Shown here: piece after piece, positions 1-64,000 of the stretch | Numbering within the stretch: the first letter of the stretch is position 1 | Layout: each line of letters opens with the position of its first letter | Made by a program: the position numbers and the translations under genes | Notes under the pieces: model-generated | What the model was told of the DNA's origin: nothing | The model's database searches: none | What the model saw: the letters and a program-made list of their open reading frames with translations, nothing else | Source of the DNA: an uncultured Actinomycetes bacterium | GTDB taxonomy: Bacteria > Actinomycetota > UBA4738 > HRBIN12 | Assembly (NCBI GenBank): GCA_963790335.1 | Contig: CAWBOB010000003.1 | Location: forward strand, 223,191-287,190 | DNA: 64,000 nt | Direction: 5' to 3'

Positions 1-259
1 CTACACACCGCGCAAGCCCAACTCGGCCTTGCGCAAGGTCGCGCGCGTGCGGCTCACGAGCGGCTACGAGGTCACGGCCTACATCCCTGGCGAGGGACAC
101 AACCTGCAGGAACACTCGATCGTGCTCGTGCGCGGCGGCAAGGTGAAGGACCTCGCCGGCGTGCGCTACACGATCGTGCGGGGCACCCTCGACACCGCCG
201 GGGTCAGGGGACGCAAGCAGGCCCGTTCCCGCTACGGCGCGAAGAAGAGCGGGGAGTAG
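1..259 (+). CDS. rpsL: 30S ribosomal protein S12, C-terminal part (5' end upstream of window)
   Basis: Frame open from nt 2: [39 protein letters not shown]..., textbook S12; first gene of rpsL-rpsG-fusA-tuf. Confidence 0.95.
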
Positions 260-265
260 CGAGCC

Positions 266-736
266 ATGCCACGCAAGGGTCCTGCCGTTCGCCGTGAGAT
301 CGCGAGCGACCCCGTCTACCAGAACCCGCTCGTCACGCAGCTCATCAACAAGGTGCTGCTCGACGGCAAGAAGACCGTGGCCGAGCGCGCCGTCTACGAG
401 GCGCTCGAGCAGATCAGCCAGAAGACCGCCAACGACCCCGTGATCACCCTCAAGCGCGCCGTCGACAACGTGCGGCCGATGCTCGAGGTCAAGTCTCGGC
501 GGGTGGGTGGCGCTTCCTATCAGGTACCCGTCGAGGTCAGGCCGCAGCGCGGCACGACGCTCGCGTTGCGCTGGCTCGTGAACTACAGCCGGGCGCGGCG
601 CGAGAACTCGATGGCCGAGCGACTCACCGCCGAGATCATGGATGCCGCCAACGGCACCGGTACCTCGGTCAAGCGTCGCGAGGACATGCACAAGATGGCC
701 GAGGCCAACAAGGCCTTCGCGCATTACCGCTGGTGA
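266..736 (+). CDS. rpsG: 30S ribosomal protein S7
   Basis: 156-aa [37 protein letters not shown]...[10 protein letters not shown]; 6 nt after rpsL stop. Confidence 0.97.
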
Positions 737-797
737 TCGACGAGGATCCTCGGAGCCGGCCTTCCAGGGCCGGTTCTCGACTGAAGGGGGACCGGTG

Positions 798-2960
<2,163 letters not shown>

Positions 2961-2982
2961 GGCCACGAGGGGGAGGATCGAG

Positions 2983-4167
<1,185 letters not shown>

Positions 4168-4226
4168 TAGTCCAGTCGAGACTAGACACCCCCAACAGCG
4201 AACGACCGACGAGAGGCGCGACGACC

Positions 4227-4535
4227 GTGGCAGGACCCAAGATCCGCATCAAGCTCCGGGCCTACGACCACCGTATGCTCGACGTCGCCGCGCGCGACAT
4301 CGTCGAGCACGTGACGCGCACCGGTGCCAAGGTCGTGGGGCCCGTGCCGTTGCCGACCGAGCGTGCGATCTACACGGTCATCCGCTCTCCGCACAAGTAC
4401 AAGGACTCACGTGAGCACTTCCAGATGCTCACCCATAAACGATTGATCGACATCGTCGACGCGACCTCCAAGACGGTCCAGGAGCTTCAGCGCCTGAACC
4501 TGTCCGCCGGGGTCGACATCGAGATCAAGCTCTAA
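4227..4535 (+). CDS. rpsJ: 30S ribosomal protein S10
   Basis: 102 aa, [15 protein letters not shown]...[23 protein letters not shown]; GTG start. Confidence 0.96.
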
Positions 4536-4544
4536 GAGGACCAG

Positions 4545-5207
4545 ATGACCACCGACTCCAACGTGAAGGGCATCCTGGGCACGAAGCTCGGCATGACCCA
4601 GATCTTCGACGAAACCCGTGCGGTGCCGGTCACCGTGATCCAGGCCGGGCCGTGTGTGGTCGCCCAGGTCAAGACCGAGGAACGCGACGGGTACGACGCC
4701 GTGCAGCTCGCCTTCGGCGAGATCCGCGCGAACCGGGTCACGAAGCCGATGAAGGGCCACTACGACGCGAGCTCCGCCGAGCCTCGGCGGCATCTGGTGG
4801 AGCTCCGCACGGCCGACGCCTCGTCGTACGAGCCCGGGCAGGAGATACGGGCCGACGTCTTCTCGGCGGGCGACGTCGTCGACGTCGTAGGCGTGAGCAA
4901 GGGCAAGGGTTTCGCGGGCGTCATGAAGCGCCACGGGTTCGGTGGGCTCAAGGCGAGCCACGGCACGCACCGTGTGCACCGGGCGCCGGGAGCGATCGGC
5001 GCATGCGCCACGCCGAGCCGGGTGTTCAAGGGCATGCGTATGGCGGGCCAGCAGGGCAACGCGCGGGTCACCGTGCTGAACCTGCAGGTGGTGCAGGCCG
5101 ACGCAGGTCGCAACCTGCTGCTCGTGCGCGGCGCGGTGCCGGGCCCCGAAGGCGGCCTCGTCATGGTTCGGTCTGCGGTCAAGTCACCGGCGGCGAAGGG
5201 TGCCTGA
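4545..5207 (+). CDS. rplC: 50S ribosomal protein L3
   Basis: 220 aa, [28 protein letters not shown]...[13 protein letters not shown]. Confidence 0.96.
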
Positions 5208-5208
5208 G

Positions 5209-5862
5209 ATGGCGACGACGATCGACGTGCACGACGCGCAGGGCAAGAAGGCCGGGTCGCGCGAGCTCGCCCCTGGCATCTTCGAGGCACCGGTGAGCGT
5301 GCCGCTCATGCACCAGGTCGTCGTGGCCGGGCTCGCGAGCATCCGCGCAGGCACGCACTCGACCAAGACCCGTGGAGACGTGCGCGGCGGCGGCAAGAAG
5401 CCGTGGCGGCAGAAGGGCACGGGCCGGGCTCGGCAGGGATCGATCCGCTCGCCCCAGTGGGTGGGTGGCGGCGTCGCGCACGGTCCACACCCTCGTGATC
5501 ACGCCATGCGCGTCAACAAGAAGATGCGCAAGGGCGCCCTGCGGTCCGCGCTCACCGATGCGGCGCGCAGCGGCAAGCTCGCGATCGTCGCAGAGCTCGA
5601 GTTCGACGAGCCGAAGACCAAGCGCGCCACGGCGCTCCTGTCCGCGCTCGACCTCGCCGGCAACGTGCTGCTCGTGCTCGACGCGCCGACCGACGACGGG
5701 GTGATCGAGCGGTCCTTCCGCAACCTGGCCGGCGTGAAGACGGCCTACGCGGGCGGTCTCGGCACCTACGACGTCTTGTGGGCCGATCGCGTGCTGCTCA
5801 CGGGGGCCGCGCTCGACGTGCTCGAAGGCTCCGACCAGGCCGAGGCGGGTGACGCGTCGTGA
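5209..5862 (+). CDS. rplD: 50S ribosomal protein L4
   Basis: TKTRGDVRGGGKKPWRQKGTGRARQGS L4 signature; ATG 5209 lies 2 nt after rplC stop with GAAGGG upstream (GTG 5200 is the ORF-track alternative). Confidence 0.93.
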   Translation: MATTIDVHDAQGKKAGSRELAPGIFEAPVSVPLMHQVVVAGLASIRAGTHSTKTRGDVRGGGKKPWRQKGTGRARQGSIRSPQWVGGGVAHGPHPRDHAMRVNKKMRKGALRSALTDAARSGKLAIVAELEFDEPKTKRATALLSALDLAGNVLLVLDAPTDDGVIERSFRNLAGVKTAYAGGLGTYDVLWADRVLLTGAALDVLEGSDQAEAGDAS

Positions 5863-6146
5863 AGTCGCACCGTGACGTCATCGTTCGCCCGATCGTGTCG
5901 GAGAAGTCCTACGCCGGCCTCGAGCGCAACACCTACACGTTCCTGGTCGACAAGCGGGCGAACAAGACCGAGATCAAGGAAGCCGTGCAGGCGATCTGGG
6001 AGGTGCGGGTCACCTCCGTCAACACGCTCCACCGCCGCGGCAAGGTGAAGCGCCGCGGGTACACCAAGGGCAAGCGTCCCGACGAGAAGCGCGCCGTCGT
6101 CACCCTCGCCGAGGGCGACTCGATCGAGATCTTCGAGGGTGGATGA
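5859..6146 (+). CDS. rplW: 50S ribosomal protein L23
   Basis: 95 aa, [13 protein letters not shown]...[18 protein letters not shown]; 4-nt overlap with rplD. Confidence 0.95.
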
Positions 6147-6148
6147 GC

Positions 6149-6979
6149 ATGGCCGTTCGCAAGCACAAGCCCACGACGCCCGGCCGACGCGGATCGAGCG
6201 TCTCGTCGTTCGATGAGATCACGCGCGCGACCCCCGAGAAGTCGCTGCTCGAGAAGAAGCACCGCAGGGCCGGGCGCAACGTGCACGGGCGGATCACCGC
6301 ACGGCACCAAGGAGGCGGTACCAAGCAGCGCTACCGCGTGGTGGACTTCAAGCGGAACAAGGACGGCGTGCCCGCCAGGGTCGCCCACATCGAGTACGAC
6401 CCCAACCGCAGCGCACGGATCGCCCTGCTCCACTACGCCGACGGCGAGAAGCGCTACATCCTCGCGCCGCAGGGCGTGCGTCAGGGCGACCGCCTCGTGA
6501 GCGGACCCGATGCCGAGATCCGTCCCGGCAACGCGCTTCCGCTGCGCAACATCCCGGTCGGCACCGTGGTGCACGCGATCGAGCTGAAGCCCGGCGCGGG
6601 CGCCAAGCTCGCTCGGTCGGCGGGGGCGAGCGTGCAGGTCATGGCCAAGGAAGGCTCGATGGCCACGGTGCGGCTCCCGTCGGGGGAGACCCGCCTCGTG
6701 CCCGCAGCGTCCAAGGCCACGGTGGGCACGGTCGGCAACCCCGAGCACGAGCTCATCTCGCTCGGCAAGGCGGGGCGGGCGCGTTGGAAGAACAGGCGCC
6801 CGAGCGTGCGCGGCGTGGCGATGAATCCTGTCGACCATCCGCTCGGTGGGGGAGAGGGCAAGTCCTCGGGTGGGCGCCATCCCACCTCGCCGTGGGGGAA
6901 GAAGGAAGGACGGACGCGCAGGAAGAACAAGGCGTCGAACAAGTACATCGTCCGTCGTCGTGGGAAGGGGCGTGGCTGA
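6149..6979 (+). CDS. rplB: 50S ribosomal protein L2
   Basis: [15 protein letters not shown]...[15 protein letters not shown]...; ATG 6149 gives the canonical N-terminus (ATG 6143 alternative). Confidence 0.95.
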
Positions 6980-7260
6980 TGCCCAGGTCGGTCAAGAAGG
7001 GTGCGTTCGTCGATGAGCACCTCATGGTCAAGATCGTCGACATGAACAAGCGTGGCGACAAGCGTGTGACCAAGACGTGGTCCCGGCGATCCACGATCGT
7101 GCCCGAGATGCTGGGACACACGATCGCCGTGCACGATGGACGCAAGCACGTGCCGATCTTCATCTCGGAGTCGATGGTGGGGCACAAGCTCGGTGAGTTC
7201 GCGCCGACGCGAACCTTCCGCTCGCACGCGCGCGACGAGCGGCGCACGGGGGTCAGGTAG
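6979..7260 (+). CDS. rpsS: 30S ribosomal protein S19
   Basis: [19 protein letters not shown]...[17 protein letters not shown]; ATG overlaps rplB TGA (TGATG); listed ORF start 6784 lies inside rplB. Confidence 0.95.
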
Positions 7261-7605
7261 GTGGAAGCCCGCGCCAGCATGAAGTACGTGCGCACGTCGC
7301 CGCGGAAGATGCGGCGCGTGATCGACATGATCCGCGGCCAGCACGTGGCCGAGGCTCGCCGCATCCTGCGTTTCTCACCGCTCGGGCCGACGCCCGAGGT
7401 CGAGAAGCTCCTGAGCTCAGCGATCGCGAACGCCGAGCAGCAGCCCGGCGTGATCGCGGAGAACCTCACGGTGGCGCGCGCGTGGGTCGACGAAGGGCCG
7501 ACGCTGCGGCGCTATCGGCCGCGGGCCTACGGCCGCGCGACCAGGGTGCGCAAGCGCACCTCGCACGTGACGCTCGTGGTGGCGACGATGGGAGAGGATC
7601 GCTAG
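7261..7605 (+). CDS. rplV: 50S ribosomal protein L22
   Basis: 114 aa, MEARASMKYVRTSPRKMRRVIDMIRG; GTG directly after rpsS stop. Confidence 0.95.
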   Translation: MEARASMKYVRTSPRKMRRVIDMIRGQHVAEARRILRFSPLGPTPEVEKLLSSAIANAEQQPGVIAENLTVARAWVDEGPTLRRYRPRAYGRATRVRKRTSHVTLVVATMGEDR

Positions 7606-8537
7606 TGGGTCACAAGGTCAACCCGTACGGGTTCAGGCTGGGGGTCATCTACCCCTGGAAATCCAACTGGTACGCCGGCAGGCGCGAGTACGCCACGCAG
7701 GTGCACGAGGACATCTGGATCCGCAAGCACATCCGGTCACGCCTGTCGAGGGCCGGCATCAGCTCCATCGATATCGAGCGCAAGGGCGACCAGATCTGGG
7801 TCTTCATCCGCACGGCCCGCCCCGGCATCGTGATCGGACGCAAGGGCGCGGAGGTCGACCGGCTGCGGAAGGACGTCGAGCGCTACACGAAGAAGCGGGT
7901 CGACGTGAAGGTCGAAGACATGAACCAGGCCGCGAGCGAGTCGCGACCGGAGACCGACGCCACCTTGCTCGCCCAGGGGGTGGCCGAGCAGCTCGCGGGC
8001 CGCGTGGCCTTCCGGCGCGCGATGCGCCGGGCGGTGCAGACGGCCATGCGCTCGGGCGCGCTCGGTGTGCGCGTGGCGACCGGGGGCCGCCTCGGTGGGT
8101 CGGAGATGGGGCGCCGCGAGTGGTATCGCGAGGGCCGGGTGCCCCTGCACACGCTTCGGGCGAAGGTCGACTTCGGCACCGCCGAGGCCAAGACGACGTT
8201 CGGCGTCGTCGGCGTGAAGGTCTGGGTCTACCACGGAGACGAGGTTCCTCACCGCGAGCAGCAGACGGAACGCGCGCTGGCCAGGGCGCACGCCTCCGCT
8301 CAGCAGGTCGACGCCTCTGGCAGGGGCGGAGCATCGCCGGCGCCTGCCGCGGAGCCGACGCCACCTGCCGCGCCGCCCCCAGCCGAGGCCGAGGCAGCGC
8401 CGCCCCCACCCGAGCCATCGCCGGCCGCGCCCGAGGCGGGGGCCACGCCCGGCGTCGCCGGAACGACCACGCCACCCACGCCGGCCGACGATGATGTGCC
8501 CGCCTCCGCCGCCTCGGATGAGGGAGGCGAGGGCTGA
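7605..8537 (+). CDS. rpsC: 30S ribosomal protein S3 with long Pro/Ala-rich C-terminal tail
   Basis: [14 protein letters not shown]...KH domain...[31 protein letters not shown]; GTG 7605 overlaps rplV TAG; the tail begins about nt 8270. Confidence 0.93.
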
Positions 8538-8951
8538 TGCTGGCACCGAAGAAGGTCAAGCATCGCAAGGTGCATCGTGGTCACCGTCGCGGCATGGCCA
8601 AGGGAGGCACCGAGGTCACCTTCGGCGACTACGGACTCGTGGCGCTCGAGGGCGCCTGGATCACCAACCGCCAGATCGAGTCCGCCCGTGTCGCGATCAC
8701 GCGTCACATCCGTCGAGGCGGCAAGGTGTGGATCAACATCTTCCCGGACAAGTCGGTGACCAAGAAGCCGGCCGAGACCCGCATGGGCTCGGGCAAGGGC
8801 AACCCAGAGGGCTGGGTGGCGGTGGTCAAGCCCGGGTCGCGTCATGTTCGAACTCGCCGGGGTGCCGGAGTCGCTCGCCCGCGAGGCGATGAAGCGCGCG
8901 CAGCACAAGCTGCCGATCAAGACCAAGTTCATCACGAGGGACGGGGAGTAG
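8537..8951 (+). pseudogene. rplP: 50S ribosomal protein L16, frame broken by one extra nt at about 8837 (probably a sequence error)
   Basis: [15 protein letters not shown]...[15 protein letters not shown] reads in frame 2. The conserved continuation [37 protein letters not shown] reads in frame 0 from 8838, with TAG at 8949-8951. The as-given ORF instead runs on to 9211 across rpmC. Confidence 0.9.
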
Positions 8952-8955
8952 CGCG

Positions 8956-9198
8956 ATGCCGAGCAAGGCCGCCGAGCTGCGAGGGCTGCCCGACGACGAG
9001 CTGTTGGCGCGCGTCGATGGCGCCAAGGAGGAGCTGTTCAACCTGCGCTTCCAGCAGGCCACCGGGCAGCTCGACAACCCCGCCCGCATCAGGGAGGTGC
9101 GCCACGACGTGGCACGCATCGCGACGGTGCTCCGTGAACGCGAGATCGAGGCCGAGCACGGCGCCACCGGGCCTGCGGGCGGCGAGGAGGAACGATGA
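8956..9198 (+). CDS. rpmC: 50S ribosomal protein L29
   Basis: 80 aa, [35 protein letters not shown]. Confidence 0.93.
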
Positions 9199-9479
9199 GC
9201 GACGTGCATGAGGCGACGACGGCTCTCGAGCGGGGCCGGCGCAAGGTCCGCACCGGGGTGGTCATCTCCGACAAGATGGACAAGACCGTGCTGGTGCGCA
9301 TCGACCGCAAGGTGACGCATCCGCTCTACCGCAAGACGGTGCGGCGCTCGTCGAAGCTCGCGGCGCACGACGAGCAGAACGAGGTGCACGTGGGCGACAC
9401 GGTCCGCGTGATGGAGACGCGCCCGATCTCCAAGAGCAAGCGGTGGCGCGTGGTCGAGATCGTCGAACGGGCGAAGTGA
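9195..9479 (+). CDS. rpsQ: 30S ribosomal protein S17
   Basis: 94 aa, [32 protein letters not shown]...; ATGA overlap with rpmC. Confidence 0.95.
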
Positions 9480-9522
9480 GCAGCGGCAGGCAACGCAACG
9501 GCACGATGGCGAGGAGCCGGCG

Positions 9523-9891
9523 GTGATCCAACAGGAAACGCGCTGCAAGGTCGCGGACAACACGGGGGCCAAGGAGGTCCTCTGTATCCGCGTGCTGGGC
9601 GGCTCGGGGCGCCGGTACGCGGGCGTCGGCGACATGATCGTCGGCACCGTCAAAGATGCCCTTCCCGGCGGCGGCGTGAAGAAGGGCGAGGTCGTCAGGG
9701 CCGTCGTCGTGCGCACCGCGAAGGAGCGGCGCCGCTCCGACGGCTCGTACATCCGCTTCGACGACAACGCCGTCGTGATCATCAACGACCAGCGGAACCC
9801 ACGAGGCACCCGCATCTTCGGGCCGGTGGCCAGGGAGCTGCGTGAGAAGCGGTTCATGAAGATCATCTCGCTCGCACCGGAGGTGCTGTAG
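9523..9891 (+). CDS. rplN: 50S ribosomal protein L14
   Basis: 122 aa, [27 protein letters not shown]; GTG start. Confidence 0.96.
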
Positions 9892-9894
9892 CCG

Positions 9895-10233
9895 ATGCCA
9901 GGCGTCGACATCAAGAGAGACGACACGGTCCGCGTGATGGCCGGCAAGGACCGCGGCAAGGAAGGTCGCGTGGTTCGGGTCATGCCCACCGAGGGGCGCG
10001 TCATGGTCGACGGCGTGGCGCTCGCGAAGCGGCATCAGCGCGCCGCCGGACGGGCGAGCGGGTCGAGCCAAGCGATCCAACAGGGGGGCATCATCGACGT
10101 GGAGACGTTCATCGACATCTCCAACGTGCAGCCGGTCTGTCCGAGCTGCGGCAAGCCGACCCGCGTCGGCCACCGCATCGAGAACGACGGCACCAAGGTA
10201 CGCATCTGCCGCAAGTGTGAGGCCGAGCTATGA
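9895..10233 (+). CDS. rplX: 50S ribosomal protein L24
   Basis: 112 aa, [24 protein letters not shown] (KOW motif). Confidence 0.94.
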
Positions 10234-10808
10234 GCGAGCGATACACGCCCAGGATGAAGCAGCGGTTCCGTGAGGAGCTCGTGCCGAAGCTGCGGTCCGA
10301 GCTCGGGCTCGTCAACGTGATGCAGGTGCCCCGCCTCGACAAGATCGTGGTGAACATGGGCATCGGCGACGCCGTGAAGGACGCCCGTCTGCTCGAGGCA
10401 GCCGTCGACGACCTGACGATCATCACCGGTCAGAAGCCGGTGGTGACCAAGGCCCGGAAGTCGATCGCCGGGTTCAAGCTGCGTGAGGGCATGCCGATCG
10501 GGGCCAAGGTCACGTTGCGGGGCGACCGCATGTGGGAGTTCTACGACCGGCTGGTCTCGCTCGCACTGCCGCGCATCCGCGACTTCCGCGGCATGGGCCC
10601 GAGATCGTTCGACGGCCACGGCAACTACACGATGGGCGTGACCGAGCAGCTGATCTTCCCCGAGATCGACTACGACAAGGTGGCCCAGGTCAGGGGCATG
10701 GACATCACGATCGTGACGACCGCGACGACCGACGACGAGGCACGCAGCCTGCTGGTCGCGCTCGGGTTCCCCTTCGCGGGGCTCGAGCAGGTGGCGCAGG
10801 CGGGCTAG
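10230..10808 (+). CDS. rplE: 50S ribosomal protein L5
   Basis: 192 aa, [15 protein letters not shown]...[30 protein letters not shown]. Confidence 0.96.
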
Positions 10809-10818
10809 GAGAACACAC

Positions 10819-11004
10819 ATGGCCAAGAAGGCACTCAAGAACAAGCAGCAGCGCCAGCCGAAGTTCCGCGTGCGCGCCTACACGCGATGCCAGCGCTGCG
10901 GGCGCGCCCGGGCCGTCTACAAGCGGTTCCTGCTGTGCCGCATCTGCTTCCGCGAGCTGGCGCACGCGGGCGAGCTCCCGGGGGTGACGAAGGCATCATG
11001 GTGA
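10819..11004 (+). CDS. rpsN: 30S ribosomal protein S14, type Z (zinc-binding)
   Basis: 61 aa, MAKKALKNK...CQRCGR...[20 protein letters not shown]; CxxC...CxxC present. Confidence 0.95.
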
Positions 11005-11423
11005 CCAAGGAGCGGCGGTTCTCGAGCAACGTGACCGACCCGGTCGCCGACCTGCTCACGCGCATCCGCAACGCGAACCTCGCCTACAAGGACGACCTGG
11101 CGGTGCCGGTCTCGAAGGTGAACGGCGCCGTGCTCGGCATCCTCGAGGCGGAGGGTTACATCGACGGGTTCGAGCGCGAGGGCGAGGGCGTGCACCAGGC
11201 GTTCCGTGTGCGGCTGAAGTACGACCGCAAGCGGCAGCGTACGATCAGTGGCATCAAGCGCGTGTCGACGCCCGGCAGGCGCGTGTACACCGGGCGCGAC
11301 AAGCTTCCGAGGGTGCTCGGCGGGCTCGGGATCGCGATCGTCTCCACGTCGCACGGCGTGATGACCGACAAGGAAGCGTCCCGCAAGGGCATCGGCGGCG
11401 AGGTGCTCGCTCACGTCTGGTGA
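10998..11423 (+). CDS. rpsH: 30S ribosomal protein S8
   Basis: [20 protein letters not shown]...[12 protein letters not shown] 10998 overlaps the rpsN stop; GTG 11031 (MTDPVADLL) would give the more usual N-terminus. Confidence 0.92.
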
Positions 11424-11461
11424 GCGAGCATCGGGGCGCCAGACGAGAAGGAACGGACACG

Positions 11462-12013
11462 ATGAGTCGGATCGGGAAGCAGCCAATCGAGATCCCCAAC
11501 GGGGTCGAGATCAGCGTGGGCGAGGGCAACGTGGTCACGGTCAAGGGTCCCCGCGGCGAGCTCGCCCAGCCGATGCACGCGAACATGACGATCGTCGTCG
11601 ATGGCGGGGTCGCGAAGGTCGAGCGCCCCGACGATCAGGGGTTCAACCGGGGCCTCCACGGCCTGACCCGCTCCTTGCTCGCCAACATGGTCGAAGGCGT
11701 CACCAAGGGGTTCGAGAAGAAGCTCGAGATCGTCGGCGTCGGGTACCGCGCGGCCATGAAGGGCAGCGACATCGAGGTGCAGGCCGGCTTCTCGCATCCG
11801 GTGCTCGTGCCGGCACCCGAGGGTGTCGAGTTCGACGTGCCCGCGCCGACGCAGATCGTCGTGCGAGGCAACGACAAGCAGGCGGTCGGTGAGATCGCCG
11901 CCAAGATCCGGAAGATCCGCAAGCCCGAGCCGTACAAGGGCAAGGGCATCCGGTACGAGGGTGAGTACGTGCGCAAGAAGGCCGGCAAGGCCGCGAAGAC
12001 GGGTGCTGCATGA
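11462..12013 (+). CDS. rplF: 50S ribosomal protein L6
   Basis: [17 protein letters not shown]...; ATG 11462 after AGAAGGAA; listed ORF start 11420 overlaps the rpsH stop. Confidence 0.94.
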
Positions 12014-12360
12014 TGGCGAAGCACGAGCGAGCAGCGGCGCGCGAGCGCAGGCATGCGCGTGTGCGCAAGAAGATCGCGGGCGACGGCTCGCGTCCCCGCC
12101 TCGCGGTCTATCGGTCGAACAGGTTCATCTACGCTCAGCTGATCGACGACGTCGCCGCTCGTACGCTCGCCCAGGCCAGCGACCGCGAGGTGACCGGCGA
12201 CGACAAGACATCGCGCGCGAAGGCAACCGGCGAGCTGCTCGCCAGCCGCGCGAAGCAGGCCGGCATCGAGCGCGCCGTCTTCGACCGGGGAGGGCGGCTG
12301 TACCACGGCCGCGTCGCCGCGCTCGCCGACGGTGCGCGCGAGGGAGGACTCCAGATCTGA
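12010..12360 (+). CDS. rplR: 50S ribosomal protein L18
   Basis: 116 aa, [34 protein letters not shown]...[12 protein letters not shown]. Confidence 0.95.
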
Positions 12361-12361
12361 C

Positions 12362-13009
12362 ATGAGCAGGCGATACGACTCCAACCAGTCCGACAGGAGC
12401 CCGTTCGAGGAACGGGTCATCTCGATCAACCGTGTGGCCAAGGTGGTCAAGGGCGGCCGGCGGTTCTCCTTCGCCGCGCTCGTCGTCGTCGGCGACGGCG
12501 CGGGTCGCGTCGGCTTGGGCTACGGCAAGGCCAAGGAGGTACCGGCAGCGATCGCGAAGGGCGTCGAGGAAGCCCGCAAGCGCATGTTCGACGTGCCCAT
12601 GATGGGCACGACGATCCCTCACGAGGTCATGGGTGAGGCAGGCGCCGGTGTGGTGATGCTCAAGCCCGCCGCGCCGGGAACCGGCGTCATCGCCGGAGGG
12701 CCGGTGCGGGCGCTCGTCGAGGCGGCCGGCATCAAGGACATCCTGTCGAAGTCACTCGGGAGCTCGAACCAGATCAACATCGTCAAGGCGGCGGTGGCCG
12801 GGCTCCGGTCGCTCAGGCGTCCGCAGCAGGTCGCAGCGCTGCGGGGACGCGATGTGCACGAGGTCGCACCCAAGCCCATGCTCGAAGCCGTCGCCGCCGC
12901 CGAGGTGCGCCTGCAGGCGGCACGCACGGCGGCGCTCGAGGATGTCTACTCCGATCAGCCGTCGCGCGATCAGCGTCGCGGGCAAGGGCCGAGAGGGGGC
13001 AGGCGATGA
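12362..13009 (+). CDS. rpsE: 30S ribosomal protein S5
   Basis: [43 protein letters not shown]; ATG 12362 lies 2 nt after rplR stop. Confidence 0.94.
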
Positions 13010-13203
13010 GCCTCCTCAAGGTGACACAGGTGCGAAGCGTGATCGACCGGCCCCGCGATCAGAAGGACACCGTGCGGCGGCTGGGGTTGCATCGCATCAA
13101 CGACTCCGTCGTCAAGGCCGATCGTCCCGAGATCAGAGGCATGATCGGCAAGGTGCGCCACCTCGTCACCGTCGAAGAGGTCGACGACGCCGGCGACGCC
13201 TGA
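13006..13203 (+). CDS. rpmD: 50S ribosomal protein L30
   Basis: 65 aa, [29 protein letters not shown]; ATGA overlap with rpsE. Confidence 0.93.
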
Positions 13204-13244
13204 GCGTCGTATCGAAGCGTCGAGAGTCGGAGAGGAAGACACCG

Positions 13245-13685
13245 ATGAAGCTCCACCATCTGAAGCCGGCCGAGGGTGCGAAGAAGGAACGCAAGCGTGT
13301 CGGACGCGGCCGGGCGGGCGTGCGGGGCAAGACGGCCGGTCGGGGGACCAAGGGAACGGGTGCGCGCAAGAACGTGCCGGCCTGGTTCGAGGGTGGCCAG
13401 ATGCCGCTGCAGCGCCGGGTGCCCAAGCTCAAGGGATTCACCAACGTGAACCGCGTCGAGTACGCCGTCGTGAACGTCGAGGTGCTCTCGAAGTACTACC
13501 GCAGCGGCGATGTCACGCCCGATGCCCTGGCCGCACACGGTCTCGTGCACAAAGGCATGCCCGTGAAGGTGCTCGCGCGCGGCGACCTCGACCACGCGCT
13601 CACGGTGAAGGCGCACGCCTTCTCGAAAGCGGCCAAGGCGAAGATCGAGCAGGCCGGCGGACGCGCCGAGCTCATCGAGCCGTAG
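13245..13685 (+). CDS. rplO: 50S ribosomal protein L15
   Basis: [35 protein letters not shown]; ATG 13245 after GGAGAGGAAG; the listed ORF starts far upstream inside rpsE. Confidence 0.94.
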
Positions 13686-13708
13686 GTGCGGGGGTACGAT
13701 AGACGCCC

Positions 13709-14992
13709 GTGCTGAAAGCTTTCCTCAACGCGTTCCGGCTTCCGGACCTCCGTAACAAGATCCTCTTCACGCTGTTCATCATCGCCGTGTACCGGTTCGG
13801 GTCCTACGTGCCGGTGCCGGTGGTCGACTTCGCACGCATCCGCGACGCACTCGAAGCGGGCGAGGGCGGCTTCCTGCAGCTGATCAACCTGTTCTCGGGC
13901 GGCGCGCTCGGACAGATGGCCGTGTTCGGGCTGGGGATCATGCCGTACATCACGAGCTCGATCATCATGCAGCTGCTCACCGTCGTGATCCCGAAGCTGC
14001 AGACCTTGCAGGACCAGGGCGAGGTCGGGGTCAAGAAGATCAACCAGTACACGCGCTACGTCACCGTGGTGCTCGCGATCCTGCAATCGACGGGCATCGT
14101 GTTCCTGTTCCATTCCGGGCAGACGGGCCTGCCCGACCCGTTCCCCGCCGGCACGTTCACGCCGCCCAACATCGCGTTGATCGTGCTCACCCTCACCGCG
14201 GGCACCGCGATGATCATGTGGCTCGGCGAGCTCATCACCCAGCGCGGTGTCGGCAACGGCATGTCCATCTTGATCTTCACGAGCGTCATCGCGTCGCTGC
14301 CCGGCCAAGGCGATGCCATCCTGCGGCAGGGCGGCAACTTCAAGTTCGCCGTGATCATGCTGATCGGACTCGGCATCGTCGTGGCCGTGGTGTTCATGGA
14401 CCAGGGGCAGCGGCGCATCCCGATCCAGTACGCCAAGCGCATCGTGGGGCGGAAGATGACGACCGGCGGCAGCACCTATCTGCCGCTCAAGGTCAACCAG
14501 GCGGGCGTGATCCCGATCATCTTCGCGACCTCGGTGATGTACATGCCCGTGCTGCTCGGGAGCATCGTCCCGTGGGCGGGGTTCCAGGGGTTCGTCGAGC
14601 GCTACCTGAACGCCAACAACCCGACCTACGTCTACATGGTCGTGCTCGCGGCGATGATCGTGTTCTTCGCGTACTTCTACACGGCGATCAGCTTCGATCC
14701 GGTGAAGCAGGCCGACAACCTGCGCAAGCAGGGCGGCTTCATCCCCGGCATCAGGCCGGGTGCACCCACCGCCACCTACCTCAACGACATCCTCGTACGC
14801 ATCACGCTGCCGGGCGCGCTCTTCCTGGCCGCGATCGCACTGGTCCCGACCATCGTGCTCCGCATCTGGGACTTCCAACAGTTCCCGTTCGGCGGTACAT
14901 CGGTGCTCATCGCGGTCGGGGTCGCACTCGAGACGATGAAACAGATCGAGTCGCAGCTGCTGATGCGGCACTACGAGGGTTTCCTGAAGTAG
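13709..14992 (+). CDS. secY: Preprotein translocase subunit SecY
   Basis: 427 aa, 10-TM pattern, LRNKILFTLFIIAVYRFGSYVPVPVVD...GIMPYITSSIIMQLL; standard position after rplO. Confidence 0.96.
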   Translation: MLKAFLNAFRLPDLRNKILFTLFIIAVYRFGSYVPVPVVDFARIRDALEAGEGGFLQLINLFSGGALGQMAVFGLGIMPYITSSIIMQLLTVVIPKLQTLQDQGEVGVKKINQYTRYVTVVLAILQSTGIVFLFHSGQTGLPDPFPAGTFTPPNIALIVLTLTAGTAMIMWLGELITQRGVGNGMSILIFTSVIASLPGQGDAILRQGGNFKFAVIMLIGLGIVVAVVFMDQGQRRIPIQYAKRIVGRKMTTGGSTYLPLKVNQAGVIPIIFATSVMYMPVLLGSIVPWAGFQGFVERYLNANNPTYVYMVVLAAMIVFFAYFYTAISFDPVKQADNLRKQGGFIPGIRPGAPTATYLNDILVRITLPGALFLAAIALVPTIVLRIWDFQQFPFGGTSVLIAVGVALETMKQIESQLLMRHYEGFLK

Positions 14993-14998
14993 GCGCCG

Positions 14999-15649
14999 AT
15001 GCGGCTGGTGCTGCTCGGACCCCCGGGGGCTGGCAAGGGAACGCAGGCCCAGCAGTTGATCGAACGCTTCGACATCCCGCAGATCTCGACCGGCGACATC
15101 CTGCGTGAGCACGTGCAGCGGGGTTCGGGGCTCGGCATCATGGCGCGCGCCTACATGGACCGAGGTGAGTACGTGCCCGACGAACTGGTGGTGCGCATGG
15201 TCATGGACCGGCTCGCGATGCCCGACGCCGAGCCCGGATTCATCCTCGACGGCTTCCCGCGCACGGTGCCGCAGGCCGATGCCCTGGAAGCTGCCCTCGA
15301 GCAGGTCGAGCGGCCCCTCACGGCCGTGCTGAAGTTCGCGATCAGCGACGACATGGCCGTGCGACGCCTGCTGAACCGGTGGACCTGCCCGGCGTGCAAG
15401 CGAACCTACAACCTGGAGTTCAAGCCTCCTCTCAACGATCGTGTCTGCGACGCCGACGGCACGGCGCTCGAACGGCGATCCGACGACGACGAGCTCACCG
15501 TGCGCCGGCGGCTGGCGCTGTACCGCGAGCAGACCGCACCGCTCGAGGCCTTCTATCGCGAACGGAAGCTCCTGCTCGAGATCGACGCCGAGGCCCGCGA
15601 GGGGCAGGTCGCCGACCGCACGGTCGCCGCGCTGGAGACGGTGACGTGA
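14999..15649 (+). CDS. adk: Adenylate kinase
   Basis: MRLVLLGPPGAGKGTQA P-loop; LID with CPAC...CDAD zinc-type motif. Confidence 0.96.
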   Translation: MRLVLLGPPGAGKGTQAQQLIERFDIPQISTGDILREHVQRGSGLGIMARAYMDRGEYVPDELVVRMVMDRLAMPDAEPGFILDGFPRTVPQADALEAALEQVERPLTAVLKFAISDDMAVRRLLNRWTCPACKRTYNLEFKPPLNDRVCDADGTALERRSDDDELTVRRRLALYREQTAPLEAFYRERKLLLEIDAEAREGQVADRTVAALETVT

Positions 15650-16410
15650 TCATCCGGAAATCGCCCCAGGAGCTCGAGCGCATGCGCCGCGCGGGACGCA
15701 TCGTGGCGAGCACGATCTCGACGATGCTCGAGGCCGTGCGCCCGGGTGCGACCACGGCCGACCTCGATCGCGTGGCGGAGTCATGGATCCGCGACCAGCA
15801 GGCGGTGCCGTCGTTCAAGGGCTACCGGGGCACGTACCCGGCAACGATCTGTGCCTCGATCGACGACGAGATCGTGCACGGCATCCCGTCGGCCGAGCGC
15901 ACGCTTCGGGAGGGTCAGCTCCTCTCACTCGACGTCGGCGCCATCTGGGAAGGGTTCCACGCCGACTCGGCGGTGAGCGTGTTCGTCGGCGGCGTCTCCC
16001 CGAGTGACGAGGCCGCGAGGCTCATGAAGACCACCGAGGAAGCCATGTACGCCGGCATCGCCGCGGTGCAGCCCGGGGGCCGTCTCTCCGACATCGGTCA
16101 TGCGATCGAATCCGTCGCGGAACCCGCCGGCCTCGGCATCGTGCGGGAGTACGGGGGGCACGGCATCGGTCGTGCGATGCACGAGGACCCGTTCATCCAG
16201 AACTGGGGTCCCCCGGGTCGCGGACCCGGCCTGCGACCCGGTCTGGTGGTCGCGATCGAGCCGATGCTGATGCTCGGCGACGAGCGCACGCGCCTGATGG
16301 ACGACGGATGGACCGTGGTGACCGCCGACGGCTCGTTGGCCGCCCACTTCGAGCACACGGTGGCCATCACCGAGCACGGTCCGGAGGTGCTCACATCCCG
16401 CGATCGGTGA
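15646..16410 (+). CDS. map: Type I methionine aminopeptidase
   Basis: VIIRKSPQELERMRRAGRIV...HGIGR.MHE...EHTV; GTG 15646 overlaps adk TGA; listed ORF start 15379 lies inside adk. Confidence 0.94.
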   Translation: MIIRKSPQELERMRRAGRIVASTISTMLEAVRPGATTADLDRVAESWIRDQQAVPSFKGYRGTYPATICASIDDEIVHGIPSAERTLREGQLLSLDVGAIWEGFHADSAVSVFVGGVSPSDEAARLMKTTEEAMYAGIAAVQPGGRLSDIGHAIESVAEPAGLGIVREYGGHGIGRAMHEDPFIQNWGPPGRGPGLRPGLVVAIEPMLMLGDERTRLMDDGWTVVTADGSLAAHFEHTVAITEHGPEVLTSRDR

Positions 16411-16527
16411 GTCCGTGGACGTTCTCGCTGGTCGCCGCCTATACTGACCCCTCGCCCCTCCCGGAGGGTGTCGTTGCACGCCCCGGGTGCCCGGGCGAGC
16501 ACCCGTTCGAGAGGGAACCGCTGGAGC

Positions 16528-16746
16528 GTGCCGAAGAAGGATGCGATCGAGGTCGAGGGAACGGTGATCGAGCCGTTGCCCAACGCCATGTTCCGCGTGG
16601 AGCTCGAGAACGGACACAAGGTATTGGCACACATCTCGGGGAAGATGCGCATGCACTACATCCGCATCCTCCCCGGAGACAGGGTGCTCGTGGAGCTGTC
16701 ACCGTACGACCTCACGCGAGGCCGCGTGGTGTACCGCTACAAGTAG
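16528..16746 (+). CDS. infA: Translation initiation factor IF-1
   Basis: [53 protein letters not shown]; GTG 16528 gives the usual 72 aa. Confidence 0.94.
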
Positions 16747-16770
16747 GGCCGGGGATCGGGTGATCGGCAG

Positions 16771-16884
16771 ATGAAGGTGCGACCGAGCGTCAAGAGGATC
16801 TGCGACCGATGCAGGGTGATCCGGCGTCGGGGCACCATCCTGGTGATCTGCACGAACCCACGGCACAAGCAGCGTCAAGGCTAG
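16771..16884 (+). CDS. rpmJ: 50S ribosomal protein L36
   Basis: Not in the ORF track (37 aa). Own translation gives [37 protein letters not shown], between infA and rpsM as expected. Confidence 0.93.
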
Positions 16885-16910
16885 CCCGAACACGAGGGAG
16901 CACGAATCGT

Positions 16911-17291
16911 ATGGCTCGGATCGCAGGCGTCGACCTTCCGCGAGACAAGCGTCTCGACATCGCGTTGACCTACATCTATGGCGTGGGTGATCCCGGAGCG
17001 AGGGCGATCGTGAAGGGAAGCGGGGTCGACGGGGCGACCAAGGTCCGTGATCTCTCAGAGGACGAGGTGCTCAAGATCCGGGCCTACATCGACGCCAACC
17101 ACAAGGTCGAGGGCGACCTCCGTCGTGAGGTCGCGCAGGACATCAAGCGCAAGGTCGAGATCGGCTGCTACCAGGGCATCCGCCATCGCAGGGCCCTGCC
17201 GGTACGAGGACAGCGCACGCACACGAACGCCCGAACCCGCAAGGGTCCGAAGAAGGCGATCGCCGGCAAGAAGAAGGCGACGAAGAAGTAG
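16911..17291 (+). CDS. rpsM: 30S ribosomal protein S13
   Basis: [26 protein letters not shown]; ATG 16911 after GAGGGAG. Confidence 0.95.
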
Positions 17292-17321
17292 CGCCGACGA
17301 ACGAGCAGGGAGCCGGAACGC

Positions 17322-17714
17322 ATGGCGAAGCCCAAGGTGAAGAAGACGAAGCGCCGCGAGAAGAAGCACGTGGTGCACGGCCAGGCCCACATCACATCGA
17401 CCTTCAACAACACGATCGTGACGATCACCGATCTGCAGGGCAACACGGTCTCGTGGGCGAGCGCCGGCAACGTCGGCTTCAAGGGCTCGCGGAAGTCGAC
17501 GCCGTTCGCGGCCCAGCTGGCGGCCGAGAAGGCCGCGCGCTCCGCCCAGGAGCACGGTCTGCAGAAGGTCGACGTCTTCGTCAAAGGCCCGGGTTCGGGC
17601 CGGGAGACCGCGATCCGTTCGCTCGCGGCGGCCGGGCTCGAGGTCACGGGCATCCAGGACGTCACGCCGGTGCCGCACAACGGCTGCCGGCCGCGGAAGC
17701 GTCGGCGCGTCTGA
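17322..17714 (+). CDS. rpsK: 30S ribosomal protein S11
   Basis: 130 aa, [44 protein letters not shown]. Confidence 0.96.
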
Positions 17715-17802
17715 CGCAGGTCATCACCCACGGCGAACTCGCCGTGGCACAACGACGCGGGGTAGGAATGGTTGATCCCCCGCCGAAGGAGGGAACCACC
17801 GC

Positions 17803-18732
17803 ATGTTCATCGTCGCGAGGCCTCAGATCTCCGAGGACGTCGTCTCGCCGGTCCGGTCGCGGTTCGCGATCGAGCCGCTCGAGCCGGGATTCGGCTACAC
17901 GGTCGGCAACTCGCTCCGCCGCACGCTGCTCTCGTCGATCCCCGGCGCCGCCATCTCATCGGTGCGCATCGACGGAGTGCTCCACGAGTTCTCGACGATC
18001 CCGAAGGTCACCGAGGACGTCACCGATATCATCCTGAACCTCAAGGAGCTGGTAGCCCGTTCGGAGCTCGAGGAGCCGACGACGGTCTACCTCAAGGCCA
18101 AAGGGCCGGGCGAGGTGACGGCCGGTGACATCGCGCCCCCGGCCGGTGTGGAGATCCTGAACCCCGAGCTGCACATCGCGACCCTCGGCAAGGGTGCCAG
18201 CATCGAGATGGAGATGACCGTGGAGCGCGGCGTCGGATATCGCATGGCCGACAAGAACAAGAAGCCCCGCGATCCCATCGGCGTGATCCCGGTCGACTCG
18301 ATCTTCTCTCCCGTGCGCAAGGTGAGCTACGCGGTGGAGAACACCCGCGTCGAGCAGATGACCGACCGCGACCGCCTCATCCTCGATGTCGAGACCAACG
18401 GTTCCATCACGCCTCGCGAGGCGGTGGCATCGGCGGGCGGCACGCTGCTCGAGCTCGTCACGCTCTTCAGCGAGCTGGCCGAGGCGGCGAGCGTGACGGT
18501 CGGGCCTGCCGAGGACGACGAGGTGCCCGGTGACTTCGGCATCACGATCGAGGAGCTGAACCTCTCCGTGCGCTCCTACAACTGCCTGAAGCGAGAGGGC
18601 ATCAACGCCGTCGGCGATCTCGTGCAGAAGAGCGAGTCCGAGCTCATGGACATCCGCAACTTCGGCCAGAAGTCGATCGACGAGGTGAAGGCCAAGCTCG
18701 AGGAGCTCGGCCTCGGACTCCGGGAGGAGTGA
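17803..18732 (+). CDS. rpoA: DNA-directed RNA polymerase subunit alpha
   Basis: 309 aa, [31 protein letters not shown]...; C-terminal domain [23 protein letters not shown]; GAAGGAGGG SD. Confidence 0.96.
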
Positions 18733-18735
18733 GCG

Positions 18736-19098
18736 GTGCCGGCTCCCAAGAAGGGACCTCGACTCGGCTCGAATCCGGGGCATCAGCGGCTGCTGCTCTC
18801 GACCCTGGCGGCGCAGCTGTTCACCCACGAGGCGATCGACACCACCGAGGCCAAGGCGAAGGCGCTCCGGCCCTACGCCGAGAAGCTCATCACCAAGGCG
18901 AAGCGGGGTGACCTCGCGGCTCGTCGTGACGTGCTCAAGGTCATCACCGATCGAGACGTGGTGGCGCGGCTCTTCCACGAGATCGGCCCTCGTTTCGAAG
19001 GGCGCGACGGTGGCTACACGCGCATCCTGAAGCTCGGCCCCCGCAAGGGCGATGCGGCGCCGATGGCGCGCATCGAGCTCGTGGAACGGGAAGCGTAG
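18736..19098 (+). CDS. rplQ: 50S ribosomal protein L17
   Basis: 120 aa, [50 protein letters not shown]. Confidence 0.95.
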
Positions 19099-19127
19099 AG
19101 CGCCCGACGGAACCCAGCGACGCCTGA

Positions 19128-19156
19128 GTGAGGCCGGGGCATGGCCCCGGCCTCAC
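19128..19156. terminator. GC-rich hairpin between convergent rplQ and the 19153-19617 gene (putative bidirectional terminator)
   Basis: GTGAGGCCGGGGC-ATG-GCCCCGGCCTCAC, perfect 13-bp stem with 3-nt loop. The right arm overlaps the stop codon of the minus-strand gene. No clear U-tract. Confidence 0.6.
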
Positions 19157-19617
19157 TCGTTCCCGAGGCCTGCACGAACCCTGATGACGTCGCTGGGATA
19201 CCAGCCCATCGCCTCGCTGCCCATGAGCACCCGGTAGCGACCCGGTTCCAGACCAACCGGCAACGTCACGCTGTGCTTCACGGCGAACGTCGCGGGGGAG
19301 GCATCGACCCCGGAGGCCAGCTCGATGCGGGGGCCCTCCGTCACGGACACGACCACGATCCGCAGGTTCCGCGCGGGTGGCGAGGGTCCGCCCCCGGTGC
19401 ATGTCTGCTTCCCGAGGCATCCAACGCTGCACGAGATCACATCGTTGCACTCGGTGGCCCAGAAGTGGCCTCGCACGGTGAGCGAAACCCCTGGCGCAGC
19501 CACCCGGGCGACTCGAACATCGGGTGCAGCGCACGAAGCCTGGCTCGACACCGAGAACGTGCCGAGCACCGCCGCGCTGCTCGCGATGGCAAGGAGGATC
19601 CGCAGGCCGAGTCGCAT
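19153..19617 (-). CDS. Hypothetical secreted protein (signal peptide, several Cys)
   Basis: 154 aa. MRLGLRILLAIASSAAVLGTFSVSSQASC looks like a signal peptide. No family recognised. It fills the gap between rplQ and truA on the opposite strand. Confidence 0.55.
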   Translation of the reverse strand: MRLGLRILLAIASSAAVLGTFSVSSQASCAAPDVRVARVAAPGVSLTVRGHFWATECNDVISCSVGCLGKQTCTGGGPSPPARNLRIVVVSVTEGPRIELASGVDASPATFAVKHSVTLPVGLEPGRYRVLMGSEAMGWYPSDVIRVRAGLGNE

Positions 19618-19651
19618 GCGTGAGCGAGTCTACGCCGGGCATACTCCTGCC

Positions 19652-20419
19652 ATGCCCTCCGAACGGACGATCCGGATGCTCATCGCCTACGACGGGTCGG
19701 GTTTCCGTGGGTGGGCCGCTCAGCGTGACGGGCACCTCCGCACGGTGGAAGGAGTCGTGACCGAGGTGCTCGCCGCCGTGCTGGGTTCGCCGGTGAAGCT
19801 CTCGGTTGCCGGGCGCACCGACGCCGGGGTGCACGCCCGTGGGCAGGTGGCATCGTTCGTGACGTCCGCGACCCGAGCGATGCCGGCCATCAGAGCTGCG
19901 CTGAACGGCCGGCTCGCGCCCGAGGTGGTGGTGCGGTCGATCGCACGCGCGCCGTCCGGTTTCGACGCGCGTTCGTCGGCGTCGGCGCGCGAGTACCGGT
20001 ACCGGGTCGACGTCGGCGACGTCCCCGACCCGTTCACCGCCTCGTGGGTCTGGCACCTCCCGTGCGAGCCGGACCTTCGAGCCATGCGGGCTGCCGCGCA
20101 GCACCTGATCGGAGAGCGCGACTTCACCTCGTTCTGCCGCCATCCCGGACCCGGCAGACCCACCGTGCGGGATCTGCAGCGCGTGAGCGTGGTGCGCCGC
20201 GGTGAGCGCCTGGAGCTCGGGTTCCGCGCGAACGCGTTCCTGCATCAGATGGTGCGATCACTCACGGGCACGCTCGTCGCGGTCGGCCGAGGCAGGCTCG
20301 AGGCGGATGACATCCCGGTGATCCTGGCCGCCCGGGACCGTGCGGCCGCGCGTGACATCGCGCCGCCTCACGGCCTCACCCTCGAACGAGTGGTGTACGG
20401 CCGGCGCACGCGAGGCTGA
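19652..20419 (+). CDS. truA: tRNA pseudouridine(38-40) synthase TruA
   Basis: IRMLIAYDGSGFRGWAAQ...VAGRTDAGVHARGQV; ATG 19652 chosen (ATG 19616 alternative). The listed ORF start 19325 overlaps the antisense gene. Confidence 0.9.
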   Translation: MPSERTIRMLIAYDGSGFRGWAAQRDGHLRTVEGVVTEVLAAVLGSPVKLSVAGRTDAGVHARGQVASFVTSATRAMPAIRAALNGRLAPEVVVRSIARAPSGFDARSSASAREYRYRVDVGDVPDPFTASWVWHLPCEPDLRAMRAAAQHLIGERDFTSFCRHPGPGRPTVRDLQRVSVVRRGERLELGFRANAFLHQMVRSLTGTLVAVGRGRLEADDIPVILAARDRAAARDIAPPHGLTLERVVYGRRTRG

Positions 20420-20444
20420 CCGGGCACGGAGCGCGGCTCGCTCT

Positions 20445-20474
20445 TTGACGACCCGAGGAGAGCGCAGGTAGTCT
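20445..20474 (+). promoter_or_regulatory. Candidate sigma-70-type promoter for rplM-rpsI
   Basis: TTGACG-N18-TAGTCT, 42 nt upstream of the rplM ATG. Confidence 0.35.
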
Positions 20475-20515
20475 GACCCGTCGCCCGGGATCCTCCTGGC
20501 CGATCTCCACGCCCA

Positions 20516-21034
20516 ATGAAGACCTACTCTCCGAAGCCTGAGCACATCGAGCGCAGCTGGTACGTCATCGACGCCGGCGGAAAGGTGCTGGGCAGGGTCG
20601 CCTCCGAGGCCGCGGCGCTGTTGCGCGGCAAGCACAAGCCGATCTTCGCCCCCCACATGGACACCGGCGATCACGTGATCATCGTGAACGCCGACCAGGT
20701 GGAGCTCACGGGAGGCAAGGAGCTCAAGAAGTTCGCCTACCGGCATTCGGGCTATCCGGGCGGCATCACCGCCACCCGCTACGACGAGCTGATGCGCACA
20801 CGGCCGGTGTTCGCGGTCGAGAAGGCGGTCAGGGGCATGCTTCCCAAGACCCGGCTGGGGCGGTCGATGATCCGCAAGCTCCACGTGGTGCCGGGACCCG
20901 ACCATCCGCACGAGGCGCAGAAGCCGGTCGTGTACACGCTCGGTCAGCCCCCGATGTGGCAGGGTCTGCCGGGTTCGACGCAGGCGCCGGCCGGATCATC
21001 GAACGCGCCGACCGCCGACGAGACCGAGGAGTGA
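20516..21034 (+). CDS. rplM: 50S ribosomal protein L13
   Basis: 172 aa, [57 protein letters not shown]; about 25-aa C-terminal extension. Confidence 0.95.
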
Positions 21035-21038
21035 ACCG

Positions 21039-21434
21039 TTGGCCGTGACCACCGCGACGATCTCGACCGGCCGCCGCAAGGAAGCCGTCGCAAGGGTCCG
21101 GCTCGTGCCGGGCTCGGGAGCGTTCGACATCAACGGGCGCCCTCTCGACGAGTACTTCCCCACGCGCGTGCACCGCATGGTCGCCCAGTCGCCGCTGCGC
21201 TCGGCCGGTCGCGACCGAGACCTCGATGTGATCGCCACCATCAAAGGGGGCGGGATCAGCGGCCAGGCCGGTGCGATCCGGCTCGGCATCGCACGGGCGT
21301 TGATCGATCTCGACCCGGAGCTCCGAGCCCAACTCAAGGCCGAGGGGTTCCTCACCCGTGACGCGCGGGAGAAGGAACGTCGCAAGTACGGCCTGAAGAA
21401 GGCCCGCAAGGCCCCGCAGTACTCGAAGCGCTGA
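21039..21434 (+). CDS. rpsI: 30S ribosomal protein S9
   Basis: 131 aa, [16 protein letters not shown]...[19 protein letters not shown]...[27 protein letters not shown]; TTG start (GTG 21045 alternative). Confidence 0.94.
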
Positions 21435-21489
21435 CCTCCGGGCGTGCCGGGCCTGCGGCCCGCGCCACGTCCACGAAGGAGGCACGCTG

Positions 21490-22671
21490 ATGGTTCGAGA
21501 GGTCGCTCCCGGGGTCCGGAGCTGGGCCAGCGAGCTCGACGAGGCGACCCTCGAGCAGGCAGCGCGCACGGCTCGTCTGCCGATCCTCGCTGGGCCGATC
21601 GCGCTTATGCCCGACGCACATCTGGGCATGGGCGCCACGATCGGCTCGGTGATCGCTACGGAGTCTGCGGTGATCCCGTCGGCCGTCGGTGTCGACATCG
21701 GTTGCGGCATGGCGGCCCGACGACTGGACCTCCGCGTGGAGGATCTTCCCGACGCAGGGCTCGACGGGTGGGTGGACCGGATGCGCGCGGCGGTGCCCGC
21801 CGGACTGGGTCGCTGGCACGGCGAGGCATCGCCGGAGGCGATGGCGTGGCTCGCCGACCATCACCCTCCAAGCGGGCTCGATTCGGCTCGGGTGGCTGCG
21901 CAGCTCGGCACCCTCGGGTCGGGGAACCACTTCATCGAGCTGGCGCACGACGAGGAGGGGTCGATCTGGATCCTGCTGCATTCCGGTTCGCGGGGTGGCG
22001 GCAACCGGCTCGCGACCCGGCACGTCAAGGTGGCCAAGCGGCTCCATCGGGGCCTGGGCACGCAGCTCGAGGACCCCGAGCTCGCCTGGCTGCAGCGTGG
22101 CACCCCCGAGTTCGAGGCGTACATCAGAGACCTGGGCTGGGCGCAGTCCTACGCGCGGGCGAACCGGCGCCTGCTGCTGGCGGGCACCCATCGTCAGCTC
22201 GAGGCCGAGCTCGGGCGAGCACTGCGCGCCACCGACGAGGTCAACTGCCACCACAACTACACCGAGCTGGAGGAGTTCGCCGGACGCATGCTGTGGATCA
22301 CCCGCAAGGGCGCGATCCATGCGGGCGTCGGCGCTCGCGGGCTGATCCCGGGGAGCATGGGCCAGCGCTCCTACGTCGTGAGGGGCTTGGGCAACGACGA
22401 CGCCTATCGATCCTCGTCGCACGGGGCGGGGCGGCGCATGAGCCGGACCCAAGCACGCAAGACGCTGTCGGTCGAGACCCTCGAGCACCAGATGGCCGGG
22501 CGATCCTGGCAGGCAGGCGACGCCCTGGCACTGCTCGACGAGCACCCCGACGCCTACAAGTCGCTCGAGCAGGTCATGCGTGATCAGGCAGATCTCGTGG
22601 AGGTGGAGCACGAGCTCAGCGCGCTCGCGAACTACAAGGGGATCGAGCGGGTGCGAGGCTCGCGGGGCTGA
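21490..22671 (+). CDS. rtcB: RNA-splicing ligase RtcB
   Basis: 393 aa, LMPDAHLGMGATIGSV...VGVDIGCGM...GSGNHFIEL...LHSGSRGGGN...CHHNY. Confidence 0.9.
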   Translation: MVREVAPGVRSWASELDEATLEQAARTARLPILAGPIALMPDAHLGMGATIGSVIATESAVIPSAVGVDIGCGMAARRLDLRVEDLPDAGLDGWVDRMRAAVPAGLGRWHGEASPEAMAWLADHHPPSGLDSARVAAQLGTLGSGNHFIELAHDEEGSIWILLHSGSRGGGNRLATRHVKVAKRLHRGLGTQLEDPELAWLQRGTPEFEAYIRDLGWAQSYARANRRLLLAGTHRQLEAELGRALRATDEVNCHHNYTELEEFAGRMLWITRKGAIHAGVGARGLIPGSMGQRSYVVRGLGNDDAYRSSSHGAGRRMSRTQARKTLSVETLEHQMAGRSWQAGDALALLDEHPDAYKSLEQVMRDQADLVEVEHELSALANYKGIERVRGSRG

Positions 22672-22931
22672 GCCTCGCCGACGGCATCGACATCGGCATC
22701 GGGCGCGAGCGTGTAGCGGCCCGACTGGACCTCGGCGACGATCGTCCGAGCGGCCTGTTCGTGCTCGGCCCGCACCCACACGTACACCGGCCCGGCCCGG
22801 TAGGGCCCGTCACCCTCGCCGTTGATCATGGCGTCGATGCCCTCGGCCTCGAGGCGACCGCGCATCATCTCCCCGGCGACGGCGTCGGTGCTCGCGTAGA
22901 CCCGGACGAGATGATCGCGCATGCGAGCCAT
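22632..22931 (-). CDS. Small DUF2007-like protein (putative signal-transducing domain)
   Basis: Only the last 99 codons of the listed 330-aa ORF look coding: MARMRDHLVRVYASTDAVAGEMMRGRLEAEGIDAMINGE...VYVWVRAEHEQAARTIV. The 3' end overlaps the rtcB 3' end by 40 nt. Confidence 0.45.
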   Translation of the reverse strand: MARMRDHLVRVYASTDAVAGEMMRGRLEAEGIDAMINGEGDGPYRAGPVYVWVRAEHEQAARTIVAEVQSGRYTLAPDADVDAVGEAQPREPRTRSIPL

Positions 22932-23030
22932 CTTCCCACGTCCGGCGGATCTCGATGAGGCACGCCAGGGGACGTATGCATTGACATCCATCGATGGCCT
23001 CTGCCATCCTTCCCCTCGGAAACATAGAAG

Positions 23031-23046
23031 ATCATCGATCGATGAT
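23031..23046. promoter_or_regulatory. Perfect 16-bp palindrome, candidate ArsR operator
   Basis: ATCATCGATCGATGAT, 15 nt upstream of the arsR GTG. A second palindrome CCATCGATGG with the same ATCGAT core sits at about 22989-22998, just after a TTGACA hexamer at 22981-22986. Confidence 0.5.
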
Positions 23047-23060
23047 GACGAGGAGCGGCG

Positions 23061-23432
23061 GTGACGACCACAGCATCGGCGATCGGGTCCCCGGCTCAGC
23101 GTTGCGTGCCGATCGACCGTGACGGCATGACGCTCCGGGAAGCGGTGACGACCGCGTCGGTCTTCAAGGCGCTCGGCGACCCGCATCGGGTGCGCATCGT
23201 GAACATGCTCGCGACGGCCAGGGAGGCCGTCTGCGTCTGCGACCTCACCGGTTTCCTCGGGCTCTCGCAGCCCACGGTGAGCCATCACATGCGCAAGCTG
23301 GTCGACGCGGGGCTGCTCGCCAGGGAGCAGCGGGGCGTGTGGGCGTACTACTCGCTCCGCGACGATGCCTTGCGACGGCTCGGATCGGTGCTCGGTTCCG
23401 ACACGGTCCGAACGGAAGGGGAACGGCGATGA
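23061..23432 (+). CDS. arsR: ArsR/SmtB-family metalloregulator
   Basis: 123 aa, FKALGDPHRVRIVNML...AVCVCDLTGFLGLSQPTVSHHMRKL; CVC As(III) site in the HTH. Confidence 0.9.
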   Translation: MTTTASAIGSPAQRCVPIDRDGMTLREAVTTASVFKALGDPHRVRIVNMLATAREAVCVCDLTGFLGLSQPTVSHHMRKLVDAGLLAREQRGVWAYYSLRDDALRRLGSVLGSDTVRTEGERR

Positions 23433-24214
23433 ACGAGCTGAGGGATCGGGTGCGCGAGCGGTATGCAGCCGCTGCGAACGCCGTGGCGACGGGGCGCGCC
23501 GCCGACGACAACGGGGCCGACATGACCGAGTGCCTCGACGGCTGCGCGCCGGAGCACGGTCTCGGGCTCGCGCTCTACGATGCCGCCTCCCGCGCGGATC
23601 TTCCGCAGGACGCGGTGCTCGCAAGCCTCGGGTGCGGCAACCCGACGGTCATCGCCGAGCTCCACGAGGGTGAGACGGTGCTCGATCTCGGATCGGGGGG
23701 CGGCATCGACGTGCTGCTGTCGGCTCGACGGGTCGGTCCCTCGGGCATGGCGTTCGGCCTGGACATGACCGAGGAGATGCTCGAGCTGGCGCGCGCCAAC
23801 GCTGCGGAGGCAGGGGCGAGCAACGTCGAGTTCCTGCAGGGGTTCATCGAGTCGGTGCCGCTGCCGGACGCGAGCGTCGACGTGGTGATCTCGAATTGCG
23901 TGATCAACCTGTCGACCGACAAGCCACGCGTCATCGACGAGATGTTCCGCGTGGTGCGGCCGGGGGGACGACTCGGCATCAGCGACGTCGTCGCCGACGA
24001 TCGCCTCACGCCCGCGGAACGGTCGGCACGCGGTTCCTACGTCGGCTGTATCGCCGGCGCCCTGTCGTTCTCCGAGTACCGGTCGGAGCTCGCACGCGCG
24101 GGCTTCGTCGACATCGAGGTCGAGCCTACGCACGAGCTCACCGACGGCATCCACAGCGCCATCGTGCGGGGGGCCAAGCCACCCGCGATGACATCGTCCG
24201 AGCGTCTGTCGTGA
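23429..24214 (+). CDS. arsM: Arsenite S-adenosylmethionine methyltransferase
   Basis: RERYAAAA...LGCGNP...VLDLGSGGGID...ISNCVINL...YVGCIAGA: SAM motif plus the three conserved As-binding Cys contexts; ATGA overlap with arsR. Confidence 0.85.
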   Translation: MNELRDRVRERYAAAANAVATGRAADDNGADMTECLDGCAPEHGLGLALYDAASRADLPQDAVLASLGCGNPTVIAELHEGETVLDLGSGGGIDVLLSARRVGPSGMAFGLDMTEEMLELARANAAEAGASNVEFLQGFIESVPLPDASVDVVISNCVINLSTDKPRVIDEMFRVVRPGGRLGISDVVADDRLTPAERSARGSYVGCIAGALSFSEYRSELARAGFVDIEVEPTHELTDGIHSAIVRGAKPPAMTSSERLS

Positions 24215-24651
24215 CGGATCACACGCCGGTGGTGCTCTTCGTGTGCGTGCACAACGCCGGCCGGAGCAAGATGGCGGCCGCGTTCCTCGAGCGGCTCGCG
24301 GGTGGAACCATCGATGTCCGGTCGGCCGGAAGCGCGCCGGCCGACGAGGTCGATCCGACCGTGGTCGAGGCGATGAGCGAGGTCGGTATCGACATCTCGG
24401 CCACTCGCCCCGCCCGTGTGAGCGACGATGCGGTTCGGGCGGCGGACGTGGTGGTCACGATGGGATGCGGTGATGCCTGTCCCGTCTACCCGGGGAGGCG
24501 ATACGAGGATTGGGAGCTCGACGACCCGGCCGGCGCGAGCCTCGACGCGGTGCGCGCGATCCGCGACGAGATCGACCGGCGCGTTCGGGTGCTGGCCGCC
24601 GGCCTCGGGTCCGGCGGATCCGACGTGCGCGAGCCGTCGCCCCTGGGGTAG
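24211..24651 (+). CDS. arsC: Arsenate reductase, LMW-PTPase (thioredoxin/mycoredoxin-type) family
   Basis: VVLFVCVHNAGRS (CX5R P-loop), VVVTMGCGDACP, DWELDDPAG; GTGA overlap with arsM. Confidence 0.82.
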   Translation: MTDHTPVVLFVCVHNAGRSKMAAAFLERLAGGTIDVRSAGSAPADEVDPTVVEAMSEVGIDISATRPARVSDDAVRAADVVVTMGCGDACPVYPGRRYEDWELDDPAGASLDAVRAIRDEIDRRVRVLAAGLGSGGSDVREPSPLG

Positions 24652-24660
24652 CCTCGCTCG

Positions 24661-25986
24661 GTGACGCAGCGGCTGTTCGGCACTGACGGGGTCCGGGGGC
24701 TCGCAGGCACCGATCTGACCGAGGACCTGGCGTATCGGCTGGGGCGTGCCGCCGTGCTCGTGCTCGCACGCGAAGGCGAGACGCCGACGTTCGTCGTCGG
24801 TCGCGATCCGCGGGCATCGGGGGAATGGCTCGAAGACGCGCTCATCGAAGGCATCAGGGAAGCGGGTGCCGACGCCTTCATCGCGGGGGTGGAACCCACG
24901 CCGGCGATCGCCTTCCTCACGGCCGATCTCGGGGCGACGAGCGGCGTCGTGATCTCCGCGTCGCACAACCCGCCGGAGTACAACGGGATCAAGTTCTTCG
25001 ATGCTGCCGGAGCCAAGCTCCACGACGCGATCGAGGATCGCATCGAAGCGGCGCTCGACCGAGAGCCGGCGCCATCGACGCGCGCGGGCGAGACCCGTCC
25101 GATCGGCGACGGTCGCGCCCGGTACCGCGACCATCTGCGATCGGCCGCCGACGGCCGTCTCGACGGCATGCGGGTCGTGGTGGACTGTGCGAACGGTGCC
25201 GCGTGGGAGCTGGCTCCCGCCGTGCTCGAAGATCTCGGAGCCGAGGTGCACGCGATCCACGCCGACCCCGACGGCAAGAACATCAACGACGGCTGTGGGG
25301 CCTTGTACCCGGAGGTCGTCGCCACCGAGGTCGTGCGCCTCGCAGCCGACGCCGGGGTCTCGCTCGACGGCGACGCCGACCGAGCGCTGTTCGCCGACGC
25401 CACCGGGGCGATCGTCGACGGCGACCAGGTGCTCGCTGCCTGTGCCGTGGCGCTCCGCGACCGCGCGCGGCTCACCGGCAACACCGTCGTGACCACGGTG
25501 ATGGCCAACCTCGGCTTCCATCATGCGATGCGGGAGGAAGCGATCGACGTGGTCTCATCGAAGGTCGGTGATCGCTACGTGGTGGAGGACATGCAGCGCA
25601 CGGGAGCCGTCATCGGCGGGGAGCAGTCGGGACACGTGATCTTCGGCGATCTGTCCAAGACCGGCGACGGTGTGCTCACCGCCGTTCGTTTCCTCGCGCT
25701 GGCCGCGGCTACGGAGCGATCGGTCCGCGACCTCGCCTCCGTGATGCATCGATACCCGCAACGCCTGATCAACATCGAGGTCGGGGACCGGTCGATCGCC
25801 GACAGCGGAGCGGTGCGCCGCGCCGTCGCCGATGCGGAGGCGGCGCTCGGCCTCGACGGCAGGGTCCTGGTACGCCCGTCCGGCACGGAGCCGATCGTGC
25901 GGGTGATGGTGGAGGCAGCGACCGAGCAGCTCGCGAGCGAGCACGCCGAGCGCATCGCCACCGCCGTTCGGTCGGCGGCCGGCTGA
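24661..25986 (+). CDS. glmM: Phosphoglucosamine mutase
   Basis: 441 aa, RLFGTDGVRG...VISASHNPPEYNGIKFF (phospho-Ser loop)...DGDADR...GGEQSGH. Confidence 0.95.
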   Translation: MTQRLFGTDGVRGLAGTDLTEDLAYRLGRAAVLVLAREGETPTFVVGRDPRASGEWLEDALIEGIREAGADAFIAGVEPTPAIAFLTADLGATSGVVISASHNPPEYNGIKFFDAAGAKLHDAIEDRIEAALDREPAPSTRAGETRPIGDGRARYRDHLRSAADGRLDGMRVVVDCANGAAWELAPAVLEDLGAEVHAIHADPDGKNINDGCGALYPEVVATEVVRLAADAGVSLDGDADRALFADATGAIVDGDQVLAACAVALRDRARLTGNTVVTTVMANLGFHHAMREEAIDVVSSKVGDRYVVEDMQRTGAVIGGEQSGHVIFGDLSKTGDGVLTAVRFLALAAATERSVRDLASVMHRYPQRLINIEVGDRSIADSGAVRRAVADAEAALGLDGRVLVRPSGTEPIVRVMVEAATEQLASEHAERIATAVRSAAG

Positions 25987-26052
25987 GCAGGTCGGTCTCG
26001 GAAGTCAACCCACCCGGCTTCCTCGGGCGGGCACCACCTGTAGGGTGAAGCC

Positions 26053-27894
26053 ATGTGCGGCATCGTTGCCTATGTCGGACCCGACGAGGCGCTTCCGATC
26101 ATCCTGGAAGGCCTTCGCCGGCTCGAGTATCGCGGTTACGACTCGGCAGGCGTGGCCGTGTCCGACGGAGAGCTGCACGTCGTCAAGCGTGCCGGGAAGC
26201 TCGCCGAGCTCGAGGGCGCGCTCGATGCGACGGCGGTGAGCGAGACGCCGCGCGGCACCGCCGGCATGGGCCACACCCGGTGGGCAACCCATGGGGCGCC
26301 CACCGACCGCAACGCGCATCCGCACCTCGACTGCACGGGCGCCGTCGCCGTGATCCACAACGGCATCATCGAGAACTTCCGGTCGCTGCGTGAGCGGCTC
26401 GACAAGCGTGGCCACACCTTCGCGTCGGAGACCGACACCGAGTGTGTCTCCCACCTGATCGAGGAGATGCTCCGCGAAGCTCGTGGTTCGCTCACCGACG
26501 CCGTGCGTCGCGCCGTGGGTCAGCTCGAGGGCGCCTACTCGCTCGTCGTGTGTGCGGTGAGCGACCCCGACACGCTGGTCGGCGTGAAGGTGTCGTCTCC
26601 GCTGATCGTGGGTGTCGGCGACGGCGAGACGATGCTCGCTTCCGATATCCCCGCGGTACTGCACCGCACGTCGACCGTGATCCCGCTCGACGAGGGCATG
26701 ATCGTCGAGGTTCGCCGAGCGGGCGCGACGTTCAGCGATCTCGAAGGGGCACCGCTCGACCCACGGCCGATCACGGTCGACTGGGACGTCGCGCGCGCCC
26801 AGAAGGGCGGCTACGACACGTTCATGCGCAAGGAGATCGACGAGCAGCCGGCCGCGATCCGGGACACGCTCGTCGGCAGGACCGTCGCCGGACGGCTCGC
26901 ACTCGACGAGCTGCACGTGAGCGACGACACCCTGCGCGAGGTGAGCAAGGTGTTCGTGGTCGCCTGCGGAACCGCCTTCCACTCGGGTCTCGTGGCGAAG
27001 TACGCCATCGAGCACTGGACACGGCTTCCGGTCGAGATCGAGATCGCGAGCGAGTTCCGCTATCGCGACCCCGTGCTGGGTCCCGACACCCTGACGCTCG
27101 CCGTCTCGCAGTCGGGGGAGACGATCGACACCCTCGAGGCGGCGCGGCACGCCCGCCGGCAGGGGTCGCAGGTCATCGCCGTGACCAACACGGTGGGCTC
27201 GTCGCTCGCCCGTGAAGCCGACGGGGTGCTCTACACGCACGCGGGTCCCGAGATCGGTGTCGCCGCGACCAAGACGTTCGCGACGCAGATGGTCTCGCAG
27301 TACCTCGTGGCGCTCTACCTCGCGCAGATCAAGGGCACCAAGTTCCCCGAGGAGATCGCCGAGGTGCTCGCCGACCTCGATGAGCTGCCGGCCCAGGTCG
27401 AGCGCGCCATCGGTCTCGATGCCCAGGTGCTGGAACTCGCCACGCGCTTCCGGGATGCGCGTGACATGTTGTTCATCGGCCGGCACACGGGCTACCCCGC
27501 TGCCCTGGAAGGTGCGCTCAAGCTGAAGGAGCTGAGCTACATGCATGCCGAGGGCCACCCGGCCGGGGAGCTCAAGCATGGGCCGATCGCGTTGATCGAG
27601 GACGGCCTGCCGGTCGTCGCGGTCGCCACGCAGTGCCACGTGTATCCGAAGATGCTCTCGAACATCCAGGAGGTGCGCGCCCGTGGTGCCCGGGTGATCG
27701 CGGTCGCGACCGAGGGCGACGTCGAGATCGGCGAGTTCGCGGACCACGTGCTGGCGGTGCCGGCGACGCCCGAGCTGCTGTCGCCCGTGGTGGTGACGGT
27801 TCCGCTGCAGCTGCTGGCCTACCACGTGGCCACACTGCGCGGGTGCGACGTCGACCAGCCCCGCAACCTCGCGAAGAGCGTCACGGTCGAGTAG
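26053..27894 (+). CDS. glmS: Glutamine--fructose-6-phosphate aminotransferase
   Basis: 613 aa, MCGIVAYVG..., two SIS domains, ends NLAKSVTVE. Confidence 0.96.
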   Translation: MCGIVAYVGPDEALPIILEGLRRLEYRGYDSAGVAVSDGELHVVKRAGKLAELEGALDATAVSETPRGTAGMGHTRWATHGAPTDRNAHPHLDCTGAVAVIHNGIIENFRSLRERLDKRGHTFASETDTECVSHLIEEMLREARGSLTDAVRRAVGQLEGAYSLVVCAVSDPDTLVGVKVSSPLIVGVGDGETMLASDIPAVLHRTSTVIPLDEGMIVEVRRAGATFSDLEGAPLDPRPITVDWDVARAQKGGYDTFMRKEIDEQPAAIRDTLVGRTVAGRLALDELHVSDDTLREVSKVFVVACGTAFHSGLVAKYAIEHWTRLPVEIEIASEFRYRDPVLGPDTLTLAVSQSGETIDTLEAARHARRQGSQVIAVTNTVGSSLAREADGVLYTHAGPEIGVAATKTFATQMVSQYLVALYLAQIKGTKFPEEIAEVLADLDELPAQVERAIGLDAQVLELATRFRDARDMLFIGRHTGYPAALEGALKLKELSYMHAEGHPAGELKHGPIALIEDGLPVVAVATQCHVYPKMLSNIQEVRARGARVIAVATEGDVEIGEFADHVLAVPATPELLSPVVVTVPLQLLAYHVATLRGCDVDQPRNLAKSVTVE

Positions 27895-27952
27895 CTCGCT
27901 CGGGTCCGCGAACGTGCGCCCCAGGCGCCGGACGGGCCTCTAAGCTGGCCCC

Positions 27953-28327
27953 GTGGACATCGTCGGACTGGGGGTCGACATCTGCGAGATCGCGCGCATG
28001 GAGCGAGCGCTCTCCCGCCACCCCACGATGCGCGAGCGCGTGTTCACGCCGTCGGAGATCGCGTACTGCGAATCCAAGGCGCGTCCCGCGGAGTCCTACG
28101 CCGGGCGCTTCGCCGCGCGGGAAGCCACGATCAAGGCGCTCGGCGGCTACCGCGGCAAACGGTGGCTCGACATCAGCGTCGGACGGGCACCGTCGGGAGC
28201 TCCGAGCATCGTGCTCGACGGCCATGCCAAGCTCCGCGCCGATTCGCTCGGCGTGACGCGCGTGCTGGTCACGTTCACCCACGAGAAGACCAACGCCGTG
28301 GCCTTCGCGGTGGCGGTGCGAGCATGA
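27953..28327 (+). CDS. acpS: Holo-[acyl-carrier-protein] synthase
   Basis: 124 aa, IVGLGVDICEIARM...FTPSEIAYC...YAGRFAAREATIKALG; GTG start. Confidence 0.9.
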   Translation: MDIVGLGVDICEIARMERALSRHPTMRERVFTPSEIAYCESKARPAESYAGRFAAREATIKALGGYRGKRWLDISVGRAPSGAPSIVLDGHAKLRADSLGVTRVLVTFTHEKTNAVAFAVAVRA

Positions 28328-28358
28328 TCGCCGGGGTTGCGCCGGTCGCGGGTCGCGC

Positions 28359-29891
28359 GTGAAGCCCGTCCTGACACCGCAGCAAGCCGCCGAGCTCGAC
28401 CACCGGACCCAGGCGCAGGGCGTGCCGGCTTCCCTGCTCATGGAGCGGGCGGGCCGCGCCGTGGCCGACGCGGCCATCGAGCTCGCCGGCGGGGTCTACG
28501 GCAGGCGAGTCGTGGTCTGCTGCGGCGCCGGCAACAACGGTGGTGATGGGTTCGTGGCGGCGAGGCTCCTCTCGCGTGCCGGCATGCGGGTCGACGTGCT
28601 CTGCCCGCAGCCGCCCGGCGTGGCAGGCGCTGGCGGCATCAACGCGGCGCGCCTGGGCGAACAGGGTCTCGACGCTCGCGCCGCGACGCCGTCGGCACTC
28701 ACCCGGGCCCTCTCTCGAGCCGATGTCGCCGTCGACGCGATCTTCGGGACCGGGTTCCGCGGCAGCCCCGATGCAGGGTGGGCGGGGACGATCGCCGCGC
28801 TGAACGCCTCCACGGTGCCCGTCGTGGCGGTGGACATCCCGTCGGGAGTGGACGGTGCGACTGGCGCCGTGCCCGGCGAGGCCGTCTCGGCGACGCTGAC
28901 GATCGCCTTCGGTGCCCTCAAGCTCGGCACGGTCCTCCTGCCCGGTGCAGAACACGCCGGCACCATCCGTGTCGTCGACATCGGCCTGCTCGCTCCCACG
29001 CCGGCCATCGGTCTGACCGAGCCCCACGACGTGGCGGCGGTGCTGCCGGTTCGAGGGGTGCTGACCCACAAGAGGAGCTCGGGAACGCTGCTCGTCATCG
29101 CCGGTTCACGGTCGATGGCCGGCGCTCCCGTCTTGATCGCACGGGCCGCTGGCCGTCTCGGAGCAGGGCTCGTGACCGTGGGGACCGTCAGTGATGCGGT
29201 GCCGACCGTGAGCGTGGGAGCCGTCGAAGCGGTGTTCATGCCGCTCGACCAGACCGATCGTGGAACCATCGGGCGTGGGGCCATCGATGCGCTGCTGCAG
29301 GCAGCCGATGAAGCCGATGCCGTCGCCATCGGCCCCGGGCTTTCGCGGCACGAGGAGACCGCCCAGGTGATCCGCGACGTGGTGGGCCGCAGCTCGACGC
29401 CGCTCGTGCTCGACGCCGACGGTCTGAACGCGTACGAGGGCCGAGCCGGCGGTCTCCGTCAGCGATCGGGAGCGACCGTCATCACGCCGCACGACGGCGA
29501 GTTCGCACGCCTCATGGGCGCTCCCGTCGACGAGGTGGCCATCGATCGCGTCGCGGCGACAGCCGCGATCGCGTCGGCGACCGGAACCGTCGCGTTGCTC
29601 AAAGGTCCGAGGACCGTCGTTGCCGGCGGCGGCGGTCCCATCCGGATCAATGCCAGCGGAAGCGGCGCCCTCGCCACGGCGGGCACGGGTGACGTGCTCA
29701 CGGGCGTCATCGGCGGGCTGCTGGCTCGGGGCCTCGAACCCATCGAGGCCGCCACCGCGGGCGCCTTCGTGCACGGTGTCGCAGGACGGATGACCGGTGA
29801 CGTCCGGGGTGACGGAGCGCTCGCGGGTGACATCGTCGACCGACTCCCCGAGGCGATCCGGTCGGTGACGCAGGCGGGAGCCTCGGCATGA
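28359..29891 (+). CDS. nnr: Bifunctional NAD(P)H-hydrate epimerase / ADP-dependent dehydratase
   Basis: 510 aa. The N-terminal part is YjeF_N (VVCCGAGNNGGDGFVAAR); the C-terminal part is a carbohydrate-kinase-like domain (THKRSSGTLLVIAGS..GAP...GTGDVLTG). Confidence 0.9.
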   Translation: MKPVLTPQQAAELDHRTQAQGVPASLLMERAGRAVADAAIELAGGVYGRRVVVCCGAGNNGGDGFVAARLLSRAGMRVDVLCPQPPGVAGAGGINAARLGEQGLDARAATPSALTRALSRADVAVDAIFGTGFRGSPDAGWAGTIAALNASTVPVVAVDIPSGVDGATGAVPGEAVSATLTIAFGALKLGTVLLPGAEHAGTIRVVDIGLLAPTPAIGLTEPHDVAAVLPVRGVLTHKRSSGTLLVIAGSRSMAGAPVLIARAAGRLGAGLVTVGTVSDAVPTVSVGAVEAVFMPLDQTDRGTIGRGAIDALLQAADEADAVAIGPGLSRHEETAQVIRDVVGRSSTPLVLDADGLNAYEGRAGGLRQRSGATVITPHDGEFARLMGAPVDEVAIDRVAATAAIASATGTVALLKGPRTVVAGGGGPIRINASGSGALATAGTGDVLTGVIGGLLARGLEPIEAATAGAFVHGVAGRMTGDVRGDGALAGDIVDRLPEAIRSVTQAGASA

Positions 29892-31024
29892 CGGAGGCCG
29901 CGGGCTCGAGCCGCCTGCGTCCCACGTGGGTCGATGTCGACCTCGACGCCGTGGCGCACAACGTCGGCGTGCTGTCGTCGTTCGGGAGCGAGCTGATGGC
30001 CGTCGTCAAGGCCGATGCCTATGGACACGGAGGCGTCGCCGTCGCCAAGATCGCGCTGGATGCTGGCGCGACCTGGCTCGGTGTCGCCCTGGTCGAGGAG
30101 GGTCTCGCGCTGCGCGCCGCCGGTATCGAGGCACCGGTGCTCGTGCTCTCGGAATGCCCTGCCGGCTCCGAGATCCTGGCCGTGTCGGCCGGACTCACGC
30201 CCACGGTGTGTTCGGCGCCCGGCGTCGACCGGCTCGCGCAGGTGGCGCGAACCCTGGGCTCCGCGATCCGGGTGCACGTGAAGGTGGACACGGGCATGCA
30301 CCGGATGGGGGTGTGGCCACCGGATGACGTCGTGCCCTTCGTCGACCGGGTCGGGTCGGCCGGACTGGAGCTCGAGGGGGTGTGGACCCATCTGGCGTGT
30401 GCCGATAGCGATGAGGTGACGACGGTTCGCCAGCTGGAGATGTTCTCGCGAGCCGTGGACCTGGTGCGCGGAGCAGGGTTCGTGCCGCGTCTGCTCCACG
30501 CGGCGAACACGGCGGGGGCGATCGGTTTCCCGGCCGCCCGGCTCGACCTCGTGCGGGCCGGCATCGGCATCTACGGCATCGAGCCCGCGCCGGGCATGGG
30601 CGCCGATCTCGGTCTCCGTCCGGCGCTGACGTGGCGTTCGGCGGTGTCGTTCGTGAAGCGTCTCGCAGCAGGCACGCGGTTGTCGTACGGCCATCGGCAC
30701 GAGCTCGCGCACGACGCCTGGGTGGCGACCGTGCCGGTGGGCTACGCCGACGGCTACGCTCGCATGCTGTCGTCCCGCGCCGACGTCTTGATCGGCGGCC
30801 GACGATGCCCGGTGGCAGGGAGCGTGACGATGGACCAGGTGATGGTCGACTGCGGGGAGACGGAGCCGGCGCCAGGGGACGACGTCGTGCTCATCGGCGC
30901 GCAGGGCTCCGAGACGGTGACCGCCTGGGAGCTCGCTTCGCACGCCGGTACCATCGCCTACGAGATGGTGGCTCGCATCGGCGCCCGGGTGCCGCGGCGC
31001 CATATCGGTCGCGGGGCGTCATGA
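29888..31024 (+). CDS. alr: Alanine racemase
   Basis: 378 aa, VVKADAYGHG (PLP-Lys motif), ...YGHRHEL..VPVGYADGY...; ATGA overlap with nnr. Confidence 0.93.
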   Translation: MTEAAGSSRLRPTWVDVDLDAVAHNVGVLSSFGSELMAVVKADAYGHGGVAVAKIALDAGATWLGVALVEEGLALRAAGIEAPVLVLSECPAGSEILAVSAGLTPTVCSAPGVDRLAQVARTLGSAIRVHVKVDTGMHRMGVWPPDDVVPFVDRVGSAGLELEGVWTHLACADSDEVTTVRQLEMFSRAVDLVRGAGFVPRLLHAANTAGAIGFPAARLDLVRAGIGIYGIEPAPGMGADLGLRPALTWRSAVSFVKRLAAGTRLSYGHRHELAHDAWVATVPVGYADGYARMLSSRADVLIGGRRCPVAGSVTMDQVMVDCGETEPAPGDDVVLIGAQGSETVTAWELASHAGTIAYEMVARIGARVPRRHIGRGAS

Positions 31025-32094
31025 GGAAGCGCACCGCGCTGATCGCAGGAGGGGTCGCGGGAGGCGTCGCCCTCGGCGCGGTCGCGAGCGCCGTCGGCCG
31101 CACGGTGTCGCGCCGCCGGCACGAGCACGCGGAACCCTCAGGCCCGTGGTGGGATCTGCCGCCCGACGATCTCGGCCCGGTGCCTTCGTTCGACGGCACC
31201 CGGCTGGCGGTCAGGGCAGCGGGCGATCCCGCCGCTCCCATGATCCTCTTCGTGCACGGATTCAGCCTCGACATGACCACGTGGCGCGAGCAGTGGACCG
31301 ATCTGTCGGCGGATCATCGATGCGTGCTGATGGATCACCGGGGGCACGGCGCGAGCGAGCATCCCGCCAGTGGCGATCTGTCGGTGCGATCGATGGGTCG
31401 TGACATCGCGGCCGTGATCGACGCGGTGGCGCCCGGCCGCACGGTGGTGATCGTCGGACACAGCATGGGCGCGATCGCGGCGCTGGCGATGGCCGAGGTC
31501 CGCCCCGACGTGATGGCAACCTCGGTGGCGGGGCTCGTGCTCGTGGGGGCGTCCGCATCGGAGCTGGTCCGTGGCGCGATGGGGTCGATCACCGACCTCG
31601 TGCGCCCGCGCCTCGGCTCACTGACCTCGGCGGCCCGCCGCGTCGACCGATTGCGCAAGGCCGTCCTCGCGAGCCCCACGGATCTGCGTGGAGCGGTCGT
31701 GCGCCTCACCCAGCTCGGTCCCGACGCGCCGCGCGACGTCGTCGAGCACGTCGTACGGCTCGCGGAACGCGCCTCCTCGGAGGTGTGGATCGAAGGCCTC
31801 GCACAGCTGCTCGAGACGGATCTGCGCCACGTGCTCACGCGGGCAACCATGCCGGCGCTCGTCATCGTGGGCGAGCACGACCGCGTCACACCACCGGCCA
31901 GCGGCGTGCAGCTCGCTGCGGCGCTCCCTGCGGGCAGGTTCGTGCTGGCCGAGGGGGCAGGCCACATCGCCATGATGGAGCTCCCGGCGATGGTGGACCG
32001 GGAGATCCGGGCGTTCGTGCGTTCCCTGGCGCCGGCGAACCACCCCGTTCGACGGACCCGGCGGTCCCCGACGAACGCGCTGGGAAAGCGATGA
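31021..32094 (+). CDS. Membrane-anchored alpha/beta hydrolase
   Basis: N-terminal TM helix ALIAGGVAGGVALGAVASAV, then ILFVHGFSLD...VIVGHSMGA (GxSxG)...GAGHIAM. ATG 31021 overlaps the alr stop; listed ORF start 30631 lies inside alr. Confidence 0.85.
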   Translation: MRKRTALIAGGVAGGVALGAVASAVGRTVSRRRHEHAEPSGPWWDLPPDDLGPVPSFDGTRLAVRAAGDPAAPMILFVHGFSLDMTTWREQWTDLSADHRCVLMDHRGHGASEHPASGDLSVRSMGRDIAAVIDAVAPGRTVVIVGHSMGAIAALAMAEVRPDVMATSVAGLVLVGASASELVRGAMGSITDLVRPRLGSLTSAARRVDRLRKAVLASPTDLRGAVVRLTQLGPDAPRDVVEHVVRLAERASSEVWIEGLAQLLETDLRHVLTRATMPALVIVGEHDRVTPPASGVQLAAALPAGRFVLAEGAGHIAMMELPAMVDREIRAFVRSLAPANHPVRRTRRSPTNALGKR

Positions 32095-32750
32095 CCACCA
32101 GCCTCGCCCAGGTGGCGGAGCAGGCATCGGGATGCACCAAGTGCCGGCTGGCGCAGGGCCGTACGCAGGTCGTGTTCGGCGTCGGCGCGCCGGACGCCGA
32201 TCTCGTCTTCATCGGTGAGGGACCCGGCTTCCACGAGGACAGGCAGGGCGAGCCCTTCGTGGGTGCCGCGGGGCAACTCCTCACCCGCATGCTCGAGGGG
32301 ATCGCGCTCCGCCGCGACCAGGTGTACATCTGCAATGTCGTCAAGTGCCGCCCCCCAGGCAACCGCGACCCCCGGGCCGACGAGATCGACGCGTGCACCC
32401 CGTGGCTCGTCGAGCAGCTCTCGCTGATCCAACCTCGGGTGATCGTGACCCTCGGCAACTTCGCGACCCGGTTCGTGCTCGACACCCCGTCGGGCATCAC
32501 CAGGATGCGGGGGCGGATCCACGACTGGCACGGGCGCACCGTGATCCCGACCTTCCACCCTGCGGCGATCCTGCACGGGGGTGGCGAGCGCTCTCGCCAG
32601 TTCGAGCTGCTCCGAGACGACTTCCAGCTCATCCGCCGAACGCTCGACGAGGCGCCGGCCGAGGGACCTGGCGCCGAGGTGCCCGGTGCGGCCCCCGCTA
32701 GCGACGCGGCGATCGCCGTTCCCGACCTCGATCAGCTGGAGCTCTTCTGA
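32091..32750 (+). CDS. Uracil-DNA glycosylase, family 4
   Basis: GCTKCRLAQGRTQVVFGVG...FIGEGPGFHEDRQGEPFVGAAGQLL...KCRPPGNRDP...HPAAIL; ATGA overlap with the hydrolase. Confidence 0.88.
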   Translation: MTTSLAQVAEQASGCTKCRLAQGRTQVVFGVGAPDADLVFIGEGPGFHEDRQGEPFVGAAGQLLTRMLEGIALRRDQVYICNVVKCRPPGNRDPRADEIDACTPWLVEQLSLIQPRVIVTLGNFATRFVLDTPSGITRMRGRIHDWHGRTVIPTFHPAAILHGGGERSRQFELLRDDFQLIRRTLDEAPAEGPGAEVPGAAPASDAAIAVPDLDQLELF

Positions 32751-32752
32751 CG

Positions 32753-33247
32753 GTGGGCATCAGGGTCCGCACGACCTCGGCGGAGGAGACGCGTGAAGTT
32801 GGGGAAGCTCTGGCGGCGCTGCTCCGGGCCCGCGACGCCGTCGTGCTCACCGGCGAGCTCGGCGCCGGCAAGACGACGTTCGTGCAAGGCGTCGCGCGAG
32901 GCCTGGGCATCGAGGATCAGGTCGCCTCGCCGACGTTCACCCTCATCAAGGAGTACTCCGGCATCCTCGATCTCGCGCACGTCGACGTGTACCGGCTCGA
33001 TCGGGTGCAGCAGGTCGTCGACCTCGGGCTCGAGGAGCTCGGCGGCGGCGAGGACGTGCTCCTCGTCGAATGGGGTGACACGATCGAGGAGCTGCTGCCC
33101 GACGATCGCTTGCGGGTCGAGTTCATGACCGACGATGCGGCGGGGGAAAGCGTGCGCACGATCTCGATCGCCTCGGCCGGCGCTGGATGGGGCGACCGGT
33201 TCGCCGAGCTCGAAGCCGCCCTGCTTCCATGGACGGGACCGACATGA
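32753..33247 (+). CDS. tsaE: tRNA t6A37 biosynthesis ATPase TsaE
   Basis: 164 aa, VLTGELGAGKTTFVQGVARGLG...SPTFTLIKEY...HVDVYRL. Confidence 0.9.
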   Translation: MGIRVRTTSAEETREVGEALAALLRARDAVVLTGELGAGKTTFVQGVARGLGIEDQVASPTFTLIKEYSGILDLAHVDVYRLDRVQQVVDLGLEELGGGEDVLLVEWGDTIEELLPDDRLRVEFMTDDAAGESVRTISIASAGAGWGDRFAELEAALLPWTGPT

Positions 33248-33945
33248 TCGTCGTCGGCATCGACACCTCGACGCCACAGACCTCGGTCGCGATCGGCACC
33301 GAGAGCGAGATCCTGGCCGCCGTGTCGGTCGCTGGTGCCGCCCGGCAGGAGACGGTCACGCCGCTGCTGCAGGAGCTCATGCGTCGATGCGGTCTCACGC
33401 TCTCGCGGGTCGGCGGTGTCGCCGTCGGCGTCGGGCCCGGGTTGTTCACGGGTCTGCGGGTCGGGGTCGCCACAGCCAAGACGATCGCGCAGGTCGCCAA
33501 CGTTCCGCTCGTGGGTATCACCAGTCTCGATGCGCTCGCCTACGTCGTCCGTCACACGCCGCGGCGCATCGCTGCGGTGATCGACGCACGGCGAGGTGAG
33601 ATCTTCTCGGCGATCTATCGAGCGGTGCCGGGCGGCATCGTGCGGGAACGCGACTACGAGGTGCATGCCCCCGACCGGCTCGGAGCCGAGATCCAGGCGA
33701 TGTCGGGTGAGGTGTTGGCGGTCGGCAACGGTGCGATGCTGTACCGGCATGTGCTGGAAGAGATCGACAGTGGTGTCGAGTTCGCATCGCCCATCGCGGC
33801 GCACCCGAACGCTGCCGCGTTGGTCGAGCTGGCCGTGCCGAGGCTCATGCGAGAGGAGCACGACCGCTTGTACGACGTCGTACCGCTCTACCTGAGGAAG
33901 TCCGATGCTGAGATCGCGTGGGATCGGCGAACACGGGGCCTCTAG
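33244..33945 (+). CDS. tsaB: tRNA t6A37 biosynthesis protein TsaB
   Basis: MIVVGIDTSTPQTSVAIG...VGVGPGLFTGLRVGVATAKTIA; ATGA overlap with tsaE. Confidence 0.9.
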   Translation: MIVVGIDTSTPQTSVAIGTESEILAAVSVAGAARQETVTPLLQELMRRCGLTLSRVGGVAVGVGPGLFTGLRVGVATAKTIAQVANVPLVGITSLDALAYVVRHTPRRIAAVIDARRGEIFSAIYRAVPGGIVRERDYEVHAPDRLGAEIQAMSGEVLAVGNGAMLYRHVLEEIDSGVEFASPIAAHPNAAALVELAVPRLMREEHDRLYDVVPLYLRKSDAEIAWDRRTRGL

Positions 33946-34456
33946 GATCGAGATCGGGCGCATGCGCCGGCGTCATCTCCGTGGCGTCATGGCGATCGAG
34001 CGCCAGGTCTATTCGCGTCCTTGGAGCCCCAACCTGTTCATCGCGGAGATGTCGGAGCCGAGGGACCGTTGCTACCTGGTGGCTCGGTTCGACAAGACGA
34101 TCGTGGGGTACGCAGGATTGATCCGCTACGGAGACGAGGCCCATGTTACGAACATCGCGGTCGATCCGCAGCAGCATCGCTCAGGCATCGGCACGCGCCT
34201 GCTCCACGAGCTCGTGACGCAGGCGATCGAGATCGGCGGTCATGCGTTGTCGCTCGAGGTCCGGGTCACGAACTGGGGCGCACAGCGACTCTACGGGCGG
34301 TTCGGCTTCCGCCCGGTCGGCATCCGGCGCAACTACTACCAGGAGCTGCACGAGGATGCGCTGATCATGTGGACCGACGACATCAGGACCGAGCTCTACG
34401 CGAACCGGATGCGGACGATCGCGAACTCCATGGCGGGCCGGGTGTCGACTTCGTGA
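33905..34456 (+). CDS. rimI: Ribosomal-protein-alanine N-acetyltransferase
   Basis: GNAT motif [20 protein letters not shown]...RLYGRFGF; sits between tsaB and tsaD; 41-nt overlap with tsaB if ATG 33905 is used. Confidence 0.85.
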
Positions 34457-35461
34457 TCACGCTCGGCATCGAGACTTCCTGCGACGAGACCGCTGTCGCC
34501 GTCGTCGACGACGGCTACGCCGTGCGCGCCAACCTGATCGCCTCGCAGGTGTCGTTGCATGAACGGTTCGGGGGTGTCGTGCCCGAGGTCGCGGCACGGG
34601 CTCACGTGGAAGCGTTCAACCCCCTGCTCGAGGAGGCGCTCGCGCAGGCCGACGTCGGGTTCGGTGAGATCGACGCGGTGGCCGTCACGACGGGGCCAGG
34701 GCTCGCTGGAGCGTTGCTCGTGGGTCTGGCCGGTGCGAAGGCCATCGCGCTGGCGACCGGAGCCGACCTGGTCGGGGTGAACCACCTCGAGGGTCACTAC
34801 TGGGCCAACTTCCTCGAACACGGCCCACCGGAGCCGCCCGTACGTCGCCCTCATCGTGAGCGGCGGCCACACCATGCTCGTCCACGTGCCCGAGATGTTC
34901 CACCACGTGGTCATGGGCCAGACCCTCGACGACGCCGCCGGTGAGGCCTTCGACAAGGTCGCGAGGCTGCTCGGGCTCGGGTTCCCGGGTGGACCGGCGC
35001 TCGACGCGATGGCGCGCCAGGGCGATCCGCACGCGATCAGGTTCCCGAGGGCGATGGAGGATTCGGGCGATCACGACTTCTCGATGAGCGGTCTGAAGAC
35101 CGCCGTGCTGCGGCACGTGAAGGCCGCGCAGGCCGCCGGACAGGATCTGCATCTGCCGGACCTGGCGGCGAGCTTCCAGGAGGCGATCGTCGACGTGCAG
35201 GTGTCGAAGACGATCGGCGCGGCGAAGGAGGCCGCCGTCTCCACCGTGCTGCTCGGCGGGGGTGTGGTGGCCAACACGCGCCTGCGCGATCGCCTGGCCT
35301 CGGCCGGCGAGCATGCGGGTCTGAGGGTGCTGTTCCCGTCGATGCCCCTGTGCACCGACAACGCAGCGATGATCGCCTGCGTCGGGGCGGCACGCTGGGC
35401 GCGTGGAGACCGGGCCTCACTCGACGTCGCTGCCGATCCGCAACTCGGGCTGAGCGCGTGA
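34453..35461 (+). pseudogene. tsaD: tRNA N6-adenosine threonylcarbamoyltransferase TsaD, one extra nt at about 34838-34840 (probably a sequence error)
   Basis: [18 protein letters not shown]...[22 protein letters not shown] reads in frame 1. [16 protein letters not shown]...[16 protein letters not shown]...CTDNAAMIA reads in frame 2 from 34841. Confidence 0.9.
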
Positions 35462-36402
35462 GCACGATCCTGGTGACCGGAGGCGCCGGGTTCATCGGCT
35501 CGCACCTCGCGGATCGACTGCTCGCCGAAGGCCACCGCGTGATCAGCGTGGACGACCTCGCGACCGGCCGCATCGCCAACCTCGTCGACGCCCGTGGCTA
35601 CGGCAAGGAGTTCACGTTCTTCAACATGGACGTGCGCGCCGACGGGCTGCTGCCGTTGTTCGAGCGGCATCGTCCCGAGGTCGTGTTCCACCTCGCCGCC
35701 CAGTCAGGGGTCCGCCCCTCGCTCGATGATCCGGTGCTCGACGCCTCGGTCAACATCATGGGCACGCTCAACGTGCTGGAGTGCGCGGTGCGGGCGGGAG
35801 CGCGCAAGGTGGTGTACGCAGCGAGCGGGGGCACGATCTACGGTGAACCCAAGCGCCTGCCTACCAAGGAGTCGGGCGCGCAGGGTTCGCGTCCGCTCAG
35901 CCCCTACGGCGTCTCCAAGAAGGTCGTGCTCGACTACCTCGGCTTCTACCAGCGGTTCCGCGGGCTCGATCACACGGCCCTGGCACTCGGCAACGTGTAC
36001 GGGCCTCGGCAGGATCCTCACGGCGAGGCGGGCGTGATCGCGATCTTCGCGTCGAGGATGCTGGCCCGTGAGCCCGTGACGATCTTCGGCGACGGGAATC
36101 AGACGCGCGACTACGTCTTCATCGACGACGTGGTCCATGCCTTCGTGCAGGCGATCGATCGCGGGTCGGGCAAGCTCGTGAACGTCGGGACCGGTCTGGA
36201 GACGAGCGTGAACCACCTCTTCCGACTGCTGGCCGAGATCGTCGGCTACGAGGAAGAACCGGCCTCCGCGGCGTTGCCATCGGGGGAGCTCCGGCGCAGC
36301 GCGCTCGACATCTCGGCAGCCTCGAGCGCCATCGCGTGGAAGCCGTGGACCCATCTCGAGGACGGTCTCGCCGAGACCGTCGCCTATCTCAAGGGGGTCT
36401 GA
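35458..36402 (+). CDS. NAD-dependent epimerase/dehydratase (UDP-glucose 4-epimerase family)
   Basis: VSTILVTGGAGFIGSHL...SPYGVSK (YxxxK)...; GTGA overlap with tsaD. Confidence 0.85.
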   Translation: MSTILVTGGAGFIGSHLADRLLAEGHRVISVDDLATGRIANLVDARGYGKEFTFFNMDVRADGLLPLFERHRPEVVFHLAAQSGVRPSLDDPVLDASVNIMGTLNVLECAVRAGARKVVYAASGGTIYGEPKRLPTKESGAQGSRPLSPYGVSKKVVLDYLGFYQRFRGLDHTALALGNVYGPRQDPHGEAGVIAIFASRMLAREPVTIFGDGNQTRDYVFIDDVVHAFVQAIDRGSGKLVNVGTGLETSVNHLFRLLAEIVGYEEEPASAALPSGELRRSALDISAASSAIAWKPWTHLEDGLAETVAYLKGV

Positions 36403-36423
36403 CGTGCCCGCGAACGGCTCCCC

Positions 36424-36840
36424 GTGTCGTCCCCGGGTCGCCTGACGTCGATGGAACCGACCCCGCAGCCCGAGGTCGCCGGCGCCATGGTCTGGCGTGC
36501 CCTCGAGGTGCCGCTCGCCGTCGGCGACCTCGATCGGTCGCAGATCCTCGCCGGCGAACCGGCGATCACGGAGACGATCCTGTCGGAGTCGGCCGACGGG
36601 CGGGTGGTGCGCGGCATCTGGCGCATCACCGAGGGAACGGTGACCGACGTCGAGCAGGACGAGATGTTCGTCGTCCTGGAGGGCCGCGCCACGATCGAGG
36701 TGCGAGGGGGACCGACCATCACCGTCGGTCCCGGCGACGTCTGCACGCTCCGACGGGGCGCTCGCACGACATGGACGGTGCACGAAGCGTTGCGGAAGGT
36801 CTTCCAGATCACGCTGCCCGCCGACGCGTCGCGCACCTGA
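36424..36840 (+). CDS. Cupin-domain protein (cupin_3/DUF861-like)
   Basis: 138 aa, ...RGIWRITEGTVTDVEQDEMFVVLEGRATIEV.GG.TITVGPGDVCTL..G..TTWTV; the start may be ATG 36451. Confidence 0.65.
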   Translation: MSSPGRLTSMEPTPQPEVAGAMVWRALEVPLAVGDLDRSQILAGEPAITETILSESADGRVVRGIWRITEGTVTDVEQDEMFVVLEGRATIEVRGGPTITVGPGDVCTLRRGARTTWTVHEALRKVFQITLPADASRT

Positions 36841-37159
36841 CCGTCAGGGTCCATCCCGCTGGCCGTGCCAGCCCCTGAGTGTCTGCACCGTGGTCCGGCG
36901 CGGAACGACGCGGGACGCAGGGGCCTCTGGCTGCGTATGCTCGCTGGCACGGGCCTGAGCGCTTCGATCGGGGAGACCCGCGTTCGTCGATCGCCTGAAA
37001 CCGCCCGAAGGGTCTAATACCGTTGCCGTAGCCAAGGGTTCCGGGTTCGGGTACAACGGACGCAAGCGACGCCCGGGGTCCGCCCCACCGAGCGCGAAAG
37101 ACCGGTGGCGTCCCGATCGCCCACCCCGGGGATCGGGTTCGAACGAAAGGAAGCGAGCG
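36841..37159 (+). other. Long (about 320 nt) GC-rich, hairpin-dense non-coding leader upstream of the GME-like epimerase
   Basis: No convincing ORF here. Nested stems include GTGCCAGC(36865-72)/GCTGGCAC(36943-50) enclosing GCCCCTG/CAGGGGC; CCGTTG/CAACGG; CCACCG/CGGTGG; and CCCGATC(37112-18)/GATCGGG(37131-37). No known RNA family recognised. Confidence 0.3.
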
Positions 37160-38146
37160 ATGCAGAAGCGTGCGGTCGTCGGCGGGGCCGGCGGATTCAT
37201 CGGACACCACATGGTCCGATACCTCAAGGACAAGGGCTACTGGGTCCGCGGCGTCGACATCAAGGAGCCCGAGTACGAGCCCTCGGCAGCCGATGAGTTC
37301 CTGGTGCTCGACCTTCGCGAGTGGGAGAACTGCCTGGCCGCCACGGCCGATGTCGAGGAGGTCTACCAGCTCGCCGCCGACATGGGCGGCATCGGCTACA
37401 TCACCGGCAACCGGGTCGAGATCGCCCGCAACAACGTGCTGATCAACGCCCACATGCTCGAGGCGGCGTACCAGAACGGGGTCACGCGCCACTTCTACTC
37501 GTCCAGCGCATGCATCTACCCGATGTACAAGCAGCACGACCCGGACGTCACGCCGCTCAAGGAGGAGGACGCCTACCCGGCCGATCCCGAGGAAGGCTAC
37601 GGCTGGGAGAAGCTTTACTCCGAGAAGCTGTGTCAGTACTACCAGGAGGAGGGCAAGCTCGAGACGCGGGTGGCCCGCTTCCACAACATCTACGGTCCCC
37701 TGGGCACCTACGAGGGTGGCCGTGAGAAGGCGCCAGCCGCGATCAGCCGGAAGGTCGCGCTCTCGGTCGACGGCGACGACATCGAGATCTGGGGTGATGG
37801 TCAGCAGACCCGGTCGTTCACCTACGTCGACGACTGCGTCGAGGGCATCTTCCGCATCGCGCAGAGCGATCACTGGGAGCCGTTGAACCTGGGCTCGGAC
37901 CGCCTCGTCACGATCGATCAGCTGGTCGATCTGGTCAGCAACGTGGCCGGCAAGACGCTCGTGAAGCAGCACGACCTCGACAAGCCGCAGGGGGTGCGAG
38001 GTCGCAACTCCGACAACGACCGGTGCAAGGCCGCACTCGGATGGTCGCCGGAGGTCACCCTCGAAGACGGCCTGAAGGAGACCTACGCCTGGATCGAGGG
38101 CCAGCTCGACGCTGCGGGCCGGCTGCCGGTGAAGGCGGCCAGCTAG
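37160..38146 (+). CDS. GDP-mannose 3,5-epimerase-like NAD-dependent epimerase
   Basis: 328 aa with long blocks resembling plant GME: VGGAGGFIGHH, LAADMGG.G.I, SSACIYP, YGWEKL, RFHNIYGP.GT..GGREKAPAA..RK, WGDG.QTRSF..VDDCVEG, GVRGRNSDN. Confidence 0.8.
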   Translation: MQKRAVVGGAGGFIGHHMVRYLKDKGYWVRGVDIKEPEYEPSAADEFLVLDLREWENCLAATADVEEVYQLAADMGGIGYITGNRVEIARNNVLINAHMLEAAYQNGVTRHFYSSSACIYPMYKQHDPDVTPLKEEDAYPADPEEGYGWEKLYSEKLCQYYQEEGKLETRVARFHNIYGPLGTYEGGREKAPAAISRKVALSVDGDDIEIWGDGQQTRSFTYVDDCVEGIFRIAQSDHWEPLNLGSDRLVTIDQLVDLVSNVAGKTLVKQHDLDKPQGVRGRNSDNDRCKAALGWSPEVTLEDGLKETYAWIEGQLDAAGRLPVKAAS

Positions 38147-38174
38147 CGCCCGATCCCGTCGCTCCACCGAAGGC

Positions 38175-38202
38175 CGAAGGGTCCCCGTCAGGGGGCCCTT
38201 CG
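38175..38202 (+). terminator. Hairpin downstream of the GME-like gene
   Basis: CGAAGGGTCCCC-GTCA-GGGGGCCCTTCG, 12-bp stem with one G-U pair. Confidence 0.5.
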
Positions 38203-38244
38203 CGCGTTCGGCCTCCGGCGCTCGTTCCGCCGTGCCATGCCACG

Positions 38245-38274
38245 TTGACCCCCTGGCACTCTCATGGCTATCCT
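38245..38274 (+). promoter_or_regulatory. Candidate groESL promoter
   Basis: TTGACC-N18-TATCCT ending 2 nt before the CIRCE element. Confidence 0.5.
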
Positions 38275-38275
38275 G

Positions 38276-38302
38276 TTAGCACTCACCCCACGTGAGTGCT
38301 AA
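38276..38302 (+). promoter_or_regulatory. CIRCE element (HrcA operator)
   Basis: TTAGCACTC-N9-GAGTGCTAA, a perfect match to the CIRCE consensus, 45 nt upstream of the groES ATG. Confidence 0.92.
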
Positions 38303-38346
38303 CCGGCAGGGAACGATCCACCGACCGCAAGGAGGAGCAGAGCATC

Positions 38347-38649
38347 ATGGCGGACTTCAAGCTGAAGCCCCTCGACGATCGCATCATCGTGCAGGCGAAC
38401 GAGGGTGACCAGACCACCGCGTCGGGCCTGGTCATCCCCGACACCGCCAAGGAGAAGCCCCAGGAGGGCACCGTTGTCGCGGTCGGTCCGGGACGGTTCA
38501 ACGAGGACGGCGACGAGCGCGTGCCGATGGACGTCGCCACCGGCGACACGGTCATCTACTCGAAGTACGGCGGCACCGAGGTCAAGGTCGAGGGCGAGGA
38601 CTACCTCATCCTGTCCGCGCGCGACGTGCTCGCCGTGGTCTCCAGGTAA
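38347..38649 (+). CDS. groES: Co-chaperonin GroES
   Basis: [49 protein letters not shown]; AAGGAGGAG SD; listed ORF start 38296 lies inside CIRCE. Confidence 0.96.
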
Positions 38650-40341
<1,692 letters not shown>

Positions 40342-40374
40342 CGCGATCCCGTCGGTCGGATCGACCGCACCGTG

Positions 40375-40405
40375 CTGAGGGGCGGGCCTTCGGCCCGCCC
40401 CTCAG
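40375..40405 (+). terminator. Strong GC hairpin after groEL
   Basis: CTGAGGGGCGGGC-CTTCG-GCCCGCCCCTCAG, 13-bp perfect stem, 33 nt after the stop. Confidence 0.7.
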
Positions 40406-40462
40406 CGTCGGGGTCGCCGTCACGGGGCTCGCCCGCGACGCGCGGGCGAGCCTAGACTCCAG

Positions 40463-41522
40463 GTGATGCTGGAGCGATCGTTCCGAGACTGGGACGGCGA
40501 GCACGTCGTCGTCCGGTATGACCGGCCGTCGGGAACGTGGATGCTCATCGGTGTGCACTCGACGGTGCTCGGTCCGGCGGTCGGCGGTACCCGCATGAAG
40601 GAGTACCCATCGGTCGAGGACGCGTTCGCCGACGTCCTGCGGCTGTCGCAGGCCATGACCATGAAGCAGTCAGCGGCCGGCCTCGATCTCGGGGGCGGGA
40701 AGGCGGTCCTCGCCGTGCCGAGGGTGCCGGAACCGGGTTCCCGCGAGCGGCGCGATCTGCTCCTGCGGTACGGGGAGCTGGTCGAGTCGATGGACGGGAG
40801 ATACGTGACCGCCGCCGACATCAACACCGGCGAGGACGATCTCGACATCGTCGGCGAACGGACTGATCACGTGTTGGGTCGGTCCGTGGCCTGCGGGGGC
40901 TCGGGCAGTTCGGCCGGTGCGACCGCGACCGGCGTGTTCCACGGCATCCTGGCGACCTCGCGCGCGGTCTTCGGCGACGACGACATGGCCGATCGGTGCG
41001 TGCTGGTCCAAGGGGTGGGAGCCGTCGGTGCTCGGCTGGCCGAGCTCCTGCGTGACGCGGGCGCACGGCTGATCCTGGCCGATCTCGACGACGTTCGTGC
41101 CGGCGAGTCTCGCGCGGCAACTGGGTGCGTCGGCGATCGCAGCCCACCGGGTGTTCGACACGGAGTGCGATGTGTTCGCTCCGTGCGCGACGGGCGGCGT
41201 GCTCTCGGCGGAGACGATCCCGCTGCTGCGCTGCCGCATCGTTGCCGGTGCGGCGAACAACCAGCTCGCCACGCCGTGGGACGCCGACCGGCTCCACGCC
41301 AGAGGCATCCTCTACGCGCCCGACTACGTGATCAACGCCGGCGGCGTGATCCACCTGGTGGGCTCTGAACGCCTCGGGTGGAGCCAGGACCGGATGAACT
41401 CGAGGCTCGAAGCCATCGGCGACACGCTCACCGAGATCTACGTGCGCGCCGCGGGCGAGGGCACGACGCCTGCCGCCACCGCCGACCGGCTCGCGAGGGA
41501 ACGCATCGCCGCGGCGGTGTGA
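40463..41522 (+). pseudogene. Leu/Phe/Val dehydrogenase family (Glu/Leu/Phe/Val DH), one extra nt at about 41100
   Basis: ...GPAVGGTRM.EY...MTMKQSAAGLDLGGGKAVL...VQGVGAVGARLAELL reads in frame 2 up to ILADLDDVRA. ASLARQLGASAI...CDVFAPCATGGVL...IVAGAANNQL... reads in frame 0 (listed ORF 41097-41522). Confidence 0.82.
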
Positions 41523-41534
41523 ACCGGGGCCGCC

Positions 41535-41933
41535 TCAGACCAGTGGCTTCTCCTGGCCCGCGATGCCCATGCCCGTCAGGAGCCCAGCGCCGAAGCCTCC
41601 GTTGACGGCGGCGAGCATCCAGAAGGGCCAGACGGGAGCGCCTTGGGGCACGTCGAAGAGGGCGTTGAGGGCGAACACCGTGGCGGTGCCGGCCTCGAGC
41701 AGCGCGAACGCCCACGACCACCACCAGAGATCGTCGATCTTCTGCGCCACCAGCACCATCAGCAGGGCGAGCACGAAGCCCATCACGGCTGCCGCTCGCA
41801 CCCACACGTGGTCGCCGAGCGCCGGCTGGCCGAACACGTCTTCGAGCACCCATCGAGGCACGAGACCGACGGCGAGGCTCCAGACGACCCACAAGCCGGC
41901 CTGGATCTTCAGCAGCCGTCGCAGAAGCTTCAC
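41535..41933 (-). CDS. Small integral membrane protein (about 4 TM)
   Basis: GTG 41933 follows GAGGGGAGG: VKLLRRLLKIQAGLWVVWSLAV...WWWSWAFALLEAG...VWPFWMLAAVNGGFGAGLL. The listed ORF extends further upstream without support. Confidence 0.6.
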   Translation of the reverse strand: MKLLRRLLKIQAGLWVVWSLAVGLVPRWVLEDVFGQPALGDHVWVRAAAVMGFVLALLMVLVAQKIDDLWWWSWAFALLEAGTATVFALNALFDVPQGAPVWPFWMLAAVNGGFGAGLLTGMGIAGQEKPLV

Positions 41934-42078
41934 GGATCGCCTCCCCTCAGCCGGTGGGCCGGGTTTCGGCCGATTGGTAGGATACGCACACCGCAGCGCC
42001 ACCCGTCGCGTCAGCGCGTCGGTGGGCACGCGCATCGAGGCCCGGCGCATCGTTCCCGATCCAGCGAGAGGAATCAGC

Positions 42079-42152
42079 ATGCAGCAAGCGCTCAAGGACC
42101 GGAGGGGTAGCGCATGAGGAAAGCGCTCAAGGACCGGAGGGGTAGCGCATGA
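42079..42152 (+). repeat. Tandem 35-nt duplication of the SD/start region, creating two cascaded 12-codon mini-ORFs
   Basis: AAGCGCTCAAGGACCGGAGGGGTAGCGCATGA occurs at 42086-42117 and again at 42121-42152. ATG 42079 gives MQQALKDRRGSA* and ATG 42114 gives MRKALKDRRGSA*. Each TGA overlaps the next ATG (ATGA), and the last ATG (42149) starts the phosphodiesterase gene. Confidence 0.9.
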
Positions 42153-43546
42153 CCGACGGTCCCAGGGTGGCGATCATCGGCCTCGACTGCGGCGCTCCCC
42201 AGCTCCTCTTCGAAGATCTCGCCGACGAGGTGCCGAACCTGCGGAAGATCTTCGCCAACGGCATGTACGGCGATCTCGCGAGCATCACCCCGCCGATCAC
42301 CGTTCCCGCATGGGCGTGCGCGATGACGGGCAAGACGCCCGGCCAGCTCGGCATCTACGGGTTCCGCAACCGCAAGGACACGAGCTACGACGGGCTGCAG
42401 GTGGCCACGTCGCTCTCCGTGAAGGAGCCGGCGGTCTGGGATTCGCTGGGCGCGGCGGGCAAGCGCTCGCTGCTCATCGGCGTCCCGCCCGGATTCCCGC
42501 CCCCGAAGGAGTTCCCGGGGTGGCGGGTGGCCTGCTTCCTCACACCCCCGAGCGCCGAGCGATACGCGTTCCCCGCCGAGCTCGAGACCGAGATCGAAGA
42601 CGAGCTGGGCGAGGACGACTACATCTTCGACATCCCGAACTTCCGCCAGCAGGGCGCCGATTTCGTGATGGATCAGATCTTCAAGATGACCGAGCGCCGC
42701 TTCAAGGTCGCGCGCCGGCTGCTCAAGACCAAGCCATGGGACTTCTTCATGATGGTCGAGATGGGCCTCGACCGGCTCCACCACTGCTTCTGGCAGTTCT
42801 ACGATCCACGCCACCCCCTCTACGAGCCGGGCAACAAGTACGAATCCGTCTTCCACGACTACTACCGCTACCTCGACAAGGAGATCGGCACGATCCTCGA
42901 GGTGCTGCCCGAAGATGTGGTCACCATCGCGATGAGCGACCACGGCGCCCGGCCGATGATGGGTGGACTCTGCTTCAACGACTGGCTGATCCAGGAGGGC
43001 TACCTGGTGCTCGCCGACCCGGTGCGCGAGCTCACGCCGATCGCGAAGGCCGACATCGACTGGAGTCGCACGGTGGCGTGGGGCGATGGAGGCTACTACG
43101 GGCGGTGCTTCCTCAACGTGAAGGGACGGGAGCCGAAGGGCATCGTCGAGCCCGCGGGGTACGAGGCGTTGCGCAACGAGATCATCACGAAGCTCGAAGC
43201 GCTTCCGGGGCCCGACGGCGCGCCCATGGGCACCAAGGTGCACAAGCCGCAGGACGTCTATCCCGAGGTCCGCGGTGTCGCGCCGGACCTGATCGTGTAC
43301 TTCGGCGATCTCGACTGGCGCTCGGTGGGCGCGGTCGGCAACAGCAGCATCTACACCTTCGAGAACGACACGGGAACCGACGGCGCCAACCACGATCGCA
43401 CCGCGTTCTTCTCGATGGTCAACCTGCCGGGCCAGGCCAAGGGACGGATCGAGGGCATGAACCTCGTCGATGTCGGCCCTTCGGTGCTGTCCCTCTACGA
43501 CATCGAGGCGCCGGCCGGCGCCGCCGGAAGGAGCTTCCTGCAGTGA
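42149..43546 (+). CDS. Alkaline-phosphatase-superfamily type I phosphodiesterase / nucleotide pyrophosphatase family protein
   Basis: 465 aa, VAIIGLDCGAP...ITPPITVPAWACAMTGKTPGQLG...IAMSDHGARPM...DGANHD: metal-ligand and nucleophile contexts typical of the NPP family. Confidence 0.75.
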   Translation: MTDGPRVAIIGLDCGAPQLLFEDLADEVPNLRKIFANGMYGDLASITPPITVPAWACAMTGKTPGQLGIYGFRNRKDTSYDGLQVATSLSVKEPAVWDSLGAAGKRSLLIGVPPGFPPPKEFPGWRVACFLTPPSAERYAFPAELETEIEDELGEDDYIFDIPNFRQQGADFVMDQIFKMTERRFKVARRLLKTKPWDFFMMVEMGLDRLHHCFWQFYDPRHPLYEPGNKYESVFHDYYRYLDKEIGTILEVLPEDVVTIAMSDHGARPMMGGLCFNDWLIQEGYLVLADPVRELTPIAKADIDWSRTVAWGDGGYYGRCFLNVKGREPKGIVEPAGYEALRNEIITKLEALPGPDGAPMGTKVHKPQDVYPEVRGVAPDLIVYFGDLDWRSVGAVGNSSIYTFENDTGTDGANHDRTAFFSMVNLPGQAKGRIEGMNLVDVGPSVLSLYDIEAPAGAAGRSFLQ

Positions 43547-44190
43547 GCGAACAGTCACCGTCCGACCACGACGGCTTCACCATCTGGTTCACCGGACTCT
43601 CGGGTTCGGGGAAGTCGACGATCGCCGAGATGCTCTTCCACGAGCTGCGTGCTCGAGGGCTGAGGACCGAGATCCTCGACGGCGACGAAGTGCGCAAGAA
43701 CCTCTCCAAAGGCTTGGGGTTCTCCAAGGAAGACCGCGACACGAACATCATGCGCATCGGGTTCGTGGCGGATCTGCTGACTCGCAACGGTGTCGCGACG
43801 ATCTGCTGCCCGATCAGCCCGTACAAGGAGACGCGCGACGCCTGCCGCGAGATGATCGGCGAGTTCGTCGAGGTCTACGTGCACGCGACGGTCGACGAGA
43901 TCGCGGCGCACCGCGACCCGAAGGGCCTCTACAAGAAGGCACTCGCGGGTGAGATCAAGGAGTTCACCGGCGTCAGTCCGGACGCCCCGTACGAGGTGCC
44001 CGAGCACCCGGAGATCACGGTCGACACGTTGAGCCAGGCGCCCGAGGACTCGTTGCAGCACGTGCTCACCCGGCTGAAGGAGCTCGGGCGTATCGACGAC
44101 GACGCCGTGCTCGTGACCGGCGACCGTGCGCACTCGGGCATGACCGACCTGCGGGTGACCGAGGCCGGCACCGTGGTCAAGGAGCACTGA
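43543..44190 (+). CDS. cysC: Adenylyl-sulfate (APS) kinase
   Basis: GFTIWFTGLSGSGKSTIA...LDGDEVRKNLSKGLGFSKEDRDTNIMRIGFVA...DPKGLYKKA; GTGA overlap with the upstream gene; about 30 extra C-terminal residues. Confidence 0.88.
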   Translation: MSEQSPSDHDGFTIWFTGLSGSGKSTIAEMLFHELRARGLRTEILDGDEVRKNLSKGLGFSKEDRDTNIMRIGFVADLLTRNGVATICCPISPYKETRDACREMIGEFVEVYVHATVDEIAAHRDPKGLYKKALAGEIKEFTGVSPDAPYEVPEHPEITVDTLSQAPEDSLQHVLTRLKELGRIDDDAVLVTGDRAHSGMTDLRVTEAGTVVKEH

Positions 44191-44233
44191 CACGTACGAC
44201 GCGATCGTCTGCGGCGGAGGCACCGCGGGCTGC

Positions 44234-45673
44234 GTGCTTGCCGGGCGCCTCGTCGAGTCCGGTCGCCGCGTACTGGTTCTCGAGGCCGGCCCTGATCACG
44301 GTGGATACAGCGAGGGCCGTTGGCCGGCGGATCTGATCGACGCGCGGACCCTTCCCTTCTCGCACGACTGGGGCTACACCTCCGGGCGTGAGCTGCCCGG
44401 CCGCTCGCTCAACTACGAACGGGCGAGGGTGATCGGGGGGTGCTCCGCTCACAACGGATGCACCGTCTCTTGGGGGCACCGCGCCGACTACGACGGCTGG
44501 GCCGCGATGGGGCTCGTCGGATGGTCGGCCGAAGACCTCGAGCCGGTGTTCCGCGAGGCCTCGGCACGGCTCCGGGTGCGGCGGTTCGACGACGACGAGA
44601 TCGCACCGTTCCACCGGGCGTTCATCGAGGCCGGCGCGGCGATGGACCTGCCGGAGATCGACGATCTCGAGTCGCTCGACGGAGGCCCGGGCGTCTGCGC
44701 CGAGCCGTCGAACAGTCCCGGAGGCATCCGATGGAACGCCGCGTTCGCCTACCTCGATCCGGTGCGCTCGAAGGCCGAGCTCACGATCGGCGCCGAGACG
44801 ATCGTCGACCGGGTGCTGATCGAGGGCGGCCGTGCCGTCGGGGTCCGGGCGATCGGACCGAGCGGCCCGTTCGAGGTCGGGGCCGAGATGATCGTCGTGT
44901 GCGGCGGCACCTACGGATCGCCGGCGATCCTGCTGCGGAGCGGGCTCGGTCCCGCCGACGAGCTCAGGGGTCTCGGGGTCGACGTGATCGAGGACCTTCC
45001 CGTCGGGCGGAACCTCCACGATCAGCCGAGCTTCGAGTTGATCTTCGCGCCGAGCGACGAGCTGGAACGACGCACCCGGGCGTTCGAGGCCGCAGGGCGC
45101 ACCGTGCCCGATGAGCAGGGGTTCGCCAAGGCCGAGAGCGGCCGAGCGCAGGCCGACGGTGAGCCGTTCGACCTGCACGTGTTCCCCGAGATCGCGCTCG
45201 ACGGCCGCCTCGGGGTCTTCGTGGCGATGCTCACGCCGCTGAGCCGCGGCGCACTCACGATCGGAGATCTCGACCCCGAGGCCGCGCCGCGCATCGACCA
45301 CGCCCTCTTGAGCGACGCCGAGGGCCATGACGTGGAAGCGTTGCTCGACGGCATCGAGTTCGGGCGCACGTTCGCCTCGACCGAGCCGTTCGCCTCGATG
45401 CTCGATCGTGAGCTCGAGCCGGGTCCCAGCGCTCCCGCGCGCCACGACCTGCGTGAGGCCGCGCGACGCGGCGTGATCCACTACTGGCACCCGGTCGGCA
45501 CGTGCTCGATGGGCGCCGTGACCGACCCCTCCGGGCACGTGCCCGGCGTCGAGGGCCTCGTGGTTGCCGACGCCTCGGTCATGCCGGTGGTTCCGCGCGC
45601 CACGACGAACGTCCCGACGGTGGTCGTCGCGGAACGGATCGCCGCGGGTCTCATCGCATCACCGCCGGCCTGA
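44234..45673 (+). CDS. GMC-family FAD oxidoreductase (choline dehydrogenase/cholesterol oxidase-like); true 5' end unresolved
   Basis: ...SAHNGC...HYWHPVGTCSMG...VVADASVMPVVPRATTNVPT. The in-frame N-terminal FAD motif YDAIVCGGGTAGCVLAGRL (from 44195) lies upstream of the first canonical start (GTG 44234). Confidence 0.8.
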   Translation: MLAGRLVESGRRVLVLEAGPDHGGYSEGRWPADLIDARTLPFSHDWGYTSGRELPGRSLNYERARVIGGCSAHNGCTVSWGHRADYDGWAAMGLVGWSAEDLEPVFREASARLRVRRFDDDEIAPFHRAFIEAGAAMDLPEIDDLESLDGGPGVCAEPSNSPGGIRWNAAFAYLDPVRSKAELTIGAETIVDRVLIEGGRAVGVRAIGPSGPFEVGAEMIVVCGGTYGSPAILLRSGLGPADELRGLGVDVIEDLPVGRNLHDQPSFELIFAPSDELERRTRAFEAAGRTVPDEQGFAKAESGRAQADGEPFDLHVFPEIALDGRLGVFVAMLTPLSRGALTIGDLDPEAAPRIDHALLSDAEGHDVEALLDGIEFGRTFASTEPFASMLDRELEPGPSAPARHDLREAARRGVIHYWHPVGTCSMGAVTDPSGHVPGVEGLVVADASVMPVVPRATTNVPTVVVAERIAAGLIASPPA

Positions 45674-45717
45674 TCGGGGCGCCGGAGGGCGTCTGTTACC
45701 CTGCGTCCATGGAGAGG

Positions 45718-45747
45718 TGACGCCCATCGGGGAACCGGTGGGCGTCA
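45718..45747 (+). terminator. Hairpin between the GMC gene and the guaB3-like gene (terminator or attenuator candidate)
   Basis: TGACGCCCA-N12-TGGGCGTCA, 9-bp stem. Confidence 0.3.
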
Positions 45748-45769
45748 TGCGTTCGGGGCCGAGACAGGG

Positions 45770-46936
45770 GTGGACATGGAGTTCGAGATCGGCATCGGCA
45801 AGACCGCCAGACGGGCGTACGGCTTCGACGAGGTCGCGATCGTGCCCTCACGGCGCACGCGCGACCCCCAAGACGTGAGCATCGAATGGGAGATCGACGC
45901 CTACACGTTCGGGCTCCCGATGATGGCGAGCGCCATGGATGCGGGGGTCTCGCCGGCGACCGCCGTCGCCATCGGCAAGCTCGGCGGGCTCGCCTGCTTG
46001 AACCTCGAGGGCCTCTGGACGCGGTACGAGGACCCCGACCCGATCTACGAGGAGATCGCCGCGCTGCCCGACGAGAAGGCGACCCGGCGCATGCAGGAGA
46101 TCTACGCCGAGCCCATCAAGGAAGAGCTGATCGGCCGCCGTATCGAGGAGATCAAGGCGGGTGGCGTGACGACGAGCGCGTCCATCACCCCCCAGCGCGT
46201 GGAGCGATACTCGAAGCTCGTGCTCGACGCGGGTCTCGACATCCTGGTGATCCAAGGCACCGTCGTCTCGGGTGAGCACGTGTCGAGCCAGCAGGATCCG
46301 CTCAACCTCAAGGAGTTCATCCCTGCCTTCGACATCCCGGTGATCGTGGGCGGCTGCGCCTCGTACGCGACGGCCCTGCACCTGATGCGCACCGGCGCGG
46401 TCGGGGTGCTGGTCGGCGTCGGCCCCGGCAACGCCTGCACCACCCGAGGCGTGCTCGGGGTCGGCGTGCCGCAGGCGACCGCGATCGCCGATGCGGCGGC
46501 AGCACGACGTGAGCACCAGCACGAGACCGGGCGCTACTGCCACGTCATCGCCGATGGGGGCATGCGCACCGGCGGCGATATCGCGAAGGCGATCGCGTGC
46601 GGCGCCGACGCTGTGATGATCGGCTCGCCGATGACGCGCGCCTACGAGGCGCCCGGCCGCGGGTACCACTGGGGCATGGCGACCTTCCACCCGACGCTTC
46701 CCCGTGGCGCTCGGGTGAAGACCGAACAGGTCGCGACGATCGAGGAGATCCTCACCGGTCCGGCCCACGAGAACGACGGCACCTTCAACCTGTTCGGCGC
46801 CCTCGCGACGTCGATGGCCACGACCGGCTACGAGACGATCAAGGAGTTCCAGAAGGCGGAGCTCGTGATCGCCCCATCGATCAAGACCGAAGGCAAGATC
46901 TACCAGACGCAACAGCGCGTGGGCATGGGGCACTGA
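45770..46936 (+). CDS. GuaB3-like IMP-dehydrogenase-family protein (no CBS pair)
   Basis: 388 aa, [29 protein letters not shown]...LPMMASAMD...GGCASY...[12 protein letters not shown]...[10 protein letters not shown]; same position as M. tuberculosis guaB3 next to a GMC oxidase. Confidence 0.85.
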
Positions 46937-46939
46937 CCG

Positions 46940-48494
46940 GTGGTGTCCGACCCGCGCCCCGTGCTGGTCGTCGATCTCGGGCGCGCAGTACGCGCAGCTG
47001 ATCGCGCGGCGGGTGCGCGAGGCGCACGTCTACTCCGAGATCGTCGCCCACGATGTGCCGGCAGAAGAGGTTCGCGCGCTAGGCGGCCGGCCGGCATCGA
47101 TCCTGAGCGGTGGCCCCGCATCGGTGTACACGGCGAGGGGCTCCGCAGGTGGACCCCGGGTCTGTTCGACCTCGGAGTGCCGGTGCTCGGCATCTGCTAC
47201 GGGCATCAGCTGATGGCGCGAGCCCTCGGCGGCGAGGTGGCGGCCACCGGGCAGCGTGAGTACGGCGCGACGGAGCTCGCGATCGACGAGCGCGGCGGCG
47301 GTGTGCTGCTGCAGGATCTGCCGGCTCGCGACATCGTCTGGATGAGCCACGGTGATGCGGTCACGCGCGAGCCCTCAGGCTTCCGGGTGACCGCGGCGAC
47401 CGACCGGATCCCGATCGCGGCGATGGAGGACCCGGCGCGCGGCCTGTACGCCGTGCAGTTCCATCCGGAGGTGACCCACACCTCCCACGGACAGGACGTG
47501 ATGAAGCGGTTCCTCTACGACGGGTGCGACCTGCTTCCCGACTGGACGCCGACGAACATCATCGATGACCAGGTCGCGCGCATCCGCGAGCAGGTCGGTG
47601 ATTCGCATGTGCTCTGCGCGCTGAGCGGAGGGGTCGACTCCGCGGTGGCGGCGCTGCTCGTGCTATCGGGCGGTGGGGGACCAGCTCACGTGCGTCTTCG
47701 TCGACCACGGGCTGAACCGCGAGGGTGAGCCCGATCAGGTCGAGGAAGCGTTCGCCCGCCACTTCCAGGTGCCGCTCGTGCACGTGAAGGCCGCCGACCG
47801 GTTCCTCGCCCGGCTGGCGGGTGTGACCGATCCCGAGGTGAAGCGCAAGACGATCGGCGAGGAGTTCATCCGTGTCTTCGAGGAAGTCGCCCGCGAGCAC
47901 GCCGACGCGTCGTTCCTCGTGCAAGGCACGCTCTATCCAGACGTGATCGAGTCGGGCTCGAAGACCGCTGCCAACATCAAGAGCCACCACAACGTGGGCG
48001 GCCTGCCCGAGGACATGACGTTCGAGCTCGTCGAGCCGCTGCGTGACCTGTTCAAGGACGAGGTGCGCTCGGTGGGTGCCGAGCTCGGGCTGCCGGAGGA
48101 GATCGTGCAGCGTCAGCCGTTCCCGGGACCGGGGCTCGCGGTGCGCATCGTGGGCGAGGTGACCGCCGAGAACCTCGCGAAGGTCCGCGGGGCCGATTCG
48201 GTGGTTCGCGAGGAGATCAGGCGCGCCGGGCTGGATCGCGAGACGTGGCAGGCGTTCTGCGTGCTGCTCGCCGAGGTGGCGTCGGTGGGCGTGATGGGCG
48301 ACGGCCGCACCTACGAGAACCCGGTGATCGTGCGGGCGGTCACGAGCGAGGATGCGATGACCGCCGACTGGGCGCGGCTTCCCGACGACGTGCTCGACCG
48401 CATCTCGTCGCGGATCGTGCGTGAGGTGCCGGGTGTGAACCGGGTCGCCTACGACATCACGTCGAAGCCCCCCGGCACGATCGAGTGGGAGTAG
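46940..48494 (+). pseudogene. guaA: GMP synthase (glutamine-hydrolysing), four single-nt insertions (about 46982, 47136, 47161, 47664)
   Basis: The conserved sequence is recovered only by hopping frames: RPVLVVDLG | [21 protein letters not shown]...[12 protein letters not shown] | GAPQVDPG | [16 protein letters not shown]...[16 protein letters not shown] | [17 protein letters not shown]...PPGTIEWE. Confidence 0.9.
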
Positions 48495-48711
48495 TTCCGG
48501 CCTGCCCGGATGTGTCGTTCGCCTTGTCGGTGCCTGACCGTAGACTCGCCGATGTGCCGGTCGGCCGCCACCCAACGCTAATCGGCGACACCGATAGTGG
48601 GTCTCGCGATCACAGGCGCGACTCGTCGTCGACACCGATAGCGGTGTCGAGGGTCCCGCTACCGAGATCCGGCGCTGGCGGCCCGCGGCCTGCCTGACTT
48701 CACCGCGATGC

Positions 48712-49036
48712 TTGAGGCAGATCTCGCTGGCGCCGCGGCCGTTGCGACTTCCGGCCAATCTCGAACTTCGCCCCTCGGGTCTGGGCGAACTGATCCTCTC
48801 GGCCCGTGAACTGTCGGGCATGTCCCAGCGCGACCTGGCGGCGAGGGCTCGCACATCGCAGGCGGCAGTGACCGCGATCGAGACAGGGAACCGCGTCCCA
48901 ACCGTGCGCACGGCCATGCGGCTCGCGCAAGCAGCCGGTTTGGAGTTGATGGTCGGGCTCCGGACGCCCGGGCGCACGGGAGCCGGTCGTGCTCGGGGCC
49001 CTCATCGCGAACATCGAAGACGGGCTCGCCGACTGA
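48712..49036 (+). pseudogene. XRE-family helix-turn-helix regulator, probable frame break at about 48970
   Basis: The HTH is LGELILSARELSGMSQRDLAARARTSQAAVTAIETGNRVPTVRTAMRLAQAAGL. The listed ORF continues as an Arg-rich tail to 49158 overlapping the sortase. Frame 2 instead gives a protein-like end ...EPVVLGALIANIEDGLAD* at 49036. Confidence 0.45.
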
Positions 49037-49081
49037 CGTTCCGCTCGTCGCTCCTTCGGTCTTCGAGGGGCCGCCCGACCG

Positions 49082-49718
49082 CTAGGCGGGACCGCCGATC
49101 CGGCGGGCGGTCACGATCAGGCGCTCGCTGCTCGAGTACTTCGGGTGGCAGGTCGTGAGCACCAAGCGTGGGGCGCGGCGTCTGCGTGAGCACCCGGCCC
49201 GAGCCTTCCGACGGGATGACGAACACATCGTCGATCTCGTAGCGGTAGGTGCCGTAGCGGTGCGCACGATGATCTCGTCACCGCGGGTCAGCTCTTCGAG
49301 GTCGAAGAACGGGCGCCTGGTAGGTGGTGCGGTGTCCCGCGATGCCCACGCGGCCCGCGTCGTCCCAGGGGTCCGCCGTGTCGGGATAGTGGCCCGGCCC
49401 GTCCTTCAGGTCCTCGTAGCTCGTGCCCTGCACCACCATGAAGTTCACGTCGATCGCCGGGATCTCGATCTGGGCGTAGGCGTCGCCGAGCGGCACGCGG
49501 TCGGGAGCCGTCGAGGGATCGGCCGGCGCACCGCCGATATCGCGCTCGAACGCCGTGCGCAGGCGCTCCTGGGCCTCGGCGGTGTGCAGGCCCGTGCCCC
49601 AGAGCGACCACCCGACGTAGCCGGCGAAGCCGGCCGCCGCCATCAGGCAGACCATGCCGAACCAGTGCACGACGTGCGCCAGCCTCCGCGCGCCTGCCGC
49701 TCGACGGTCATCGTCCAA
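49082..49718 (-). pseudogene. Class E-type sortase, three frame breaks (about 49310, 49257, 49162)
   Basis: TTG 49718; TM anchor [19 protein letters not shown]; catalytic contexts GIAGHRTTY | FFDLEELTRGDEIIVRTA | YGTYRYEIDDVFVIPSEG...PTL | VLTTCHPKYSSSERLIVTARR are spread over three listed ORFs. Confidence 0.8.
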
Positions 49719-49744
49719 CGGTACCCTCAGGCTCGGCTTGCGTC

Positions 49745-52098
49745 GTGCATGCCACCTACACTGGCCTCGTGAACGCGGTCTCGCCCTTGATCGAGGGCCT
49801 GAACGACATCCAGACCGAAGCCGTCCTGCACACGGAGGGTCCGGTGCTGATCGTGGCGGGGGCCGGAAGCGGCAAGACCCGGGCGCTCACCCATCGCATC
49901 GCCTACCTGATCCGCGAACACGGGGTCTCGCCGTTCGAGATCCTCGCGATCACGTTCACGAACAAGGCCGCCCGCGAGATGGCTGAGCGTGTCGGAGGGC
50001 ATGCTCGGGCGAGCGGGTCACCAGGGGCATGTGGATCCTCACGTTCCACTCGACCTGTGCGCGCCTGCTCCGCCGTGAGCACACGCACCTGGGGGTGCCG
50101 AGCGGGTTCACGATCTACGACGACGGCGACACCGAGCGGCTGATCGCCGGCATCCTGAAGGACCTCGACCTCGACCCAAGCGGTTCCCGCCGCGGGCGAT
50201 GGCGAGCGGCATCTCGCGCGCGAAGGACCAGGTGATCGGGCCCGACGAGTTCGCCGAGCATGGCGCGCAACTTCTACGAGGAGACGATCGCGAAGGTGTA
50301 TCACCGCCTACGAAGCCCGCAAGGCGGCGCGGGGGCGCTCGACTTCGACGACCTGATCACGCGAGACCGTTCGGCTGTTCCGCGAGCACCCCGAGGTGCT
50401 GGACCACTACCAGGAGCGGTTCCGCTACCTGATGGTCGACGAGTACCAGGACACGAACCGCGCGCAGTACGAGCTGGTGAACATGCTCGCCGCGAAGCTA
50501 CCGCAACGTGTGCGTCGTGGGCGACGCCGACCAGGGCGTGTACAGCTGGCGCGGCGCCACGATCCAGAACATCTTGGACTTCGAGCGCGACTATCCCGAT
50601 GCGCAGGTGTTCCTGATGGAGCAGAACTACCGCTCCACGCAGAACATCCTGGAGATCGCCAACGCGCTGATCGAGCACAACCAGCAGCGCAAGCCGAAGG
50701 CGCTGTGGACCGAGGCCGGGTCACGGCGAGCTGATCGTGCGTTTCAGCGCCGAGGACGAGCACGAGGAAGCATTCTTCGTCGTCGACGAGATCGAACGAC
50801 TGCGCGAGACCGAGGGCTTCCGCTACTCCGACGTCGCGGTCTTCTATCGCACGAACGCGCAGTCGCGCGTGCTGGAGGACGTGCTGATGCGGGTCGGCAC
50901 GCCCTACCGCGTGTTCGGTGGCGTGCGGTTCTACCAGCGCAAGGAGATCAAGGACGTCCTCGGCGTACCTGCGCCTGCTGCTGAACCCGCAGGACGTGAT
51001 CTCGTTCCGCCGCGTGGTGAACACGCCCAAGCGTGGCATCGGCGACGCGACCGTCGCGGCCTGGAGTCGTTCGCCGAGACGAGGGCATCGACGTGCTCGA
51101 GGCGGTCGCCGCGTGGACGAGATCGCGGTGTTGCGACCCGGGCGAAGGGGGCGGTGGCCGGGTTCAACCAGATCATGGAGGCGATCCGGCGCCATCACGA
51201 CGACGGCGCTGGGCCCGCGCGCATGGTGGAGTTCGCGGCCTCGAGTCGGGCTACATCGTGGAGCTCGAAGAAGAGCGCACGGTCGACGCGCAGGGCCGTA
51301 TCGAGAACATCCAGGAGCTCGCGGGCGTGTCGCGGCCGAGCTGCTCACGCGCGAGCCCGACGCCGGCCTCGAGCAGTTCCTCGAGCAGGTGTCGCTGATC
51401 GGCGAGCAGGACGAGTACGACGAGGACGCATCGAGCGTCACGCTGATGACACTGCACATCGCCAAGGGACTCGAGTTCCCGATCGTGTTCATCGTCGGGA
51501 TGGAGGACGGCATCTTCCCGCACTTCCGATCGATGACCGACGCCGCGCCCTCGAGGAAGAACGCCGGCTCGCGTACGTGGGCATCACCCGGGCGCGACAG
51601 CGTCTCTATCTGACGCACGCCTGGAGCCGAACGCTCTTCGGCCAGAGCCAGTACAACCCGCCGTCTCGGTTCCTCGGCGAGATGCCGGAACACCTGTTCG
51701 ACGTGCGTGAGAGCGAGGGCTCGGCGACCGGATACGGCGGGCGGTACCGGGAGGTCGCGGAAGCCGTGTGACAGCGGGTGCCGGCCCAGGTCCGGGTTCA
51801 GGCGCCGGCGGGTACCCCGGCGCGGGCCGCGGCGGCGGACGCGTGATCGGCGGACGCCGCGAGCACGACGACGACGACCGTGCCCAGCGCCGACTGGACC
51901 CCCCCGCGACCACGAGGTGTTCCCGCTCGTGAGGTGCCCGTCATCGTGCCGGGCGACACCGTCGTGCACGAACGATGGGGCGAGGGCATCGTGCTCACCG
52001 TGAGCGGCAACGGCGACGGCGCCGAGGCCACGATCTCGTTCCCCGAGGTGGGGGAGAAGCGCGTGCTGCTCGCCTACGCCCCGCTAAGGAAAGCGTGA
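49745..52098 (+). pseudogene. pcrA: ATP-dependent DNA helicase PcrA/UvrD, at least 17 frame breaks
   Basis: All helicase motifs are present but scattered over 10 listed ORFs: [115 protein letters not shown], and the C-terminal domain GDTVVHERWGEGIV. GTG 49769 is an alternative start. Confidence 0.88.
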
Positions 52099-52105
52099 AG
52101 CGGGG

Positions 52106-53586
52106 CTATCTCGCCGACAGGACGTCCAGCACGTTGCGGGTGACCCGCTCGACATCGGGGTCGCCGACCCACGAGTCCGCAGGTCCAGTCGGTGACGCCG
52201 GCGTTGAAGACGGTGCCGCCGCCGTTGGGCTTCGTGAACACGCCGATGCAGGCATGGTTGTTCGTCACCCGGTGCACCTGGTCGCGCCAGCCCGGCCCGA
52301 ACACGGCCATCGCGGTGTTCTCGAGCTCGCCCGGCTCGTGCGCGTACCGGCTCGGCTGCTCGGCTTGACTCCAGAGGCGCGCCGGGGCGGTGGCCAGGAT
52401 CTCGAGCCCGTCGGGCGCGCCGTCGGCCCCGGTCGGGACGGGGAGGCCGTCGGGACCGGTCGTGAGCTCCACGCCGTCGACCTCGTAGGCCACGATCGAG
52501 TCGGCGCGGCCGAGCTCGTCGCCGTAGCGCAGATCCGTGCCCTCGAACGCCCAGTGCTCGGGGCCGCCACACCGTGTACGCGCCCGATCCGCGGGGCACG
52601 CCGAGGCCGTAGCGCGAGTAGCCGCCACGGGTGAAGGTGAGGCCGATCGTGCGCGTCTCGGGCCAGGCGATGCGCCGATCGCTCCACGGCCCGGTCACGA
52701 GTCGCTCGTCGGGGGTGCCGACGACCGGATCCTCGTCGGCCCGGTACTTGAAGCAGGTCATCGTGCGATGAGTCGTCGTCGAACCGCACCTGCCAGAAGC
52801 ACGTGTTCCCGCTGAAGGATCGCCGCGTTGCCGCCGGCGTCGGTGAAGGCGTCGAGGGCCTCGCGCATGCCCCACGACCAGTACTCGTCGTGGCCCACCG
52901 ATAGGTACAGACGGTGGCCGTCGAGCACCTCGGGGTGCTGCTCGAGGTCCTCGGAGATCGCGACGTCGACGCTCGTAGCCGCTCGACTCGGCCCAGCGGA
53001 CGAAGTCGCGCTCCCACGTCGCCCAGCCGGAGCCGCCGCTCCAGACCGACAGCCCGAGCGGCTCCGCCCACCGGAAGTACCACAGGCCCTCCCGGTCGGG
53101 TTCCGGTTGCATCTTGCGCCGCGCCGGTGACGGCTTGTCGAGGAAGCCGCGCGCGAGCGGACGTTCGAACGAGACCTGCGTCCCGCCCGTGTAGAGGCTC
53201 GGGCCGCCCCAGTCGTTGTAGGCGTTCCACGTGGACGTCGAGAGCACGAGCACGATCGGGGCGCGCGTCGCCCCGGGCTCCGGTCGCACCACGAAGAACG
53301 CGTCGGCGCGATCATCGCCCGCGGTGAGCGTCACGGAGTAGTAGCCGCTCCTCCAGTCCGCGCCGATCGGGATCTCGAGCGCCGCCGGCCAGCCGCACCC
53401 GTTCGCCGCTGCATCCGCCGGGGTGTCGAACGCCGTGCCTTCGATCGACCCTGCGCGCCAGACCACCTCGCGATCTGCGCCTTCCCGCGCGACCTCGGCG
53501 TCGAACGTCGTGGCATCGGTCGAGACGTGTAGCGGCAGCGTCTCGCCGGGCGTGGCCGATCGTGGAAAGCAGTACGCCTCGAGCAT
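52106..53586 (-). pseudogene. N,N-dimethylformamidase beta-subunit-like protein, at least 5 frame breaks (about 52971, 52818, 52770, 52561, 52164)
   Basis: MLEAYCFPRSATPGETL...LVLSTSTWNAYNDWGG...WAESSGYE | VDVAISEDLEQHPEVLDGHRLYLSVGHDEYWSWGMREAL...NAAI | FSGNTCFWQVRFDDD | TMTCFKYRADEDP...VWRP | EHWAFEGTDLRYGD...GTVFNAGVTDW...; own stop TAG at 52106-52108. Confidence 0.7.
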
Positions 53587-53590
53587 GCGG

Positions 53591-53755
53591 TTACCGGAAC
53601 AGCGCGAAGTAGCCCGCGACCAGGATCACCATGCCGGCCACGAGGGGAGCGACCACCCATGCCAGTCCGAGGCGTCCTCGGTACGGTCCCAACGTGCCGA
53701 CCTTGGTCGTCGGTTTCAGGCCGGGCGGTCGGATCTGGAGCTTCCTGCGAGCCAC
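53591..53755 (-). CDS. Possible 54-aa single-TM protein
   Basis: Own translation: VARRKLQIRPPGLKPTTKVGTLGPYRGRLGLAWVVAPLVAGMVILVAGYFALFR*. It ends 4 nt before the DMFase-like start. No clear SD and no homology recognised. Confidence 0.25.
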   Translation of the reverse strand: MARRKLQIRPPGLKPTTKVGTLGPYRGRLGLAWVVAPLVAGMVILVAGYFALFR

Positions 53756-53807
53756 GAGCCCAGTCTACGGCGGGTACAGTCGCCGCCCTGTCTGCGGGCG
53801 GTCTAGC

Positions 53808-54974
53808 ATGAGGCCAATGTCGATATCCGAACGCGCGGCTCATGGGATCGATCAGGATGAGGCCGGGCCGCCGCCCTGGCCGACCCTTCCCGGCACCGAC
53901 TATCACTCGCCGGACGTATTCGCGATCGAGCGTGAGCGCATCTTCGCTCGCTCGTGGATCTGCGTCGCCCGGTCTGAGCAGCTCCCCGCACCCGGCGACT
54001 ACATCACGGCCGAGGTCGGAGCCGAATCGCCGCTCGTGATCCGCGGCGACGACGGCCTGCTGCGTGCCTTCGCGAACGCCTGCCGCCATCGTGGCACCGA
54101 GCTGCTCCAGGGCTCGGGCTCGGTGCGACGTGTGATCAAGTGTCCGTACCACGCCTGGACGTACGCGCTCGACGGACGGCTCGTGGGCTCGCCGAACATC
54201 GGCCTCGACGACGGCATCGACCGCGACGCGATCGGGCTGTGGCCCGTGCCCATCGCCGAACACGATGGCTTCGTCTTCCTCAGCCTCGACCCGGATACCG
54301 AGCCGCTCCGCGACGCGTTGGCCGCCCAGCCAGACTCACCGCTCGAGCTCGCTCGCTACGGCCTCGGCGAGCTGCGCGTTGCCGAGAGGCGCGAGTACGA
54401 CGTTCAAGCCAACTGGAAGATCGTGGTCGAGAACTACCACGAGTGCCTGCACTGTCCGACCGTGCATCCCGAGCTCGTGAAGATCGTGCCGCTCTATCGC
54501 AGCGGCGAGGTCGAGGAAGGCGGCCAGCTGCTCGGCAACTCGATGGGCGAGGGTCTCACGTCGTTCACGTTCTCCGGGACCTCCCGTCTTCCCACCCTGC
54601 CGGGCATCGACGAGGTCGACGTGCGTACGTTCTACGGCGTCTACGTGTTCCCGAACCTGATCATCAACTACCACTCGGACTCGGTGAACGCGGTGCGCCT
54701 GATCCCGGAGGCCCCGGATCGCACCCGCGTGGTGAGCGAGTTCCTGTTGCGACCCGAGACGATCGAGGCCGACGGATCCGGCGTGAGCGAGCTGGTCGAG
54801 TTCCGCGACGTAGTCGCCAACCAGGACTGGCAGGTGTGTGAAGCCGTGCAGCGGGGCGTCTCGTCGCGGTTCTACACCGCGGGGCTCTATCCCCGGCAGG
54901 AACGCTGGATCAGAGCCTTCAACGAGCGCTACCTGGACGTGAGGGGTCCACTCCCCACGGCACCCACGCGTTAG
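53808..54974 (+). CDS. Rieske [2Fe-2S] aromatic-ring-hydroxylating oxygenase, alpha subunit
   Basis: CRHRGTELL...CPYHAWTY (Rieske CxH/CxxH), then the catalytic domain NYHECLHCPTVHP; ATG 53808 (listed ORF start 53631 is unsupported). Confidence 0.85.
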   Translation: MRPMSISERAAHGIDQDEAGPPPWPTLPGTDYHSPDVFAIERERIFARSWICVARSEQLPAPGDYITAEVGAESPLVIRGDDGLLRAFANACRHRGTELLQGSGSVRRVIKCPYHAWTYALDGRLVGSPNIGLDDGIDRDAIGLWPVPIAEHDGFVFLSLDPDTEPLRDALAAQPDSPLELARYGLGELRVAERREYDVQANWKIVVENYHECLHCPTVHPELVKIVPLYRSGEVEEGGQLLGNSMGEGLTSFTFSGTSRLPTLPGIDEVDVRTFYGVYVFPNLIINYHSDSVNAVRLIPEAPDRTRVVSEFLLRPETIEADGSGVSELVEFRDVVANQDWQVCEAVQRGVSSRFYTAGLYPRQERWIRAFNERYLDVRGPLPTAPTR

Positions 54975-56317
54975 GCGATCACCCGATAGAGCCGCCACTT
55001 GTCGGGGACTCCTTTCAGCTCATGCTCGCCGGCATCTTCGAAGGCGAGGCCACTTCCTGCGACGAGATCCTTCACGGTCTGGGAGACCAGGAGTTCGGAA
55101 GGCGCCGCCGAGCTCGCGATGCGGGCCGCGATGGCGACGCCGATGCCACTGATGTCGCCGCGTTCGCGCACGATCTCGCCGGTATGCAGCCCCGTTCGGA
55201 TCTCGATCCCGAGCGCATGAACCTCTCGCACGATCCTGACGGCGCACTCCACGCCGCGCGCCGGGCCGTCGAAGGTCGCGAGGAAGCCGTCGCCCATCGT
55301 CTTCACCTCCGTGCCTCCGTGATCGGCGAGCGCCTGCCGAACGACGTCGTCGTGCTGCTGTCGTAGGGCTGCCCACGCGGCGTCGCCGATCGCGGCGCTG
55401 TGCGCCGTGGAATCGACGATGTCGGTGAACAGGACGGTCGCGAGCGCCCGCCCTGCGAGCCCGGGCCGCACGGTGGTGGTTCCGAGCACGAGGCGCTCGA
55501 CTGCGGCCAAGAGGGGCTCGGTGTCGCCGAGGAACGGCCACCAGTCCCCGCCCGGCAGCTCGACGAGCTCGGAACCGGGGATCCCTGTCGCGAGGGCTCG
55601 TCCAGCGCCCACCGGGAGGAGCTGGTCGTCGATGCGGTGGAGCACCTGCGTGGGAACCGTGATCGACGACAGCGCACCGCCGATGTCGGTCTCGAAGAGG
55701 AGGCGAAGGAACCCGACTGCGGAGTTCGGGCTCGCAGCGAAGCGCTGGAGGCGGTCGAGGAACCGGAAGAGCTCGCGGTCGCCGGTATGCGACGGCGCCA
55801 TGACCTCGTAGAGGCGCTGGGATTCCGCGACGGTGCCGTACGTGTGCCGCCACCCGAGAACGAACTCCTCGATCTCGGCGTCGCTCGCGCCTTCGCCTTC
55901 TGTCGCCCGCCAGTTGATCGCGGTCTCCATCAGGCTCAAGGTCCGCACGCGTTCAGGATGGAGTGCGGTGAGGAGGGCGGCGAGCTGCCCGCCTTCGTGG
56001 TGCCCGAACAACGACGCCTTGTCCGAACCGGCGTCGTCCATCACGGCGAGGATGTCGCGCGCTCCTTCCTCGAGCGGGGGAAGGTCATCGGCGGAGAACC
56101 GATCCGACATCCCGGTGCCGCGACGGTCGATCACGATCAGCCGAGCCCATCCGGCGATACGATCGAAGAACGCGGCGGCCTGCGGGCACTCCCACAGCAA
56201 TTCGACGTGCGAGACGAAGCCTTGGACGTATACGAGATCGACCGGCCCATCACCCACGACGCCGTACGCGATGGCGACGTCTCCGTTGAAGGCGTACCGG
56301 GCCCGCGGAGCGGTCAT
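54971..56317 (-). CDS. Alpha/beta-hydrolase-fold + class III adenylate/guanylate cyclase fusion (LipJ/Rv1900c-like), paralogue A
   Basis: 448 aa. The N-terminus has [21 protein letters not shown]...DRRGTGMSDR; the C-terminus has [44 protein letters not shown]. Confidence 0.85.
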   Translation of the reverse strand: MTAPRARYAFNGDVAIAYGVVGDGPVDLVYVQGFVSHVELLWECPQAAAFFDRIAGWARLIVIDRRGTGMSDRFSADDLPPLEEGARDILAVMDDAGSDKASLFGHHEGGQLAALLTALHPERVRTLSLMETAINWRATEGEGASDAEIEEFVLGWRHTYGTVAESQRLYEVMAPSHTGDRELFRFLDRLQRFAASPNSAVGFLRLLFETDIGGALSSITVPTQVLHRIDDQLLPVGAGRALATGIPGSELVELPGGDWWPFLGDTEPLLAAVERLVLGTTTVRPGLAGRALATVLFTDIVDSTAHSAAIGDAAWAALRQQHDDVVRQALADHGGTEVKTMGDGFLATFDGPARGVECAVRIVREVHALGIEIRTGLHTGEIVRERGDISGIGVAIAARIASSAAPSELLVSQTVKDLVAGSGLAFEDAGEHELKGVPDKWRLYRVIA

Positions 56318-56339
56318 CGTGACGCAGAGGCGGTAAGGC

Positions 56340-57686
56340 TCATGTCACGACCCCATACAGATGCCATCGGTCAGGGACGCCTTTCAACTCGTGTACTCCT
56401 GCGTCCTCGAAGATGAGGCCGCTCCCCGCAACGAGATCCTTGACCGTCTGGGAGACGAGCACCTGCGAGGGACCGGCGAGGGCGCCCACGCGGGCGCCGA
56501 TCACGACGCCGAGGCCGGCAACGTCATCGCCCTCGATGGCGACCTCGCCTGTGTGCAGTCCGGCCCGTATCTCGATGCCGAGCGGCGCGACCGCCGAGGC
56601 GACCGCCGTCGCGCAGCGCACCCCGCGGGCCGGCCCGTCGAACGTCGCGAGGAATCCATCGCCCATCGTCTTGATCTCGCTTCCGCGGTACCGGGCGATC
56701 TGCGAGCGCACGATCTGGTCATGACGGGCGCGCACATCGCGCCAACCGGCATCGCCGAGCGCGGCCGCCTGCACGGTGGAGTCGACCACGTCGGTGAACA
56801 GCACCGTCGCGAGGACGCGATCGAAGTCAGCCTGCTCGACGCGGAGCGACTCGACGAACGCCGCGATGTGGGGGACGAGATCGTCGAGCGGGTAGACGTG
56901 GTCCTCTCCCGGGAGTTCCACGATGCGCGCGCCGGGCGTGTGCGCCGCGGTCCACCTCCCCTCGGCGACCTTCGTCATCTGTTCTTCGGTCCGATGCAGG
57001 ACGAGTGTCGGCGCCTGGACGGACGGCAGGATGTGGCGGACGTCGGTCTCCATCACCGCGCGATCGCGTGCGATCGCGTCACCCGGGCTGGCCGAGAGCC
57101 GGAGCTGGCGCCCGTACTCCCGCACCGCGTTCTCGTCGTGCAGGAGCGACGGGGACAGCATCTCGACCACCTCACGGACATGGGCGTCGGTGCCCCACGC
57201 CTGCTCGATCCGCTCGAAGTACTCCTCGTACATCTCCCTGCTCCACGTCGCGGGGTAGTCAGGCGCCGGCGTTCCACGCACCATCGGAGCCAGCACGATC
57301 ACCCCCGAGGTGCGATGAGGATGCGTCGCAGCGAACATGAAGCAGAGCGATGCGCCGCTCTCGATCCCGAACACGAACGCACGCTCCGATGACGCCGCGT
57401 CCATGACGGCGCGGATGTCGTCCATCTGCGCTTCGATCGTGGCCGCTTCGCCGGTCCACGAACGGTCCGACGTGCCGCTGCCACGCCGATCGAAGACCAA
57501 CACGCGCCCGATCGAGGCCAAGCCCCGAACGAACGAGACGAACGGGGGGAAGTCCCACGCCGCTTCGATGTTGGAGTAGTCGTAGGGCACGAACACGATG
57601 TCCACAGGACCGGAACCCACCACCTGGTAGCCCACGTGGATCCCGTCCGCCGCGCGCGCGTACCGTGTCTCGGGGGCCCGGGTCAT
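56340..57686 (-). CDS. Alpha/beta-hydrolase-fold + class III cyclase fusion, paralogue B
   Basis: 448 aa, co-linear with A: [70 protein letters not shown]. Confidence 0.85.
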   Translation of the reverse strand: MTRAPETRYARAADGIHVGYQVVGSGPVDIVFVPYDYSNIEAAWDFPPFVSFVRGLASIGRVLVFDRRGSGTSDRSWTGEAATIEAQMDDIRAVMDAASSERAFVFGIESGASLCFMFAATHPHRTSGVIVLAPMVRGTPAPDYPATWSREMYEEYFERIEQAWGTDAHVREVVEMLSPSLLHDENAVREYGRQLRLSASPGDAIARDRAVMETDVRHILPSVQAPTLVLHRTEEQMTKVAEGRWTAAHTPGARIVELPGEDHVYPLDDLVPHIAAFVESLRVEQADFDRVLATVLFTDVVDSTVQAAALGDAGWRDVRARHDQIVRSQIARYRGSEIKTMGDGFLATFDGPARGVRCATAVASAVAPLGIEIRAGLHTGEVAIEGDDVAGLGVVIGARVGALAGPSQVLVSQTVKDLVAGSGLIFEDAGVHELKGVPDRWHLYGVVT

Positions 57687-59014
57687 GACGTCACCCGGAA
57701 GAGCCGCCAGCGGTCGGGCACGCCCTTCAACTCGTGCTCGCCGGCGTCCTCGAACGCGAGGCCCGATCCCGCAACCAGATCCTTGACGGTCTGCGAGACG
57801 AGGACCTCCGAGGGTGCCGCCATCGCTCCGACCCGGGCACCGATCGCCGCAGTTGGCCCGCCCAGGTGGCCGTCGATCACCTCACACTCGCCGACGTGCA
57901 CGCCGGCGCGGATCTCGAGGTCGAGGTCCCGCACATGCCTCGTGATGGCTTCGGCACACCTAACGGCGGCGGCTGGTCCCTCGAACGTTGCGTAGAAGCC
58001 GTCGCCCGCGGTGTCGACTTCGGCGCCGTCGAACGAGACGAGCTCGGCTCGCACGAGCTCGTGATGTCGCTCGAGGAGCGCCTTCCATCGTTCCATGCCG
58101 AGGCGGAAGGCGGTCTCCGTCGACCCCACGATGTCGGTGAAGAGCACGGCCCTCAGCGCACCGCCCGCCGGTGCCGCTCGCGGAGTGACTCCGATGAAGT
58201 CCCTGATCTCAGCGACGAGGGGAGCCTGGTCCCCGGCGGCCGAGTAGCGCTCCGAGCCCGGCAGGGAGACGAGCTTCGCTCCCGGGATGGCTCGTGTCAC
58301 GTACTCGGCCTCCTCGATCCCTTCCTCGAACGCTCGGACGAGGCAGAGCGTCGGCACCGAGATCGAGGGAAGAACGTCACGGATGTCGGTCCCGTAGAAG
58401 CGACGAAGCAACTCGACTGCGTCGCCCGGTGCTGCCCAGTGACGTTGGAGGCGGGCGTACCATCGGATCAGGCTTCGGTCACCGGCGAGCGACGGCGCGA
58501 CGCCTTCCATGAACGCGGCCGCATATCCGTCGGTTCCCCAGCTTCGACGGACGGCCTCGATGTCGGCGAACGCCTCTTCCTCCGTCGCCCCCCACGGGTA
58601 GCCGTCGGCGATGGTCCCGCGAGCCGCCGGATCGAAGAGGCAGAGAGCGCGGACGCGACGTGGATGGGTCGCGGCGAACAAGGGGGCCACCACGTTCCCA
58701 GCACCGACGATGACCGTCGAACGAGAACCCACCGCATCGAGCACCGCCAGGATGTCGCGTGCCTCGGTCTCGAGATCGGGAAGGCCGGCGTTTCGATCGG
58801 AGAGACCGGTGCCGCGCATGTCGTGACGGATCACGCGGGAGAAGGTGTTGAGCTTCGTCGTCAACGCCGGGATCAGCGGATGCTCCCACTGCAGCTCCAG
58901 TCCGCCATTGAAACTGTGGATCCACAGGACGTCGACCGGGCCGTCACCGACCACGTGGTAGGCGATGTGCACCCCGTCCTCGGTCAGCGCGTATCGGGTC
59001 TCCGGAGCGTCCAC
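57683..59014 (-). CDS. Alpha/beta-hydrolase-fold + class III cyclase fusion, paralogue C
   Basis: 443 aa, [69 protein letters not shown]; its stop overlaps the paralogue B start (ATGA). Confidence 0.85.
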
Positions 59015-59015
59015 C

Positions 59016-60359
59016 TCAACTCACCACCCGATACAGGCGCCAGCGGTCGGGCACGCCCTTCAGCTCGTGCTCGCCCGCTTCCTCGAACGTCAATCCGGAT
59101 CCCGCCACGAGATCCCTCACGGTCTGCGAGACGAGCACCTCCGAGGCGCCGGCCATCGCTCCGACGCGCGCCCCGATCACGACGGCCATCCCGCCGACCT
59201 TGCCGTCGATCGACTCGACCTCGCCCGTGTGCACGCCCGTGCGCACCTCGATGCCGAGCGGCGCGATCGCGGCGACGATCGCGCCCGCGCACCGCACGGC
59301 TCGAGCGGGCCCGTCGAACGTCGCGAAGAACCCGTCGCCAGCGGTATCGACCTCGACCCCGCGGAAGCGGGCGAGCTGTCCCCGCACGCGACGATGGTGC
59401 GTCTCGAGGAGCTCCTTCCAGGCTCGATCCCCGAGCTCGGCGGCCTTCTCGGTCGAACCGACGACGTCGGTGAAGAGCACGGTGGCGAGCGCGCGGTCGA
59501 GTCCGGCTTCCGTCTCGCCGAGCTCCAGGACGAACCGTTCGACCTCGTCGAGGATCTCGTCCTGCGGACCGACCCACGGGAAGTGCACGCTGCCCGGCAG
59601 CTCGACGAACTCGGCGCCGACGATCCGTTCGGCGGTGTCTCGGCTCTCCTCGATCGGGAAGTCGAGGTCGCCCGTCCTCGCGATCACGAGCGTCGGCACG
59701 TGGATCGACGCGAGTGCGTGCGTGGCGTTGATCTCACGGTTCATGCGTTCGAGCGTGATCGCGGCCGAGGGGCTCGCCGATCGACGCATGTAGGAGGCGA
59801 GCCACGTGATCAGCCGTTCGTCTCCCTCGAACCCGGGTGCCCCCCAGTTCTCGGTCTCGTGGCGCGCGAACTCGGTGGTGCCCCAGGTGCGCTCCAGGCG
59901 CTCGAGGTAGGCAGCGTCGTCATCCTTGTAGTCCGGCGACCTGATCGTGAAGTCGGCTGCGGTGCCGTAGAGCGCGAGCGCCACCGTGCGTTCCGGATAG
60001 GTCGCAGCGAAGAGCATCGACATCGGGCCGCCCTCGGACACTCCGAAGACCACCGCCCGCTCCGACCCCACGGCGTCCATCACGGCTCGCACGTCGTCCA
60101 TGCGCGTCTCGAGGTTCGGCAGGCGATCGTCGGGCACGCGATCGGACAGTCCGACGCCACGCTTGTCGAACAGGATCAAGCGCGAGATCGTGGCGAGACG
60201 GTCGAGGAACCTCGCGAAGTCCGGTTCTTCCCACATGGCCTCGACGTTCGAGAGCCACCCCATCACGAACACCATGTCGACGGGCCCGTCGCCGACGACC
60301 TGGTAGGCGATGTGCACACCGTCGGCGGCCTTCGCGTACCGGGTCTCGGGGCTGCGCAT
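59016..60359 (-). CDS. Alpha/beta-hydrolase-fold + class III cyclase fusion, paralogue D (only copy with intact GxSxG)
   Basis: ATG 60359 (GGAG 9 nt upstream) gives [28 protein letters not shown], matching the other copies. Motifs: [45 protein letters not shown]. The listed TTG 60395 adds 12 aa. Confidence 0.85.
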
Positions 60360-60431
60360 CCGTGGATACTCCGCCCGGGGCACCCTGCGCCGCAAGCCGA
60401 GACCCGGGCGCCGTCGCTAGACTCAGCCGCG

Positions 60432-60842
<411 letters not shown>

Positions 60843-60879
60843 TCCTGCTCAGACTACCGATCATCGTCCCGGGGGCTCC

Positions 60880-62024
60880 ATGGACCTGTACGAGCACCAA
60901 GGCAAGGAGCTCTTCCGTTCCCAGGGCATCGTGACGCCGAAAGGCATCGTGGCCGAGACCGCCGAGCAGGCTGCCGATGCGACCCGCGAGCTGGGTGGCC
61001 GCAGCGTCGTGAAGGTCCAGGTGCAGGTCGGCGGACGCGGCAAGGGCGGCGGCGTCGTGCTGGTCGACTCGCCCGAGCGGGCCGCCGAGGAGGCGGCCCG
61101 CATGCTCGGCTCGGACTTCAAGGGGCACCGGGTGAACCAGGTGCTGGTCGAGGAGCTGCTGCCGATCGCGCACGAGTTCTACACGTCGATGCTGCTCGAT
61201 CGCTCCACCGGCGATCACCTCGCGATGATGACCGCCGAAGGAGGCATCGACATCGAGGAGCTCGCGCGCACCCGGCCGCAGGCGCTTCGCCGTGTGCACA
61301 TCGACGCGATCCTCGGGCTGCGCGCCTTCCACGTGCGCGAGCTCGTCGGCACGCTGCCAGCCGGCGCGCGCGAGGGAGCGGCCGACGTACTGCGGCGCAT
61401 GCACGACCTGGTGCAGGCACGTGACGCGACGCTCGTCGAGGTCAACCCCCTCGTGCAGCTCGACGACGGCTCGGTCGTGGCGCTCGACGCCAAGGTCACG
61501 GTCGACGACAACGCGCTGTTCCGCCACCCGGAGATCGAGGCGTACGCCGACGCGTTCCCGATCGATCCCGTGCAGGCGCGGGCGAACGAGGAGGGCTTGC
61601 AGTACGTGAAGCTCGAGGGCAGCGTCGGCATCATCGGCAACGGCGCCGGCCTCGTGATGTCGACGCTCGACCTGGTGGCACAGGCGGGCGCGAAGGCGGC
61701 GAACTTCCTCGACGTGGGGGGAGGGGCGAGCGCCGACCAGATGGCGGCCTCGCTCGAGGTGGTGCTCTCGGATCCGTCGGTGCGGCGGTGCTCATCAACA
61801 TCTTCGGGGGCATCACCCGGTGCGACCTGGTCGCCCGGGGCGTGCTCGATGCGCTCGAACGGGTCGAGGCCTCGGTACCGCTCGTCGTGCGGCTCGACGG
61901 CACCAACGCGGCCGAGGGGCGCGCGATCCTCGATGCCGCCGCGCACCCGCGCATCGTGTCGGCGGCGACCATGCCCGAGGCGGCCGAGCTGGCGGCTTCC
62001 TCGGCGAACGGACGGGCGGCGTGA
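60880..62024 (+). pseudogene. sucC: Succinate--CoA ligase beta subunit, one nt missing at about 61785 (G run)
   Basis: MDLYEHQGKELFRSQGIVTPKG...VKVQVQVGGRGKGGGV...[15 protein letters not shown]...LSDPSVR | [20 protein letters not shown]... (listed ORF 61788-62024). Confidence 0.9.
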
Positions 62025-62889
62025 GCATCCTCGTCGGCGAGCAGACCCGGCTCGCGGTGCAGGGGCTCACGGGCAAGGAGGGCACGTTCCACAGCCTGCG
62101 GAACCGCGCCTACGGCACGAACGTCGTCGCGGGCGTCACGCCCGGCAAGGCCGGGCACGAGGTCGAAGGCATCCCCGTGTTCGACACGGTCGCCGACGCG
62201 GTCCGTGAGGCGGGCGCGAACACGAGCGTGATCTTCGTGCCTCCTCGGTTCGCGGCCGAGGCCATCCTCGAGGCCGCGGACGCCGGCGTCGCGCTCGTCG
62301 TCTGCATCACCGAGGGCATCCCGGTCAAGGACATGGCGTACGTGCACGGCTTCCTGAAGGGGCGCGGTACGACGCTCGTCGGCCCCAACTGTCCCGGCGT
62401 CATCTCGCCCGGTCAGGCGAACGTCGGCATCATCCCGCCCGAGGTCTGCATGCCCGGACGGGTCGGGTTCGTGAGCCGCTCGGGCACGCTCGTCTACCAG
62501 ATCGTGCACGAGCTCACCCAGCACGGCATCGGTCAGTCGACGTGCGTCGGCATGGGCGGCGACCCGGTTCACGGCCTAGGGTTCATCGAGGCGCTGACCG
62601 CGTTCGAAGCCGACCCGGGGACCGACCTGATCATCATGACCGGTGAGATCGGGGAGACGACGAGGAGCGTGCCGCGGCCTACGTCGACGAGCACGTCACG
62701 AAACCGGTGGTGGCCTACATCGCCGGGTTCGAGGCACCTCCGGGCAAACGCATGGGTCACGCAGGGGCGATCGTGACCGGTTCGACGGGAACGGCGGCTG
62801 CGAAAGCCGACGCGTTGCAAGCCGCGGGCGTGCGTGTCGCTCGCACGCCCGGCGAGGTCGCCGAGCTCACCCGGGCGGCGCTCGCATGA
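62021..62889 (+). pseudogene. sucD: Succinate--CoA ligase alpha subunit, one nt missing at about 62654 (G run)
   Basis: [25 protein letters not shown]...[11 protein letters not shown]...SRSGTLVYQ...IIMTGEIG | [41 protein letters not shown]...; GTGA overlap with sucC. Confidence 0.9.
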
Positions 62890-62905
62890 CGGGATCCGCG
62901 GCGCC

Positions 62906-64000
62906 ATGACCGCCACCGGGGTCGTCAGCGTGCGGCAGACCTCACGTGCGCACGATCTCGTTGCCGCCGCACCCATCGTGGTGCTCCGCGCCACGGCGGC
63001 GGCGCTCGCGGTCGCCGCGCTCGGACAGGTGGCACCGTCGCTCGTCAACGTCGCCGGAGGCGGACTGGCGGTCGAGACCCAGCTGCGCATCGGATGGCTC
63101 TACACCATGGCCGGACACGCCGTCTCGGTCAGCGCCGTCGGCGCATCGGGAACCACGTCGGAGGGCGGGCTCGTCGCCGGCCTGGTCAGCGTGCGGCTCG
63201 GCATGCTCACGATCGCGGCGGTCGCGATCGCCATGATCGCCGTGGGCGCGCGAGCCGCCGCGCGGCGGGTCGACGACGCCGGGGTCAGGCGGATCGTGGC
63301 GGGAGCCTCGCTCGCGCTGCCGTACGCCGCGCTGATCGGAGGCGTGAACACCGCTGTGAGCCTGCGACTCGATACCGGAGGAGGGTTCTGGCCCGAGGCG
63401 ACCAGGTTCGCCTCCCCGACCTGGGAAGGGTTCGTGATCCCCGGAGCCATGGCCCTCGCCGCCGGCGCGATCGGAGGGTGGTCCGTCTCCGAGCGGTGGA
63501 TGTGGCCCTCGGGCAGGGTGGTGCGGGCCGGCGTGCGGGCCTTCGGCTGGACCATCGCGCTCAGCTTCATCGGCGTGCTCACCTTCGCGACGCTTCGCCC
63601 CGAGGGGCTCGAACGCTACTCGGTCGAGATGTGGTCGGGCGGGGCCCAGCGCGCGGCGCTCTACATCGGTCACCAGACGCTGCTGCTTCCCGATCAGGCG
63701 ATGTGGGTGCTGACGCCGTCGATGGGAGGATGCGTGTCGGCCCGCGTCGACGACGGCGCGCACGACGTGCTCTGCCTCGACCGCATCCCGCGCGCCCGCG
63801 ACCCGGCCACGTGGCTGTTGTCCGAGCTCGGACGGGTCGACGGATCGCCGCCGGTCGCTCCCATGCCGTGGTCGGCCTGGCTCTTCGTCGCCGTGCCCAC
63901 GGCGGCGATCCTGCTCGGTTTCCATCGGCTCGGGCGGTGGGCCCCGAGTCTCGCAGGGGCGGCCGCACGCGGGTTGCTCGCCGGCGTCGTGTTCGCCGCG
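62906..64000 (+). CDS. Polytopic membrane protein, 3' end beyond the window
   Basis: Not in the ORF track because there is no stop. Frame 2 is open for 365 codons from ATG 62906 to the window end with strong G/C third-position bias: MTATGVVSVRQ...GMLTIAAVAIAMIAVGA...WTIALSFIGVLTFATL...WSAWLFVAVPTAAILLGF. No family recognised. Confidence 0.6.
   Translation, partial: MTATGVVSVRQTSRAHDLVAAAPIVVLRATAAALAVAALGQVAPSLVNVAGGGLAVETQLRIGWLYTMAGHAVSVSAVGASGTTSEGGLVAGLVSVRLGMLTIAAVAIAMIAVGARAAARRVDDAGVRRIVAGASLALPYAALIGGVNTAVSLRLDTGGGFWPEATRFASPTWEGFVIPGAMALAAGAIGGWSVSERWMWPSGRVVRAGVRAFGWTIALSFIGVLTFATLRPEGLERYSVEMWSGGAQRAALYIGHQTLLLPDQAMWVLTPSMGGCVSARVDDGAHDVLCLDRIPRARDPATWLLSELGRVDGSPPVAPMPWSAWLFVAVPTAAILLGFHRLGRWAPSLAGAAARGLLAGVVFAA

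Follow-up and report, generated by a model that had tools for sequence, protein, structure and literature searches.

The window analysed here is a 64,000-nt stretch of DNA from an uncultured Actinomycetes bacterium (GCA_963790335.1, CAWBOB010000003.1:223191-287190), in which four minus-strand ORFs of 443–448 aa stand back to back in the order c4, c3, c2, c1, with c4 first and c1 last (Table 1). An earlier reading of this DNA from the sequence alone (the sequence-only reading) had placed these ORFs correctly, c3 being the only one whose start differs from ATG. The spacers it gave, 1 nt for c4/c3, −4 nt for c3/c2 (an ATGA overlap) and 22 nt for c2/c1, were reproduced, and the four copies do align with one another end to end, at 43–52% protein identity. 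This identity is unevenly distributed, with 36–43% in the hydrolase half vs. 56–69% in the cyclase half. At the DNA level the copies are 52–75% identical, and their synonymous sites are saturated (pS 0.5–0.76).

Table 1. Positions of the array genes, the adjoining features and the recombination blocks in the window
Feature	Position	Strand	Remarks
c1	54971-56317	-	448 aa, ATG; last gene of the array
c2	56340-57686	-	448 aa; start codon (ATG) overlapping the stop of c3 (ATGA)
c3	57683-59014	-	443 aa, GTG start
c4	59016-60359	-	447 aa, ATG; first gene of the array
38-nt block in c4	59038-59075	-	encodes [12 protein letters not shown]; 1 nt different from the c3 block; junction site in L085
Matching 38-nt block, 3' end of c3	57705-57742	-	partner site for unequal recombination
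Divergent intergenic spacer, 69 nt	60360-60428		separates c4 from the B12-binding-domain gene; presumed to be promoter and 5' region for the array
B12-binding-domain gene	60429-60842	+	across the 69-nt spacer from c4

The adjacency of c4 and the B12-binding-domain gene is kept in all syntenic relatives. A sigma-70 consensus was looked for in the spacer between them and was not found, and the array promoter is therefore placed there by position alone. The genes c4-c3-c2-c1 are tightly packed and are most likely co-transcribed from this short divergent stretch in front of c4; terminator-like sites do not exceed the chance level (2 observed vs. 1.2 expected), and the single transcription unit that had been proposed is graded as probable. 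No cNMP effector or phosphodiesterase lies within about 10 kb, as judged from Pfam-annotated syntenic relatives, in agreement with the sequence-only reading. A longer, TTG-initiated ORF of c4 extends to 60395. In the neighbouring sucC, a 1-nt deletion at about 61783 was observed, the assembly being prone to indels.

Both Abhydrolase_1 and Guanylate_cyc were called above the Pfam gathering cutoffs in all four ORFs, and the hydrolase and cyclase motifs quoted in the sequence-only reading are present. The NCBIfam LipJ model NF058673 ("bifunctional lipase/adenylate cyclase LipJ") matches all four end to end with 346–403 bits, which does not reach its curated equivalog cutoff of 800 bits, the level indicating orthology to LipJ; the four proteins are therefore paralogues of LipJ rather than orthologues. 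The best PDB match of the cyclase domain is Rv1900c (1ybt), with E = 6e-45 and about 52% identity, with Ma1120 in second place among solved cyclase domains (E = 1e-29 to 7e-30; TM 0.94–0.95). An AF2 model of c3 (pLDDT 91.3, pTM 0.86) was compared with solved structures using Foldseek, in which its cyclase domain superimposes on 1ybu_B with a TM of 0.95 and an rmsd of 1.2 Å and its N-terminal domain matches solved alpha/beta-hydrolases at a TM of about 0.8 (6atx, 4ih9, 9jqg). Thus, the HMM search and the structure matches bear out the LipJ/Rv1900c domain pair in four copies, with the domain order and the length (about 450 aa) equal to those of Rv1900c (LipJ, 1ybt/1ybu).

The two metal-binding Asp and the catalytic Arg of Rv1900c are conserved in c1 (D299/D343, R399), c2 (D299/D343, R399), c3 (D294/D338, R394) and c4 (D298/D342, R398), and all 157 intact units surveyed at 85 loci carry them without exception. 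Unlike these residues, the pocket and transition-state positions, which read Asn…Asp plus His in the 1ybt alignment of Rv1900c, are K/D/A in c1, K/D/V in c2, D/H/A in c3 and D/K/V in c4. The canonical ATP-type Lys/Asp pair is present in c1 and c2 (K339…D388 in both), whereas c3 has Asp/His (D334…H383) and c4 has the swapped Asp/Lys (D338…K387). The transition-state Asn is absent from all four, being replaced by Ala (A395 in c1, A390 in c3) or Val (V395 in c2, V394 in c4). With the Asn missing from all four and the canonical Lys missing from c3 and c4, some of these domains may be weak or inactive or may use another substrate. However, Ma1120 of M. avium (4wp3, 4wp9, 5d0e), with K101/D157/A164/R168, is active as an adenylyl cyclase and loses its activity when the Asn is restored (PMC4215837). 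Ala at this position is therefore compatible with activity, and competence cannot be judged from the lack of the Asn. The K/D/A/R signature of Ma1120 is identical to that of c1 and close to that of c2, whereas its Lys/Asp pair is not found in c3 and c4, and it is without an alpha/beta-hydrolase domain. Because both metal-binding Asp, the transition-state Arg and a purine-pocket pair are retained, each product would most likely act as its own head-to-tail homodimeric cyclase, like Rv1900c and Ma1120, a prediction made from residue states.

To our knowledge, what the alpha/beta-hydrolase domain does in a LipJ-type cyclase has yet to be explained. When anchored on the solved esterases 8v16 and 4uhc, the Ser-Asp-His triad is intact in c4 alone, with a GVSEGG elbow. 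The triad positions of c1 read H/D/W, with a GHHEGG elbow that places His at the nucleophile position and with Trp at the catalytic-His position, and those of c2 read E/E/H, with a GIESG elbow, Glu at the nucleophile position and the His kept. In c3, the nucleophile elbow carries a 2-residue deletion (VGAGN), the other two triad positions hold E and R, and there is no catalytic His. LipJ, by contrast, is a single gene in M. tuberculosis with reported esterase activity (PMC10865251), whereas the Ser nucleophile is missing in three of the four array copies. By analogy with this report, the c4 hydrolase domain may still cleave an ester.

The hydrolase domains without the intact triad are nevertheless held by purifying selection, with dN/dS of 0.13 in c3 and 0.13–0.15 in c2 vs. 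0.14–0.19 in the intact domain of c4. The loss of the nucleophile in c1–c3 (and also of the His in c1 and c3) under such selection fits a ligand-binding or regulatory pseudo-enzyme, and the c1–c3 domains, catalytically dead yet conserved, are probably sensor or regulatory inputs. Within a conserved elbow, the residue at the nucleophile position is hypervariable across the family (S 56, E 24, Q 16, G 15, A 10, others); its replacement by many residues with purifying selection kept argues that the domain matters for something besides hydrolysis. KAI2/D14 and RsbQ provide a model of how a hydrolase fold can serve as a small-molecule sensor controlling an output, and the N-terminal domains of the array resemble these folds in sequence matches and in Foldseek (TM about 0.8). 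However, the resemblance is at the general fold level, PcaD-type lactonases and aryl esterases matching equally well, and KAI2, D14 and RsbQ keep the catalytic Ser-Asp-His triad that is absent from c1–c3. The hydrolase-fold domain would then be a diversified input and the cyclase domain a conserved output, a reading for which the greater divergence of the hydrolase half was counted. The LipJ-like family thus offers a natural series in which the cyclase machinery is invariant and the hydrolase nucleophile varies.

A survey of copy number and synteny revealed a gene family with varying copies at the site rather than a fixed four-gene set. At one syntenic site, where the flanking DNA is 79–95% identical between relatives, there is 1 unit in L002, 2 in L001, 3 in L085, 4 each in L035, L088, L091 and the window, and 11 in L005. 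The arrangements include c4 alone (the sole unit in L002), c4-c4', c4-c2-c1, c4-X-c3-c2, c4-Y-c2-Z, the 11-unit array, and c3-c4'-W preceded by a unit whose cyclase domain is truncated; the neighbour of c3 differs from lineage to lineage. Tandem units occur in 29 of 84 related loci, with at least 4 units in 13 of them and up to 11, and the junction gaps between units have a median of 10 nt. Such arrays are therefore common in relatives, as the sequence-only reading had considered, but none has been characterised. In L085, exactly c3 is missing, and the changeover in gene 1 from c4-like to c3-like sequence falls within the 38-nt block; a breakpoint in this near-identical block points to unequal recombination. 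Units would thus be repeatedly gained, lost and reshuffled at the site by unequal homologous recombination, the exchange taking place in the 3' end of the cyclase domain, which is strongly conserved.

The locus is probably best described as four old LipJ/Rv1900c-type paralogues, each conserved in its own right and arrayed in tandem at a copy-number-plastic site, acting as homodimeric cyclases with hydrolase-fold inputs. The array is a gene family gaining and losing copies at the site, not a fixed four-part machine. It would provide several differently gated sources of cyclic nucleotides, c1 and c2 carrying the ATP-type pair. Arrays of this kind illustrate the expansion of a signalling family in uncultured soil Actinomycetota, with whole units added or removed to give from 1 to 11 per site, while the basic picture, the expansion of a known enzyme type, is unchanged.

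The sequence-only reading had instead proposed a hetero-oligomeric cNMP module, in which the co-translated paralogues pair via their cyclase domains to form heterodimeric sites with properties beyond those of homodimers. Class III cyclases act as dimers with active sites at the interface (PMC4174876), and the translational coupling across spacers of 1, −4 and 22 nt would be expected also for the subunits of a complex. In addition, a C-terminal block is almost identical in all copies, held by protein-level selection, and two pair types are mixed in the array, K/D (c1, c2) vs. acid-then-base (c3, c4). However, the unit set and order vary freely at the same syntenic site, down to c4 by itself in L002, no unit type is confined to arrays, each occurring at single-copy loci as well, and both pair types occur together in only 10 of 30 arrays. 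A fixed co-occurring partner set was not found across genomes, the site holding 1, 2, 3, 4 or 11 units, and neither the four copies nor the 157 units surveyed show partner chains losing catalytic residues in a complementary way. Mammalian adenylyl cyclase C1/C2 and sGC alpha/beta share the catalytic fold and the dimeric active-site logic (PMC3591389, PMC2576301); their halves have, however, lost complementary residues, leaving an active site only in the heterodimer, whereas every array copy has the full residue set and there is no fixed partner co-occurrence. Since all 157 units keep Asp, Asp and Arg, each is able to form symmetric homodimer sites, as is seen in Rv1900c and Ma1120, the homodimeric relatives with solved structures. 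A hetero-oligomeric module is thus not supported and appears unlikely; occasional heterodimers between co-expressed paralogues are possible. The membrane HAMP-domain cyclases Rv1318c-Rv1319c-Rv1320c of M. tuberculosis, a fixed set of three genes, are a precedent for adjacent same-strand class III paralogues without a demonstrated hetero-complex. Two of them, Rv1319c and Rv1320c, share an operon (PMC3961136). The soluble hydrolase fusions described here, in contrast, range from 1 to 11 units between close relatives.

A second alternative concerns substrate choice and appears quite improbable: c1 and c2 (K/D) would make cAMP, whereas c4 (D/K) and c3 (D/H) would prefer another nucleotide, e.g., GTP, so that the array yields two second messengers. 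The purine-pocket positions covary strictly across the 157 units (K/D 37, D/K 77, K/K 0, D/D 6), and D/K is kept by the whole c4 orthogroup. Guanylyl cyclases recognise the guanine amine with an acidic residue at the first position and the carbonyl with the second (PMC2576301). Guanine would thus suit a pocket that has Asp at position 1 and a Lys donor at position 2. However, this hydrogen-bond logic is the sole footing of the proposal, the swap could merely preserve a salt bridge, and a characterised D/K cyclase was not found in the literature searched. Moreover, the specificity residues are poor predictors of substrate in this branch, as Rv1900c has Asn/Asp and Ma1120 mutants behaved unexpectedly (PMC4215837). 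A broader version, also doubtful, is that the D/K pair (D/H in c3) marks a large clade of soil Actinomycetota class III cyclases with a non-cAMP product, e.g., cGMP, and that arrays mix specificities, each gated by a diversified, mostly dead hydrolase-fold sensor. If true, this would be a modular "sensor array" for small molecules, driven by recombination. The covariation of K/D vs. D/K is a simple lead, open to testing, on how class III cyclases choose their substrate.

All four paralogues have conserved orthologues of their own. Those of c4 are 80–93% identical and come from over 100 protein clusters and 25 genome loci (dN/dS 0.12–0.16), those of c3 are 82–97% identical (L039, L088, L091, L092; dN/dS 0.14 overall), and those of c2 are 92–97% identical (L005, L045, L052, L056, L059, L065, L085, L092; dN/dS 0.11–0.13 overall). 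The c1 orthologues are 93–94% identical (P0121, P0122/L085), and a dN/dS of 0.30 was obtained for c1 with a homologue sharing 68% identity. Two contigs come from independent assemblies: the JGI contig L092 is collinear with c4-c3-c2 at 94.9% identity, and the NCBI MAG contig L085 reproduces the order c2-c1-Rieske. The divergence of the copies, their saturated synonymous sites and these two contigs rule out an assembly expansion of one or two genes.

The last alternative, that only c4 is functional and c1–c3 are redundant duplicates becoming pseudogenes or mis-assembled repeats, could draw on the hydrolase nucleophile missing in three of the four copies, the indel-prone assembly noted at sucC and truncated units in relatives, e.g., g1 of L088 without the metal-binding half of the cyclase domain, but it is already largely refuted and very improbable, as all four ORFs are intact although the same assembly frameshifts their neighbours, both domains of each copy are under purifying selection (orthologue omega 0.08–0.33), the copies differ by about 50% in protein and are recovered in independent assemblies, and the c3 model folds confidently.

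The C-terminal 45 residues are nearly invariant and common to all paralogues despite the saturated synonymous sites, indicating a strong shared constraint. This constraint lies outside the favoured homodimer reading and could reflect a shared interface.

The four consecutive minus-strand ORFs of the sequence-only reading were recovered with the same coordinates and spacing, and are called here c4, c3, c2 and c1 along the direction of transcription (see the table). The genes c4 and c3 are 1 nt apart, c3 and c2 share a 4-nt ATGA overlap, and c2 and c1 are separated by 22 nt. An HMM search upheld the assignment of all four to the alpha/beta-hydrolase plus class III cyclase fusion of LipJ/Rv1900c, with Abhydrolase_1 and Guanylate_cyc both above Pfam cutoffs in each ORF. 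Among solved structures, the C-terminal domain is closest to the M. tuberculosis Rv1900c cyclase domain (1ybt, E = 6e-45), followed by M. avium Ma1120. The NCBI LipJ model NF058673 also matches each protein end to end; however, the scores (346–403 bits) are far under its equivalog cutoff of 800, and the proteins differ from Rv1900c at the specificity positions. Full-length pairwise identity among the copies is 43–52% (36–43% in the hydrolase half, 56–69% in the cyclase half). For c3, which is the most degenerate copy, a confident AlphaFold2 model (pLDDT 91.3, pTM 0.86) superposes on Rv1900c through its C-terminal domain (TM 0.95, 1.2 Å) and on alpha/beta-hydrolases through its N-terminal domain (TM about 0.8). 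The 64-kb window contains no class III cyclase domains besides those of the array, and its sole other hydrolase-HMM match is a stand-alone gene.

Coordinates of the array genes, their sequence blocks, neighbouring genes and features at related loci
Feature	Sequence	Positions	Strand	Remarks
c1	window	54971-56317	minus	448 aa
c2	window	56340-57686	minus	448 aa
c3	window	57683-59014	minus	443 aa, GTG start
c4	window	59016-60359	minus	447 aa
38-nt block in c4	window	59038-59075	minus
38-nt block in c3	window	57705-57742	minus
C-terminal ~45 residues (last ~135 nt), c1	window	54974-55108
C-terminal ~45 residues, c2	window	56343-56477
C-terminal ~45 residues, c3	window	57686-57820
C-terminal ~45 residues, c4	window	59019-59153
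pcrA/uvrD	window	49745-51771		frameshifted
DMFA2_C-like gene	window	52084-53586		frameshifted
sucC	window	60808-62208		frameshifted
sucD	window	about 61820-62776		frameshifted
Rieske/ring-hydroxylating oxygenase alpha subunit	window	53631-54974	plus	converges on c1
B12-binding-domain gene	window	60429-60842	plus	137 aa
Stand-alone alpha/beta-hydrolase	window	31294-32019	plus	Abhydrolase_1 E = 1.6e-23, no cyclase domain
mir-3622 match	window	56472-56552	both	inside c2
Degenerate unit	L088	8884-9999		371 aa, array head; also in L087, L089, L090
Hydrolase-only gene	L086	1016-1873		285 aa, array head
Family member	L052	9995-11332		Planctomycetaceae MAG
Family member	L051	10007-11320		Eisenbacteria MAG
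B12-binding protein	L003	11737-12603
B12-binding protein	L004	4334-5200

An assembly expansion, which the earlier reading had raised against itself, or a recent duplication is ruled out, because DNA identity among the copies ranges only from 52 to 75%, their synonymous sites are saturated (pS 0.5–0.76) and independent assemblies reproduce the gene order. The JGI contig L092 is 94.9% identical to and collinear with window positions 60675–56428 and carries c4 (93%), c3 (97%) and c2 (97%), and the NCBI MAG contig L085 carries c2 (93%), c1 (93%) and the convergent Rieske gene. Compared with the intact sucC of L085, that of the window has lost 1 nt at about 61783; sucD, pcrA and the DMFA2-like gene are split as well, with Pfam matches ending mid-domain. 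The four array ORFs are intact. These flank frameshifts point to a (long-read) assembly prone to indels and not to genuine pseudogenes.

Syntenic relatives share flanks with 79–95% DNA identity, namely sucCD and the B12-binding-domain gene on one side and the DMFA2-like gene and uvrD/pcrA on the other. At this site, where each unit is one fusion gene and c4′, X, Y, Z and W denote further units, the loci hold c4 alone (L002), c4-c4′ (L001), c4-c2-c1 (L085), c4-c3-c2 up to the contig end (L092), c4-X-c3-c2 (L091), c4-Y-c2-Z (L035), or 11 units including c3, c1 and c2 orthologues in a different order (L005). In L086 a hydrolase-only gene precedes c4 and a c1-like unit. In L087–L090 the unit ahead of c3-c4′-W has a truncated cyclase domain; its hydrolase domain is joined straight to the last third of the cyclase domain, and both metal-binding Asp residues are deleted. 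Domain HMMs on six-frame translations of 84 related loci detected at least four units in 13, the largest arrays having 7, 9, 10 and 11 units as counted within 10-kb flanks, which limit these numbers; packing is tight everywhere (median gap about 10 nt). Whether such an array is common in relatives thus has two answers: tandem fusions are (29 of the 84 loci), whereas the c4-c3-c2-c1 set and order was seen at no surveyed locus beyond near-identical relatives.

The first gene of L085 is c4-like throughout until about 35 nt before its stop codon and then c3-like, running on into the c3|c2 junction. The switch point falls within 38 nt that encode [12 protein letters not shown]; the c4 and c3 versions of this block differ by one base. 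Because L085 and the window differ by one unit and the breakpoint falls in shared sequence, the junction bears the signature of unequal homologous recombination, which would be the mechanism of unit loss or gain. The C-terminal ~45 residues ([36 protein letters not shown]), a block that also serves as a recombination substrate, are nearly invariant across the paralogues, with saturated synonymous sites. Third-position identity in this block is only 0.40–0.52 for most pairs, not above the rest of the gene, ruling out gene conversion as its source in those pairs and indicating that it is kept by protein-level selection. The c3–c4 pair alone is raised (0.68, pS 0.39), which fits the recombination junction. 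This strongly constrained block may represent an interface common to the copies.

The family has very many members in uncultured soil Actinomycetota: two protein searches each returned at least 8000 scored candidates, and a scan of species-representative genomes confirmed 509 relatives. Orthologues of c4 share 80–93% identity with it and come from over 100 protein clusters and 25 genome loci; those of c2, c3 and c1 share 92–97%, 82–97% and 93–94%, respectively. The dN/dS values against orthologues are 0.11–0.16 for c4, c2 and c3, and 0.30 for c1 against a 68%-identical homologue. Having their own orthologues and low dN/dS, the paralogues are therefore old, each being kept by selection. Family members also appear in MAGs assigned to other phyla (L051 and L052, the latter unit ~92% identical to c2), where binning contamination is likely and horizontal transfer is possible.

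The alignment to 1ybt supplied the cyclase positions, including those of Rv1900c. None of the four copies, nor any of the 157 intact units surveyed, lacks either metal-binding Asp or the transition-state Arg. The canonical Asn position holds Ala in c1 and c3, Val in c2 and c4, and His in Rv1900c. Absence of this transition-state Asn was dismissed as proof of inactivity, because Ma1120, with Ala there, is an active adenylyl cyclase whose activity is abolished by introducing Asn (PMC4215837). The purine-specifying pair is Lys/Asp (K/D, the canonical ATP type) in c1 and c2, Asp/Lys (D/K) in c4, Asp/His in c3 and Asn/Asp in Rv1900c, and it covaries among the 157 units (K/D 37, D/K 77, K/K 0, D/D 6). 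Guanylyl cyclases use an acidic residue at the first position to read the guanine amine (PMC2576301); by analogy, the acid/base-swapped pair might change the substrate.

In the hydrolase domain, alignments to solved esterases showed that c4 alone among the window copies keeps Ser-Asp-His. In c1, His replaces the nucleophile and Trp the catalytic His; in c2, Glu replaces the nucleophile; and c3 has a two-residue elbow deletion and no catalytic His. An alignment slip in c2, with the adjacent Ser as the real nucleophile, is unlikely given the many E-type elbows (GIEDGG, GVEDGG) without Ser. Family-wide, the full triad occurs in 45 of 157 units, and the nucleophile position is hypervariable inside a conserved elbow. 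Judged from these residues, three of the four copies cannot work as conventional esterases. Even so, constraint on the dead hydrolase domains in c2 and c3 (omega 0.13–0.15) is as strong as on the intact one of c4 (0.14–0.19).

The evidence best supports an array of LipJ-like cyclases with plastic copy number, in which the cyclase domain would be the conserved output and the hydrolase-fold domain a diversified, mostly non-catalytic input. By analogy with solved relatives, the four proteins probably function as separate homodimers. The sequence-only reading had instead proposed that the four copies assemble with one another as a hetero-oligomeric cNMP module. Occasional heterodimers are possible; however, the copies show no complementary degeneration of catalytic residues and the synteny survey revealed no fixed partner set across relatives, so the module was not borne out. 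Obligate pairing of K/D with D/K units is ruled out, since both types occur at single-copy loci and the two are found together in only 10 of 30 arrays. To our knowledge, and in the literature searched, three features have no earlier description: the gain and loss of whole units at one fixed site, the widespread absence of the hydrolase nucleophile from domains that stay constrained, and the K/D versus D/K covariation. M. tuberculosis provides a known case of class III cyclase paralogues arranged in tandem within an operon (Rv1319c/Rv1320c; PMC3961136).

Housekeeping genes surround the array within about 10 kb: sucCD and purine/folate genes to one side, and uvrD, sortase, guaA and guaB to the other. 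The earlier remark that no CRP-like effector or phosphodiesterase lies nearby holds, in that no cNMP-binding or phosphodiesterase domains occur within about 10 kb in the Pfam-annotated syntenic relatives. At the array, no sigma-70-type promoter was found, terminators showed no excess over chance, and Rfam elements gave nothing beyond chance; a weak match to mir-3622, an animal miRNA family, scores 30 bits where the gathering score is 78 (E = 0.02) and most likely reflects a GC-rich hairpin arising by chance. The array ends in a 4-nt convergent overlap with the Rieske gene, which is present at the site in L085 and L035 and absent from L001, L002, L005, L088 and L091, and is thus a second presence/absence polymorphism adjoining the array. 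The array starts 69 nt from the B12-binding-domain gene, which all syntenic relatives carry in divergent orientation to c4. In another genomic context (L003 and L004), a c4 orthologue again lies near a B12-binding protein, here a MerR plus B12-binding (CarH-like) regulator, together with a 1175-aa cyclase-AAA16-TPR protein and an nSTAND-WD40 protein; this recurring proximity may be coincidence.

Follow-up and report, generated by a model that had tools for sequence, protein, structure and literature searches.

Nucleotide choice by class III cyclases is still predicted chiefly from two active-site residues. The locus described here, in which paralogues of a single operon carry that pair of residues in opposite orders, raises the question of which nucleotides such cyclases use, and whether they act alone or with one another. 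The window, a stretch of 64,000 nucleotides from an uncultured soil Actinomycetota bacterium, holds between positions 54971 and 60359 of the minus strand four genes arranged in the order D-C-B-A (Table 1). A single nucleotide separates the stop codon of D from the GTG start of C, the stop of C and the start of B overlap in ATGA, and 22 nt lie between B and A; judged by these junctions and by the GGAG in front of D, the four genes are one operon. The initial annotation gave the range as 54971-59600, an end that truncates gene D. The operon is flanked by housekeeping genes (sucCD, a B12-binding mutase subunit, and guaBA), no effector gene adjoining the operon was seen in these flanks, and scans for promoters and terminators returned nothing informative. 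The assembly contains indel errors near the operon; A-D themselves are intact.

Table 1. Genes of the cyclase operon and the positions of their active-site residues (protein numbering, followed by window coordinates)
Feature	A	B	C	D	Strand
Gene	54971-56317; 448 aa; operon's last gene	56340-57686; 448 aa	57683-59014; 443 aa; GTG start	59016-60359; 447 aa; operon's first gene; ATG at 60359 preceded by GGAG	-
Site 1	K339, 55301-55303	K339, 56670-56672	D334, 58013-58015	D338, 59346-59348	-
Site 2	D388, 55154-55156	D388, 56523-56525	H383, 57866-57868	K387, 59199-59201	-
Asn position	A395, 55133-55135	V395, 56502-56504	A390, 57845-57847	V394, 59178-59180	-
Catalytic Arg	R399	R399	R394	R398	
Metal Asp pair	D299 + D343	D299 + D343	D294 + D338	D298 + D342	
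Triphosphate Lys	K435	K435	K430	K434	

Each of the four proteins joins an N-terminal alpha/beta-hydrolase domain to a C-terminal class III nucleotide cyclase domain, and the paralogues align with one another over their full length at 46-48% identity. Pfam Abhydrolase_1 and Guanylate_cyc were above threshold in all four proteins, the class III cyclase model (PF00211) scoring 33.6-46.9 bits against a cut-off of 21.9 bits. The NCBIfam model LipJ (NF058673) spans profile positions 5-448 of 449 in every case; since its scores of 346-402 bits do not reach the equivalog cut-off of 800 bits, we regard A-D as homologues of LipJ and not as equivalogs. The LipJ-like family to which they belong comprises ~9,000 clusters at 50% identity and is greatly expanded in the host, and its proteins are currently named either adenylate/guanylate cyclase or carboxylesterase. 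The best PDB match for the cyclase domains was 1YBT, the cyclase homology domain (CHD) of Rv1900c (58-60% identity; HMMER E-values of 1e-52 for D and 1e-45 for A). An AlphaFold model of D (pLDDT 87.9) gave 1YBU and 1YBT as its top Foldseek matches. It superposes on these structures with TM scores of 0.85-0.93 and on the adenylyl cyclase Ma1120 (~37% identity) with TM scores of 0.90-0.95. In this model of D, the one paralogue examined in this way, the cyclase-homology-domain fold is confirmed.

The motifs quoted for the active site were found exactly as first stated in all four paralogues: LFTD is present in every copy, E(V/I)KTMGDG in A and B, and EVDTAGDG in C and D. The stretch running from site 2 to the catalytic Arg reads GDISGIGVAIAAR in A and DDVAGLGVVIGAR in B. 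In HMMER alignments to 1YBT, site 1, site 2, the Asn position and the Arg take the places of the Rv1900c residues N, D, H and R (EVNTAGDG...TDVAGVAVHIGAR), such that site 2 of A-D corresponds to the Asp lying 11 residues ahead of the Rv1900c catalytic Arg, and the Asn-position column to the His of VHIGAR. In Ma1120 (4WP9) they fall on K101, D157, A164 and R168, which are the two substrate-binding and two transition-state positions of that enzyme (PMC4215837). Comparison with rat AC2 C2 was less productive: hhalign of a four-sequence cyclase profile gave no usable alignment, and a 295-sequence family profile aligned weakly and over the C-terminal half only, although in the expected register, placing site 2, the Asn position and the Arg on D1018, N1025 and R1029. 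The alignments to the Rv1900c CHD and Ma1120, along with the superposition of the D model, bear out the view of the initial annotation that the divergent residues occupy canonical cyclase positions. Rv1900c was also said to deviate at these positions, and in the 1YBT sequence Asn indeed replaces the Lys and His the Asn.

Both metal Asp residues, the catalytic Arg and the triphosphate Lys are kept in all four paralogues. The canonical adenylyl cyclase pair (site 1 Lys; site 2 Asp or Thr) is present in A and B and absent from C and D. Site 1 of C and D is acidic yet not Glu, and neither protein matches the guanylyl cyclase signature, in which site 1 is Glu and site 2 is Cys, Ser, Thr, His, Ala or Gly, C having Asp/His and D having Asp/Lys. 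The two proposed sub-types are real groups within the family, A and B belonging to a K..D clade (site 1..site 2) and C and D to a large D..K one.

The transition-state Asn, expected four residues before the Arg, is absent from all four copies, which have Ala, Val, Ala and Val (A to D), and it had been suggested that each protein is likely weak alone. Across the family, His is the commonest residue at this position, with Ala, Val, Ser and Thr also frequent, and loss of the Asn is the rule among LipJ-like proteins. Ma1120 is an active adenylyl cyclase despite its Ala, and introducing the Asn (A164N) is damaging. Since Ma1120 (Ala) and Rv1900c (His) are both active without it, the transition-state Asn is not universal; the guanylyl cyclase XC_0250 is active although it has neither the Asn nor the Arg. 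Thus, the usual loss of the Asn in the family and the behaviour of Ma1120 argue against weak activity of the single paralogues. We find it barely credible that some or all of the cyclase domains are inactive pseudo-enzymes retained for scaffolding. The missing canonical Asn and the clear degeneracy of three of the four hydrolase domains would fit such a role, but conservation of the metal Asp, Arg and Lys extends across the family, and the three enzymes just named are active without the Asn, XC_0250 even without the Arg. Pseudogene status of A-D was rejected because the catalytic core is conserved.

The hydrolase domains have taken a different course in each paralogue. With triad positions assigned by alignment, D is the only one of the four to keep Ser-Asp-His, and its nucleophile elbow reads GVSEG. 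B has Glu at the nucleophile position (GIESG), giving Glu-Glu-His, and seven B orthologues in other MAGs share Glu-(Asp/Asn)-His. A has a degenerate His-Asp-Trp triad, which is retained by its orthologues at two other loci (L001 and L002). In C the elbow is deleted altogether (IVG--AGN), and it is absent from all 22 C orthologues (74-85% identity). We suggest that in A, B and C the hydrolase domain has probably turned into a module that serves regulation or ligand binding without catalysis. The triad has decayed to different degrees among these paralogues, which informs the role of the LipJ hydrolase domain.

The cyclase signatures are kept by orthologues as well. That of D is found in 117 of 120 orthologue clusters, and the C type, Asp with His or Arg, in 20 of the 22 C orthologues (site 2 being His in 17 and Arg in 3), with Lys at site 2 in farther relatives. 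All seven B orthologues from other MAGs share K..D..V, and K..D is retained in the A orthologues of L001 and L002. Because orthologues from other assemblies keep each signature, the signatures of A-D reflect more than chance.

The two sites are also coupled across the family. Among 151 relatives from 80 genome loci, Lys at site 1 was combined with an acidic site 2 in 41 cases and with a basic one in none, and an acidic site 1 with a basic site 2 in 74 cases and with an acidic one in seven (Fisher p 1e-25, uncorrected for relatedness within this 80-locus sample). The metal Asp and Arg were kept in all 151, and the triphosphate Lys in 145. A second sample, of 150 representatives that are mutually <50% identical, contained 47 K..D, 31 D..K and 6 D..R sequences and again no Lys with a basic residue; D..K, D..R and E..R together accounted for 38 of the 150. 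Pairs without opposite charge, such as N..D, S..D, H..D, D..G and D..Q, are common in the family. Rough NJ trees suggest that the pair was swapped at least three independent times. K..E..H sequences are nested inside the D..K clade and are 77-81% identical to D..K sequences, and the D..R forms arise in a separate background. The swap is accompanied by Ala in place of Met/Thr two residues past site 1 and by Phe/Tyr in place of Leu seven residues past it, and further pocket positions covary (341, 346, 323, 385 and 386 in A numbering). We found no description of the Asp..Lys pair, or of the LipJ-like expansion, in the searchable literature.

How might this reversal affect nucleotide choice? A and B, with their Ma1120-like Lys..Asp pair, would cyclise ATP to cAMP. 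In Ma1120 the Lys and Asp contact adenine by direct bonds, and K101E decreases adenylyl cyclase activity and increases guanylyl cyclase activity. For guanylyl cyclases, the chief determinant is an acidic site 1 that contacts N1/N2; site 2 varies among Cys, Ser, Thr, His, Ala and Gly. In C and D, site 1 would accept a hydrogen bond and site 2 would donate one, the inverse of what adenine needs and a pattern that fits guanine, in which N1-H and N2-H2 donate and O6 accepts. Given this match, C and D should be shifted towards GTP, with cGMP or both cyclic nucleotides as product, and one operon would thereby yield two distinct signals. Taking the evidence jointly, we consider it an even call that the locus is a LipJ-type operon of homodimeric enzymes in which A and B make cAMP and C and D are GTP-shifted or dual-specific.

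Some aspects of class III cyclases bear on how far such a prediction can reach. Rv1900c is reported to show adenylyl as well as guanylyl cyclase activity with no canonical pair, and the LipJ-type scaffold may thus select loosely. Specificity in class III cyclases has also been said to originate in catalysis and not in binding, which limits any prediction from two residues. To our knowledge, guanylyl cyclases have Glu at site 1, never the shorter Asp, and Lys is not among the residues reported for site 2. No assayed enzyme combining Asp at site 1 with Lys at site 2 was found in the searchable literature.

It is also possible, although we think it rather unlikely, that the swap preserves a salt bridge or the shape of the pocket and that all four proteins are adenylyl cyclases, with adenine flipped or contacted little in C and D and the paralogues differing only in regulation through their hydrolase domains. 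The strict charge complementarity in the family (no Lys with a basic residue, few acidic pairs) is what an ion pair would give, and the hydrolase domains do diverge strongly, from Ser-Asp-His through Glu-Glu-His and His-Asp-Trp to a deleted elbow. A base flip is documented in the closest scaffold, since guanine is rotated by 180 degrees in the KDA-to-EGY mutant of Ma1120; a flipped adenine could therefore suit the reversed pair, and C and D would then be adenylyl cyclases. Rv1900c reportedly functions without the canonical Lys. However, many pairs in the family lack opposite charge, so folding does not depend on an ion pair, and the additional pocket changes (Ala at Lys+2 and Phe/Tyr at Lys+7) exceed what a neutral exchange would entail. 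An acidic site 1 also cut adenylyl cyclase activity and boosted guanylyl cyclase activity in Ma1120.

We consider it very improbable that the substrate of C and D is not a purine nucleotide but CTP or UTP, as for Pycsar cyclases, or that they form another product. Their base-selecting pair resembles that of no characterised purine cyclase, and PADLOC reported faint PycC matches (E 0.002-0.008), but these matches are insignificant and were obtained for A, which is of the canonical type, and not for C or D. PADLOC gave no credible defence-system match. The absence of an adjacent effector gene and the housekeeping flanks likewise speak against this possibility, as does a pocket that is hydrophobic and purine-sized by homology to 1YBT.

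Under the reading of cAMP-forming A and B and GTP-shifted C and D, each paralogue would act alone, forming a head-to-tail homodimer whose two sites are equivalent. The initial annotation had pointed to pairing in the style of mammalian C1/C2, whereby co-transcribed A/B and C/D proteins would form heterodimers with unlike sites and the homodimers would be weak or inactive. This arrangement appears improbable. Translational coupling of the four genes in one operon is consistent with it, as are the mixed K..D/D..K arrays found elsewhere (L012, L022, L031 and L037) and the crystallisation of Rv1900c as an asymmetric homodimer, as worded in the title of Sinha et al. 2005 that a citing paper gives. 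However, C1/C2 pairing relies on complementary loss, and A-D keep the full core; there is no complementary degeneracy in the four copies or in the 151 relatives, all of which have the metal Asp pair and the Arg. K..D genes lay beside D..K genes nine times, compared with 13.1 +/- 2.6 expected, and are thus not enriched as neighbours. Seventy-six genes were singletons within the fetched flanks, with every type represented, and a syntenic array in related genomes (L081-L083), located via a C orthologue at 84% identity, has D..K/H members only and no K..D. Moreover, sites 1 and 2 lie in one chain and one pocket in class III dimers, and their coupling therefore requires no partner. Adjacency, singletons and synteny led us to reject obligate pairing of K..D with D..K proteins.

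If C and D are shifted towards GTP, the consequences would extend beyond this operon. We tentatively propose, at somewhat less than even confidence, that the bacterial cyclases of the Asp..Lys/Arg/His branch form a large clade, hitherto unrecognised, of guanylyl or dual-purine enzymes. Guanylyl cyclases are regarded as rare in bacteria. If the proposal is true, cGMP would be made widely by soil Actinomycetota, and the operon would combine genes for cAMP-forming and cGMP-forming paralogues. A preference of the reversed pair for GTP would mean that cGMP signalling in soil Actinomycetota is far commoner than annotation implies; if there is no such preference, the two-residue rule breaks in a new way, for which base flipping would be the likely explanation. 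The reversal is natural, recurrent and strictly coupled, in a family of thousands of members close to the crystallised Rv1900c and Ma1120, and the related paralogues of one operon make it possible to test cleanly how specificity depends on the pair.

Among known systems, the closest solved structure is that of Rv1900c/LipJ from M. tuberculosis (1YBT, 1YBU), which has the two-domain architecture of A-D and, like them, keeps both metal Asp residues and the Arg and lacks the canonical Asn. Rv1900c reads Asn..Asp..His at site 1, site 2 and the Asn position, whereas A and B read Lys..Asp..Ala/Val and C and D read Asp..His/Lys..Ala/Val. Also unlike Rv1900c, the locus has four tandem copies, in three of which the hydrolase triad is degenerate. 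Mycobacterium avium Ma1120 (4WP9, 5D15, 5D0E) has no alpha/beta-hydrolase domain, unlike A-D, but has the Lys, Asp and Arg of A and B, in which the Asn position is Ala or Val; A carries exactly the Ma1120 set, K..D..A..R. Ma1120 shows that this scaffold is an active adenylyl cyclase without the Asn. We know of no natural Asp..Lys form of Ma1120. Its engineered GTP-accepting versions differ from C and D in pairing a site 1 Glu with Gly, Thr or Cys at site 2. Class III guanylyl cyclases (sGC, RhGC, CYG12, Cya2) have an acidic site 1 as do C and D, although theirs is Glu and not Asp; their site 2 may be His, as in C, with Lys and Arg unreported there, and they have no specific sequence kinship to the LipJ-like family. 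Mammalian C1/C2 share the same fold, and the roles of K938, D1018, N1025 and R1029 correspond to those of the A-D sites. Their paralogous domains pair, as those of A-D likewise could, but degeneracy in C1 and C2 is complementary, the two together making one active site, whereas A-D keep every catalytic residue bar the Asn.

The four LipJ-like genes A to D, each fusing an N-terminal alpha/beta-hydrolase to a C-terminal class III cyclase domain (all above Pfam thresholds), are consecutive ORFs with high third-position GC that together occupy 54971-60359 of the window. They form one operon, transcribed from D to A. A single nucleotide separates the D stop from the C start, an ATGA overlap joins C and B, and 22 nt lie between B and A; the products are 46-48% identical pairwise over their full length. 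D most plausibly starts at 60359, at an ATG with a GGAG ahead of it, and not at an upstream TTG; the right-hand end of 59600 in the initial annotation truncates this gene. The operon diverges from a gene for a B12-binding mutase subunit and converges with a Rieske oxygenase gene, whose end overlaps that of A by ~4 nt. The Rieske gene is missing from the syntenic loci of three related MAGs (L081-L083), which implies an insertion in the window or a loss in those loci. Elsewhere in the window, a fifth alpha/beta-hydrolase without a cyclase domain matches Abhydrolase_1 (E 4e-26) and is weakly akin to the family's hydrolase half (46 bits).

Coordinates of the genes discussed (site 1 lies four residues ahead of the second metal Asp, site 2 11 ahead of the Arg, and the Asn position four ahead of the Arg)
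Feature	Locus	Coordinates	Strand	Site 1	Site 2	Asn position	Hydrolase triad	Remarks
Gene D	window	59016-60359	minus	Asp	Lys	Val	G-x-S-x-G, Asp, His	first in operon
Gene C	window	57683-59014	minus	Asp	His	Ala	elbow short by two residues	GTG start
Gene B	window	56340-57686	minus	Lys	Asp	Val	Glu-Glu-His	
Gene A	window	54971-56317	minus	Lys	Asp	Ala	His-Asp-Trp	last in operon
Rieske ring-hydroxylating oxygenase alpha subunit	window	53631-54974	plus					
Fifth hydrolase	window	30415-32091	plus				Ser-Asp-His	
guaA	window	46940-48494						at least 2 frame shifts
DMFase-like gene	window	52074-53586						spread over three frames
sucC	window	60808-62208						split across frames; Ligase_CoA ends at 52 of 128 profile positions
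sucD	window	61820-62776						split across frames; Ligase_CoA ends at 62 of 128 profile positions
Syntenic array	L081-L083	6821-12027						
Glu..Gly..Asn..Arg cyclase ORF	L014	2011-6120						
Same	L029	612-4793						
Same	L040	6232-8985						
Same	L049	10872-15257						
Same	L053	2895-7886						
Same	L058	4210-8469						
Same	L066	9365-10900						
Same	L077	12688-15204						

Every cyclase motif quoted in the initial annotation was found in A-D. All four retain both metal-binding Asp residues, the Arg and, in a C-terminal ELKG motif, the Lys, and the assignment of the two purine-selecting residues (sites 1 and 2) and the transition-state residues to canonical positions held in four tests. Among PDB entries, the cyclase domain of Mycobacterium tuberculosis Rv1900c/LipJ matches best (E 1e-52 with D and 1e-45 with A); it has Asn, Asp, His and Arg in the columns of site 1, site 2, the Asn position and the Arg. 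The second-best match, M. avium Ma1120, aligns without gaps in the active-site stretch, where K101, D157, A164 and R168 are its two substrate-binding and two transition-state positions (PMC4215837). A family profile aligned site 2, the Asn position and the Arg with D1018, N1025 and R1029 of rat AC2 C2, at a weak score. Finally, the D model from AlphaFold (pLDDT 87.9) superposes on Rv1900c (1YBT/1YBU, TM 0.85-0.93) and Ma1120 (TM 0.90-0.95), and its N-terminal half on esterases and enol-lactonases (TM ~0.8).

The pattern at sites 1 and 2 of A-D belongs to the family of LipJ/Rv1900c-type proteins rather than being a peculiarity of these four genes. Scanning one genome per species gave 80 loci, all but a few of them in MAGs of uncultured Actinomycetota. 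Six-frame ORFs aligned to a family profile yielded 151 genes whose cyclase domain is complete; every one of these has both metal Asp and the Arg, and 145 have the triphosphate Lys. Written as site 1..site 2, the pair is Asp..Lys in 69 genes, Lys..Asp in 39 and Rv1900c-like (Asn/Ser/His/Gly/Thr..Asp) in ~18. By charge, Lys at site 1 is joined by an acid at site 2 in 41 genes and never by a base, and an acid at site 1 by an acid in 7 and by a base in 74 (Fisher p 1e-25, a statistic that ignores relatedness). An independent search with representatives <50% identical to each other returned 9,028 clusters with E no higher than 1e-30, and the best 150 of these repeated the pattern (K..D 47, D..K 31, D..R 6, N..D 12, Lys with a base none).

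A neighbor-joining tree of the cyclase domain with these sites masked places A and B in a clade of K..D type, whose Asn position is Ala, Val or Ser, and C and D in a large D..K clade. Two K..E..H sequences (the third letter being the Asn position; L044 and L070) are nested within the D..K clade, are 77-81% identical to D..K sequences and have its other pocket residues, and D..R forms appear in a separate background. We therefore take it as shown that sites 1 and 2 changed together at least three times; parsimony gives higher counts still, on rough trees. Where site 1 is Lys, the residue two after it is Met or Thr and the one seven after it Leu; where site 1 is Asp, they are Ala and Phe or Tyr, respectively. 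Positions 323, 385 and 386 (A numbering) also covary with the swap.

Orthologues keep these states. D orthologues have Ser-Asp-His and D..K..V in 117 of 120 clusters (80-91% identity), and seven B orthologues have K..D..V. The hydrolase elbow is absent from all 22 clusters of C orthologues (74-85% identity), 17 with His at site 2 and three with Arg; more distant relatives of C (60-66%) have Lys. In L081-L083, where, as in the window, sucD, sucC and the gene for the B12-binding subunit lie to one side and a DMFase-like gene to the other, the array holds a C orthologue (D..H..A), two genes of D..K type and a hydrolase whose cyclase domain carries an internal deletion (profile positions 293-375; metal Asp lost); no K..D gene was found in it. 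Several housekeeping genes near the operon are frameshifted in the window and unbroken in these MAGs (385, 289 and 487 aa), so the splits in guaA, the DMFase-like gene, sucC and sucD look like indel errors of assembly rather than pseudogenes. A-D are all intact, and orthologues corroborate their key residues.

What might the swap mean for substrate choice? Adenylyl cyclases bind adenine N1 through Lys and the N6 amine through Asp, contacts both visible in Ma1120 with ATP, and A and B would be adenylyl cyclases. The main determinant in guanylyl cyclases is an acidic site 1, which binds N1/N2, and site 2 varies; K101E in Ma1120 lowers adenylyl and raises guanylyl cyclase activity. Offering an acceptor through site 1 and a donor through site 2, C and D would complement guanine, and for this reason may be shifted towards GTP or be dual-specific. 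Taken alone, this shift is a tentative proposal that we hold somewhat short of probable. Three points tell against it: site 1 of C and D is Asp, not Glu; Lys at site 2 had no precedent in the literature searched; and the purine is flipped by 180 degrees in an Ma1120 triple mutant, so that an adenine turned in this way could fit the reversed pair. The chief rival, that the swap preserves an ion pair and is neutral for specificity, is rather unlikely. The explanation of A-D as a whole, which includes the GTP shift along with well-supported parts, we regard as evenly balanced.

A-D do lack the transition-state Asn, as first noted, but this genuine loss is, by sequence comparison, ordinary for the LipJ-like lineage: His is commonest at this position across the family, as in Rv1900c, followed by Ala, Val, Ser, Thr and Asn. 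Ma1120 is an active adenylyl cyclase with Ala, and A164N sharply cuts its activity; Rv1900c, with His, is reported to be active on ATP and GTP; and the Xanthomonas guanylyl cyclase XC_0250 is without both Asn and Arg. Since such relatives are active, the missing Asn is no sign of a weak enzyme and gives no ground for the earlier suggestion that each copy is weak alone. Pairing in the manner of C1/C2 would need complementary degeneracy, which was not seen in A-D or the 151 relatives. Among 53 adjacent family-gene pairs, K..D lies beside D..K in 9, against 13.1 +/- 2.6 expected, and 76 family genes, of all types, are single within the fetched flanks. Heterodimers of the co-translated paralogues are possible, and nothing demands them.

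Among A-D, only D has an intact G-x-S-x-G, Asp and His in its hydrolase domain. The states of these domains are conserved in the respective orthologues, and the degenerate ones look like stable non-catalytic forms, not ongoing decay; a sensor or regulatory role is our guess. Besides esterases, Foldseek matched the hydrolase half of the D model to the plant hydrolase-receptors D14 and KAI2, which suggests that the triad-less domains in A, B and C might be ligand sensors.

The base-selecting positions of mycobacterial cyclases are well known to vary. A literature search poor in subscription journals turned up no account of the reversed Asp..Lys pair, of its coupling or of how abundant it is, which is weak evidence that these are new. 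A-D are homologous to LipJ and identical in architecture, and score far under its equivalog cut-off. Class III cyclase domains of a Glu..Gly..Asn..Arg type, with none in the window, occur in eight of the other loci, a few kb at most from LipJ-like genes that are mainly of D..K type; most lie in very long ORFs (~500-1,660 codons from stop to stop). The cyanobacterial guanylyl cyclase Cya2 is reported to have the same Glu-Gly pair.
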